Source of the DNA: Microbotryum violaceum
Lineage: Eukaryota
Direction of reading: 5' to 3'
DNA length: 64,000 bases
NCBI GenBank assembly: GCA_001244265.2
Contig: CDLV01000007.1
Location: 1,364,001-1,428,000 of the forward strand
Part shown: positions 1 through 64,000 of the stretch, piece by piece
How positions within the stretch are numbered: the first letter of the stretch is position 1
Layout: each line of letters starts with the position of its first letter
Notes under the pieces: generated by a model
Databases searched by the model: none
Told to the model about the DNA's origin: nothing
The model's input: only the letters and a program-made list of their open reading frames with translations
Translations under genes and position numbers: made by a program

Positions 1-1043
1 CGGACGACGAGTGACCGAGCACCAAGTGAGCGAGTGCCCATATGAAAGTGCGCACCCTGCCTTCGATCGATACTGACCTGGAGAAGAACCTTGACTCGCT
101 CGACGGGGGTTGCGACAAGGGTCGTGGGCACGGCACTGAAGAAACCGGCAAAGGCGAGCTCGGCGTTGGACAAAGTCGGCGACGTTCGTTCGGGCGTGAA
201 GCTGTAGACAATCTTCTTTCCCATTGCGTATCCCTGAAGAATGGGGGAGTATACCAAGTGCAGGCAAGGTAGAGAAGAAAGGTAAGCCGCCCGATGTGGG
301 ACATATCGGTGGTGACGTATCAAAGACTTGCCCAGAACGAAACCGCGAACATGGGGGTGACACCGACAAGGGGCGGACCCATGCCTCGGTAGAAGCTGTG
401 GAGAGCATATATATGTCAGATCAGGCACGGGACAGGATGACCAGATGAATCTGGGGGCAGGACTGACCCCTTCAACCCGTCTCGTGCGATCGTCTGCTTG
501 ACGACATCGACCATACCCGTGTACTGACCGGGTGCAGCGGTTTGCAACCTCGTCTTGGTCAGATCAAAGGGTTGACCTGCATGTGTGGCCCGGGATAGGA
601 TGAGGTCAGTCTTGCATTCTGGTGGAACCTATCGAGGCGGCTGGGCCCTCGCAAGCGGGGTCGGTCGTCGACGTCCGGCTATGTCTTGCGCCGTGATAGC
701 CCGTGATTCTTGCGGCCCCGGGACGGACGACACCGGCGACGACAATCAATCAAGCCGGGGGAAAAGCAGCAGGAACAAGTCCAACGCACCAACCAAGACG
801 GAGCAGACACCGCCGAATCCACCGGACAAGAACGACTTGACACCAGCACCCTTCTTCTGAGATACATCCTCGGACTTGGCCGCTGCCGGTGTCGGCGTGG
901 ACGACGACGGTGCAGGAGCAGATGGCGCTGGGGTGGTCGAGGCGGGTGTCCCAGAGGTGGTCTGCAGGGGGGCAGAAGTTCAGTTTTTCTTCTCGTGTTA
1001 GTACGTGCCGTCGTGCCGTCGTGCTACTCACAGAAGTTGCCAT
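1..1043 (-). CDS. CRC1: Mitochondrial carnitine/acylcarnitine carrier (SLC25A20/CRC1/AcuH-like), multi-exon, 3' end runs off the window
   Basis: Spliced minus-strand exons give MATS|QTTSG...KSFLSGGFGGVCSVLVG|QPFDLTKTRLQTAAPGQYTGMVDVVKQTIARDGLKG|FYRGMGPPLVGVTPMFAVSFW|GYAMGKK...TPVERVKVLLQ. This contains two carrier signature motifs Px[DE]xxKxxxQ. Confidence 0.9.
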
Positions 1044-1489
1044 CGTGAGATCGGATGCGGAAGCGGGTGTGAAGAGACCAAACCCGAGGCTGAAGCGCTG
1101 AAGCCTGCAGCGGTTCGGGACTTCTTCAAATTCAAGATCTTCCGTCCCCGGCGCAAGAGCCACTGCACTGCACCAGCGCACACATCACCAAGTCAGCGAT
1201 GCACTCGGTGATCACGACGTCCGGATGTTGGCCTGCATCATTTGGTGTGCTCGATATCCTACTTCCAAAAGACCATGTACCGAACCGACACCTTTGAGAC
1301 CTCATGCAGTGCTGAAATGATTTTCAAGCGCGACAGCTCACGTGATTTCGCGTCGCCTGCGCCCGCCAGCGCCCGCCCGCCCCCACTGCGATCAAAACGT
1401 CATCGCTTCGGAAGTGAGCGATCTCATCATCCTTCCCTCACCACTCTCCTTCTCTCAGCTCGTACCGCATCCCTTAAACTCAAGCCAAC

Positions 1490-1880
1490 ATGTTCTCACT
1501 CATCAACCGATCCGTACGACTGGTTCCCACGTCATTCACGTCAGTACTCCGTCCGCCCGTGCCCCAGTGTTGAAGCGACCTGCCACGAACGATCGATCGA
1601 TCGAACTGAGCGACACCCCACCTTGTCCTCCAGTCGTTCGCTCACCACCACAAGCATCCGCAACGATGCGACTTCCCCCTTGAAAGAACTCAAAAAAGAA
1701 TCCGCCACGATCTCGCACCAAGATGCCAAGAAGAACGAGGCCGAGGCCGAGCAGAAGAAGAAGGCGGATTCCGAGGTCTCTCCCACCAAGTCGAAGAAGG
1801 CAGGGGAGACAACCAAATATGGGACGACGGAGAAGAAAAAGACGGTTGGAGCTCCGAAAGGTGGAAAGAAGAGCCAATAG
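1490..1880 (+). CDS. Small lysine/glutamate-rich hydrophilic protein with a probable mitochondrial presequence (2 exons)
   Basis: ATG at 1490 and a GTCAGT...CTGAG...CCAG intron (1540-1633) give MFSLINRSVRLVPTSFTRSLTTTSIRNDATSPLKELKKE...GGKKSQ*. The N-terminus is rich in R/S/T and lacks acidic residues. Confidence 0.65.
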
Positions 1881-2376
1881 GCCTCGGACGAGGGATGTCT
1901 CGCACTAGGTCGAGGATGTTTGCGCCGAGGCGACACACCGGCTCGATGCTGTGCGGGGGTCTGTGCGTCCATGAATGTACTGTTGGAAGCTGTACAAAGT
2001 ATGATCGAACAATTCACTCCTACAACGTGGTCAAGAGGGAGTTCCACTAAGAGCCTACACGATCAGCGCTTGTAAATTCTGCAGACCAGCGAGTAAAAAC
2101 AAGCAACGGGTCAACTCTGTTGCAGTGCGACGAACAACAGCTTACTAAACAGAACAGAGACAAAAGCATAAAGCATGAAGGTAGCGTGGACACGCGATGA
2201 GTAACGGGCACAGTGCAGTTCACCAATGCTGGCGCTTCCCTAACAAGTTCCTCCCGACTGCGCGCGTAGACCACTACCCCTTCGGTATGCGTGACCGTCC
2301 CAGTAGTGTTAGAACGGGTGGCTGACGAGTCCGGGATTCCATGATTGATGTGAAGATGAAGAGGTTAGAAGGATTT

Positions 2377-3021
2377 CTACGTCTTTGTTCGTTTACTGGG
2401 GAGGGTGGTATTCGCTTGAAAACGAAGGGTCGTCCTGGTCGAAGCTTGAAGTTCGAGCTGAGCATCGAGGTTGCGGCCTGACAAGGGTCGAGATCGGGTG
2501 CCGCGTCGAGGAGGAACTAGTAGTTCCTCTTCGTCGGTCGATGAAGAGTCCATTTCCTGTTCCTCGTCTTTGTGTTCCAGATTACGCTTTCTCGACCTTT
2601 TGCGATTTTTGCGACCTTCTCCGCTCACGACAAAGTTCTTGGGACACCGGCCCCTGACGACGATCTCGTCGCTCTCCCAACGACCCACCTCCACGTGTCT
2701 ACCATCCTCAAGTTCCGCCAGGAGTAACACCATCAGCCTCACAGCTTTCCCAACCCCATTCGCGTTGACCGAGCCGGTGATGTGGTTCGCCGTCGCATTT
2801 CGGAATTGTACTCGAGTATAGGGCGACACGAGTTCACGGCCGTGAGGGTCGTTGCTTGATGGGAGGAATCCGTGCGGTTCGACTTCCGTCGCTTGAGCGA
2901 GGTTGCGGGTCCCGTCGAATTGCAGGATCGAAACGAAGTCAAGAACTGGTGGTGGATTGCGGTGCACTTTTCCAGGAGGTTTGGACGGCGAATGAAACTT
3001 GGTGTTGCGAGCTTTGGTCAT
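2377..3021 (-). CDS. Hypothetical protein
   Basis: 214-aa ATG-initiated ORF with a globular-looking middle, a basic NLS-like stretch (RKNRKRSRKR) and an acidic patch. No family recognised. Confidence 0.35.
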   Translation of the reverse strand: MTKARNTKFHSPSKPPGKVHRNPPPVLDFVSILQFDGTRNLAQATEVEPHGFLPSSNDPHGRELVSPYTRVQFRNATANHITGSVNANGVGKAVRLMVLLLAELEDGRHVEVGRWESDEIVVRGRCPKNFVVSGEGRKNRKRSRKRNLEHKDEEQEMDSSSTDEEELLVPPRRGTRSRPLSGRNLDAQLELQASTRTTLRFQANTTLPSKRTKT

Positions 3022-3262
3022 GGTAAAGAAGCGTCGGACCGGGGCGCCGAGAACGAACAGCGACGCGTGGGCCGAGGGCAGCTTGATCGTGACGTTGAGC
3101 CCGAAATAGTTGCGGCGATACGCGATCCATGCTTGTGCCTCTTTTGAGTGAATGAACAGCGGAGGATCGATGCGCGGAATTATATCTTGTCTGAGTAGAA
3201 ATCGATCAATGTGGCGTCAGTCGGATGGTGGGCGCTCAACGATTCAAGATCTCGAAGAGGGC

Positions 3263-5311
3263 TCACTGCTGGTTGAATGAGTCGATCACAGCTTCGCCCG
3301 GAAGGAAAGGCCCGAAAAGCCATCTCTTTGATGTCCACTCCGACTTGAGGTCCTCGAGTTGAGCGGCTTCATCCCTCGAAGTTAGACGATGGCTTCGCGG
3401 CTTGGGTGGTGGGCTCCGACGGTCAGACGTCTCGCTCGACGCCGGCGACGACAGCGGCAAGTCGAAGCCCTGAGCCTGTTCGTGTAGATCGATTGCGTGT
3501 GGTTGTAGTGAGTCCTCACTGATACAGGTTCCACAAGTAGCTTCACAGCCCTCGCTGCCTTTCTCGTCCTCCAACTGTCGCTGACGAGGGACGACAGGGG
3601 CTGTCACCGGGGTCTTTTTCGTATCCGAGCGCGGTTGAGCCGGTCCACTGTCGCCATCGCGAGCCTCTTCAACACAATCGGGCGTTCGTTCAGAGCACTT
3701 GTTTACCCAAGAGTGAACAAACAGTGGTGTTCGAGGTGATGACGCAAAAGCTCCGACAGGTTCGATCGGAGAAGAGCTTGGTTGATGCGCAAGAGGAGCG
3801 ACTGCGGCAGGAGACTTGGCAGGCGATTCGCTTCGAGTACGCATTTGCTTGAGATGTGAGGAGCCCCTTTCAGCACTTGCTTGTTGGAGAACGAGCCTTA
3901 TGAGAGCGATCCGATCCTTCTCCTCTACTGCACCTTCTTCGTCATTCTCCGAGCACCTCGAGAGACGTCCTACTCGTTCGGGACTGCTGAGGAACGCCTT
4001 TGATGCTGACGTCTGGCCTGACCGGCTCAAGACTGATGCCATAGGGCCCTCGAGTTGATCTGATAGCGAATTAGGCGAGACCGACCTTGACGAGATGTCC
4101 AAGTTGTCACTCATCGGCATGTGTACCTCAGTGCCGGTGGGAGTAGGAGGCGGTGGCACAAGCGCGAACGAAGCGAGTCCCGAGGCCGCCACTGAAGCCA
4201 GTTGTCGAAGGGCCCGATCGCCTTTAGGTACAAAGAACAGGGATGCAATTGGACCAACCGTCTCTGTTCCATTTCCATTCTCTTGGCCTGATGCGTTCGT
4301 CACCGAGCCCTTGTGGCAAGAATCAAGTGGAAGGACATCCATGACATAAGCTGGGTAGGGATGGAGTGCAGGGGTTGTCGTTTCACTCGCAGGGAAGGTC
4401 GGAAAAGATGGGTATCCGCTGCTGGGTGGAAAGTAGAACTCGTGGCTCTGGTGTGTGGAGCCATGGTGCGAATTTGCTCGCCGATGAAAGGTCTGGTACG
4501 TCTCGTCGTTTTGGCCCTGGTCAAGCTCTTTCGACGACGTGGGATAGAACCAAGGAGAAGATTGGGATTGTAACTCTTCACTCTCTCCTGTTTGCCGGCG
4601 ATAGTCGTAGAAAGGAGTGCGGTAGGACTCAGGAGCGGTCCACGGGTGAGAACGTTCCCCCTGAGCAGACAAAAGGGAAAGAGAAGGCGTCGCGCACGGA
4701 TCCGAGGCGTCCGCGGAGTGCGATGAGATGGACGACAGTGCAAGCAGGGAGCTCGACAGATGATACGTGGGTTGCTGCAACTGTTGATGTTGTGAATGAG
4801 GTGCAATGCTGCAATTCCGAGGCAACTTGCGTGCTAGGTCAGCGCTCAACGCACTGCGATCGCTTCCAACCCCGACCAGCGAGATCCGAGAGGGGCAACA
4901 CCGAGCCCGGCGTAGCAGGAGCCTAGCGTCACTCACGTGAAAGTGGTTTGTCGTTCGTGAAAAGTCGCAGCAAAAGGGGTCTGATGCTGTAGAGAGGGAT
5001 GAGTATTCAGCGCAGGTAGAGGAATAGGAAAATGAGATATATGGTGTCTGGACGAGTCGGTGGGGTACATGGTACACTCCGCAAGTCCGCACGCGACGAG
5101 CTAAAGACGATACGTGGTCGCGACATGCGCTAGAGCAGAAGTTAACCACCGAAAAGGTGCACTCGGTGGAAGCCGATGTCGACAGCAATAGAAAGGAGAC
5201 GACCACTGGAAAGGGCCCAGAGCGATCGGGAAGCTTTCGGCCGAGTTGCTTCCGAAGACACCCCTCTTGAACAAACAGTCCGAACTTCCGTGCGCTCCTG
5301 TCCCCCCGCAA
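3263..5311 (-). CDS. Hypothetical S/P-rich, largely disordered protein; true start uncertain
   Basis: 682-codon open frame, far longer than expected by chance. The C-terminus (SEWTSKRWLFGPFLPGEAV) looks conserved but is not recognised. Confidence 0.5.
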   Translation of the reverse strand: MRGDRSARKFGLFVQEGCLRKQLGRKLPDRSGPFPVVVSFLLLSTSASTECTFSVVNFCSSACRDHVSSLARRVRTCGVYHVPHRLVQTPYISFSYSSTCAEYSSLSTASDPFCCDFSRTTNHFHVSDARLLLRRARCCPSRISLVGVGSDRSALSADLARKLPRNCSIAPHSQHQQLQQPTYHLSSSLLALSSISSHSADASDPCATPSLSLLSAQGERSHPWTAPESYRTPFYDYRRQTGESEELQSQSSPWFYPTSSKELDQGQNDETYQTFHRRANSHHGSTHQSHEFYFPPSSGYPSFPTFPASETTTPALHPYPAYVMDVLPLDSCHKGSVTNASGQENGNGTETVGPIASLFFVPKGDRALRQLASVAASGLASFALVPPPPTPTGTEVHMPMSDNLDISSRSVSPNSLSDQLEGPMASVLSRSGQTSASKAFLSSPERVGRLSRCSENDEEGAVEEKDRIALIRLVLQQASAERGSSHLKQMRTRSESPAKSPAAVAPLAHQPSSSPIEPVGAFASSPRTPLFVHSWVNKCSERTPDCVEEARDGDSGPAQPRSDTKKTPVTAPVVPRQRQLEDEKGSEGCEATCGTCISEDSLQPHAIDLHEQAQGFDLPLSSPASSETSDRRSPPPKPRSHRLTSRDEAAQLEDLKSEWTSKRWLFGPFLPGEAVIDSFNQQ

Positions 5312-5635
5312 CGCCTGTGTTCCTCGCCGCGGCTCACCAATCCCGAGACCTATCGTATAGAGTTGACTCCCCAGAGTAGTAAAAGGAGACCAATCAAATG
5401 TGAAACCTGTTCTTTCTGTGTCGCACTAATGCGGTATCCTCACGAGCTGGGTCTTTAGGGAACGTGAGTCCGGTTATCTTTCACCGAGCTCCGAGGACCT
5501 CGCCAGTCCAATATTGTGTGGGGAGCTGAGAGGCTCTAACATTTCCGCGAGCTTGACGTCAGCCATCAGGTACATGAGCTCGTCCACGTGGTATTACAAC
5601 ATACATATCTGTGCCGAAATCCGTGGCTCCTCCGT

Positions 5636-6425
5636 TCACACTGGAAGCTTACCCGTCCGTTGGTAAGTCGCGACTTCCTGGACTGTCCATTTCCTCTTCT
5701 CCGTATCATCCTCGATCTGCATCTTTTCACTCTCTTCATCGTCTTCATCAAACTCGACACGAGCCCTCCAGTCCCACTCCTCGCCACTCTCACCGTCCTT
5801 GAGGCTCAGTATCCTTTCCGAGGCACCCTCGACCAGCTTCTCGCGTTCCTCCATCGCTCGTTTCCGGCTCGCCTCCTCTTTGAAGACACGGGGCAATGAC
5901 TCTTCAAGCTCGCTCAAGTAGTTCTCGACTTCGACGGTCTAGAGGATCGGAACCAAGAATGTCAGTCAGCTAGATTCCCAGAGCTGAGAGCGTGGGAGCG
6001 CGCGAACTGACCTGCTTCGTCCTCAACAAGGTCCCGACGACCCAATCCTTGGCCGGCTCGACGCTAACGGCGGGTACAACGAGCGACCCTTTCCATCTCT
6101 CGGCTTTTGGGTCCCTCTTTGGCTCGCCATTACGATACCGCCTCTCCGCTTCCCTCGGATTGCCGACCGAGCTCAGCAGCCCTCCCAAGGCGGCGACATG
6201 GGACAGGATAAGGTTGTAGCGACTGATCACCTCGTTGTAGCTCAGCAGTCCAGGGTGCTGCGTTGAAGGCGACGGTACGGTCGAGGAAAGGTAGTGCACC
6301 TGAGACAGCAGCAGTTGGATCGAGTCGATGAGCTGCACGAGCTTGAGTCGGACCGCGTCGAGCTCGTTGGGTGCGATCGACTGGGGCTGGTGAGGGGGTG
6401 CCAGCGGCGGAAGAGCTTGCGACAT
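5636..6425 (-). CDS. MED8: Mediator of RNA polymerase II transcription subunit 8 (2 exons)
   Basis: LDAVRLKLVQLIDSI...SYNEVISRYNLILSH...VVP...GTLLRTKQ|TVEVENYL...EEWDWRARV...YQRTG matches Med8 features (LLRTK motif). The intron follows KQ. Confidence 0.75.
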
Positions 6426-6647
6426 CCAGCCGACTCGCGACCAACCGCGAAGATGGCTTGCTGAGGTAGCGCTTCCACTCCGAGTGGACTTGGAAAGAGG
6501 GAAAGTGAAGGAGGGACACAAATCGGAGGGAGGCGGTCAAAGCGGAAGCGTGGCACTGCGCGACACTTGTTGCCGCCCACGTTATTTGGTGCTTCTTCGT
6601 TATTTCACCGCGACACAACAACAGTAACCCATCTACAGCCAGCCTTG

Positions 6648-7849
6648 ATGAGCCAAGAGACGTTTAGGTCCGCCATCCCTCTACCTGGACAGAGCAGCAA
6701 GTCGTTGCTGCTTATTGTGCTGCTTGCCGATACACCGCTGCCTCCGTCGGTCCATTTCCTCCCACCTCCGCAATTCGGTTTGATAAGCTGACGATCATGA
6801 AATCTGTCTCGCTCAAACTCACAGCGTCAAAGCAGCGCATGGGAACTACCATGACATATTCACTAGCCTATTCGAGCACTCGGTCCAGCTTCACGCCTCG
6901 CAAATCAATCTGGGGTCGAAAACAACGAGTGGAACCCAATCTGAAGCGGTGCTGACGGTGGAGAGCTACGATGCCGTGCAAGGCCAATACCCGACAGAGG
7001 ATCGGGTCAAAGAAGCGAACGGAGTGCTCATTACAGGGAGCGGTACGTCGTTCAAAGAAAGATCACCGAGTCTTCTCAGCGTGCCTATCTAGTCCTTCGA
7101 CTCGGCTGGCAGAATCTGACTCTATGGTCTCGGTAATTGCATGTTGTTCGCCCACAGCTTCTTCAGCATACGAACCAATCGACTGGATCACCAAGCTCGT
7201 AGCATATACCACCTCCTTGCCCAAGATCAACCCGCAGATCAGATTAATCGGTATCTGCTTCGGGCACCAAATCATCGCGAGGGCCTTCGGGTCGACGGTC
7301 GAGAGAAACAGCAAGGGGTGGGAAGTTGGAGTGAGGGTGATGGATCTAACAGAGTGTGGTTCCAGCATCTTTGGGGGTGAAAGATTGGTGAGTGTCGCGG
7401 TGATCTGCGGTGATCTATGCCGGAAGCGTCTCCGCCGTCGGCCGAGGAAGCCTACGGCAGTTTGGGACCTCCTCGTCGAGCCTCGCCGCCGACACCATCC
7501 CCACATTGATGTTCCACAGGCGATTCACCAGATGCATCGAGATCACGTCCCTTCTCTGCCGTCCGGTTTCGAACTGTTGGGATCGACACCGATATGTTCC
7601 ATCCATGGCATGGTCAAATATTCCAGCTCGGCCCCTCCACCGCCGTCAGCCAACCTAAGCGACATCGAGGTCCTAACGTTGCAAGGCCACCCCGAGTTCT
7701 CTCCCGACATTGTGCTCAAGGTGATCCAAGTGCGAGCCGAACGAGGCGTGTTTGATCCCGAGATGGCAGAGAAAAGCCGAGCGCATGCGCGGGGATCGGA
7801 TGAGGGTGTCCGGATAGGCGAGGTTGTGCTCCGGATTATTGGGCTTTAA
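6648..7849 (+). CDS. Class I glutamine amidotransferase-like protein (YLR126C-like), multi-exon
   Basis: LADTPLP, GVLITGS, nucleophile elbow GICFGHQ, MHRDHV and QGHPEF give the Cys-His-Glu triad. Confidence 0.9.
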
Positions 7850-8125
7850 GGATATGCAGTGCGTCCGCATGATGAATGGATAGTGATTTCTAGTAGGATC
7901 TAGATCTTGCCAGCAGTCAATAAAGATGACAAGGACAGAGCCTAATCTTGAGTGGAGGCGATTCCATGAGCTCTGCCCATCGGAACCTGTTGTCAGCCGT
8001 TGGATGGATTTCACGTGGCGCAGCGACCCGACAGCGCCCTCACTCTCTCTCCTGCCACCACCACCCCTCCTCCCCACATCCCACCTCTGCGAGGCCCATC
8101 ACATTCCTACTTCAGCATCACAACC

Positions 8126-10740
8126 ATGTCCTTCAACGTTCCCGGTGTCAAGGTTCTTGGTGAGTGATTGCTTGTGCGAATGAGTGTGTAGACCTTACTT
8201 GCCGGCCGCCGTGACCGCATGCGTTCCGACGTCATGTGGAGGACGACCGACAAAACGAAGCCGTGGGCCCGGCTAAGCCAGTGCGCGGCCTGTTCCGAGA
8301 TGGGGTATGCGCCCAGTCCGGGCACCATCGGAGCAGATCGCCGACCGGCCTCATCAGACGCAACACAGTTACTGTCGAAGAACAATGCAATAGACGAGGG
8401 CGTCGATACGCTGCTTGGACTGCATGATCTCCGTGATTAGAATGTCATAAGCCAGCGCCGCTAACCCCGCGCCCGCTTTGCCCCTCATGTTCCCGTCCTA
8501 TCCTCCTCGGCCGGTTCCGGATCGCCGTATTCGCCCACCCTCACCTCTCCGTGCGACACAGGAAAGGTCACTGGCGCCCATGCCGAGATTATCACCAATG
8601 AGTCGCTCAAGTTTCTCGCCGTGCTGCACCGCAACTTCAACCCGACTCGCAAGGCGCTCCTCGCCCGTCGCAAGCTCGAGCAGGCCAAGTACGACGCCGG
8701 CGCCTTGCCTGATTTTTTGCCCGAGACGCGCCACGTTCGCGAGGACAAGACCTGGACCGGACCTGCCCCTCTTCCCGGCTTGCAAGACCGTCGTGTCGAG
8801 ATCACTGGCCCCGTCGACCGAAAGATGGTCAGTTCCGAGAGCTAATCGGCCTTCGCCCTTCTCTTGGGCACGCTTCGCCGAGATGAGCGGTCCCGGAACG
8901 AACGACTTTGAGCGCTACGCGAATGCTAAATCTTCTTTGCGTTGTTTTTAAATTTCATTGTAGGTGATCAACGCTCTCAACTCGGGTGCTGCCACCTTCA
9001 TGGCCGACTTTGAGGGTGAGTCCGGATCTCAGGTATGCCGCGCTGGGTTGGGTCGAGCTCCGGCTTCCGATCCGCTGGCCGCCGCCCGGTTATCTCGGCG
9101 AACCGCTCGATCGTTCAGGCACCAAACTGGGCGGCCCGTGGCGAGCTTGCCGACCCCTGGTCTCATACACGATCATCCCCATTCCGCCCATTCCGCAAGA
9201 TTTATGTTCGGCTGACGATTCTCTTGTACCTGACCAGACTCGAATGCTCCTACGTGGTCGAACAACCTCGACGGTCAAGTCAACCTCCGCGATGCGGTCC
9301 GACGCACCATCTCTTTCAAGAACCCGAACGGAAAGGAGTACAAGCTGATCGAAAAGCCTGCGACCTTGCTCGTCCGCGCGCGTGGATGGCACCTCGACGA
9401 GATCCACGTCACCGTTGATGGCGAGGCAATGTCCGGCGGCATCTTCGACTTTGGTCTCTACTTCTTCTGGAACGCCAAGGAGGCCATCTCGCGTGGGTTC
9501 GGTCCTTACTTCTACTTGCCCAAGATGGAGCACTACCTAGAGCCGAGGTTGTGGAACGACATCTTCCGCTTGTCGCAGGACTACATCGGCATCCCGCGTG
9601 GCTCGATTCGCGCGACGTGCCTTATCGAGACCATCACCGCGGCTTTCCAAATGGACGAGTTTATCTACGAGCTTCGCGAGCACTCAAGCGGCCTTAACTG
9701 CGGTCGATGGGACTGTGAGTTTGGGATATGCTTCGATGCGCCTCATGCATGGGTCGATGGGAATGACGCATGCTGATTGACCGGAAGTGTCCGACTTGGC
9801 GATCTCCTAGACATCTTCTCGTTCATCAAGAAGATGCGCATGCACCCCGAATTCGTGCTTCCCGACCGTGGGCACGTTGCCATGACCGTTCCCTTCAGTA
9901 CGTTCGTATGGCGATCACACCGGTTGCTTGCAGGCCGGAAACGTACTGACGGCTGGAACCGAGTCGTGCAGTGGATGCCTACGTCCGCCTGCTCATCCAA
10001 ACATGCCACAAGCGAGGTGTCGCCGCCATCGGCGGCATGTCGGCGCAAATCCCGATCAAGAACGACGAAGCCCGCAACGAGGCGGCCATGGCCAAGGTCC
10101 GCGCCGACAAGGAGCGTGAGAGTCTTGCCGGCCACGACGGTACCTGGGTCGCTCACCCCGCGCTCGTTAAGATCGCGTTGGAGATCTTCAACAAGAATAT
10201 GGTCGGCCCGAATCAGTACCACATTCGCCGCGAGGAAGTGACCGTCACCGCGCTCGACCTGCTCAACACTAATGTGCCCGGGACGATCTCCGAGGACGGC
10301 GTCCGCTCCAACTGCTCGGCGTTGTTGCACTACTGCGCAAACTGGATCGGCGGTCTCGGCTGCGTTCCTGTTGCCAATGTGAGTCCTCTGAGATCGACCA
10401 CAGACCCAATTCATTTTGACTGACCTGTGGAGAGATCTCGCTCGGCGGTCGCCCGCAGATGATGGAAGACGCCGCCACGGCTGAGATCTCTCGTTCGCAG
10501 CTCTGGCACTGGAACTACCACGGCGCGAGCACCGGCGACGGCCAAAAGATCACGACCAATTACATTGACCGAATTTTGGACGAGGAGACAAAGAAGGTCA
10601 AGGCGACCGGCCTCGATGCCCGCCGCGTCGACATCTCGGCGCGATACCTCAAGGAACAGATCCGCGCTAAGTACCTCAGTGACTTCTTAACCTCGGATCT
10701 CTCGCCTTATCTTGCCGAGGGTCCTTCGGCCAAGATGTAG
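8126..10740 (+). CDS. MLS1: Malate synthase (glyoxylate cycle), multi-exon, PTS1-like C-terminus AKM
   Basis: [70 protein letters not shown] and [15 protein letters not shown] are all present. Confidence 0.97.
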
Positions 10741-11101
10741 GAGGAATAAATTCTTACGCGTCCGGTCCGTGCTTTTCGCGGGCCATTATTGTGTGTACTC
10801 CGTTTCCCGAGTCCCGCCCTCTCTATATTCGTGCGAGCGATCGTGCAGAGTCATAACTGGTGTGTGGTATTTGATATATGACAAACAGAAAGATTCGGAA
10901 TGGAGATGGCTCGTGCCTACCGCATGCATCACTGTCTTTTGACCATCGATCACTGACTCTGTGCACCGACCTGGCGGCCCCAAGCGGTCCGTGCAGAGGA
11001 ATGCCGAGTCGAGCGATCGCCCCCACAAGTCGCTCGGTCCCACCTGGGTTTTCCGTCCACCGATCCCCGATCGCACTTATACCCACCTCAACTCTGTTAC
11101 G

Positions 11102-12834
11102 ATGCGGTGGCTATCCCTACTCTCGATACCGCTCTTGATTAACGGACTGCCTCAAAAGCAGTATCCTTTCGGTGTGGACCCTACTTCAACCTCCGATGCA
11201 GCCAGACTCGCCATCTCTGCCCTCTCGCTCTCGCAGGCATTGACCCCCTCGATCGTGGCCTCCATGTCGGCCAAGCTCGAGACCGTAGATGAAGACAGCC
11301 ATAGGAGATTACGGCAGCATATCGAAGCCCTTCCCGAGAAGCGTTTAGTGCGGTTCGAGGAGGGGGTCCGACGGTCGAGTTGGCGGAAGGGGCCAAAGCG
11401 TTGTTGACGCTGCAGGGCATTCGATTCATAGATGTGACCAAAGAGGATCCAGCTTTACTGTCGGCCTTAAAGGAACCTACCTATCCGACCAAATTGAGTC
11501 GTGCGTCTGCCCAAAAAACTGTGGGCCTCACGGCACTGGCCTGTACTCTGTACAGGCGGCTTGCTTATCGCCGATCTCGGGTTGTCATGCTGAACACAAG
11601 CCTTTCACGGCGCCAAAACCCTGCGCAGAAACGAGCAAGCAACTCGAGCATCTGTTCAATCACATCGATATTCCTACCATGAAGGCCTTCTTGACCCGAT
11701 TTTCGGGTTTCTATACCCGCTATTATCGCTCCTCGACGGGTCGGGAATCGCAGCAATTTCTTCTCGGCCACCTAAAAGAGGTCAGTTTGAGGCCCAGTTT
11801 GTTGATCATCGAAGAGGTATGTAACAGGTAATTCTCTGAAGCTCTAACTTTCTCTATCCCCATGCCCAATGTATCCCAGGTACTGGCAAATAGCGGCTCC
11901 AAAGCGAATGTGACCTTCTCCGAATTCGAGCACTCGTGGACTCAGCGTACCATCATCGTGAGATTTGAGCCGACCAAGGCCAAGAACCCCTCCTCAGCAC
12001 CCATCGTAATTCTCGGTGCTCATCAAGATAGCACCAATTCGTTACCCTTCCTTCGTGCACCGGGGGCGGACGATGACGGCTCTGGCACTACGACTCTCGT
12101 TACGGGCTTCCGTGCCCTGGCCGAAGAACATTTCGAGGCGACAACAGTCGCCGTCGAGTTTATGTTCTTCTCCGCTGAGGAAGGTGGCCTACTGGGCTCG
12201 GGCGAGGTTGCTCAGGCGTATGCACGTGAAGAGAAGCAGATCCGAGCCATGTTTCACATGGATGTCGTCGCCTTTGTCAAGGTGAGCCGTTCCTACAGCC
12301 TCTCGGCATCGCGGATGGAGATGCTCACTCTCATTTCGATATTGTATATCGTGCTATTAGATAGGTACTAAGCCTAGAATCGGAATAATCGGTGACAACG
12401 TCTCGCAACCGCTTACTCAATTCATGCGGCTGCTTATTACCGAGTACGCCGAAATTGATTACGTTGATACTGCGTGTGGATAGTAAGTCAAACGAGACCT
12501 CGCCACCCATTGATACAAATGAACCCAAGTGTACATTGTTTTTTGCCGCACAGTGGATGTTCCGACTTTGCCAGTTTTCACAAGATCGGCGCACCGGCGG
12601 CTTGCTTGTCCGAAGGTCGATTCGAAGATTCCAACACTCAGTAAGTCTCTTGGCGCTAACGATGTTGTCAGTCAAGCCACTGATGAAAGGGTGCTTCATG
12701 TATCTGGACCCATTAGCATGCACTCGGCCCAAGACACGATGGATATTCCAGAGTTCAGCTTCGAGCACATGGCTCAGTTTGTTCGAGTCGGCATCGCCTA
12801 TGCGATCGAGCTGGGCAAGATGAAGAAGGGCTGA
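11102..12834 (+). CDS. Secreted M28 leucine aminopeptidase (LAP1-like); apparent 1-nt frameshift at G-run 11362-11366
   Basis: Signal peptide MRWLSLLSIPLLING; GAHQDS, PGADDDGSG, FSAEEGGLLGS, MDVVAF, CGYGCSD and MHSAQD zinc-ligand motifs. Confidence 0.9.
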
Positions 12835-12976
12835 GGGGGACACAAGCTTTTATCCTCTTCATCTGTTGATTTTGGTGTAGGAATATGTTTGGTGATCTAT
12901 ACTTCTGTATTCGCTGAGCATCTATTTGACGTCAAGCTGCTAATCCCACCTTTCGGCAAATTGTCTTATCTGCCAA

Positions 12977-13750
12977 CCAGTGGGAACCCGTAAAATTTAC
13001 GGGACGACGAATTTCAAATAGCAGGAGAATTGGATAGAGCGGGGGTAAAAGAACACAATACGAAGGTCAGCAAAGGAACGATTATCCATTTATCGCGGTA
13101 ACAGCAGGTAACAGCCGCCCATTGCTTGTTGCCCAAAACGTCGTCGCAGAGTCGGTCTCACTTCAAACACTCGCGCAATGAAACCCGGACGGTTATTCGT
13201 GTTTCGTCGTTCCGCCCCCCCCCCCCCCCCCCCCAGTGCAGGGAGGAAAAAGGAAGGAATTAGAGTAGCGCGGGATTATCTACAGCCCCTCGAACCTCAT
13301 GTTGTTGTTGAGCTCCTGAAACCGGTGTCGGAATGAGACAATACGTCACGTGACTGACGGCGCATCGCGCAAGCGCAAGTTGGCGCGCGCCGCGCGTCAA
13401 CCACAGTGGGACCACGCCTGAGCTCTGTAGAAGAAGTGTCATGCAAACCCACGCGCTTGCTATACATTAAATCATACACAAACTGCTCAATAGTTCAGCA
13501 CCCCGCCAAAAATCAACAAAATCGTCCTCGGGCTGTAGCTCGACTTTTATGGTGCAGAAAATGCGGAAAGGGTCGTACATGACTTCTGGTCGCCACGCCA
13601 ATAACACAGGCAGGTGCGGCAGACGCAATACTGCACTGGTACATTCACTGCAGGTATAGGCGACCCAGAGCGCCGCAACACAGTCAAAAACCGCGATTTT
13701 AGGTACATAGGTCGCGGATCAACACTTTTTTTTTCACTAGGTTCGGGACC
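12977..13750 (-). mobile_element. Non-autonomous Helitron (minus strand), same family as 20100-22473
   Basis: The minus-strand 3' end is hairpin CCCGTAAATTTTACGGG + TTCCCA + CTGG followed by T. Region 13420-13740 is a diverged reverse-complement copy of 20100-20430. It has an internal C20 run. The 5' boundary is approximate. Confidence 0.75.
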
Positions 13751-14651
13751 TGGGATGGGTGAGCTCATCATCCCTTTCTTTCCGCACACACCGAGCGCCC
13801 TTCGCCCATCAGCTCTGTCAGGTAGCCTTACCGAATTTTACGTTATGTGATTGTTGAGCGGCGTTTACCTCAAAACGCTGCGGTCAAGGAGGTAATATAA
13901 ACCTATCAGTCCATACTTGGCCTAGAAGGCCGGTATCGAAGGGGACGCGATTGAGCTAGCGCGACCTGGTCCCGACGACGTCCCGTCCAAGGGGTGAGAT
14001 CTTCACGAAACACGAACTTGCTGACGGCGGGGTCACAGGCAGTGTTAGACTCTAGTGTTTATGCCACCCGATGCCTGGCCTTATTATCTTGTCATCCAGC
14101 GTTTCTCGTGGCACCCAGGCTTGGGAGCGGTGGGAGTTGTAGGAGAAAAATGATAACCATTAACCGCGAACTGTACGACATTGCCAAGCCTTTTCCAGAT
14201 CCCATGAGTCTTGAGTCGACTCTTGACCCTGCCTGACCGAGACGCGGCACGCGGGAGCCGCGGGACGTTGAGCGCACGCGCCTTGGATTTCAAACTCAAC
14301 AATTTCTCTTGTCTGGTGCGGAGGCAAGCATGAAGCGTGCCAAAGCGTAGTGCGAGATCGGCGCGGCCGGCCAACTCGGCCTGCAGCTTCTGCCTTTGGT
14401 CTCGCTCCCTACCTCACCTCAACTGTTCTCTCTGCCTACTTTGCTTCGTACTGGTTGCGAGCATCCCACAACACTCGTTCATTCTGTGAACATCCTATCA
14501 AACGACCCCCGCTGTACGACCCCTTTTCACTCGTTTGACTCCGGCCGCCTTCATCGCAGCACGAGCCGCTTCTCTTTGTGCGCCTCACCCTCCCGTTCCG
14601 GCCTCCGCTCCCCCCACTCGACGCACCGCTCCGCTCAACAAGGCTTGCAAG

Positions 14652-16463
14652 ATGCTTTCAACCTTTGTTGCGTTCGTCGCACTGCTGTCCGCCGTTCACG
14701 GCCAAGGTATTGTCGACAATTCTCGCAAGATGTCGATGATTGAGGTCAGTGCGATCTACCGCTTTCGGGGCACAATGTTCGCTGATCGTCGTCCGCGCGC
14801 GTCGGAGCGCGCCTTCGCTCGCCGTGGCGTCAAACATGCCGGGCACGCGCACGGCGCGCGCGTCACGCGTTTTCGCTCGAGCCTCGCAGCGCTCAAACCT
14901 GCCCCAGTTTCACCCGGCCCAGCTTGGTGGGGACGTCTGCAAATTCATATTACTGAAACTGGATCTTGGCTTTGAAATGACCAGTCTAGCGAGATTGCGC
15001 TCGATGGAGGCAACTACTACGTGCAGAACGTCGCCACCGGTCGCGTGAGTTGGTGGAGCACCTTTAGTGCTGCGCAGACGCGGTTGCGCAAGGGGACAGG
15101 TTTGCTCATCAAATTGTCCTCGGGACTCCTCATGTCATTTGCTCCGTAGTACCTTCAATTCACCCGTCCCGACGACACTACCGATCTGACGTCGCTGAAA
15201 AGTCGAGGCTCGATCTCGATCAACTACGGGTCAGCCTACGGCAAAAGCGGAAAGAAGACCGGCACCTACGTCGGTTCGGTCTTCTCGGGCATGACCAAGT
15301 GCATGTCGGCACAGTGAGTTGCATCTTTCCTGCCTTCACGCTCTTTGGCTTTATCTCGCGCGTCTTTGGGTGTATAGCGTTACAAGTGAAAATTTGACCT
15401 CGACTCGCTCTCTGCCCTACTGCTGCGCCGGCGAAACTCAGATTCGACGACAACAAAGGCGTGGACCATGCTGCTGTCTCGTACGCTTGCTCGGGTAGGT
15501 TCCTCTCCTCTTAACAGTGTCGTCGCAGACCTGTGGAATGCTGTTCGCTGATTTTTCCGAACGCCCTGGCGTCAGTGAACGGCGGCCCCGGCACAACGAC
15601 GCTTGAAAAGGCCAAGCAATTCTGGAAGCTCGTAAGCTCCATCGACGTATCGTGGTGTCTTTACAAGTGGACCCGGCACTGAGTTAGGACCATATTGTAC
15701 GCTTTTTTTGCAGTACCCGTGTGGGTCGGGCGCCAGCTCAGGTGTGTCGCTGGCATCCAAGAAGAACGGCAAGTCGAAGAAGACATCGACCACCTTTACG
15801 AAAAAGAAGACGACGACGAGGAAGAAGAAGACGACGACGAAGAAGAAGACGACGACGAAGAAGAAGACGACGACAAAGAAGAAGACGACGAGCAAGAAAA
15901 CCTCGAGCAAGAAGAAGACGTCGAGCAAGAAGAACGTCAAGTGCACCAAGTCTGGTAAATGGCTCGCCCGCCACCCCGAGTACATCACTCGGCAAGGCAA
16001 CTCGCAGTGCAAGACCACCCTCAACGCTTGGCGCCATGGCAAGAGCCGTCGGTCCGAGATCGTGTCCCACCACGTGTCGCAGTTCGCTCGCCTCGGCCGT
16101 CGCTCCTTCATGACACCTATCAAGCGTGCCCTGACCAAGCGCGGAGCCCTTCAAGGCACATACTGTATCATCGCCGTCGACCATCTCTCCGACATGTGAG
16201 TTGGCTAGATGGGATGCACCCGAGCTTTCTAACTGATACACGGCTTTTGATTTGTCAGGGAAACGCGCGCCGTTGGAGATTCTAGCATGAACACCTACGG
16301 TGGCTACGTCAGCATGGAGCTCGAAGAATGGAACGCCGTAAGTCCGCGCTGACTCGCTTTGCTCTTCGGCCTCGTCGACTATGTCCTTGGTTGCTAATCC
16401 TACGATGTTGTGCACTCTATACAGAGTGACAAGACCCAGCAATGGATCATCACCGCGGCCTGA
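14652..16463 (+). CDS. Secreted protein, possible ricin-B/beta-trefoil-like lectin, with a K/T-rich polycationic insert; multi-exon
   Basis: Signal peptide MLSTFVAFVALLSAVHG; GGNYYVQNVATG.YLQF, KCMSAQ, AAVSYAC, KQFWKLYPCGS, (KKKTTT)n, YCIIAVDHL and C-terminal SDKTQQWII (QxW-like). Confidence 0.75.
15795..15935 (+). repeat. Coding (AAG)3(ACG)3 minisatellite encoding KKKTTT/KKTSS
   Basis: Direct reading of repeated aagaagaagacgacgacg units. Confidence 0.9.
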
Positions 16464-18060
16464 GCGACTACCCCATCTGTCGACGCGCTGCCCTCGGCCC
16501 CTCAGTGCTACCCCTCCAGCCAATTTCGACGCTCACCTCAGTCTACGCCCCCCAATAATTTCCTCACCTTTCGAATTAAGTCTCACCAGAATGACGTTAC
16601 TACTCACGCGGTATTTGTAGGACATACCTTCTCGATGTTGTGCATTTACCCAAACCGACCCACCGCCATCCTTCCGCCTCACCCCTTCACTCTTCCCCGC
16701 GCTGCATTGGTACGTGGGAGTGATACGGGGCCTGCCCACCTCTCGGATGTCGACTTCTGATCTGTATGGCATGTATGGTAGTACCCTTGATCACCCGACG
16801 CCATCCCTCTGTTTCCTCATTCTGTCCTCTCCTCCCTTTTTCTGTGCTCTCGGTATCTCGCTCGCTCCGGACTGGTTCCGCAAGTAGCGACATCTTTTTT
16901 TCCCCTCTTGGTTCTACGCTTTGTCCATATTCTTCGCCTGCTGTGATGAAAATGCCACCTCAGTACTGTCTCGTATTCAACCGATCCTGGTGATGCCCGT
17001 GAGGTATACTGGCTTCCGATGCAAGGGTTTGTGTAAGAGATGCCGCACAGAACAGCCCTATAGGTAGCCTCTGAGTAGCTAGAACTATAGAGTTACTTGC
17101 CTAAAGGAAAGAGAGGAACGAGCGAAGATTAAGCTCGACGCTCCTCCTTTCGGGAGGGGCTTGTGAGTTATCCGCGCGTTTGGCCCAATTGCCCTCCGAA
17201 ATCTTGGCCCTGAAAAGTGCCCCCTTGCTGTAGCATGGCATACATTGATGCTATCCGAAAACTGGAGGGATACCTCTTTACTTCATCGTTATTGATGAGG
17301 CTTCAACGAAGCTTGAAGTCTAGGAAGGCTTGATCATCTCGCTACAACAGCTTGAATCAACTGATTCCGAACGAGACGCAGGACGCAGGTCGGCGCACGG
17401 GACCAATCGTAGTCCGGACTACAGTCCGCGTTGAAGGCAGGACCCCCGAAAGCCAAACCTGAGGCGCGTAGGTAAAGAGTGGACAAATTTTTGGCCCTAG
17501 AAAAGCCAAAATCGCGATTTTTGAGTTGTAGAGCATCTGAAGCATTTCTAGAGCTGTTGTTGGACGAGCGTAGATGGACTGGACATTTGAAGGCCATTTT
17601 TGGGCGAATACACCAAAAAAGGGTGGACAAATGAGGTCCAAAATCCGGGATTTTGGCCGATTTTACCTACGCGCCTCAGGCTGGGCTTTCATGGGTCCTT
17701 TGAAGGAGTTTGATGGCTGCATTAGATCCAGGTCACTTAAGCCCGGCCGCGCCTCACGCATCCTCTCTCTCCACTCAACATCGCACCTCCCCTCATAATG
17801 AGCCATGTCGGTACAAACACCGCGACCGGTTAGGGGACCGCCCCGTCGACATCCATCATTTGAGTTCAGGGCGTCTCCCTGGCGATCAGCTTCAAGGGTC
17901 ATTCCTACGACCCCAGCACCGAATCATTCAACCAATGCGACGACCGACCTTCCTGCCGGCCGGCCCGTTCTCGGTCACTGGAGGCCACGTTTGACTCACC
18001 AGGACCGACGAGATCCCAGCGAATGACGCAAGAAGGTCAAAGTTATTCTGGGCGAAAGTC

Positions 18061-18636
18061 TTGACGACTCGGAGGACGTACCCCCGGTCCGTGCAGATCG
18101 AGGCCATTGCTGTACTTTTCAAACTCGACCAATTTGGGAACCGGGATCGATATGACGCTGTGTTTGTCACAGCGCCAACAAGTTCAGGCAAAAGTTTTAT
18201 TTCCGAAGCAATGTATCTCACTTATGGACGCCGGGCCGTCACCATTGTTGTCAGTCCACTAAATGCACTGAGCAATCATCAGGTGAGTGTTTCTGCCGAC
18301 TAGGCTTGCTGGACCGTGCTGAATTCCGCAGTCACATGCTTCTTTCAGGCTGCCAATCTCAATCGAATGGGAAAGAAAGCGGTTGTGGTATCTGAAGAGA
18401 CCCGGAGAGACGACGAGCTGTACAGGCAGTTGGACGACCCCAATCACACGATCTCCTTCATTCTGATCGTATGTGTCGGTTGACCTCTTGTTCGAGTGAA
18501 GTACACATGTGTTGATTTGCCTTCCTGTTTGCTGCGTGTCAAGTCTCCCTAAATGCATATCAACAATGCAGATTGGGCAAAGTTGATCTCTAAGGAGTCC
18601 TTTCGAGAGCGCGTCAAGTTGCCCGTCTATGACGAG
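18061..18636 (+). pseudogene. RecQ-like superfamily 2 helicase, N-terminal fragment truncated at motif II
   Basis: PRSVQIEAI (Q motif), VTAPTSSGKS (Walker A), VVSPLNALSNHQ (motif Ia), then introns, ending at LPVYDE. Confidence 0.8.
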
Positions 18637-18639
18637 GAC

Positions 18640-19897
18640 AGGGGGTGGTGTGCATCGAGGACCGCGAAGACTGAGGCCAAGATGAGGAACCAGTCGAGCA
18701 AGCGCTCGATATATCTGAACTTTGATCCCGGTTGTAAATGAAGAATCGGATTGGGGAGCTGGGAGGAGATGCTCGAGATTACTCGCGATAAAGATGCTTG
18801 ATGTGCAGAGTAGGCTCGAAGGTTGTAAGCGCTGGCAATATCTCCGTTCTGAATGTGGGCGTAACCAAAAGTTCCATGAAGCAGCTCGGTTCGTCGATCC
18901 AATTGCTGATCGTTGACGTGATGTGTGACGTCAACGTTGTCAACGGTCACATGGAAGTACTTGTTCGAGCCAATCTCCTTCAATTCCCCTTCGTCAAGCT
19001 CGCAGCTGCCTGGAGAGTCGCCCAGCGAGATGTCAGTCGTCAAGCCGCAATCGTACAGAAATGTTGTCAATCGGTCGTTCGCTCCACATGCGAGAATCAT
19101 GAGACCGTTGCGATGCTGCATGGCGTTATTCCTTCGGTTGCAAGCGAACGCGATCTGACCCATGACACTGCGGTAAATCTGCGGTGAAGCTGCGGCCAGC
19201 GCGTTGATTTTTGGTGTCAGTTCGCTGCGATACCCAGCCGAGCTAGGGTCAGAAACACTCACGCTTCATCTCTTTAATGATGATTGAGTCGGCCTGCAGG
19301 CGAATAAGGCAAGTATTCAGTAGCTTTATTGAATTCGGAGAATCAATCCAAGAAGTACGAAGTGTTGCCCACCTGCTCCAAGTCGGCGATCCGGTCATTG
19401 ATTTGGCTTCTTGACTCTGCGCCATCCTCGCGTGCAAGTCGTAGAATGAGATCAAGTACACGCTTAAGGCTGGACCAGTTGCTGTTGAACAGCTTTGGTC
19501 GGTGTGTTTGAACGCCTTGAAATCGTGTGGATGGGCCGAAGTACCACGACAGGTATTGACATAGCGAGAGATCGCGGCTACAAAATTCTGCGAATACGGA
19601 TCCGCCTCGCGGCGGTTGTTCTGGCAAATTGATGAGGTATGGCGTCTGCTTGTTCGCGTCATTTTTGGTTTCAGACATTGTCACGCTTGACGTGGCCGAC
19701 TATCCTCGTGAAAAGAGGAGAACAGCGAAGCGTACGCAAGGTGATCAAGCCGAACGGAGCAGGCTCGCCGATGATGAGAGCGCCAATTACACGATGCGCT
19801 CGGACCATCTGAGGCCGATCGACCGAAATCGCAGACTTTGGATCGCTGTAGCTCCACCCACAGCTTATGAAAGGTCTCGCCACTTGGGGTATGTCAT
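18640..19897 (-). pseudogene. Academ-type transposase (DUF6589-associated) N-terminal fragment, frameshifted
   Basis: IAFACNRRNNAMQHRNGLMILACGANDRLTTFLYDCGL and FHVTVDNVD...LLHGTFGYAH resemble fungal Academ transposases. The coding sequence is split across frames. Confidence 0.7.
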
Positions 19898-20099
19898 TTT
19901 TTAGAGCATAAAGAAAAATAGGTCCTTCACTTTTGCATGGATGCGCCTACTTACCAAGTTACAGAGAACCACCCCAAAATGGCCCTGAGATTTCGGAGGG
20001 CAACTGGGCCAAGCGCGCCGATAACTCGTAAGCCCCTCCCAGAGGGAGGGCTTAGTTGAGCTTAAGCGAACATCAAAACGTAACTATGACAAGTTACCC

Positions 20100-22473
20100 T
20101 AACTAGTCAAAAAAAAGTGTGAGTTAAGGAATGTACCTAAAATCGCTGTTTTTAACTAGGTGGCGGCCCGGAGGGCCGCCTGTGGTGGATGTACCAGCAT
20201 ACTGTTGTGTCTGCCGCACCTGCCTGTGGTGTTGGCGTTCCGATCAGAAGTCATGTACAAGCCCTATGATGACTTTTGTATTTTCCGCGCCGTTCCAACG
20301 AAGCTACAGCGCTCCCAGTATTTTCTTTCGTTTTTCAGTTGACGTCAAACATTGCTTACACTTATATTGCATTTAATGAACCGCAAGCGCGTGGCTTTGC
20401 ATGATATTGCCTCTACAGCAGAGCTCCGCCTGACGCGCGACGCGAGTGCTGGCGTCTGACGATCTGACGTCTGACGTCTGTGCCGTCTGTCACGTGATGC
20501 GGCGCGCTGGCGGTGTGAGTCTGTGTCAGTAAGTCTCGGGCTCGCGCCCCGCTGCTCGACTCTCCTCTTTGCCCCGCTCCGATCAACAGAATCAGCTCCC
20601 GCGCGTGATTAACAACAACTCAACCGATCTTGGTGTTGCGACCCGAATGAGCGCCCCCGTACAGCTTTGTAGAATGGGCAGCACGTTGAGCTCACCCCAC
20701 CACCACATCCTCCTGCGCAAAGGCGCGCAAAGGCGAGCGCGCAGGCCTCGAATCGCGCTCGAACCCCTCAAGCCCCACGTTTTCGCAGGGCAAGGTGCAG
20801 CTACCTCCCCCTCTCCGGCACAATCCCGAGTGTCGACAGCTACGTGAAGGCTCGGATAGCGGTCAGTTGCTCCGTCCAACAACCGTCGTCTGCAGTAGAC
20901 CCACATGCTGAACTGTGCAAGAATCCTCCCACGCACACAGAAGCTATAGCATTGCGCGAGAACGCCCGGTCGTACAACAACGCGTTGTCGTTGACTCTGC
21001 TCGCTGCTCATTTTGACCAGACTCGACTGGGCATTCTAGGACCCCGCGTGTTTCGCGTGCTTGATCGGCTTTACTCCTCGACTCGGCGTCCAGATCCCTG
21101 TCGTCAATCAACGCTCCAGCCTTTGCTCAAACGTAGCTGATCGACCCAGCCGCCACCGACACTCGACTTGGACTCAACGGCGCAGGCAGTCGCATACAAA
21201 GGCCTACTTTGACCAAGCTCGAGTCCGCGTACCGGAAACCGCTTTGTGAAGGAGTTTGCATCGGCCAAAGCTTGCGCAGGCTGGGGATACGGCCAAAGAG
21301 TGGGTCCTGCGCCTCTGTCTACCACCAGGCCGAGACCGACGCACCCACAACCTTCCTCCGCCGAGCACGGAAATGACGATGCTTATCTGCGATTCCGACA
21401 CCAACACGGGAGATTGTGGACCGCAAGAACTTATTGTCCCGTGCGCAGTCATCGATGTCCCGATGGTCGACCCAAGTACCAAGTCGTCAGCTCGCTCCAT
21501 CCGTCTGCGATGCCTCTCCGGTACCCAACACTCTTCGCCGCAGAGGAAAATAGCTCCCACCTCAACACTCCTCTTTGCGGGTTCCACCAAGCCGGGCCGC
21601 CCATCGCCAGAAACCGAGAGCAGATCGACAATGGTGTCCAATTGCGCGAGGTACTTCCGGTCTCGGTCTGGATGACGAACGAGGAGGACAAAGACCGCGA
21701 TGATGAGGATGAAGACCGCGAGGAAGGGGACGAAGAGGATGGTGATGGCGAACGTACGCGTCTTCGGCTCTTTCTCCAATGTTCCATTCTGTTTAAGGCG
21801 CAAGCACAGACTGACATTGAACTTTTGAACACCTAGGACAAAGGTCCAGTAAAGGGGTCGAGGTGGCGAGTCTCGCGTTCACAATTCTTTGCGCACTACT
21901 TGCCAAAGGCGACGAGTACTTCTCAAAACCGCATTGCACCCACGGTCCCTTCCTGGAGTCTGTGATTTATGGATATACTCCAAGTCGAGACCGATCGACT
22001 CTACACATCCGGTTGCATCAAGAGAACCTACACCTCACCACGACCCAAGGCATCAACGGCTTGGCCCCGAACCCAATTGGACGTTCGATGACCTTGGGCT
22101 CGACGTTCAAGAATAGACCGCGCGACATCACGCAGCGATACCAGGATGCGATGGCGTGCGTTGTCAAACATGGAAAGCCTCCGCTGCTTATCACGATGAC
22201 GTACGACCCCGACTCACCGGAAATTAAGGCTGCACCGGGGCCGCTAAAGCATGCAACCGTCCGGATCTCATTGCACGAGTGTTCGAAGCCAAGTCCGGCA
22301 ACAAGCGACATGCAGGCTGTTTCGGCGATGAATGTAAGATGAATGGATTTTGTTTCTTTGCTGTACTTCGTGTTGTGTTTTCTTAACCTCTGCGCTGATA
22401 TCATGTAGACTGTTCGATTATCCTGCTATTTTTTGAATTACATCCTCCCGTTAATTTAACGGGTTCCCACTGG
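20100..22473 (+). mobile_element. Helitron remnant with degraded Rep-helicase fragments
   Basis: RENARSYNNALSLT...GPRVFRV and RPRDITQRYQDAMACVVKHGKPPLLITMTYDPDSPEI match Helitron Rep motifs (YQDAMA..GKPDLFITxTCNPxWPEI). The 3' end has hairpin CCCGTTAATTTAACGGG (22447-22463) and CTGG (22470-22473) followed by T. Confidence 0.88.
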
Positions 22474-23287
22474 TTTATTCAAAGGAGAGGAGAACTTGTC
22501 TCAGTTGTGCGCAAGGCCCATGGGAGGCACATCTGCCCTGGCCATCGCTTTTGCAACTTAGGCAGGTACGCATTGGAAAAGCTTGGCCAGCCATTGATCT
22601 GGCTATTAGGCGTCTAAGATGAGGTTACTGGAATAGCGCAAAGTTGTGCCGCACGTCTGCGCTTGGAGTCATGCGTCAGTGCATTGCACTGGAGGCGGGG
22701 GCACGAGATTTTCCGATGCTTTGGTATGGCCTGCATCCCCGCCACAAAACCGTCCAAACACCATTTCTGAAGCTTGTGCGGTCATTCGAAATACAACTTT
22801 CGTGTCAAACGGCCCCAGTTAGCGATTCTCATTCATCATCAGCACTGCGCAGTCGACGTCTCCATGCTACGGGCGGAAGCTTAGTCCTGTTTTGACCCCT
22901 CACCTCCTGACTCATGTCTTAGTTTCAGTTGGCATCTCGTTGCATAGAGCTTCCTATCGCGTGCTGTGGCGTACATTGCCGGCTTCAACATGTCTCTCGG
23001 TTGTGACGCGAGGCCAAGTCAGCCGCCCGAATGTCCTGCGAAGCTGGGAACTCAGAAAAGGGGATAGTTTGGGGATTCGCCCTATCCTTCTTCTGCGTGC
23101 GAAGACGACACGTCGTTCAACTCTACTCCCCCAGTGCAGGTTGTGACATCCTTCCCACGGCAAAGTGCACACTACACTCCCTTTTCCCGCTCTTCAGCGC
23201 ACGTCTCTCCTTCTACTTCCACTGTAACATCTTCATACGTCTCCCGGCTACAGTTAGCGGCGACTCCCAGCGGTCCCTGTCGCAAGA

Positions 23288-24801
23288 ATGCGGTCTCACT
23301 TCCTCTTGGGGACCCTGCTGGCTTTTGCAAGCCATAGTGCGTTCGTGCGAGGTTTCCTCGTTGACAATACTCAGTTCTACAAGTCTCTTGAGGTGAGTAT
23401 GACGGCCCATGCAGGAATCGGAGAGTGATATCCGTTTGCGAGTCAAGCAAGCACTCGGGCAGCCGCACTGACCGGGGCTGCTTCTCGCCCCACCAACTGC
23501 AACCTGCACACAGCAAAATTCCATCGGCATCAAGGGCAATTTCACACTCAGAAATCAACTCACGAAAAAGTACCTCTCGTTCGCCCGCAAATCTACCGGG
23601 CACGGCAGAGACTCGAAGATGGGCATCGTCACCCAGTCTCAACCTGCCATGCTCGGCTTGGAGTGGCTATCCTCGAAGGCAACCAGCGGAAAGCAGACAC
23701 GTTATTTTAGGGGTCTCACGATCTCGTTTACAAAGTTCTGTGTCGCGTCGCAATATGGCAGATCGAAGCCGGACAGGGGAGGGGGCGATGTCGCCGGGGT
23801 CGCTTACACGTGCAAGAAGCGCGGGGATCCCACCATCGTCAAAGCAATGTGGTTCGCTTTCGACTGCGGTTCCCCTTCTGACCGATTCATCGATCTGTTG
23901 GACCGGCTCCGCGACCACGACTCACCGAAGGCCGCAAACTATCATTGGCGAAAGAACAATCCCGGACCCGCTCATCGCCAGCGCCCTCGCAACCACCACA
24001 GGCATTGGAAACGGCCGCATCCTCGCTCTCGTTCCCATGGCCGCGGCCATGGTCATCGTTCTCATCCTCATTCTCGCCATCGTCATAGTCGTCGCCCTCG
24101 TCCTCGCCGTCGCCCTGGCCATCGCCCTCGCCGTCACCCTCGCCCTCGCCATGGTCATCGTCCTCTCCACTCGCATCATCATCAGCTTCATCATCACCGT
24201 CGATCTGAAATTTTCGATGCTTGGAGTGATCCGGATGCCATGACCGACGTTTCCCCGAAGCCCATTGCTGGTCTTATCGATTATGTACAGGATGCTGCGT
24301 ATAAGACAACGCTCAGACCGAAACAACGAGCACGAGGTCGAGGTAGTTCGAGGAATCGACGGTCTTCCAGACGCTCAAGAGGCAGACCGCAGTCACGCCA
24401 CCATCGACAACGAAAGGGGTCTAAAACTAAAAAGGAAACAATGACTGTTTGCCTGTACGTTCTCGCGTTGTTTACCCTCGTGATACGGAGTCGGCAAGAT
24501 CGGACTGGGAGCTGGTTTCCACGAGCGGACTCAGGAGGTTAACGCATGACACATCTTCGATACTCAGCGTCGCGGTGGATCACATCCTTGACCAGATCCC
24601 AAAAGCCTTGACAGCAAAGAGGAGAACAGGCGCCAATGGTCAGATTGGATCTGCGCTAGCGCCTCTTAACATAGTAAGCATGGCTCTCGCTCGCAGATCT
24701 TCGATCGAGCCGCAAATCATGCTCTGATCATTGGCTTTCTTTTGTGTTGGGGTTCCGTGCAGAATGATCGGGCACAACATTGGGAGGTGACTCGGGTCTA
24801 G
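23288..24801 (+). CDS. Secreted paralog of the 14652-16463 protein with a His/Arg-rich insert (4 exons)
   Basis: MRSHFLLGTLLAFASHSAFVRGFLVDNTQFYKSLE|QNSIGIKGNFTLRNQLTKKYLSF...FCVASQ...GVAYTC...KAMWFAFDCGS...(H/R-rich)...VCL|VAVDHILDQIPKAL...|NDRAQHWEVTRV*. The first intron is at the same position as in the paralog. Confidence 0.75.
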
Positions 24802-25686
24802 CCAGGTGGATTTCGACCTTCTTGGGCTGCGCAAACTATTGGCTTTTTTGGTGATTCACGGTAGCGGCGGGACCAATCCCGCCAGCGAGCTTTTTGTGCA
24901 ATTTTTGCTATCAAGTGTGGTGGTGTCCTGGAGGCACCACCGACCTTTTCGGCTGATTGATATCAGGATAATGGAGATATAGGGTTCTAATAGGCTTTGC
25001 ATCATTTTCTTTCATACTTGTTGAATGCTCGTTGGCCCGCGTTCATTCTCCGATAACATGATCGAAAGAGCCTCGAGTCGCTGTTCGCAGGCGCAAGCTA
25101 GGACGAAATGGTGGCAGTAAGTTACTTTCGCTTATCGAACACCGTGACAAGCACCTCTCGGCGACGATGACGCCTGTAAATATTCAATGTAAAGAAAAGT
25201 ATATTATAATTCGCACATGATTCTAGAGTAGACGGACTGTAACTCGTTTAAAAGGCGCGAGAACGCTTTGTCCAGCGAGTGCGCGCTTACTTTCGGGGCG
25301 GCCAGGACAGGCCCCTCGGCAACGTGGGCAATGGCGCGGGCCTGCGCGGGATGCGCACGTGCTTCAAGGGCCTGATAGTGAGATGAGAGCTGGCAATTTC
25401 GGGCTTCCCGCATCGCCAGTCCAGGTCATCATCATTTACGAGTGTCGACGAAGCCACCCTCATCGAAGCCGTGTCCGACCGTAGCAGATCGTCAAGATCA
25501 AAACCACGTCGTCTTGGCGCGTTTTGGGCTTGACGAGGACTCGTAGCACGTCCGACGCTTCGGACGCAGTGGGTACTGGGATGCGCCTCCTGTCAGTCGC
25601 TTCGACTGCCGGGTGTCACGTCCACTGCGTTCCTCCGCATCTTACTGACCAGCAATCGCGTCTGGCCATTACGCCAATAGGCCTCA

Positions 25687-26499
25687 ATGCGTCCTAAATC
25701 AAAGGTGCCCGGACTGGATCCACCACCGTGCTGCTCTGCTTCCTCCTCTTTCCTGTCATCATCCTCGGGGTCATCGTCATCGTCCTGCTCGTCCAGCTCG
25801 GGATTGCGTACCCCTCAATGCTCTGCCTACGGTAGCACTTACTCAAACGATCAGGGGCAATACCAGCGTTATTATGATGCCTCCAAGTCATGTCAGCTCG
25901 ATCCCGGCGCTCCAATGGACGTCTCACATAAAGGCGAGACATCTCCTTTTCCGGCCTCGTCGCCGATGCTTATCGAACTCCCGGCCCCACCTCCGCTACT
26001 TTTGCCCTTTGCATCATTTGCACTCCCATCTGCAGTATCTCCCACGCTGCCTGGGATCACATTCCAATTACCGAGCCTCTCTGGTCCAATAGCAATTGCA
26101 GGAAATCGGATGCATGGCGACGACGGTCTAGGTGAAGGTGCTTCCCAAACACCCACTCCTTCTTCATTAAGTCCAACTCGATCACCTCTTGGGAAGCTAC
26201 TCGACGATCTGACACCTGCGGACACAGCGGACCTACATGGTAGCAACAAGAATACCGCAGATCTTGCATGGGTAACAGCTGGCGCGTCCACGCGTCTGCC
26301 GGTGATCCCGACTCCAGCGCGTCGACATCGTCGAGGGCGTTCTTTGTCGGTCCATCTACTGTGGCGATCGAGCGTGACAGAAGAAGGATGGGAGGCTTTG
26401 AAGAGGCACTACGAACTGAAGATAGGGGCGCCGTGGCCGGTCTGGGGCAAGACGGGATGCGGTGACTGGTCTCTAAAGCTGGAACGCGCGGGGTTGTGA
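25687..26499 (+). CDS. Hypothetical S/P-rich protein
   Basis: 270-aa ATG ORF with low-complexity composition; no family recognised. Confidence 0.4.
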   Translation: MRPKSKVPGLDPPPCCSASSSFLSSSSGSSSSSCSSSSGLRTPQCSAYGSTYSNDQGQYQRYYDASKSCQLDPGAPMDVSHKGETSPFPASSPMLIELPAPPPLLLPFASFALPSAVSPTLPGITFQLPSLSGPIAIAGNRMHGDDGLGEGASQTPTPSSLSPTRSPLGKLLDDLTPADTADLHGSNKNTADLAWVTAGASTRLPVIPTPARRHRRGRSLSVHLLWRSSVTEEGWEALKRHYELKIGAPWPVWGKTGCGDWSLKLERAGL

Positions 26500-27593
26500 A
26501 GCGCCGTACGGTATGTTGCTTCAGCTGCAGTGCCGGTTCGACGCATAGGAGTGCTTGACGGCTTGACGTGTGATTCCCAGTATGCATTGGACTGGATACA
26601 CATGTACCTCCAAGAGGTCCAGTCTACTTCCGAAATTGTCTGAGTGTGGACACCCAACCTTGTATGACGGTCCTCGCGGCAGAGGTCTAGGCTGAGACTA
26701 GACTTTCGGGGACGAGGTGCGAGAGAGTTCTCGAGGGAGGATCAGGTTAGGACTGCGAAGCAACTGAAGCAGGACTTGAACTGTAGGGTTTCTTGAGAAG
26801 GGCAAGGAGTGTGATTGCAAAGGAGTGTTGTAGGAGTATGGGGTATTGGTATGAGGCTGAGTTTTAGTTGTTGCTTGTAGGAAGCAAAGGATCAACTATC
26901 AAATGGCCGGCTTTTATAGTAAAAGCCGTGGAATGTTGTGGAAGGTGATGGAAGGTTTTCTACAAGCAAGATATCACAATGCCCGATGTCCGGGTTGCCA
27001 GATGGAAGGTTGAGGAACGATGTGAGATTTCATGGAACGAAGAAGGAAGGTGAAGAGAGGACCGGCGTTAGTCGCGCTTGATCTTCGAGCCGGACCAGAG
27101 TTGTAGTGGAATTCGGCTCACCAAGACCGTTACACCGTTACACCTTGGGGTGCTCGACCGATAGCTCTGCTGCAGTGGAGCCTGAGAAGTTGCGAATCGC
27201 ACAGCATTGCCTGCTTCAGACGTGTGCTGGCTCGTGGGGTCTAGGAGGGCCCCTTCCGCTGGCCAATCCGCATATCTCACTGCGCATACCAGTAAGAGTC
27301 GACCTAGCACCTATGCGCTAGGTATTTGTCCTCGCATACGTGACCATAAAGGGAGTCCCTCCAGTAGATCTAGTGAAGTCTCGAAAGCGGACTAATTACC
27401 CACGTGTTTCTCTCGGACGGTGTCAGGACATCTGGGCGAGAAACAAAGACCAGAGAACTAAACACAGGAGCATAGCCGCCGAAATCGAAAATACATGAAC
27501 GCAGCTGTCGGGCTCGAGATGAACAATCCGACAGCTAGCGCCGAGCAACACGCGGCGTGTGAATGGTACGGCTGAATATTCAATGTTGAACAC

Positions 27594-27734
27594 GATCGGA
27601 CTGAGTGGTCTGGACTCCGGTCGTTGGTCAGACCTCAGGCGATCGGACTGAGTGGTCTGGACTCCGGTCGGTGGTCAGACCTCAGGCGATCGGACTGAGT
27701 GGTCTGGACTCCGGTCGGTGGTCAGACCTCAGGC
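27594..27734. repeat. Three tandem copies of a 47-bp hairpin-forming unit
   Basis: gatcggactgagtggtctggactccggtcg(t/g)tggtcagacctcaggc occurs three times with one mismatch and no spacers. Confidence 0.95.
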
Positions 27735-28463
27735 CTCAGGGCCGCGGTGCTTCATTCGTCCCACATCATGACCACTGCTGTGGCGCGGCGCGCGGACCAG
27801 GGAGTCGGCGGAGCCATTGAGCAGTATGCAAGGTGCCCTTAGGATAGGTACCTGTGTCACGAGCAACGGGAGATTATAAGCACGAGCTCTAATTAAGGAT
27901 AAATCACCGTGAACCGTGGACCCGGCTAGAGAGAACCTGAGCCCACGCGCCGAGTTTGCGGAGGATCGCGGGCGCGAACTTCTTCAATAGAAGACGTCTT
28001 GGAGACCCCGAGTCTTCACGGGTTTGGCTCGATACTCCAGATGGCAGGGATCCATAGGTAGCTTGTGGGAGAATACAAAAAAATGCATGATTCTGGATAG
28101 CTGAGCATGTGTTCCAAATGGAACCTTCGCAACCAATCGGTTTTCAAACATAAAACGAAATGGTAAATCAAAAGCAAGATCGATCGGCGGCATCACTTTT
28201 TCGATCAGGAACAACACGCGCGAACGGCCCGGCGGCTCCAATCGCAAGCCTAAGCAAGTCACACGACTTGTGTGTGATAGCAGAAGCCTGTCGCATCCGT
28301 CGCGACCCTTCTATACTCGCAGTCGTTTCGCATCGTATTTGCTTTGTCGGTCAGATATCGTGGAGTGAACATAGACACTCGGACGCCATCGGTCCTTGTT
28401 GGGAGCCGCCTGCCAGTCGGAGCCCGTTGTTCGTCGTCCATCTTCGCGACTAAGCTTCGGCCC

Positions 28464-31156
28464 ATGTTGAAAGCGCTGGAGCGACGACGATCACAGGCCA
28501 CGCCCGACGCCGAAGCGCTGTCAAGCATCAAACACGGGCCCTTCGTACCTCCGGTCCCCTATAGTGTAGATCTGGATGACTTGACGAGTGAGGATCTGAT
28601 CGAGCTTGCCCAAGTAAGCCTACCGTGCCTGCTCTGACCGGCTCTTGGTTTGGCGACGGCCTCGAACCGCTTCGGTCTTGTTGATGACTGAACCTCGCCC
28701 CTCCTCGCTCTGTATCCGCCCGCACCGGATGCTTCATCACTTAGGTTGACCTTATCGGTCGCCATCGTGGGGACGCTATCATCAAGCTATCGCGAGCCGT
28801 CGCGCTCGGATCCTCTGCGGGATGCGAACTGCTAGCCAAGTGAGTCGTCTGCGCTTGGGAAGCCAAGGGGTTCCGTTCATGGGCTAGCACTCTCTAGCAC
28901 TCGGCACTTGCTGGTCGAGATGCAGCCCTGATGTATCTACCTTGCCTTACAGTCTTCTGTCAAAAGGTCTGCAAGGCTCAACTCCGACCGTGTGTTCGCC
29001 TCCTCCGCCATCATCAACTTCGTCCGCGAGTTACTTCCCGATCGCCTCCTCGGCAGCCCTCGAATCAACACTGCGTATCGAGAAGACTCCCTTTACAGAT
29101 CCTTTGGCCCCTGCACACCTTTATATTAGGGGCTTGGAGTTCGAATTGAACTGCGGTGTTCATCGATGCCCGGTGGATCCGTTCCGCTCTGTGGCCTCAA
29201 ACCCTTCCTCGACAAGCTCATCAAGTTCAAGCGGCAGTCCTCCGATCAAGAGACGAGTAGACCTCGACAAGGTACTTGACCTCGTCATTGGAGTGAGTTA
29301 CCCCCTTGATCCCGACTTGGCTTCACATTGACACCCCGCAAAAACGGAACTAATAGTGCCCCATCTTCGATTTATTGTCCCAGCTCGTTGACGAATATCG
29401 GTACGGGCGAATGCGACACGACCACGACGATCCAAATTACCTCAATCTCTGGGCGCGGGGATGTCGAGTCGCAGAGCTTGCTACACTCCACCCCGACGTC
29501 ATCACACCTCGGATCAAGGTGTTGGTCGCGCCGTTCCCGCGCTCGGGACAGCCGTGGCCGACTGTCTTGCCGCTAGCGTTGGCGCCGGCACACAATTGGG
29601 CCTCCGCATCTGCGGAGGCTACTTCTCGTACCGACCTGAGCACACCACGATCAACAAGTACACGCATCAGGAGGAAGGTCGTTGTTACGCTCCAGTGCTA
29701 TCTGCTCTACCTACTTGCTCTTCAATCCTGGCATCGAGACCAAGGGGCTGCCGAGCGATATTGGGAGGAGATCGTCAATATCGCACAAGACTGCGGCGGC
29801 CACGTCGAGGAGATTGTGGCCAAAGCTATGAAACGTCTCGCACGGGACTCGGGCTTTGAAATTTGGAAACGAGAAATCGATTGCGCTCTCGGGGGACTCC
29901 CCTCACCGACGCCATCGTCGTCATCAAACATCGACTGCACGTCGACCCCTGCCTTCCAACCTTCGGCGAATACTGTGTTGCGTGCACGGAGCGAGAGAAC
30001 ATTCACCTCCAAATTGGCTCGCGCAGAACCCTCGCAACCCGCTTCCTTCTTTCAGCTTGCGCATACGTATGGCTACCCTTCCCCGCCCGATTCGGAACAG
30101 GGCTCGCCGCCGAACGTGGTTGTATCTCTACGTATATCCGACAGTCTTGAGGAGAAGTCATACGCACCTGATATCGGTTCAGGCAGTCCGAACGCAGCCG
30201 TTGACTACGCGGCAACTCGCAGCCTTCGTCGAATCGCATCGAACGCATCCATCGTGTTCGCGCCGCCTCGCCTCATCCGCCAGGTGGCGTCGAGCTCCTC
30301 GCTCTCCACATGTGCTCACGCTGCCGCACTACCGCATCGAGTCTCGGAGTCCACTTGGACAGCGACAGGCGCGTTGCCTGCGAATGGCAATCACTCCTCC
30401 GTGGTCCCGATTGCGCCGTCACGACCCGCATCTGCTCGTGCGGCGACGTGGGCCGGCACGCTCCGGCGACGGGTGTCGGAGCTCTCCATATCGGCAAAGT
30501 TCCAAGAGGGCACATTGCCCAATTCCGCAGCATCATCACTCTTGCGCCGGGTGCTTCAAAGAAATGATGACGCCGTCGCGTCGGCCGGCATGTGGGAGGA
30601 TTCGGACCTGTTTGAGGACGACCAAGAATCCGAGCTCTACTCGGTTCCGCCTACGCCCCCCGCCTCCGAGTCTCCGGTCGTACAAAAGCTTTGCGACAAC
30701 ATTCGCGAGCGATCACTCTTGAGTCGGCACCGATCCTACGTGACACTGCCCAAAGTGAACGAAGCCTCCCGCCTTCGCTACAACTCACGTCCCCCAGCGA
30801 TGAGGACGCCGACTTGCACCGTCACACCCCCGACCCCAACGAAGGAGCACTTGCTTCCCCCTCGCCCTCCCCGTCGAATCCGCTCTTCTCGCTCGCTCCG
30901 CCGAGCCAAGATCCATGCCTTCGAGTCATTTCCTCCGTCGCCCGTGCGCGGCGGCGCAGACGACTTTACATCACCTAGGATGAGGCCAATCGATCCGTTC
31001 TTGCTCGAGTTGGAGCATAACTCTCGTGTTGGCGTGGCCACAGTTTGCGATGGGTGTGGTATCAACGGTCTAAACTACCCAGCATGCCCTCGGTGCGGTA
31101 AGAAGTATTGTGGTCGAGCTTGCCGCGTCGGCAGTCAAGCTCGACACACGTGTTAA
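28464..31156 (+). CDS. Hypothetical protein with a C-terminal MYND-like zinc finger; multi-exon, start uncertain
   Basis: A 593-codon terminal frame ends CDGC...CPRCGKKYCGRACR...HTC*. GT-AG introns lie upstream. Confidence 0.7.
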
Positions 31157-31629
31157 AGATCAGTATTATACCCCTTTGTCTCGCTAGCGCAGGTTTCAGT
31201 GTATGTGCACCAATCTGTATTCAGCAATTAGTTGGGATTAGAAGTAGTGGAAAGGTCACTCGTAGGATGTGTATGTAATTTTGGTGGTCCCGAAGGCCCG
31301 CAAGGTCGAGCCGGAAATTTCGAGCGTAAAGCCACATGGACGGCAGTCCATCGCCGAATGCAGTAATTGTGGGGCTGTGGCAGCGTATGCTGTTGATACA
31401 GCAAGAGATCGCATGAGAGCTTAGTTGAGCTAAAGTAGACCCTTGCTGAGAACTAAGTACTGTTTGCCGTCAGACCCCCCTGCGACTGCCCTCGGAGTCC
31501 ATTGGGGGCGAGTGATTGAGCTTGAGCCTGATCGTGTCAGACCAGACTAATTCGGGGGAAAGCTGCCCGACCGGCTTCGAGGCCCCGGCAAGCTTAGTGT
31601 TCGGCAACATCGCCCTCGCAAGTGTAGGG

Positions 31630-33387
31630 ATGGCATCGTTCACAGCTTCGCTACGGAGCACGTATCGCGTTAAGTTGTTACCGACAGTTGCTCGGACACC
31701 ACTTCAATGTACATGTGGTGCGGTGTACAGGCGTTCCTTCGCGACGTCATCTTGGCCGGCTGCTTCGACCTCGACTTCGCAGGCGCCGGCACAGGACAAG
31801 CTCATTACGGCGACTAGGACGGTGCTTGATCAGGCAAAAGCTACGAATGATGGAGGTATTGCGGCTGCAAAGCGTGAAAGGGAGCTCGATGGTCTGAGAC
31901 GCGCGCTAGCGGATGTAGAGGATGGTCAAGCGGTGAGCCTTAGCTGGGCCTGCCGAGCATTTCAGCTTGCGATCACCGAGCGGCGCGTCGCATGGAAGGA
32001 TTCGTTACACCGCACCAGAACCATTCACTGCGAAAGTTGGAACCAGTGCCAAATGGCTCGGGCATACAGCTGTCGAACAAGATCGTGCCGCTTTTCTTTG
32101 TGAAAGATTGGACCGCTTTGGCTCGGCAGATCTCATACACGGAACCAATGTGCTGATCGAGGTGCCCTCCCCTCATCTTGTTTTGGACGTTGTAGCTTAT
32201 CAGTACCCTACAAGAACTGGCCGATGCTGAACCGGACGAAGAATTGCGCGAATTGGCCTTGGGCGATCTGCCAGAAGCTACGGCGACCCTTGCATCGCTT
32301 CGGTCGACCTTGCTGAATACTCTGCTCCCGCCGACGCCGACCGCGTCACTCTCGGCGATACTCGAAGTGAAGTCCGGCGTCGGTGGATCTGAATCGTCGC
32401 TGTTCGCTGCAGAACTTGTTCGCATGTACACGCGCTTGGCGGTTCGGAAAGGATGGAAGGCAAGTTTGGTCGAAGTCGTTGGCTTGGGCAGCGTCGGACA
32501 AGGCACGGGCGATGCCTACAGGGAAGCGATCTTGGAAGTCACGGGCGAAGGCGCATTCGGAATGTTGAGGAGAGAAGCGGGCGTACATAGAGTGCAGAGG
32601 GTACCCGCGACGGAAAGCCAGGGGCGGCTGCACACGAGCACCGTCGGCATCATTGTGAGTTGCCTCGCCGACCTTGGGCTCGCGAAACCGTGCACTGAAC
32701 GCAGCATACCTCCATGGGCAATTTCAGGTCCTGCCATCAGAAACCGGCAATTCTGCACCGATAGACGATGACTTATTCGACCAAAAGGATGTCAAAGTCG
32801 AAGTAATGAGGTCCCGAGGCGCCGGCGGTCAAGTAAGTTTTCTCGTTTGCGGCGGCAGTAATGCTGCCATTCAAAGTTCATCGTACTGCGACATCGGCTG
32901 ATATACGGCCATTTCCATCGTCTCACGCACAGCACGTCAACAAAACCGAGTCGGCGATTCGATTAACCCATCAGCCCACAGGCATCAGCGTATCGATGCA
33001 AGATTCTCGCTCGCAGCACGAGGTGAGTTTTTGGCAATGTGTAAAAGTTTGGCATCGCATTCCCTCACTCGAGGAGATATAATCTCGTAGAATCGAACCA
33101 AAGCCTACAAAGTGCTACGGGCTCGCCTCATGGACCGCAAGCTGCAGATCGAGCAAGAGGCGCGACGGTCGGTGCGAAGGAACCAGGTGCGAGGCGCGGA
33201 CCGGAGCGAGAAGATTCGAACGTACAACTTCCCGCAGGACCGATTGACAGACCACCGTATCCCGCTGACCATATCGGGGTTGGCGGACGCGATGGAAGGG
33301 GGCGAAACGTTGGACATGGTCGCGCGGGAATTGCAGATCCGCGAAGAGGAAGACGGCATTGAAGACATCCTGGCTGGAGTTGACTAG
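31630..33387 (+). CDS. MRF1: Mitochondrial peptide chain release factor 1, multi-exon
   Basis: Mitochondrial-type leader; [35 protein letters not shown] (PxT), [15 protein letters not shown] (GGQ) and [19 protein letters not shown]. Confidence 0.95.
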
Positions 33388-34423
33388 ACCATGCACTGGC
33401 GAGGAGTATGCTGCAATTATCTGAGCGACCAAACTTGATGAACCAAGTTCTTCAAGTTGCGCAATTAAGTGCCCTCGCGCCACCTGGCGTCCGGAACCTG
33501 GAAGAGACGCTCCCGATTGAGACGTGAAAGAGCCTGCAGGCCCGTTCAAGTGACAATGATGGGGTTACTGTAGAGTGACGGAACGAGCTTAACTGATGCT
33601 GTGCGGCAGTGAGTTGAGAGGACCCTGGAAAGACCTACTAGGGTTCGCCGTCGGCCATCGTGGCGCGCGGCAGCCGCTCCCCTTTCTGATTGACGAGCGG
33701 TGTGATCTCTTGAAACTTGCCACCGACAGCTTCGACAAAAGTGCGGACAAAAGGGTGGCAATGCACCGTTCCGTGTCGGGCATCGAACGTGCACGTGTAC
33801 TGAGCCATCTGAGTTTTACGTTGCGATCGAGTTAAGCACGGGCCTATGGTAGCCTGCAGCTCTTTTGTAACATTCGACCAGGCGAGGGAACACTCACTTG
33901 GTGATACTTGGCCTCATGAGGTCGGGAGTCCAATCCAACTACACCGTTCGCCATGTCGGTGGTCTATTCTGCTGCAAAGCTAGTGTAGGCGCAGAGGTCG
34001 AACTGAATCCTAGCCTGCAGCTGAAGCGCGTGCCAAATCATCCACAGTCCAAAATCCGTCCAAAGTTCCAAACGGCCCAGTAGTAACGGGCCCATCGTTA
34101 GCCCGCGGCTCGGCAAAACCGGCGGAGCGGAATGAGCCAGGCTCGCCGGCTGGGCTGATCGACTTTAGTGCTCGAACGTGCAAAAGCTGCGAAGGACTTT
34201 CGATGACCACGCGCATCTGGCATCGGCCGACGCTCCTTCTCCTCCCACACACTCCCATCTTCATCCTCGTCAGTGCCCCCTGTTCGGATAATCTTTCCTT
34301 GATCTTCCGACTAAAATCTTCTTGGTTCCTACCTCCTGCCTCTTGTGCTTTCGCCCTCCCGGCATGCCTCCGCACCCAACAACAGCCTCTCACCCAACCC
34401 CCTCCTCAAAACAAACTTTCAGA

Positions 34424-36625
<2,202 letters not shown>

Positions 36626-36954
36626 ACGGCGTCTCGACCTCGCGTCAATGCGTGCGTCTAGCGTTTGGTTGCGCATCTCTATAGCCGTTTTGAAGCAGTA
36701 CACTTTGTAGCACAACACCAAAACGTAGACCCTCAACTGGTCACCGTTTTGCCTTGCCCATCCCTCCCCTTACTCACCCCTTCCCCTTTCACTGTACCGT
36801 CGCTCTTGGCTTTCGACGCGCAACTCTTCGATTCGCATCATTCGCATTCTTCCTCCATTCACAACATGACAATATAATGACTGTTCCACCAGCAAACAGC
36901 TCGAGAGCAAAGATGGGCATGAAGGGTTCCCGACGGGCGCGCTTCGTTGTGTTC

Positions 36955-37193
<239 letters not shown>

Positions 37194-37359
37194 TGATGCT
37201 GTGGTATCGCCAACAGGCGAGATATCATTCCAGGATGGGTATGCGGAACTACTTGTACAACATGCATATGCTAGCTTATACCTGCCAGCTTTACACAGTC
37301 AAGTATATCTATATAAGCACCGTAAAATCAGGAGTAACCCGAGAATGATATCGGACGCT

Positions 37360-39363
37360 CTAGGCAACCACGGCCTGTGGGTTCGACAACTCGGCGTTCA
37401 TGTTCTGCGCCATCATCCGATGAACAGACGTCACCGGGTGCAGCGTGTCAAAGTACAAAAAGCTCTTCGGGTTGGCGCACAGCTTGCCTTTGCTGTAGCA
37501 AGGTGTGGTCACTGGCGAAACGGTGATGCCGTACGACCCTGGCGATTTGTACATCTCTTGCCACTAAGAGGAGGCACGTTCGCGGCGTCAGCAAATAGTC
37601 TCTCTGCTCGCTCAATGAAAGCCATTTTTTAACTGACCAAGGCGGTAAGGTCGTAATACCACACGCGCGAAGTCGGCCCCGCCGCAGCCCTCAGCTGCAC
37701 GACGAGCGTTTGAAGAGCAAAGTTGTACATTTGCGACAACACTGACAATTGCGCCAGTGCTTGTTGTCGATCCGAGTTGGAGAATCTTGACGGGACGAGA
37801 AACCGGAATGACGGGACCGTATCGAGAGGCGGGATTCCGACCACCATATAATCCGCCGTGACGACTTCGCTGCGCGAAATAGACACAGAGGGGACGGGGA
37901 TGTCAGGCGAAGCCTCGGTGGACCGACCCTGAGACGCGGGAGAGCAAGCACGACTTACGAAACGAGGGTAGGATCATTGATAAGTTTGACAATCCCGGTA
38001 ATGTAGGTGTTGACGCTCAGCGTCAATGAGATCCTCGCAGCTTGAGTGGCACTACCGATGGACCAGTCTGTAGCGATTACGTCATGTTCCCTTTTTGTTC
38101 CCTTTTTTATTTTCTTGTTTTTTATTCGGGCGCTTATTTTATTTAATTTTTTTGCGCTTTTTATAAAAAATAAGCGCCCGAATAAAATAAAGCGCGCTGT
38201 TGTTTTTAAGAAAAACAGACAAAAAAGAGAAAATAAAAAACTGTTCGAAGTGATGGGATGTAAAGAATGGGAAATAGAGTCTCCGACGGTCTTAACCAGA
38301 AGTATAGTTGTTGACCGTTTTCATCAGTGTCGCCTAAAGATTAGACTATACGATATTATGAAAGTATATATTATTACATTGGACTAAAGACGTCGAGAGC
38401 CCATTTCGGATAGAGCGGTACCAAATTTGTTCAACCGGGTTAATTCCTGTAGAGAAGCCAAGTGCTGAGACGTCAGCAGGTATGCGCTGCGGTTACCGAT
38501 GAAGCGTTATGAAAGCTTGTCAGGCGGGTTGACACTCACCAGAGTTGAAGTAGTGTAGAACGCGACCTGAACCGACGTTGCCAGTCTTGGTTTTCAGGTC
38601 ACTCAGGTACATGGACATCTGAGGAAAAGCGAGAGATAAGGCATGTCTTAGCTACGTAGGACATGGCCAAAACGTTCTGACTCTTCAACCTTCACTCACC
38701 TGGGTGACGATGCCCGGAGCCGAAGCGGTGCCTTCAGTTCCGGCAAGTCCATTCAAAATCACGGATCCTCCAATAGCATCTTTATGGGATTCCAAGGGTA
38801 TAATCTTCAGATACTTGTCTGCTTCCAAACATCCACGAGGGCTCGAAATGGCACACTCACAATCGATCAATTTCACTTTCGTCACCCCGGCAGCGACCGG
38901 CATAGCGGGACTGACGGTGGGGTCGACCATATACTCGACCTCCACGGGTCCGTTGCTGTATCGTCCGTTGATATACGGTGCAAAGTTACGAATGCTGGCC
39001 AAATATTTGGCCGCCCGCGCATGCGCGTTGTCTGTTGTCAAGCGAAAAGCAAGGGAGGAGGGTCAAGTTGAAAAGGGGTAGGGCCTCAGTTCCTAGTTCC
39101 GAAAAGCGCTGTCTGGGGCCACTTTGCCCTTGCATGACGCATCTCCGAGGTCGACACAGTTCCACAATGACTGACCTGTGAAACTAGCTCCAAAGGCGAC
39201 CAAGGCCGAATATCCTTCCATCGACGTATCTCGTTTCTGCACCCTTCGCGACCGGGGGTTCCGATACTCGGGCGGCACGGCGGCCGAGGACGCCGTGTTA
39301 GGAGAGCCGCTTGGAGTCGGAGCAGCAAGGACTGTGACAGGCACTCGGGCAAGAGAGATACAT
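37360..39363 (-). CDS. Secreted SGNH/GDSL-like hydrolase (CE16-like), multi-exon, with an AT-rich insert in one exon; start uncertain
   Basis: Block I ALVAFGASFT|DN, GRYSNGPV..EY, block II YAIGGS, block III SGINP, VGIPPL and block V YFDTLHP. Confidence 0.8.
38068..38378. mobile_element. About 310-bp AT-rich palindromic insertion (TG...CA bounded) within an SGNH hydrolase exon
   Basis: Abrupt AT-rich segment in a GC-rich gene, with internal inverted repeat ttttattcgggcgcttattt / aaataagcgcccgaataaaa. The coding frame resumes on both sides. Confidence 0.6.
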
Positions 39364-40527
39364 CCCATTACGATGATGAGCAGGCTCGCCAGAGATCGAG
39401 GTCGGAGGGCGTGTGCGCGGCGCAAAGGCGGGAGTGCACCGCCCAAACTTGTTTGGCATGGGTCGACGGCGATCATTCCTCGGAGACACGCTCCGAACGC
39501 CGTTATGTCGAGCGCGGACCACAGGGCTCCGATAGGGCGAGTGAAGCTGCTGGAGGGCCCCTATGGGGGGTGTGAATCAAGGGAGGGTACTGTCCAAGAA
39601 GTGCCGCACATACAGGACGGTATTCAAGAAGGAGGGTTCCGGGGTCGGAACGATGTCCCGGAAGCACGAGTCTCAGTTGCTCTGCGAAACGTGCATCGCA
39701 ATTCGCGTGAGCAAACGCGCCAGAGCGCGGCGATTGCCGGCCGGCAAGGCTGTGAATCGATCGACAACAAGCCCCGGATTCTTCATCAACCCAAGTCCGT
39801 GCACCCTCGATTTAAAGTATGTCAGGTCGACGCAAGGTCTCCGCCCGACACCAAGTGCACGACGTACAAGCGCTGCACGGCACCTTTCCTTTCAACGTAG
39901 TCCCTCTTGGTAAACATCAGCTTCTACAATCCAACGGCAACATTGCAGTGTGAAAGCCCAGCGGCGGTGGCCGCCCCTTTAACTAGGTCAAGCTAGAAAA
40001 AAATCCGGGCCTGAGAGAGTCGGACTCAAGCAGGATCTACCGGCTGCGACTCAGCCTGCCGGAGAGGCGGTATCCGCGCAAAGCTTCACTCAGGTGGGTA
40101 CCCCTGCAGTTGATTGAACACTCCTTGATAAGCGATTGGTGCCGAGAAATCTTTACAAGGAGCTCCCTATCAAAGGGTCAAGGGTCCGATCGACCAGTTA
40201 CTAGCTCCGCGGGCCGGGGCCCTTTTCGAAAAAGTGAGACATTTTCCAATTTTTCGATCGCCGCTTGCGACCGAGGGCGCGAAACGTGCGTGCGCCGCCG
40301 GACAGTCGTCGATCGAATGGACCGACTCACTGCAGTGCAGCGCACGTGATGGACCCGTCAGATCATGGCGTTGTTCTACCCAGGACCAACACCAACGCAA
40401 GGCCTAGAACACCGATTTTTGTTCATGTAAGCGATGTGATCGACCTAGGTTGGCTCGGGCAACTTGATAATACAACTCGCCGACAATTTTTTGGCATTGG
40501 CTGGGCGCGAGTCGCGGTGAATAGCCC

Positions 40528-42575
40528 TTTTTTATTTGTTTGATAGACTTCATTAACAGCATAATTACATTAATACCTAGAAATCTTCGGAAAAGTCGGA
40601 GGGAATGCTGTTACGCACACTGGCAGAAGCCAGTAGTGTAGGACTCGTTGACCCTGAACCAGGATCAACCATACCCACTAAAACCCCCTTTGGTGTCTTA
40701 CAGAGACACTAGGCGACCCTTGGACTCCTGGATAGAGGCTCAAAGCCCCTCGAACTCCGTTTCGGTGATCGGTTCCAAAAGATCCGACGAGAATCGACGA
40801 CGGCGACAGAGCTTCCAGATCGAGTGAAAGAAGAGGACTCGTAGTTCGACAAGTCGACGTTCCGAGCGAGACACGACCGGGCATACAAAGTCCACAAAGA
40901 CCGTGACTGGGTGGGGGTCGGGGACAGAGCAGACCAGAGACGCCGGGCCAAAGGGGCAGCCGACCGCGAGGTGGGCCAGGCACTCGGGTGCTTCCGAGAG
41001 GCACATCATACAGGAGGCAGATCGATTGTTGGGGTGCGGGCTGGTTGGGGAGGCGACTCGGCTGCCCGGATGGAGGGACCCCAGGGAGAGAAGGTGGCCG
41101 GTATCCTCGGCGTCCGAGCGAACCCGGTCGAACCCGGTGAACCTTGCGCAAAGCCTTCCAACGTTGCTCAGGCAGATCGAATACCTTCTGGTGTTCCTTG
41201 GGGAAGATATGAGGGAAGATGAAGACTTGGTGGCGTTTGGACGGGTTCACAAACGAAGACGGGGTCATCACCTCGCCATCGGGCCCTCGAAAAAGCGTCG
41301 GGTTTACCGAGAGTTGTATTCTGTGGCCCGCTGGGAAGTAGAGTACATGCGTCGCCCATTGCTCGAGGTTCTGGCTCTTGGAGAGTTCCGAGGGGTTGGG
41401 CGTGATCACCGACGCCCAGGCTTCGAAGTATCGGACCCAACGAGCAGGAAGAAGTTTTGTCGTTTTTCTCACCGCATGGTCCCACTTTGGGTGATGATGG
41501 CAAAAGTATGCCCACCAGATCCAAATCCAAGGGCAACGATGCTGGTTGGGGGCCGGTCTGGACAAGGTGAAAGGGGTTGGTTCGTTTGGTGCCTGGAGGC
41601 GGATGCGGATGTCGAAGAGGTGGCGTGTGAAGCAGCCGTCCGTGGCCCGTAGCTGGAAGACCCACTTCGCGTGATCGATGCTAGACGCCGAGGCAGATCA
41701 ATCAAATCGAAGCCGCCGTGATCGAGAGGGGTGCAGAGGCGCGACCGGGAGACCTTCGGACGTCGCTGAGTACCATCCGAAGCTCGACCGTGAATGGCGA
41801 GCATGGCGGCCTCCTCGATCTCCTTGACAACGCTCTTGGGGGCGGGAGAAATCGGCTGTAGTACAGGATCTTTGTGTAGCAGTAGATGTTGATGATCGAA
41901 CACTTGGCTGCATATGGGAGATCGTACATCGGAACTGAGCGTATCCGAGCGACGGTCGAGGCCTTGACGTCTTCCCAGCCCGCATCCTCGGCGATCTCCA
42001 CCCCGACCTGAATACCAAGGTAGCGGAACTGCGAATCGCTGAGACGCCAGGTCCCGAGATCTGGGGCGATCGGTCGATCCCGAAAAGCTCCAATGGGGTA
42101 GAGGAAAGATTTGGCGTTGCTGAGCTTGCTGGCACTTGCCCGTTCGTAAAGCTCGATCGCCCGATTGAGGTGGTCGAGGTCCGAGAGGTTGTGGAGTGCG
42201 CAGCAAGCGTCGTCGGCAAAAAGGAGTTCGCGAACGTTTTGGAGGCCCGCAATATCGATGCCCTTGACTCTCAATCGAATCTGACAGGCAAAACCTTCGA
42301 TCGCCAGAACGAAGAGAGACGGAGCCAAAGGATCACCTTGCCGAACGCCCGACAGGATGTCGAAAGTGGCAGAGAGCCAACCGTTGAGGAAGATCGAGGC
42401 AGATTGGTTGGTGTAGGTCGCTCGGTACCATTAGCGGGCTTTGGGGCCGAGGCCAACGGCGCAGAGGACTGCATCAAGGTACGGGTGGGAAAGACGATCG
42501 TAAGCCTTTTCAAAGTCCATCACCGCTAGCATGCCAGACACGGGTGTTGAGCCCGGAAGTCTAGGGTCCATGAGA
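40528..42575 (-). mobile_element. 5'-truncated L1/Tx1-like non-LTR retrotransposon (ORF2 RT and C-terminal Cys/His region), inactivated
   Basis: LDFEKAYDRL, GVRQGDPLAPSLF, LLFADD, FRYLGI, GGFDL and a downstream CGLC motif. There is an in-frame stop near 42431, frameshifts, and an A-rich 3' tail near 40528-40545. Confidence 0.92.
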
Positions 42576-43149
42576 CGTTATAGCCCGCCCTGAAGCGAGA
42601 GCAAGCGCCGAAGTCCTTTTCCGAGACGGTCGTAGTACGTCCCGACAGGGATGGACCATCCATTGCAGCGTCGCGCCATACAAGCGGGGAGCCAACTCAA
42701 GCAAATGGCAAGTCTAATATGAGGGCATACGCCGCGAGTACTCAATGTGATACAATCAAGGTCCTTGGTCGTCAGCCTCCGAATCTCAATTGACGCGCTT
42801 TGCTGCGCTTTAGCAAGCCCGGAATAAAATCGGCTTGGCCACTCGCATCAGGCAACACGGATTCAAGGGTCAAGAGTTACATGTTTCGACATTAACGCAC
42901 CGCGGGGCGGCGATCAGTCCCTGGCAGGCTGAACCTCCCTCCACTGCAGTGCCCTGTATAAAGTCACAGTCACACTCACACAACCATGGCCCGAGGATAG
43001 GCAGTACCTCCTACTTAGCCGAAAGTGAATAACCACCACAAGACAAAGCTAGAGACTCTAACGACAAATCCACATTTCGTTCAAGAGCCAGCCGCGCGTC
43101 CGGAGGAGACTTCACGATCCTTGTCGGCGGCCTCTGCTCCGAAGTCATT

Positions 43150-44060
43150 GACGCATGTTCGGCTGACGAGCCCTGTATGTACGCAGTCGAACTTCTACAG
43201 AAGTACGAGCTAGTATCTCAACTGCGTGTTCCTGGCTGGGATCAGATTCCAGCTTTATGGCCTGCTCCCATCGCTGAGGCTGATCGGGTTTCACGGCCTG
43301 CTCTCATTCCCGAGCCTGGTGTGCCTTTACCGCCAGCGCGGCCTCAACTTCCTCGTTTTCGACGCGGACCATGGTGAGGTTGCTCCTATTCCTTTACCAG
43401 CTGGCGGACCGTTGGTCGAGGGGGTTGAAGACGAAAGAGGAGCCTATCGATCATCGACGTGAGGAGGCTGTTGAGGCTGTTAACAGTTACGAAGACGACG
43501 ACCCTGCGGAGCGTGATCCGCCTCTACCTCCTGACGATGGTCACGAGTACCGGCCTTATCGTGTCGGTCGCACCCCGGGCCTGCTCGAGAACATTAATGA
43601 GGGCAACACTCTACCGGTTCTCACGCGTGCTCAGCGTCGCGTCGCCGCCCTCAGTATTGTGTCCACGCGCAAGGTCCTTCGTCGTGAACCAGAGCTCATC
43701 GCGTCGGTTTCCACTCGTCATCCACCGCTTCCCAAGGCCTTCAAGGATGCGAGGGCTTCGACCGAGGCCGAGTCGTGGTACGCTGCGTCGGTCAAGGAAC
43801 TTAACTCCATGGGCTTGCTCAAGGTGTTCAAGTCTTCGAGTCCACTACTGGGGCCCGTGCCCTGGGCTATCGTTGGGTGTTTACTCGAAAGGAAGACGCT
43901 GAGGGTAACATCATCAGCTACAAGGCTCAGCTAGTCGTCCAAGGCTTTGCTCCACGACTGGGGATCGACTACAACAAGACGCTTGCTCTTGTCTCGTTGA
44001 TCACGACGATCTTGTTCGTCGTCCGCCTTCGTGCCGCTCGCGGACTGGTCCTGACTTCTC
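43150..44060 (+). mobile_element. Ty1/copia pol remnant (post-integrase linker and RT start)
   Basis: PKAFKDA...[12 protein letters not shown]...VF and [36 protein letters not shown] match the copia RT N-terminus. The sequence is frameshifted and truncated. Confidence 0.88.
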
Positions 44061-44215
44061 GGCGTCGCTGCCTCTCTTCTATCGGAAGTCTATCTTCCGC
44101 GCTCGCATGTTTTCTGCGATAGTTGTCAGTGACTGTAAAACGCAAGAAACCGAAACCGGCAGCAGTGAGCCGGTATAAGAGGTGTCTTTGCGATTTGTGG
44201 GCTTGAACTCACTAC

Positions 44216-44492
44216 TGTCATTCGTATATGGTCATAAGGGTGTTCCGTCCTCATCTGATTATCGTTCCTGTTATGGTACTTAGGATTGAGCCTAGCGGCG
44301 TGTCATTCACTCCTTGGTCACTCAATCTCCCTACTTTACTAGTATCTATTCTCTTTCCTTATTAGCTTTACGCTTCACTTTCTAGCCTTCCGCGAGTCTG
44401 TCTCCTAGTCTCTGGCCACTCTGTTCTCGTCCCTGTTCATTGGACTGAGTCGTGGTCATCATCAGATTCCACTTGAGAACATTTCTGCGACA
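44216..44492. mobile_element. Solo LTR, 277 bp, TG...CA, 5-bp TSD ACTAC
   Basis: actac|TGTCA...CGACA|actac; closely similar to 57979-58261. Confidence 0.92.
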
Positions 44493-45689
44493 ACTACCAT
44501 GACCTTCGGTGCTCGACAAGTCAATATTCAGCTCGGCGTCCATTGCTTGACAAGGGAGGCGATGACCCGCTTGGACTGAGTTGGACGGTCGGCGGGGGCG
44601 TGGTCTGGCATGTAATCTGCCGCACATCAGCTAAGGAAAGTACATCAGGCACATGCAATATGCACAAAATATGTATTCAAGAAGTACTCACGTCGTTCTG
44701 GCGGTGCACGCGAATCCTGAGGGCCACGAAGTTTAGGCGCCCGTGCCACTGCATCTGCCGGAGAACCTGTCCCTCCAAGCGCGAGCCTCGACGGTGCAGA
44801 CAAGCGCACACAGATCACCTTCACGGAGGATGGTGTGTGCAAATCGCCCGGGGTGCCCATGGACAGTCACGGGGAGTGGCGTCGGAGCTCCTTCGGCGCA
44901 CGTGCGACCGGTAAAAAGCCCCTCTCGGACATCCGCATAGAATCGATTGTAATCGGGCAGGTCAAGAAGGTTCTCCCAAGCGGTTCGCCCCCTGTGCATT
45001 TTCCCAATGACTGCGAACACGCTTGTCAGCCCAGTCATCAGATCCTGGAGCCTACAAAAGCAAAAATTTAAATTACTACTTACACCTTGGGAAGATCAAC
45101 TGGTGGTGGATGAAGACCACCTGCGGCTTCGCCGTTAGGCTTGGCATGTTGACTTCGATCGCTGGCCGGGCCGGGTGAGGATGAGAAAGGGGAAGGAGTC
45201 CGGCTTCTGCAACGGATTCAGATACTATCGCAGAAAATATGTGAGCGCGGAAGTAAAGCCTTCCGATAGGTGAGGGTGCACGACGCCGAGAAGTCAGGAC
45301 CACAATGTAGAGCGAGTGATGAGAAAGCTATCAAGAGTAAACAGCCGCGCGGGAAGAAAGCTCCGCGCGCTCCCTAACTTAAACAGATCAAACTCCAATA
45401 CCAAAGTGACTAATGACTAAACGCACGCGCATCCGCGCAGATACCACAGGCACAGACACATATCAAATGACAGATACAAGAGGTACCACGGCTTACATTG
45501 ACCGTTCCCCAAGTTCCACGCTGTTGCCGCATGTTCAGAAAACAAGCATCGCAACTTGGACTCCATGCCCTGAGTCGCAAGCGCCTCGGACGTCACGAGC
45601 TCGAGGCCGATCTCACGGATCAAATGCTGCGGCTGCTGTCTTTCCGGAGGCAAGTGCTCGAGACTGAACACACAAACGTGGCTCAACCA

Positions 45690-47081
45690 CTCCAACATTC
45701 GTTTCACCTTCCCTTGCCTCACAATCATCGGTCGACACTTATTTAGTCCGGTCAAATTAGCTTCAGCGCCGCAAAACAATACGCACACACTGTCGGCTAG
45801 TAATTGTTCGACTGACATCGGAAGAATGTCCGTGAACGCGACAGTATTCTGACTGAAGATTAAGGTATTTCCCCGAGTACACTTTTGCTGCGCCTTTAGG
45901 TCGCCAAACTTTGTAATCTTGTAGACGAATTTATGGGTGCGGGCCCGGGCAGTGACCACTGCAACACGCCACACGGCTTCGCCGAACCACGCAAGCTTCG
46001 TAGGCTGAGCGGTCCTCGGCCTCAGCTATACTCTTGCGTCCGCCCGGCTCCAAGCTGAGATCCGAGCTGAGATTTGTGCCGAATGGAATCAGTACTTCAC
46101 AGATTCCAATTTTCGAGTTTTCTGTTGCTTGGTTTGCTCTGAGAGGGTCTTCGGGCACGAGGCACAGTGGGTTGCGAAGAGCGTTCTCAAGTGCAGAGAT
46201 CGCGGCATCCTGGAGGTGCTCAAAGATGTTCATTTGCGCTCTGACTTGCGGCCTACAACGTATGATTTCGAGGAATTGCGTGCTGCAATCACTGATCCGC
46301 GTGGTCTACATTGGCGGAACGACCTAGAGGGCCAGCCCATCTACTTCGCCACGGATGAGTCTTCCGTCCACTGTACGCTTTGCCCCGGCTGTTATCAAAG
46401 TCTCTTTACCTGTAAAGCTGCGCTTACTAAGCCCGCTCGTTCATTGAATAATCGTCTTTACCGGGCCATCGATCATCTGCCTCCGGATGTCAAGGGTTGT
46501 TTCTCAGGTGCAAGTCAGCTCGAACTGAGCCGTGTGTCGTCGTCAGCGCGGCTGTCATTGTTGGTCGCCGCTCGTCGTCTGTTCTGAGTCGCATTCTCTG
46601 CCAATGCCCTTTCCTCTCGTTCACAAATCTCCTTGCTCAGTTCTGCTTGACATGACTCCAATGTTTTGTGCCGGTAGACCGTGTGGCGGGGTACGCAATG
46701 CCGTCTCGGGACCAGGATGTCATTGGCTGTGCTTCGCTTGAAGATGTAGCCGCTCTCACATGCTGGACAACTCTCAGTGCATGAAGACAATAAGATACGC
46801 AAAAACAGTTCCTTAGCCCTTGATTGCCGAAAAGAGTAGCCTTGCAAGTTGTGAGTCTGACAAATAATCTGCAGTCGTTCCAAACGAAGTTTGACATTGG
46901 ACAAGACGAGCTGTCGCAATGAGCACTTGATCACTAGATCGTCGTCAAGCGAATGTGAGGCAACAAATCTGTTCGGTCCATGATAAGTGTACTGTACTTG
47001 TTCGCCATGTTGGTAAGAGCGACTGCCTCTTGTCAAGCCAAGTTCCGAGATGCTGTGTAATGACTTGGCGTCGGGAGGCAC
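45690..47081 (-). mobile_element. Helitron2/Helentron-like remnant (DUF6570-like region) with an internally inverted segment 45970-46536
   Basis: The minus strand gives QKCTRGNTLIFSQ...ILP...DSVCVLFCG...PMIVRQGKVKRMLEWL. The preceding part (AEW...CLVC...CPGC...PARSLNNRLY...LP..V...F..AS.LE) lies on the plus strand. Confidence 0.6.
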
Positions 47082-47590
47082 GACTATGACACGTGAACTG
47101 GGAGATCAACATCGCCGCAGGGTGGGTGGACAGTGGACACAAATGCCACTTGATACCAATGACCAGTGTGTCGGACCGACTGAGCACCGTTCGTGACTGA
47201 TGAACTACTCCACGGTGGAGGAGGGCTGTACCATGAGCTACTGAGATGTTGATGTTCGCACACAGCTATCAGACGGGCCGAAACGCACGCCTAGGACTTT
47301 GCACTCCGTGCCTTTTTTTTATTCGCCGCCGTTCCGCGCCGGTCTGTGCAGGTCTGTGCCGGCTGGCTATAATGTTGAATGAGAATGAGAATTTGAATTC
47401 CAGCTAGTCTACAAAGAGACGACCCTTATCGGGCGCTGGACCACATTAACTGGGCTATCGCCTCTGACCTGACCTACGACTTCCAACCGCTCCCCTTACC
47501 CCGTTCGATACTGCAGCCAACACTGCTCCTTTGAGCTGCACTCTATCCATCCCTTCTTCCTCGGCTCTCACTATCTTCTCCTACGGGTTT

Positions 47591-47699
47591 CGTTGAGACC
47601 GTCGTCAATTTCCCAAACTCGCGACGCCTCCCAAGCCCCCCCCCCCCCCCCCCCCCCCCGGCGTTGAGATCGTCGTCAATTTCCCAAGCTCGCGGCGCC
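47591..47699. repeat. 38-bp imperfect direct repeat flanking a C24 homopolymer
   Basis: cgttgaga(c/t)cgtcgtcaatttcccaa(a/g)ctcgcg(a/g)cgcc at 47591-47628 and 47662-47699; the C-run spans 47636-47659. Confidence 0.9.
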
Positions 47700-47952
47700 G
47701 AATTTTTCTGGAACAAAGCTTCAGCTCTAAAGAGCTTCAGGGATCACGCTCGCGGTCGTCTGTTTCTGTTCTCTGACATCGAGCCTTCGACTGTCACGAT
47801 CACGACAACGACTGAAATGTTACTTGTCAACAAATCCGCGCAGGCGCACCTCGGGAGTTATGAACAACCTGGGGCTTTTTCGCATTGTATGTTTGTGATT
47901 GCTTTGAAATTACTTGTAACATTGGTTCCCACGATATGAACGACCCGAAAAT

Positions 47953-49203
47953 TTAGTGCGCGCCAACCTTGGCCTTCTCGGCGTAAGTCTCGGCGACGTA
48001 AGACAACTGCTTGAGGCCCTCGTGCCACTTGAACAGGGTCGGGAACTCCTTGGACACGTCCGTACCATCAGGGCCGAGACTTGCGGCGATGGCGAACTCG
48101 TTCCTAGAACGTACAGTAGGAAAATAAAATCAGTTGACTGAGAAGAACGAGAAAGGGGCGAGGCAAGGGCGAGGAGCAACTGACCAGGTGATGAAAGCGA
48201 GATCGGCGATCGTGACCTTGCCGCCAACGAGGTAGCCGCCCTTGGCCTCCTTCAAGAGCTCCTCCTGGACGCCGAGGACGCGTTTGACTTCATCCTTGTA
48301 GCGCTTGATGGCGTCTGTGGTGCGGTGAGGGTGGGATGATGGTGTCAGCATGGGTAGCGGGACAGGGGAACAGGAGCCCACTGCGCCGACTTACAAGGAA
48401 TCTTCTGGGGCGCAAACAGGAAGAAGTGTGCGGCTTGACCGTAGTAAGGACCTGAGAGCACGCAAAGGAGGGTGTCAGTGTATTGGAATTGTGCGAAAAC
48501 CGACGGTGCCGCGAGCACTGACCTTGGCCGGAGGCCTGGAAGAAGAGGAGCTGATTGAGCTGAGCCTTCTCCTTGGGGTCCGAGACGGTGAATTTGCCCT
48601 CCTTGTCGTCTTTTGGCCATGAAGTAGTAAAGAGGAGCATCAAAACAGGTCAGCATCTGCGCGTGTTCAAAAAGTTTGTGGGGGCCAACTCAGGCGACGT
48701 ACAAGTGTCAACGAGGTACAAAAGGATGGCCTTGGACTCCCAAACGACAAAGTCGCCGTTTTGGTGGTCAACGAGAGCCGGGATCTGTGTCGAGGAAAAG
48801 TGGTGATACTCCCGGTCAGTCACCTTTGCCGACTTCGGGATCCCCGAGGTGGAAGCTACTGACCCTGCCGTTCGGGTTGAGCTTGACAAAGTTGCTGGCC
48901 TTTTGCTCCCCCTTCGAGAAGTCGAGATACTTGGTCTCGTAAGACAGACCAAGAGCCCTGTCGAGGAGTAAGATGACCCAGAATTAGCATAGGCATGTAG
49001 GAGGACCATCCCCGACAAGGGCACTCACTTCAAGAGGAAAGCAACTGGTGGGGGACGACCGCGTGGTTTGCAGCGAGGACGTTTCAGTTATTGTGGGGCC
49101 GAAAGACTCGGTGCTGCATGAAAATCACATGATGTGACAATGACTCACCGGTCCATCCGTTAGGTCCACCCGTGTGCGAGTAGAGGGTGAATTGAGCAGG
49201 CAT
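47953..49203 (-). CDS. Glutathione S-transferase, Ure2p/Nu-like class, multi-exon
   Basis: FTLYSHTGGPNGW, LNPNGR|IPALVD, VWESKAILLYL, LFFQASGQG|PYYGQA and YLVGGKVTIADL. Confidence 0.93.
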
Positions 49204-49927
49204 GGTCGAGTTTTAATATGCGCGAGGAAGTTGAGAGAGGTGATGGAATCAGAAGGAAGAAAGCAATCGAAGTGCCAAAGGGGGGGGTGCCCCACATCGA
49301 CCCTCGCCTTGGGCTGCATTGGGGCCGACGGACTATCAGGCCTACAACGTTGTAGCTGACAAATCGCGCGCAATTGCTCGTACCCGAATGCGCCACATTG
49401 CGTAAGCAAGTTCGCTGTGGTCAAAGCCGTTGGAGCGAACGGTTTGCCAAACGCGGCGGCCGGTCGGAGCGGCATTGGATCTGATCACGTCAGCACCTCT
49501 TCGCCTGTGCGCATGAGGTCATTGGTCACCACGTCAGCAGCGACGTTGATTGCGAATGCCTACGTGTGCAGGAAGGAGGTTTTGACGGCACGTGTACATG
49601 ATCAAATACGTTGCAAGCACCTGTGAAGTAGTAGAATAGATAGATTCATCGTATAGATCCTGCTGTGAGTTTGCCAACCAAGTCGACTCCCGTGGACGAT
49701 TTTCACCGTCGATCGTATTACTCGGACGGCGACCGTTGCGCGGATCCAGCGAGGCTCATACAGGTCCGTAGTCAATCGCGGGAATGACATTAGTGGCACA
49801 ATAGACACAATGATGAGAGAGTACCTAATACGACAAGCAGAGACACCGATTGGACAAGTCTTAGAGCTCGAGCCGGCATCGAATCGAGTGGCAAAATCAT
49901 CGATCGAGCTGCTGCAACTAGGCAAGC

Positions 49928-50516
49928 TCAGAGTTTGAACGCGATAATCAAAATTAGTAGCAAGACGACAAGACCTATGATGAGACCTGTTGAACCCGTC
50001 TCCTTGGCCTTCCGAGTGAACTGGTTCAATCTCCCGCTCGCGCGACGGAGGCCAATCTGCGTTCGGTCGATGGCTGAATCGGTTTCGTCGAGCAGACCTG
50101 ACTGTAGTTCGAGTTCGGAGGAAATGTGCTGTGAAAGCGAGTGTTGCCGTGCTATCGCTGAGGATAAAGAGTTGAGAGTCTCATCTTGATCTGGTGGAGC
50201 GCCCAGGGGCTCAGGTCAGCATCTTGCCCGCTGGCTGTCCACTCTGCGACGGGATTGAAAAGCACCTTCGATCATACGTTTCTGCATCTGTACCACTTCA
50301 GCGTTCGCTCTCCGCAGTGTCTCTTCGTCCTCTTCCATCTGCTCGAGTTCGCTTTCCGGATTCGGCGGGAACTTGATCGCGACGTGAGGATTTCTTGCCG
50401 AGGAGAGGGTATGCAGGGCTACTCCGGATCTAGAAGCGCGGCAGAGGACGGGTCAGACATGAGTTGACGTAACACATGGCCATCGAGGGGGACTCACTGA
50501 TTGGGCGAGAGAGCTC

Positions 50517-50557
<41 letters not shown>

Positions 50558-51006
50558 CCTTGGTCGTCGCTGCGCTCGTCGTCGGAATCGCCGTCGTCAC
50601 CCAGTCCGAATGGCTCGTCACTGCCGTCGTTTCCCGCATCAACGAGCTTGCCCGTCTTGCTCCTGGTCCTGTTCTTGCCCTTGCCCTTACTCTTGCCTTT
50701 ACTCTTGCCCTTGCCCTTTTGCCCATCAAACTCGACCTCGACGCCGAGCGGTTCGACGAGCTTGATCAGGCGTTGGTACTGGCTTTTGAGCTCGGTCATG
50801 ACCTGCGGCGACTCCGAGTCCTGGCCATCGAGGAGCTCGATTCCTCTGTAGAGCTGTGATAGGTTCTTGGAGATGGTCGATGAGAGCGAGGTCGAAGGCA
50901 GGGACAGTTGGGCTGCTCGTGTGAGTTCGAGAATCTGCGACAGCGTCGACGTCGCTAGCGACGATAATCGAGCCGCGGACGGGATCGTCGACGAGGGAGG
51001 CGCCAT
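49928..51006 (-). CDS. SYN8: Qc-SNARE, syntaxin-8/Syn8-like, multi-exon
   Basis: N-terminal RLSSLATSTLSQILE helical bundle, acidic linker, SNARE coil DQDETLNSLSSAIARQHSLSQHISSELELQSGLLDE and a C-terminal hydrophobic anchor. Confidence 0.8.
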
Positions 51007-51170
51007 ATTGACTCGGATCCGGGCTTGAACGAGCTGATGTCAGCGGATGTGTAGCTGTGTGGGGGGCGTTTGATAGCGGGTACGGCAGAGCGGGCAGAGT
51101 GGTGAGGCGACGCCCAAAAGAGGCTTAAAGCGGGGGGAGCGGAGGTCGATCTGATTCGAGGCGCCACGGT

Positions 51171-51405
51171 AGTGACAGTGACCTGCAGTGACAGTGACCT
51201 GCAGTGACAGTGACCTGCAGTGACAGTGACCTGCAGTGACAGTGACCTGCAGTGACAGTGACCTGCAGTGACAGTGACCTGCAGTGACAGTGACCTGCAG
51301 TGACAGTGACCTGCAGTGACAGTGACCTGCAGTGACAGTGACCTGCAGTGACAGTGACCTGCAGTGACAGTGACCTGCAGTGACAGTGACCTGCAGTGAC
51401 TGCAG
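51171..51405. repeat. Perfect 16-bp minisatellite (AGTGACAGTGACCTGC) x about 14
   Basis: Direct reading; it lies between the divergent SYN8 and MOSC starts. Confidence 0.97.
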
Positions 51406-51617
51406 TGCTCTCTGATAGCACTCTCTTGCGCTCCTAGTCCGCTCCTTGCTCCGTCTGGTATCTTGTATCTAGTAGCAGTCGAAGCCGCAGCCTACAACGA
51501 CTCTCAGAGCTCTCCACAAGCCATCCTACAAGTCAAGAATCCCGTAGGACCCTCATTCACCGATCGTCTCGCGTCCTGCAGCTGCTGCAGCCTGTGACTG
51601 GGTCGAGCGGCGCGGTC

Positions 51618-53064
51618 ATGGTCGAGAAAAGGATCGTCGTCACAGACCTGTGGATCTTCCCCATCAAGAGCTGCAAGGGCACGCAGCTCAAGGAGAGTGG
51701 ATACAGCGAAACAGGGCTGGATGCAAGTAGGCGTCGCTTTCACTACTTCGTGGGAGCCCGTCGCTGATCCAGACTATCTTATCTGCCTGTGCTTCGAATC
51801 CGCCTCCCCCCACATCGTCTGCGATCAGTACGACCGCCAATGGATGATCGGTCAGTCCCAAGCCAAGCGATTTGCTTTGGTCCACTCGATAAAGATGATC
51901 TGATTGGTATGACTGGCCTTTTTTTTCGCAGTCGAAGAACGCTCGCATCGCTTCTTGACCGCTCGCAACATTCCTCGAGTCAGTCTCTGGGAGGTCGGCC
52001 TTGGAATCCGCGCTTCTTCCGTCGGCTGACCAAAGAAATGAACGGCTCCAACATAGATGGTGCTTATCCACCCAAAAATCAACTCTACAACACTTCAAGT
52101 TGACGTGCCCGCTTGGGGCGACAGCCCTTCTTCGTCCCACTGGATCCCACTCGACTTGCCCTCATCCATTACCGACGAGGATCTCTTGACCGACGTGCAA
52201 ATCTGGGGGTCGTCCAACACCGCCTACAGCGTCGGGACGCCAGAGCTCAACGCTGCTCTGAGTGGCTTCATGGGTAAGCCCGTGTTGCTCGTTCGAAAGG
52301 GCGACGAGCCGAGGCTCACGGCGGGTGGGGAAATCGTCGAGACGCTCAGCGAGGTCAAGATGGACTACGAGGGTGGAAGCACGATAAAATGGAGCGACCA
52401 GTTCCCCGTCTTGCTCGTTTCCGAAGCCTCGCGGAGGGATGTCGAGAAGCATGTGCTCAAACAAGGGTATGGGAAAGAGAATCAGAGATGGTCGGAGCGG
52501 GGGATCCAGGAGCAACCGCTTGAAATCCTGAGATGGAGGGGCAACGTCATCGTCGATGGCGCCGATGCTTGGGAAGAGGATGGATGGAACGAGATTCGAT
52601 TCGAGGGTAGAGAGCAGAGCGAGACGATGAATGTTGCTACACGATGCGCCAGGTGCATGGTCAGTCCCCTCCCCCCCTTCCCCCGGGGTCCCTGTCACGC
52701 TGAAGGTTCTCGCGCTAATGAGGTTACCCGACAACGACGCATTGCTATAGCTTCCAAATGTTGACCCCGAGACGGGAGTAAGAGACAAGTCGGTCCCTGA
52801 CAAGGTAAGGAGGGGCGTGCTTGCGCAGATGAGATGTATCGAGTCGACTCAACAGTTGACGATCTCTTTTTGTTGCAGCCCCTACGACTGTTTCGAGAAG
52901 GAATCTGGCCCATTTTTGCCCAAAAGACTTTCTTCGGCGTCAACCTTGTGCCACGAACAGCACGAGGTACCCTCCGCGTGGGGGACCAAGTTGTCGTGGT
53001 CAAGGCATTCTCGCCCAAGGACGATCACGAACACCAGTACGAGAGGCCCGAGGATCAGATGTAG
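51618..53064 (+). CDS. MOSC-domain protein (mARC-like), multi-exon
   Basis: LWIFPIKSCKG, YDRQWMI, FLTARNIP, SDQFPVLLVSEAS, RWRGNVIVDG.DAWEED.W, CARC and FFGVNL...GTLRVGD. Confidence 0.9.
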
Positions 53065-54610
53065 TCGAGGTGTCAGGCCTCTTTGCGCACTTTCGAGCTG
53101 TCAGGTTCATCTTTGTGTCTGAAGTATACCATGTCTGAATGGTACGGATTGACATACTGCCCCCAAAACGAGCATCTGTGTACTTGTAGCCCCTGTTTGA
53201 ATATCCTAGCGCACAAAGTCTCACCCCCCCCCGCGGGGTGTCGGACCGAGACGCCGAGCCATCATTTCTTTCTTGAGGTCCGCTGTTTGATCATCCACGA
53301 TCACCGACACTCGATTGCTATTCTCGGGAAGTTGGATTTGAAACGGAGAGTCTCACTGATTCTTCTCAGGGGAGAAACCTAGCATGACTGCGTAAGGATC
53401 CGGATGCGAAAGAGGCTTGGATGCGCAAGTCGTCAGCGCAAATCAAATTTTTCAGCCCCCTGACCCCGAGCATTTCTGTAGAAACACCTTGATCACAATC
53501 GTTCAACGCGCCGTTCCTAGACCACGACTTACGGTTCAGGTCGTACGGCACAGAGTCGGAATCATCGCTGCGGTGGAGTGAGACGCCGAGCTCGAGTAGA
53601 CAAATCGATCACACTCGGGGATGCAGCGTGGGGATGCAGCGTGGGGTGAAAGGTGGGGTGGGGTTTTGAGACTTTCCAGGGACAAGAGAGCTCCTGAAAC
53701 TCGGGTAAAATACATAGCACGGACAGGGCAAGAATGGCCGGCTTGTCTTGCAATGGCGCCGGTCCGATTCGACTCTTCCAATTCTCCCGAGCTGCTGTCC
53801 TGTAGGTCGACACGGTTTGATCATGTGATCAACTACTGCCACCTCTTTCCAACTTGAGTTGTCGATGATGATGGCATACTGTTGACGTCATCGCCGCGAA
53901 GCCGAGCCGAGTCCGCCCGGCTGACCGTAAGTCCGTGTACATGATGCCTACTACGGGCGGACCTTGAAACTATAAGTCTTGAGCCACGTGCGGCGCCACA
54001 ATGACTAAGATTGGTTTACGGAACAGGCGCGCGTCATTTCCGTCAGGGGCTACGGGAGCACCGCCCGGGCGGTGGATGTGATTGCGGGCCGTACGGGGTA
54101 TGGGGATCGCTCGACGTACGGATTTCCATTGTAGGACGTCCCCCACGTATACAGCGTGAAACACCCCCCGCGTATATTACCAAACGGCGAGGTCTCGTGA
54201 CCACCGGCAAGTATAGCGTGAGCGAGAAAAGGTTCTCCTTTCCGGCCGCGCTCGGGCCAAACAGTCACCGGTCTGCGACACAGTCCGGGGTACAATGACC
54301 CTTCCTGTTCCCCCCCTTTTTGTCCTTCCTCTGCCCACATCCTACTCCACAATCCAGGACGACTGTTTTCCTTCAGCCTTGAAGTGACATCAAGCTTGCG
54401 ACACAGTTGTAATCGATCCGCTCCATTTCAGCTAACTTCGAGTCGACCGCATCTCAAACCGGTCGCTCCTCAGTCTCAGCTCGGCATCATCTTTCCCAAC
54501 CTCGCTCGCTCGATCAAGGTGCGATCTTGCGATCCACCTCCTAGCCCCGCCTCCTGACACTCCAAGCGCAATCCGACTTCGTTCCTACTCCACAACTCGA
54601 CTCCTTCGCG

Positions 54611-57319
54611 ATGGCTCCCGCTGTGATCTACCAGATCTCACCCATGGGCGTGGCCATGACGTGTTTTGCAGCGTTTGGTGGCTTCCTGTGAGCAGGTCCC
54701 TCTTCATCTCCTGACGGCACGACGGTTAGCGTGGCCACCGCACCGGCCTTGGGGGTGCGCGCTCGCTCAGCATTCGTCTTGAGCTCGGATATGCAGTCTG
54801 AATGCTGAAACTGACATGCACACCCTTCCTGAATTACGGGCCGCAGGTACGGCTACGACACCGGCAACATTTCCGGAGTTAAGTACGTCTTGGCCGTTTT
54901 GGCTTGGGGCGGAGCGGCGCGCTCAATTCTCATCTCGCGTGAACTGACGAGCTCGGACCCTCCTCACCACCATCTCCATAGAGCGATGCCATACTGGCTC
55001 ACCTTATTCGGTGACTTCCATCCCGAAAACTCTCCCGATCAACGCTTCGTCCTCTCGTCAGGTCACGACTCGCTCATCACCTCGATTCTCTCCGCTGGGT
55101 ACGCTGACTGTGCCTCCTGTCTTGGGGTGAGACTTCTTGAACATAACTGAGCTAGGTCTCGCATCGTTTCCCTCAGAACGTTCGTCGGTAAGCATACAAT
55201 CTTCGCTTCGTGATCCCTTGCCCGAAGGCTAACACGTGCTCGGCTGCTCGTTAGGGGCTTTGGGTGCGTTTCCCGTCGGTGATCGATTGGGGAGGCGTTG
55301 GGTAAATCCATCTAGCTTCTATGGGGTAATCACAACTCCTGAAGCAGTTCTTTTCCTATCTTTGTCACAGGGCATTATTGCGTACTTGGCGCTATTTTGC
55401 ATCGGCGTGGCTTTGCAAACGGGTGGCAAATCACTCACCCCTTTCGTCATCGGTCGTGTTTTCGCGGTCAGTTGTTCTGCTTCCGTGATTGCTTTTTAAG
55501 GGGGTGTCAACTGATCGCCACATGGATCCTCCTCGATACAGGGTCTTGGAGTCGTGAGTTGACAGTCATCGAACGATGCGCATGGCACTCACCCACTGAA
55601 CGAACGCTTTTCATCGCATCCCGTCGACAGGGCGGAACGTCCTGTCTGGTTCCCATGTACCAGAGCGAGTGCGCTCCCAAGTCAATCCGAGGCGCCATCG
55701 TTGCCGCGTATCAGCTGATGATCACCGTCGGCCTACTGGTTGTAAGCTTCGCTCGCTTGATCGTTAAAATCTGACTTCGCTTGCTAAGAAGGAAAGTGAT
55801 CTTTGCTAGGCTGCATGCATCGTCTACGGAACCAAGGATATCGCTTCTGCCGCCTGCTACCAGATCCCGATCGGCTTGCAGTTCATCTGGGCCGCCGTGC
55901 TCGGTGTCGGCTTGTTGTTCCTCCCCGAGTCCCCACGTTGGCTTTTGGCGCAGGGCCACAACGAGCGCGCGCAGCGCGCACTGTCGAGGATCCTTTCCGC
56001 CCCTGTCGATTCGGCTCAAGTTCACGAGGAATACGCGGAGATCGCCGCCAACCTTCATCACGAACGAGCGCTTGGATCTGCAAGTAAGTGAGAGATTTCC
56101 GCCCTGCCTGGAATCATCCTGGAACTAAATATTTGAACCTCGTGCCAGGCTACCTGGACACGTTCCGATCCGGTCCCGGCAAGAACGCGCTGCGCACCTG
56201 GACAGGTATCGGCCTCCAAGCTCTCCAGCAGCTTACCGGTATCAACTGTGAGCTTCTTCTCATTTGACTCTCTTGTGTTATAAAGCCATGCACGCTGATT
56301 CTTGGACTGCCGATCGTCGCTTCACTAAGTCATCTTCTACTACGGAACTACCTTCTTCCAGAATGCGGGAATTACGAACCCCTTTCTGATCACCGTCGCC
56401 ACCAATGTGTAAGCTTCATTATGTCGCCTCGGGGAAATGACAAAATGAATGAACACAACATTTTTGTTATCAGTGTCAATGTTTGCATGACGGTTCCCGG
56501 CATGTGGGCAGTCGATCGTGCTGGACGTCGTCCCTTGCTCTTGATTGGTGCTGCGGGCATGCTCGTTTCTCAATTCATCGTCGCCGCGGTCGGAGACGCC
56601 GTCGCAACGACCAACTTGGCCGGACAACATGTTCTCATCGCATTCGTATGCATTTTCATCGCCTTCTTCGCTGCGACTTGGGGTCCTCTGGCCTGGGTCG
56701 TGACGAGTGAGATCTACCCCAACTCGATCCGCGCGAGATGCATGTCTCTGTCGACGGCTTCCAACTGGCTGCTCAACTTCGTGATTGTGAGTCGTTGCAG
56801 TTGTTGTTCTAGCCGTCACTTGGTTTCATAAGCTGACACAGTGCACCACCATAGGGTTACTCTACGCCTTACCTAGTTAACAAAGTTCCGGGCTCTGCGG
56901 GGCTGCAGTCGAACGTGTTCTGGATTTGGGGAGGATGTAAGTTTCATCTACAGAACGATCGGTGAGCGCAAGCTTTCGATGAAACTGAGCATATCGTATG
57001 AATCGATAGGCTGCGTACTGTGCTTCATTTTCACCTACTTCTACATCCCCGAAACCAAGGTGAGAGCACACAATAGATCTCACGCCAGTCCTAAGAAGGT
57101 TTGGCTGATCGCTTGTGCATACTTCCGTATCGGTCACAGGGTTTGTCTCTGGAGCAAGTCGACATTTTATACCGAAACAGCTCGATCGTCAACTCGAATG
57201 CGTTCCGCAAGCGTATCCTGGACGAGAATATGCACGACGAGGACAAGGATGCTTACCTCGCCGCCAAGGGCGAGAGCGGCAAGACGGAGCACATTGAAAA
57301 ACGTGACCTCGGACCTTAG
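54611..57319 (+). CDS. MFS sugar porter (hexose transporter), many introns
   Basis: AFGGFL|YGYDTG, DRLGRR, PMYQSECAPKSIRG, PESPRWL, QQLTGIN, DRAGRR, WGP.AW...SEIYP..IR and PETKGLSLEQVD. Confidence 0.95.
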
Positions 57320-59857
57320 GGTTGCGAAAAGGTCTTGGTCTTGGTACAGATATACTTTTATTATTTTGATGGCACCGTACCTGTAGTGCCCGTCTTTCCC
57401 ACTACCTGTCCTTCGCTTCTCGCTTCAATTCGTGCCCTCCGAAGGCACACTTTAATTGTCGGGTCTGATATTTCGTTCCTTCACTAGCAATCATTTACAT
57501 TTACCGGAAATCAATAACACGAGGCTTCACGCAGATTCCTTTGTATTTAATTTAATCGGTGCATCTTCCTTCACTGCCCATTCCGATGTGCCCGGAATTG
57601 GGGGGAGGGGGGGGGGCAAGACTCGATCGGATTTTCCTGTGTAAGTGACGTATGGATCGAGACGCCAGCGACGAAACGAGCACGAGGCTGACGGCTTGTT
57701 GGTGGCACGCTGGTACGGGTTCCCTGAACTGGTCCTCGCACAGGCGTGGGTTACCTTGATCTAGGCTGCAGATTGTCTCATTTATTCGCATGTGCCATGA
57801 GAGTTCCCTAGCAATTCTCCCGATTTTTAAAAACGCGGATATATGCTGGAAAACTGTAAACTGCTTTCTTTCCTTTACTTAAAGGAATTGAAATGAAAAA
57901 AAAGTCGGGCGTCATAGAAAGATGATGAAACAAGTGATTCTGGCTACGCCGTTGAGGCAACCAGACGCCACCGCCCTCTGTCATTCATATATGGTCATAT
58001 GGGTTGTTCCATCCTTCATCTGATTATCGTTCCTATTATGGTACTTGGGATTGAGCCTAGCGGCGTTTCATTCACTCCTTAGTCACTCAATCTCCCTACT
58101 TTACTAGTCTCTATTATCTTTCTTTATTATCTTTACGCTTCACTTTTTAGCCTTCCGCGAGTCTGTCTCTTAGTCTCTGGCCACTCTGTTCTCGTTCGTC
58201 CCTGTTCATTGGACTGGGTCGTGGTCATCATCAGATTCCACTTGAGAACATTTCTGCGACACCCTCCGATCCCCCTGATCCCCTACACCCCCACCAGGTG
58301 GGACGACCGTGCGATGAGGATCGTCGAGGCGATTTTCGGATGGAAAGACCGAGTCTACCAAATCGTCGCGACCTTTGTCGACAGTCGCTTCGTCTCCACC
58401 TCGAATTCACCCCCCAAGGACGACGATGCTGACGACGCAAACACCGGGCCACCCGCGAAAAGGGGCAAGGATATGGGCTCTTCACTCAAGTCCAGCGTCA
58501 AGAAGGCCGTTGTTGAGGCTGTCTGCGAAGCAAGACTCGCCAACTCGCCCGACGACGACGTTCGACTCCTTTCCGACCTAACCACACAAATCGTGAGTCT
58601 ACACGACAAGGCCGCAAAGCAGGTACAAAGGCGGTGGACCTCTATGATCTAGCGTCGGTGGCAACGTCTACATTCCAAGATACCGTGCACATCATCCGCC
58701 ACAGCTCGCCGACGTGATCCATCGTCTGCTCGGCAAGATGGGAACGCTCGTCAGGTGTGAGCATCCGCGGCGAGCTGTGGCGAATGAGTGACTAAGGAGT
58801 GAATGAAACGCCGCTAGGCTCAATCCCAAGTACCATAATAGGAACGATAATCAGATGAAGGATGGAACAACCCATATGACCATATATGAATGACAGAGGG
58901 CGGTGGCGTCTGGTTGCCTCAACGGCGTAGCCAGAATCACTTGTTTCATCATCTTTCTATGACGCCCGACTTTTTTTTCATTTCAATTCCTTTAAGTAAA
59001 GGAAAGAAAGCAGTTTACAGTTTTCCAGCATATATCCGCGTTTTTAAAAATCGGGAGAATTGCTAGGGAACTCTCATGGCACATGCGAATAAATGAGACA
59101 ATCTGCAGCCTAGATCAAGGTAACCCACGCCTGTGCGAGGACCAGTTCAGGGAACCCGTACCAGCGTGCCACCAACAAGCCGTCAGCCTCGTGCTCGTTT
59201 CGTCGCTGGCGTCTCGATCCATACGTCACTTACACAGGAAAATCCGATCGAGTCTTGCCCCCCCCCCTCCCCCCAATTCCGGGCACATCGGAATGGGCAG
59301 TGAAGGAAGATGCACCGATTAAATTAAATACAAAGGAATCTGCGTGAAGCCTCGTGTTATTGATTTCCGGTAAATGTAAATGATTGCTAGTGAAGGAACG
59401 AAATATCAGACCCGACAATTAAAGTGTGCCTTCGGAGGGCACGAATTGAAGCGAGAAGCGAAGGACAGGTAGTGGGAAAGACGGGCACTACAGGTACGGT
59501 GCCATCAAAATAATAAAAGTATATCTGTACCAAGACCAAGACCTTTTCGCAACCCTAAGGTCCGAGGTCACGTTTTTCAATGTGCTCCGTCTTGCCGCTC
59601 TCGCCCTTGGCGGCGAGGTAAGCATCCTTGTCCTCGTCGTGCATATTCTCGTCCAGGATACGCTTGCGGAACGCATTCGAGTTGACGATCGAGCTGTTTC
59701 GGTATAAAATGTCGACTTGCTCCAGAGACAAACCCTGTGACCGATACGGAAGTATGCACAAGCGATCAGCCAAACCTTCTTAGGACTGGCGTGAGATCTA
59801 TTGTGTGCTCTCACCTTGGTTTCGGGGATGTAGAAGTAGGTGAAAATGAAGCACAGT
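57017..59857. repeat. 1,073-bp inverted duplication (arms 57017-58089 and 58785-59857; spacer 695 bp)
   Basis: Mirror ORFs and junction reading; coordinates sum to 116874 throughout and no differences were noticed by eye. The right arm is flanked by GTGGCGAATG at 58777-58786 and 59856-59865. Confidence 0.97.
57979..58261. mobile_element. Solo LTR, TG...CA, 5-bp TSD CCCTC
   Basis: ccctc|TGTCA...CGACA|ccctc; same family as 44216-44492. A partial inverted copy lies at 58785-58895. Confidence 0.92.
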
Positions 59858-61272
59858 GGCGAATGGACCCAGTATCATCCAGCTGACGAACCGTGTTCGT
59901 CTTCACTTCCATCGCCGGAGCAGGACTGGGCTGGTCCGGATCGCATCGGAACCCGCTACAGGACCGATGAGGCACTCCGACAAGTCGTCCAGGACGGTGC
60001 CAACGACTCCATCATCATTGGCATCGACCTGGGCACGAAATGTCCTATGGCGGTTTCGGCTACCTTCTTTGACCGAAAAGAGGTCCAGATTCAAGACGAC
60101 GTCGTCGTCTACGCGGATGCGCTGGACAAGCCGTTGAGGAAGGCGCAGAGCCTCGTTCGGAAGCTCTCTGCTGAACTGGCCGGCAGCCTACGATTCGGTC
60201 ACGCCAAACCCCCCGGCCACGCAACGACCTCCCTCTTGAGGGACAACGCCCTGCCACCTCGGCCGCCACGCTCGACGGTCCTGCTTCAACCCCCTCCGAC
60301 TCGAGTACGACCGAGGGCAACGACGCCGACGCACGCACTCGCGCCCAGCTCGCTCGTGGATCTTCCTCTCGCCTCCTCGGCGAGCCGGATCGCCAGGCCT
60401 GGGCGGCCAAGACCAATCTCTTATCCAAGGCTTCGAGAAGACGCTTCGTCGAGCAGGTGATGGAGTGCCAGGTTTGAGAACGATGGGTTCGTCCTCCGTT
60501 TCACGCCGCAGGGAGTCTTTTCGAACAACTTGTTCAAGCCGGATGCTGATTGTCGTATGGAAGCTCGTGCTTCAACCTTTTTGCAGAGAGTTCCCGCGAT
60601 GACAAGTTGAAGCAAGCGGACTTGCGCAAGGTCAAGACCGCAGAGGTCCTCCAACGAAAGGACATCCTGTCGCCGCGCCAACGTCCGGTGCTGGTCTTCC
60701 TTGGCGAGGGAGGCTCGAGTCGTGGAACACAGAAGGCGACGTATAGGACGAATGTTCTTTGCCGAGACCTCGTTCAAGAGTTCAACAGATTGCAAGAGCG
60801 AGGATTCGTCGTGGAGATCGTCTCGGTCGACGAATACAAAATCTCCTCAGTCTGCAGCGACCCACCGGCCGCGACGAGGTGACAGGGGAGCGATCCCGGT
60901 AGGTCTCTTCAGACCATTCTCGCAGTCGTGAACGAGTACCAAGGCGCTGCCGGATATGCTAACGACAGGGACTAACTTTTCAAGAATGGCCGAGCCCACG
61001 GGGCCCAGCATAATAACCTGCGGGTCATGCTGTGCGAGAAAGAATGCCGTCCGCCCATCCATCGCGACATGCTGACTGTGGGCTTACAAGTCGCCGCGTT
61101 CCGACAACACCCCTTCAGGTACCCCAAGGCCGGGAAGGACGAGGGCAAGCAGGACGAGAAGGGGCAGCAAGGCCACGGCAAAGGCCAAAGGGAGCAAGCA
61201 GGGACAAGGAAAGGGCAGGGACAAGGAGCGCGAAGAGGAAGCGAGGGAAGGGGGAGTTGGAGAAGCCTATAA
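58262..61272 (+). pseudogene. Fanzor (eukaryotic TnpB-like RNA-guided RuvC nuclease), intron-containing, disrupted by frameshifts, a stop and insertions
   Basis: In order: IIIGIDLG (60011-60034, RuvC-I), basic helix KTNLLSKASRRRF, VLVFLGEG, GFVVEIVSVDEYKISSVC (RuvC-II E 60832), Cys finger ...LRVMLCEKEC and PIHRD (RuvC-III D 61066). The N-terminal part probably starts upstream of the solo LTR (about 57910). Confidence 0.78.
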
Positions 61273-61560
61273 GCCGAGTCTCCTGAGCAGTGAAAGTGTG
61301 CTTGCCATCATCGTGCCAGTCGAAAAGCAGAGGGTCGGGTCGGTGCCAGGAACGATGGGTGATGCGGTCAATATGTACAGCCTGCTATCCAATTCGTTCA
61401 GTCACCTTCAGAAACAACGGTCGGAGGAGGTCGACGCTATCCCCGAAAACCGTTTCGAGCGTCAACTGGTTAGAGTAGATTGGGATGCATCACCTTGTTT
61501 TCATCTGCAGTGCCAATCCTGCTCATATCGATCCAATCTTTCTTTTTCACTGGTGCATTC
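61273..61560 (+). ncRNA. Candidate Fanzor omegaRNA scaffold
   Basis: Lies directly 3' of the nuclease stop. Nested complementary segments: TGAGCAG 61284-90 / CTGCTCA 61519-25; GGTGATGC 61358-65 / GCATCACC 61487-94; hairpin GACGCT..CGAAA..TTTCG.AGCGTC 61433-63. Boundaries and function are inferred only. Confidence 0.35.
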
Positions 61561-62293
61561 AACTCCTTCCCAGTTTGCTGAGCGACTCGTCACACCAAAC
61601 CATTCACATATAAATGCACGGTACCGCTTTTTCGTCCCGCCCTTTCAGGACGAGCCGCTTTGGCGAATCTGACCTCCTCTCCCCAAACTCATACCGCCGG
61701 TGACTGGACGTGGCGAGGTAATCGAGTTATCGACCCAAGGGATCATCAAATGACACATTTTCAATCCTATGAGCCCATTCGATGGGTTCCTCATCCTCCT
61801 CCGGCTGCATTCAGCAAGCACTACACGCCAACGCTTCACTCTTGACGCTTGCAGCCCCTAACCCCCATTCGGTGCGAGTCGCCGTCGCTGGCAGCCGTCC
61901 GGACTCTTTCGATCCTGCGCACGTGTGCATACCTGTGCATGTTTGCGCACATCGGTGCATAAGCATGCTTATTCATTCCTCTCTCATCCAATTTCCACTC
62001 GACGGGGTGTGAGGATGGGCGACGGTCTCTGTGAGGTGATGGATGATATGGAGTTGGGGGACTTGCGGAAATTGCTGGCGAGATGGAGATGGTATGCAGC
62101 AACCACATTTACCTATACCGGTCGATCAACGACTCAGACTCTGACCCCTTTTGAAGTATGACTTCTTATTATGTTTCTATGCGTCGGGGCAAGCGGTGTG
62201 GCCCCGTGTGGGACATGTGCCATGGCCCATGGGGAAGAGCGACCGAACGCAGGAAGCACGCTCGAGTCCGAGCAACCTGAAAATACCCGATAA

Positions 62294-62560
62294 GGCCGGG
62301 GCTTAGCAGGACCCGGGAAAGCTCAGCCGAAGGTGCGTCTCGAAAAACCCGTTTTTAGGCCGATTTGTACACCGAATATCCCTATATAAGGGGTGTACGT
62401 ATTCCGGTGTAAGACCAGACTATCGGATTGTGTTGAAAATTTACTCTACCGTAAAAAATCACGTCATGTAGCATATCACAAGGCCTAATGGGGCCCGTAA
62501 AGTACAAATCTCCGAGACACACATTGGGCTGAGCTTTCCCGGGTCCTGGCTTAGCCCAGC
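62294..62560. mobile_element. MITE-like/foldback element with about 35-bp inverted repeats
   Basis: aggacccgggaaagctcagcc (62308-62328) and ggctgagctttcccgggtcct (62527-62547), with imperfect outward extension; non-coding interior. Confidence 0.5.
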
Positions 62561-63293
62561 TTAGCCTGAGTCAGCTGAGTTAGGACAAAAAAGCCCATGT
62601 CAGACGCCCATGTGAAATAAGGCCCTTTTCTGATTTTTTGTCCAGATTTTACACCCTCTTTTGGCCCCAGAATGGCGAATTTTCACATGTGCCTCGAAAC
62701 ATTATCAAAAGTCACTCGAAAGTCATTTAAGGCGGGCGTCGATTCGGCCGGTGTCGCGTGTGTCCGTCCAGGCATCAAATCCCAAATCCCATGTATTGAC
62801 CCCTTGAAATCTCGCGAGCGTATAACCGACACCGTCGTTTTCCTCTCGCCACGCAGAGTTCATCTACTATGCCTCGAGCGATGAAGTTTAGCGTAGTAAA
62901 CTGAAAGAGCCCTCCGGATCCCTGCCAATTCCCTGGGCGGCGGCGGACTGGTCTGGACTTCTGTTGGACGGCGCGGCGGCGTGGGGATCCCCAGTCTCGA
63001 CTCTCCTCTGTTGTCCTCTGTTCCTTCGCGCTTTGTGTCTCCTCTATAATCGCTCGACCGCCCAGTCCATCCTTGACCACTCCCTTCTCTTACATTCCCA
63101 CACTCTTTTACCTCTGATCGCACCAGTTTTCGGGCCTTCGGGAATCGTTCGTGCTTTCCAGTCCGACTCTCTGGCACCGCTACTCTCGCACGAACGATCG
63201 CTTGCTCCGTTCGTCGCCGGGCGCCGCGCCGAGCCCAGTCGGCTCCCTACCCTGTCCTATCGTCGAGCCAAAAGTCGAATACCCACTAAGCTG

Positions 63294-64000
63294 ATGGGAA
63301 AGAACAAATCCTTTTGGACACCGTTCCTGCTCACCGCGTTGTTGTGTGTGGCTATGCAGTCGCCCGTGGTCGAGGCCGATGTTGTCCCAGTCAGAGCTTC
63401 GGATGCGCACGCGCACGCGCAGTATCACGTGCAGTCTCGCGCCCCTGCACCGACGGGTTACTCTGCCTTAGTCGCTTTCGGTGCATCCTACGTCGGTAAG
63501 TACTACGGCGAAGCCCAGATCAAGTTTATCAATTGGTCGTCTCTGACTGTTGCCAATTTTGATGATCACCAGATAATGCCCACCCCCGAGCGGATGCATA
63601 CAAAAGCTCAATGAGAAATTACTACCCTTACTCCTCCGCGGGAGGTCGCTACTCGAACGGGCCGGTCGGAGTGGAGTACATGGTTGCTTCGGGCACCAGT
63701 CCCACACTCAAACAGTATGGGAAAAGTGCCGTGAAACTGTTTGATTGTCAGTTGGGAATTGGCATAAGCGGGAGAAGAAAATCTTGGCGCATGGCACGGA
63801 CCCTCATCTGGTTTCTCTGAATTGATTTGGCAGACGCCTATGGCGGCTCGGTCATTAGGAATGGATTGGGCGGAGCGTCCAGCTCTTATCCGGCAACAAG
63901 AGATCAGGTCAGTGTTGTGGCCGGCCGTGCACCATGAATGTGCATGCTCTGAAGTTTCCATATGGTCTCGTCTCACCCAGGTCGCCGCGTACATCACTGA
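63294..64000 (+). CDS. Secreted SGNH/GDSL-like hydrolase, paralog of 37360-39363, runs off the window
   Basis: Signal peptide, GYSALVAFGASYV|DNAH, GRYSNGPVGVEYMV and KLFD|YAYGGSVI; intron positions match the paralog. Confidence 0.85.

What the first reader, a model, noticed from the sequence alone, without database searches (positions are those of the whole stretch)
58262..61272. Intron-containing Fanzor/TnpB-like RNA-guided nuclease gene in a basidiomycete TE island
Seen: across three frames on the + strand, in order, GIDLG (60011-60034), a basic helix, VFLGEG, VDEYKISSVC (60826-60855), a Cys-rich finger split by a GTAGGT...GCTAAC...CAG intron (about 60899-60968), and CEKEC...HRD (61033-61068). 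Known: D(GIDxG)-E(vdEy.tS..C)-zinc finger-D(xRD) is the RuvC layout of TnpB and Fanzor1, the eukaryotic OMEGA nucleases. Inference: this is a decayed Fanzor1 copy, with frameshifts, a TAA at 60973, a solo LTR and a 1-kb insertion. All three putative catalytic residues are retained, so intact family members may exist elsewhere in the genome. No transposase is adjacent, so the host element is unidentified and may be a new association.
Basis: partly seen in the sequence, partly recalled or inferred. Interest (0 to 1): 0.9.

Follow-up and report, generated by a model that had tools for sequence, protein, structure and literature searches.

The report
Decayed Fanzor-like nuclease gene remnant
This stretch is the broken remnant of a TnpB/Fanzor-type (RNA-guided-nuclease-like) gene in an anther-smut fungus; the gene family is real and not described in the papers searched, but this copy is dead.

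Summary
They belong to a real family. The 60550-60882 frame is 100% identical to a Microbotryum lychnidis-dioicae protein model and about 90% identical to 820-957-aa models in sister species. An exhaustive HMMER search found only 17 relatives among 1.84 billion representatives; those looked up by name are from Microbotryum, plus one Cystobasidium fragment.

A 33%-identical full-length relative, P0013, passes Pfam's Cas12f1-like_TNB (TnpB zinc-ribbon/RuvC-III) threshold at 32.5 vs 26.3 bits. NCBIfam guided_TnpB, PHROG, ESM-Atlas and hhalign against E. coli InsQ-type TnpBs (E 8.5e-5; reversed control 0.45) agree. The family has the Fanzor-type shifted RuvC-II glutamate (VDEY).

The window copy is a fossil. 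It is 5'-truncated and carries a 283-bp solo LTR with a 5-bp target duplication. Codons 321-663 are replaced by an inverted duplicate of the adjacent 1,079 bp of host DNA. It also has at least five frameshifts, a lost zinc-finger Cys, a TAA and a 6-codon deletion in RuvC-III.

Fanzor1 clade placement, guide RNA, element ends and partner transposase remain untested. This is a new member of a known kind, of moderate interest.

The parts
56268..57319 (+). 3' part of a host sugar-transporter gene (context). Its last ~300 bp lie inside the left arm of the inverted repeat.
   Evidence: Pfam Sugar_tr E 3.3e-33 for ORF 56268-56831. The C-terminal frame runs to 57319.
57017..58095 (+). Left (native) arm of the inverted duplication. 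It holds the transporter 3' end, the intergenic DNA, the first retained coding pieces of the Fanzor-like gene and the first 117 bp of the solo LTR.
   Evidence: the repeat finder gives 1079-nt arms. There are 2 mismatches, both in the innermost 6 nt. Contigs have about 2x depth and stop exactly at 57017.
57611..57978 (+). First retained coding pieces, equivalent to P0002 aa 128-154: GGQDSIGFS at 57611-57637, AWVTLI ending at 57760 and YAVEATRRHRP at 57945-57977. They are interrupted by a 183-bp multi-copy insertion at 57761-57943. Residues 1-127 of the family protein are absent.
   Evidence: tblastn. A paralogous contig joins 57760 to 57944. No match to aa 1-127 anywhere in the window.
57979..58261 (.). 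Solo LTR (283 bp, TG...CA) inserted in the coding sequence. The 5-bp target-site duplication CCCTC is at 57974-57978 and 58262-58266.
   Evidence: termini, flanks, 93% copy at 44216-44492. (joint 57973->58262 in 3 of 4 runs; depth up to about 30x that of single-copy flanks).
58262..58711 (+). Coding for P0002 aa 155-304 (PPIPLIPYTP...HIIRHSSP), with one frameshift near 58628-58631.
   Evidence: tblastn: 78% then 89% identity in two frames.
58720..58788 (-). Short inverted piece coding aa 298-320 (IRHSSPRMLTPDERSHLAEQT) on the minus strand. aa 298-304 are thus present twice, in opposite orientations.
   Evidence: tblastn E 1e-6 on the minus strand. Contigs of X1, X5 and X7 span 58495-58814/58837.
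58779..59857 (-). Right arm: the inverted duplicate of 57017-58095. It stands where codons 321-663 of the family protein should be.
   Evidence: No match to aa 321-663 in the window. The junction is bridged and depth is 2x in runs of three studies.
59918..60486 (+). Exon with RuvC-I (IIIGIDLG 60011-60034; D at 60026-60028) and the helical insertion. Frameshifts lie at about 60232 and about 60467.
   Evidence: tblastn to P0002 aa 664-838: 91% up to 60235, then another frame. Paralogous contigs differ by 1-nt gaps at 60226/60230/60233.
60487..60586 (+). Intron 1 (100 nt, GT...AG).
   Evidence: The public model P0001 reads ...GLRTM|ESSRDD... across it, and P0002 is collinear. Sequence.
60587..60898 (+). 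Exon with the RuvC-II region: VFLGEG at 60694-60711 (canonical-E position), VDEYKISSVC at 60826-60855 (alternative E at 60832-60834) and the first zinc-finger pair. A 1-nt loss and a Cys->Gly change (CSDPTC -> CSDPTG in the shifted frame) lie near 60861-60870.
   Evidence: PTCRNEVTGERSR vs PTGRDEVTGERSR. Family alignments.
60899..60968 (+).
   Evidence: Splicing restores the frame into LFKNGRAHG... and keeps the RSR-to-LRV spacing within 2 residues of the continuous P0013 protein. It is not confirmed by RNA. One contig of a run guessed to be RNA spans it unspliced.
60969..61272 (+). Last exon: TAA at 60973-60975, second zinc-finger pair CEKEC at 61033-61047 and RuvC-III HRD at 61060-61068. An 18-nt deletion follows, removing IVAARN of HRDIVAARNM. 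There is a frameshift near 61170 in the basic/acidic tail.
   Evidence: Alignment to P0007. Indels of the paralogue at 61174-61180.
61273..61700 (+). 3' flank still shared with the paralogue, so part of the element. It is where a guide (omega) RNA would be expected. The element end was not reached.
   Evidence: A paralogous contig aligns over 61239-61533 and on past a 44-nt skip, and depth stays at about 2x to 61700. There is no Rfam match and no unusual fold, z +0.87.

Best explanation
Window 57611-61272 (and on to at least 61700) is a dead, rearranged copy of a multi-copy, intron-containing gene family of Microbotryum. One fragment of the family is also seen in Cystobasidium. The roughly 950-1050-aa product ends in a TnpB/Fanzor-type RuvC nuclease domain. 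That domain has RuvC-I GID(L/P)G, no conserved glutamate at the canonical RuvC-II position (VFVGxG), a conserved alternative glutamate 43 residues downstream in VDEY-TS-x-x-C, a C4 zinc ribbon and RuvC-III HRDxxAxxN. By homology, intact members would work like Fanzor/TnpB: a guide RNA transcribed from the 3' end of the element directs Mg-dependent RuvC cleavage of matching DNA beside a short target-adjacent motif, which helps the element persist. That step is inferred, not shown. The window copy cannot work. It lacks residues 1-127. It carries a 183-bp insertion and a solo LTR in the coding sequence. Codons 321-663 are replaced by an inverted duplicate of the neighbouring 1,079 bp (sugar-transporter 3' end plus the element's own 5' part). 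It has at least five frameshifts, has lost one zinc-finger cysteine, and has an in-frame TAA and a 6-codon deletion in RuvC-III. The same rearranged locus is present under two organism labels, so it is an old, fixed fossil.
For: Family membership of the window copy:
- 8 of 231 candidates scored E<=0.01, with 100% identity to P0001 and about 90% to P0002/P0003/P0005.

TnpB homology of the family:
- The HMMER search with P0002 found 17 proteins at E<=1e-3 among 1,835,955,588, including complete models P0010 (35% identity) and P0013 (33%, E 1.5e-58).
- Pfam PF07282 Cas12f1-like_TNB: P0013 scores 32.5 bits (cut-off 26.3, E 1e-7), P0010 22.1 bits and P0022 22.0 bits.
- P0005 and P0007 each match complementary halves of the model at 12.2 bits.
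- PF07282 is matched by 5 of 16 family members, the next-best family (DUF460) by 2, and the remaining 7 listed families by one member each.
- NCBIfam guided_TnpB is matched by 5 of 16 members, best E 8.2e-6. The matches are collinear: the GIDLG region maps to model positions 195-237, VDEY to 308-359 and HRD to 335-387 of 389.
- phrog_506 gives E 5e-6.
- hhalign of the family C-terminal profile against a profile of 80 InsQ-type TnpB sequences (E. coli InsQ plus 79 translated loci; 1 of 80 loci dropped as too short) gives E 8.5e-5 over 61 columns (TS..C, zinc finger, RD/AD..A.NI). The extended alignment puts IGIDPG on InsQ VGLDAG. The reversed-profile control gives E 0.45.
- ESM Atlas for P0013 664-862: feature score 0.96, with 22 of 30 hits in the PF07282 set. 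All 10 structural rows are clusters that carry PF07282, with TM 0.50-0.61.
- Three fungal-looking metagenome contigs encode intron-bearing relatives of the same region. One passes PF07282 at 37.1 bits.

Motif rules:
- Bao & Jurka's D-X(125,275)-[TS][TS]-X-X-C4-X(5,50)-RD (passage) is met by P0002 (238 residues between D and TS) and P0010 (241).
- Jiang et al. describe loss of the canonical RuvC-II E and an alternative E about 45 residues on (passages). Here the spacing is 43, and E785 is invariant in 5 of 5 sequences including Cystobasidium.

Lesions.

The rearrangement is real. Contigs of X1, X5 and X7 (three studies, two organism labels) bridge 58778|58779. The arm contig stops at 57017/59857 with about 2x depth.
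Against: - The window's own subfamily (P0002, P0005, P0007) does not reach Pfam's threshold on its own, because every gene model lacks one of the two last exons.
- No model of the RuvC-I half (OrfB_IS605) matches any member. The RuvC-I alignment to InsQ has low posterior confidence.
- No sequence-level match to any solved Fanzor, TnpB or Cas12 chain, by single sequence or by profile.
- The hhalign probability is only 60%.
- The AlphaFold2 model was too poor (mean pLDDT 40) to test the fold, and Foldseek on it found nothing at E<=0.001.
- No guide RNA, terminal repeats, target-site duplication or transposase was identified for the element.
- Nuclease activity is untested.
Confidence: 0.88

Rival explanations
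1. The family is no longer transposon cargo. It is a lineage-specific, host-retained (domesticated) TnpB-derived gene family, and the window holds a pseudogenised paralogue of a host gene.
For: No transposase, terminal repeat or target duplication of the element itself was found in the window. The roughly 600-aa N-terminal region is conserved across lineages only 28-35% identical. The catalytic D, E and D are kept in the divergent complete models.
Against: There are many near-identical models on different chromosomes of M. saponariae: clusters of 8 and 6 member sequences plus further clusters. Truncated and fragmentary models are frequent. This copy is decayed and hit by an LTR. At least four divergent sublineages occur within one genus. 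This is the pattern of a mobile, amplifying family.
Confidence: 0.1
2. The motifs belong to some other RNase H-fold or unrelated protein, and the resemblance to TnpB is a chance run of short motifs.
For: There is no hit to solved Fanzor/TnpB structures by sequence. No OrfB_IS605 match. The only sub-threshold RNase H-type extras are DUF460 (2 of 16 members) and RuvX (1 of 16). The AF2 model is uninformative.
Against: One member passes PF07282 above the curated cut-off. The same TnpB models recur in three HMM libraries, while all but one of the other listed families are matched by a single member. The profile-profile E is 8.5e-5 against 0.45 for the reversed control. The Atlas feature and structure neighbours are all TNB-bearing clusters. 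The motif order and spacing fit the published Fanzor rule.
Confidence: 0.04
3. The 1,079-nt inverted repeat is an assembly artefact (a fold-back chimera), so the gene is less damaged than it looks.
For: The arms are near-perfectly identical, with 2 mismatches, both in the innermost 6 nt. Such palindromes are a known artefact class (my own knowledge).
Against: Independent short-read contigs of three studies under two organism labels bridge the inner junction (58495-58837 with 0 differences in X1 and X5; 58495-58814 with 2 differences in X7). The arm has twice the depth of its flanks in each run (115 vs about 55-65; 424 vs about 215-270; 38 vs about 20-26). The arm contig ends exactly at the outer boundary, as expected at a true branch. 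One of these runs may be the window's own source, but X7 is a different organism label and study.
Confidence: 0.04

Closest known systems
Fanzor1 (eukaryotic TnpB homologues, e.g. Spizellomyces punctatus SpuFz1; Bao & Jurka 2013; Saito et al. 2023; Jiang et al. 2023)
   Same: It is a eukaryotic, intron-containing, multi-copy gene. It has a C-terminal RuvC with D ... TS-x-x-C4 zinc ribbon ... RD at the published spacing. The canonical RuvC-II glutamate is not conserved, and there is an alternative glutamate 43 residues downstream. It has a long N-terminal region and a basic KRAKK patch. NLS function is my inference only.
   Different: No detectable sequence match to solved Fanzor chains. Clade placement is untested. 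The D of RuvC-I sits at about residue 650-700, so some 450-500 residues precede the usual TnpB core. They have no recognisable family: the Atlas gives only leads below 0.9. The first zinc-finger pair is C-x4-C rather than C-x2-C. No associated transposase or guide RNA is known. The hosts are Pucciniomycotina; no paper in the searched library pairs Fanzor with Basidiomycota or Microbotryum.
Bacterial/archaeal TnpB (IS200/IS605, IS607; e.g. E. coli InsQ, ISDra2 TnpB)
   Same: It is homologous over the TS..C, zinc ribbon and RuvC-III segment (PF07282, NF040570, hhalign E 8.5e-5). The RuvC-I GIDxG aligns collinearly.
   Different: It is about 2.5 times longer, has introns and is eukaryotic. InsQ has the canonical RuvC-II E (VIEDL); this family does not. 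No TnpA is present.
Fanzor2 / IS607-type TnpB of giant viruses and yeasts
   Same: The nearest Atlas feature clusters are TNB-domain proteins of Nucleocytoviricota. There is a weak IS607_TnpB match (E 0.003). It has the same shifted glutamate.
   Different: Fanzor2 proteins are compact, mostly intronless and sit in IS607-like elements with a serine recombinase (Jiang et al. passages, and my own knowledge). None of this applies here.
Cas12f
   Same: It shares the TNB/RuvC-III domain family (the Pfam model name).
   Different: There is no CRISPR array, the host is eukaryotic and the N-terminus is unrelated.

Membership tests
TnpB/Fanzor superfamily | C-terminal zinc-ribbon + RuvC-III (TNB) domain recognised by curated profiles | tested here: met
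   P0013 scores 32.5 bits on PF07282 against a cut-off of 26.3. P0010 and P0022 score 22 bits. NF040570 gives E 8e-6. hhalign against InsQ-type TnpBs gives E 8.5e-5, with a reversed control at 0.45. The window's own subfamily reaches only 12.2 bits per half, because its gene models are split. It is tied to P0013 by HMMER E 1.5e-58.
TnpB/Fanzor superfamily | RuvC-I aspartate in a hydrophobic-GID-x-G strand, 125-275 residues before [TS][TS]-x-x-C (Bao & Jurka rule) | tested here: met
   The D is nearly invariant across 10 family sequences and invariant in 5 of 5. The spacing is 238 (P0002) and 241 (P0010). It is 297 in P0013, which carries a roughly 100-aa acidic insert. In the window the D codon is at 60026-60028. 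Alignment of this strand to InsQ VGLDAG is collinear but of low confidence. Pfam OrfB_IS605 does not match.
TnpB/Fanzor superfamily | C4 zinc finger followed after 5-50 residues by RD | tested here: met
   P0013 has C-x4-C ... C-x2-C then KLPVH-RD. P0010 has C-x4-C ... C-x3-C then QPPVH-RD. The window copy has lost the second Cys (C->G) and 6 codons after HRD.
Fanzor (either clade) | Canonical RuvC-II glutamate replaced, with an alternative conserved glutamate about 45 residues downstream | tested here: met
   At the canonical position the family has VFVG followed by E, K, V or D, which is not conserved. The E of VDE(Y/D) lies 43 residues on and is invariant in 5 of 5 sequences including Cystobasidium. 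The rule is taken from passages of Jiang et al..
Fanzor (either clade) | RuvC/TnpB three-dimensional fold with D, E and D converging on one site | tested here: inconclusive
   AlphaFold2 of P0010 with 16 sequences gave a mean pLDDT of 40. Foldseek against the PDB found no match at E<=0.001. The Atlas's own low-confidence model of P0013 aligns to 10 TNB-bearing clusters at TM 0.50-0.61. This is a lead, not a test.
Fanzor1 clade specifically | Phylogenetic placement within the Fz1 branch | not tested
   No reference Fanzor1 or Fanzor2 sequences could be obtained. Introns and the long N-terminus fit Fz1 better than Fz2, by description only.
Fanzor / OMEGA system | Guide (omega/f) RNA encoded at the 3' end of the element | tested here: inconclusive
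   There is no Rfam match in 56000-64000. The fold of 61069-61700 is no more stable than shuffles, z +0.87. No run on record as RNA holds the stretch. Only one copy's DNA was available, so conservation and covariation could not be examined.
Fanzor / OMEGA system | Residence in a transposon with defined ends and, often, a partner transposase | not testable with these tools
   No whole genome is held. The window copy is 5'-truncated, and its 3' end lies beyond 61700. There is no transposase within the window flanks.
Fanzor / OMEGA system | RNA-guided, TAM-dependent DNA cleavage | not testable with these tools
   This needs biochemistry.
Solo LTR of an LTR retrotransposon (the 283-bp insert) | TG...CA termini, 4-6-bp target-site duplication, multi-copy, empty site in a paralogue | tested here: met
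   TGTCA...GCGACA termini, with CCCTC on both sides. A 93% copy lies at 44216-44492. The empty-site joint 57973->58262 is seen in 3 of 4 runs, and depth reaches about 30x. No internal retrotransposon genes were sought.

The most novel reading that the evidence does not exclude
The Microbotryum/Cystobasidium proteins form a deep, previously undescribed Fanzor branch confined to Pucciniomycotina. In it, a roughly 450-500-residue domain of unknown fold precedes the TnpB core. Intact copies (such as P0010 and P0013 in M. saponariae) would still be active RNA-guided nucleases riding a transposon type not yet linked to Fanzors.
Probability: 0.3. Interest if true: 0.6.

Novelty: new member of a known kind. 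Interest (0 to 1): 0.4.

Why it matters
Fanzors are the eukaryotic RNA-guided nucleases, of interest both for transposon biology and as compact genome editors. The passages I read place them mainly in early-diverging fungi, yeasts, protists, some animals and giant viruses. This finding documents a very divergent family in basidiomycete smut fungi. An exhaustive search of 1.84 billion representatives found only 17 members, and standard profiles barely see it. The family has a large unexplained N-terminal region and apparently intact copies in M. saponariae that could be tested.

The window copy itself is only a fossil. Its value is as a pointer to the family, and as a dated example of a complex inverted duplication with identical arms kept under two organism labels.

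Tried and rejected
- **Whole genome:** none is held, so no genome-wide copy census or end definition was possible.
- **The search of earlier findings:** A second call sent in the same turn was returned for a missing field and not repeated.
- **Pfam on the window's own frames:** no family.
- **PDB sequence searches:** P0007, P0013 and the family profile gave no Fanzor, TnpB or Cas12 chain.
- **AlphaFold2 of P0010 with a 16-row alignment:** mean pLDDT 40. Foldseek against the PDB on it found nothing at E<=0.001, and the top rows were sigma factors at TM<0.1. This is uninformative, not evidence against the fold. The second fold job was not spent, because no deeper alignment could be built.
- **Third word-based homologue search (P0013 664-862):** found only itself. 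The second (P0007 560-719) found only known members.
- **tblastn of P0013 against plasmids:** no match.
- **First metagenome scan:** 19 pattern hits, none confirmed.
- **hhalign against single InsQ:** only E 0.024. This improved once a profile of 80 InsQ-type sequences was built.
- **The genome search with PF07282:** returned only InsQ and gave no loci for the control genomes.
- **Rfam:** no match in 56000-64000 at E<=1.
- **RNA fold of 61069-61700:** z +0.87.
- **Expression:** no RNA holder is listed. X16, guessed to be RNA, has low-depth contigs, one of which spans putative intron 2 unspliced. No splice joint was reported. Nothing can be concluded about expression.
- **Combined profile:** an attempt to build one profile holding both last exons from P0002 plus P0007 failed, because MAFFT aligned the two exons on each other.
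- **Upstream ORF of the metagenome loci:** by eye it looked like a PIN/XPG-type nuclease, but Pfam gave no match at E<=0.01, so the idea was dropped.
- **Literature:** no paper holds Fanzor with Microbotryum or with Basidiomycota. The one paper with TnpB and Microbotryum mentions them in unrelated places. The six-term search was badly framed and gave nothing usable. Supplementary tables of Saito 2023 and Jiang 2023 list host taxa and could already include Microbotryum, but they could not be seen.

Full report
**Observation.**
- IIIGIDLG at 60011-60034.
- VFLGEG at 60694-60711.
- VDEYKISSVC at 60826-60855.
- GTAGGT from 60899, GCTAAC at 60958-60963 and CAG at 60966-60968.
- TAA at 60973-60975.
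- CEKEC at 61033-47 and HRD at 61060-68.

They sit in different reading frames. None of the window's own frames matches a Pfam family, so the motifs alone would not have settled anything.

**The frames belong to a real protein family.**
The 110-aa frame 60550-60882 was searched against 5.8 billion proteins. Of 231 candidates, 8 scored E<=0.01:
- A 261-aa model of Microbotryum lychnidis-dioicae is 100% identical. This is P0001, evidently the annotation of this very locus.
- A 222-aa model of M. silenes-dioicae (P0006) carries the same lesions.
- Models of 448-957 aa in M. saponariae, M. silenes-dioicae and M. lychnidis-dioicae are about 90% identical (P0002, P0003, P0004, P0005, P0007).

P0007 skips the preceding exon part (RGF...VDEY...GERSR). 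However, it carries the last exon...LRVMLCEKECRPPIHRDIVAARNM....

An exhaustive HMMER search with P0002 found only 17 proteins at E<=1e-3 among 1.84 billion cluster representatives. Among them are divergent, complete models:
- P0009: M. intermedium, 53% identity.
- P0010: M. saponariae, 35%.
- P0013: M. saponariae, 33%, E 1.5e-58.

One fragment, P0022, has a cluster mate (P0023) from Cystobasidium minutum. On present data the family is therefore confined to Pucciniomycotina. P0021, a repeat protein with a 37-residue match, was treated as unrelated. It was left out of the alignments, along with the short or locus-derived models P0001, P0006, P0008, P0017 and P0018.

**Is the family TnpB/Fanzor-like?**
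*Profile evidence:*
- Pfam's Cas12f1-like_TNB model (PF07282, the TnpB zinc ribbon plus RuvC-III) is passed by P0013 at 32.5 bits against a curated 26.3 (E 1e-7).
- P0010 and P0022 approach the threshold at 22 bits.
- In the window's own subfamily, P0005 matches model positions 14-35 and P0007 positions 36-60, each at 12.2 bits. These are the two halves that their split gene models retain.
- Across the 16-member alignment, PF07282 is matched by 5 members and DUF460 by 2. The remaining 7 listed families are matched by one member each.
- NCBIfam's guided_TnpB model is likewise matched by 5 of 16.
- The partial matches to the 389-position TnpB model are collinear. The GIDLG region maps to 195-237, VDEY to 308-359 and HRD to 335-387.
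- PHROG 506, annotated transposase, gives E 5e-6.

*Profile-profile test.* I fetched E. coli InsQ and 80 InsQ-type loci at 59-100% identity. One locus was dropped as too short, leaving a profile of 80 sequences including InsQ itself. This profile was compared with the family's C-terminal profile. hhalign gave E 8.5e-5 (probability 60%) over 61 columns. It aligned VDEY-TSSVC, the zinc finger and HRDLIAARNI with InsQ's VPPAY-TSQRC, zinc finger and NADVNGARNI. With a permissive extension, the family's IGIDPG falls on InsQ's RuvC-I VGLDAG, though at low confidence. A column-reversed control gave E 0.45.

*Other support:*
- The ESM Atlas gave a feature score of 0.96 for P0013 664-862, with 22 of 30 neighbours in the PF07282 set.
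- Its structural neighbours comprised 10 rows, all clusters carrying PF07282, at TM 0.50-0.61.
- Three fungal-looking metagenome contigs encode intron-bearing relatives of the same segment. One passes PF07282 at 37.1 bits.

*Against.* No solved Fanzor, TnpB or Cas12 chain is matched by sequence or by profile. The AlphaFold2 model was too poor to test the fold.

**Fanzor-type features.**
Bao & Jurka's rule is D-X(125,275)-[TS][TS]-X-X-C4 zinc finger-X(5,50)-RD (passage read).
- It is met with spacings of 238 (P0002) and 241 (P0010) between the D and the TS.
- P0013 exceeds the range at 297, because of an acidic insert.
- The RD follows the last zinc-finger Cys after 5 residues in P0010 and P0013.

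Jiang et al. report that Fanzors have lost the canonical RuvC-II glutamate and use another about 45 residues downstream (passages read). Here the canonical position reads VFVG followed by E, K, V or D. The glutamate of VDE(Y/D), 43 residues on, is invariant in 5 of 5 sequences, including the Cystobasidium one.

Two introns interrupt the RuvC region:
- 60487-60586 is supported by the public model P0001 and by collinearity with P0002.

Neither intron is confirmed by RNA. Whether the family belongs to the Fz1 branch was not tested.

**Anatomy of the window copy.**
- Residues 1-127 of the family protein are absent.
- Coding similarity starts at 57611 (GGQDSIGFS), 290 bp after the stop of a sugar-transporter gene (Pfam Sugar_tr E 3e-33).
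- A 183-bp multi-copy segment (57761-57943) splits AWVTLI|YAVEAT.
- A 283-bp solo LTR (57979-58261) splits RRHRP|PIPLIPY. It has TG..CA ends, a CCCTC target duplication and a 93% copy at 44216-44492.
- Coding runs on to residue 304 at 58711, with one frameshift.
- Residues 298-320 then appear on the minus strand (58788-58720).
- Next comes an inverted copy (58779-59857) of 57017-58095. That segment comprises the transporter's 3' end, the intergenic DNA, the element's first pieces and 117 bp of the LTR.
- Residues 321-663 are missing.
- The gene resumes at residue 664 (59921). This part has frameshifts near 60232, 60467, 60864 and 61170, and a Cys->Gly change in the first zinc-finger pair. It also has the TAA at 60973 and an 18-nt deletion that removes IVAARN after HRD.

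**The rearrangement is real and old.**
- Contigs of three runs from three studies under two organism labels bridge the inner junction. X1 and X5 cover 58495-58837 with 0 differences. X7 covers 58495-58814 with 2.
- The arm contig ends exactly at 57017/59857.
- The arm has about twice the depth of its flanks in each run.
- The same runs hold a paralogous copy at about 90-93% identity. It lacks the 183-bp and 288-bp insertions.
- The paralogue differs by two 1-nt gaps at 60226-60233, where the window's frame shifts.
- It also lacks 19 nt at 60956-60974, around the TAA.
- Depth of about 2x over 59959-61700 suggests only about two copies of this part in organism A. The element extends beyond 61700.

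**Context.**
The window is not a TE island. ORFs of 180 aa or more include glutamine amidotransferase, NDT80, AdoHcy hydrolase, MOSC and the sugar transporter. One DUF6570 frame lies near the second LTR copy. No transposase lies next to the remnant. Because the copy is truncated at its 5' end and its 3' end was not reached, this says nothing about the element's partner.

**Comparison and novelty.**
The closest known kind is Fanzor, with Fz1-like traits: introns, a long N-terminus and multiple copies. The differences are:
- extreme divergence;
- a 450-500-residue N-terminal region with no recognisable family (the Atlas gives only leads below 0.9, to DUF8286, Aq_aa04 and Cpf1 REC2 clusters);
- a C-x4-C first zinc-finger pair;
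- a host range in Pucciniomycotina.

No paper in the searched library pairs Fanzor with Microbotryum or Basidiomycota. The fungal hosts in Bao & Jurka's table, in the passage shown, are Spizellomyces, Rhizopus, Allomyces, Phycomyces, Mucor and yeasts (Ashbya, Eremothecium, Saccharomyces). [quoted passage not shown] The large surveys' supplementary tables could not be opened and may already list these genes. P0013 already carries a precomputed PF07282 label in public databases.

I therefore rate this a new member of a known kind. However, the copy in hand is a fossil, and the system-level features (guide RNA, element ends, activity) remain open.

Noticed in passing
window 57017-58095 and 58779-59857: A 1,079-nt inverted duplication with a 683-nt spacer, 1,073 nt of it perfectly identical. 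It includes the 3' end of a sugar-transporter gene. In run X7 (a second organism label) the arm contig differs from the window at 5 sites plus 3 gaps, yet still collapses to one contig at 2x depth. This suggests the two arms stay identical to each other within each lineage, through gene conversion as in palindromes. Read-through from the transporter gene could form a long hairpin RNA; this is speculation.
   Followed up: partly
window 58698-58788: A small fold-back at the inner junction. Codons for IRHSSP occur on both strands (58698-58711 on +, 58768-58785 on -), with 8 nt of filler (58712-58719). The join of this piece to the arm shows a few bases of microhomology. The pattern looks like replication template switching.
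   Followed up: partly
window 57761-57943 (and its inverted copy 58931-59113): A 183-bp segment absent from the paralogous copy, with 3 nt shared at the joint. Contig depth is very high in some runs, and contigs break at 57760, 57827-57829, 57901 and 57944. It is probably a small multi-copy element or a mosaic of repeats. It was not classified.
   Followed up: partly
window 44216-44492 and 45417-46025 (-): A second copy (93%) of the 283-bp LTR. A frame with Pfam DUF6570 (E 1.5e-11) lies 1 kb away. This could be another transposon remnant.
   Followed up: no
L083 2114-6666; L084 856-4914; L085 1-3468: Three fungal-looking metagenome contigs carry intron-bearing Fanzor-like genes (GIDxG ... VDEYLTSSxC-x2-C ... 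C-x2-C ... HRD). The last exon of L085 passes PF07282 at 37.1 bits. In all three, the RuvC part is preceded on the same strand by a conserved, collinear ORF set with no Pfam match, starting MGI..(G/W) and containing SDSDL/RDSDL. L083 also has a piggyBac-type transposase (PF13843, E 5e-47) about 1 kb upstream on the other strand. L084 has a WD40-repeat gene downstream.
   Followed up: partly
window 56900-61700, run tables: Among differences between the window and the paralogous or other-strain contigs, C>T and G>A are the commonest classes (for example 20 and 16 of 105 in X1). This would fit the TCG hypermutation reported for Pucciniomycotina repeats (passage in PMC12730594). Sequence context was not examined.
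   Followed up: no
P0002 about 489-497; P0009, P0010 and P0019 at the aligned place: A conserved basic patch (PSKRAKKAA, SKRAKKQ, TKVRKV, SKLRKV) sits in the otherwise variable linker before the TnpB-like core. It looks like a nuclear localisation signal; this is inference only.
   Followed up: no
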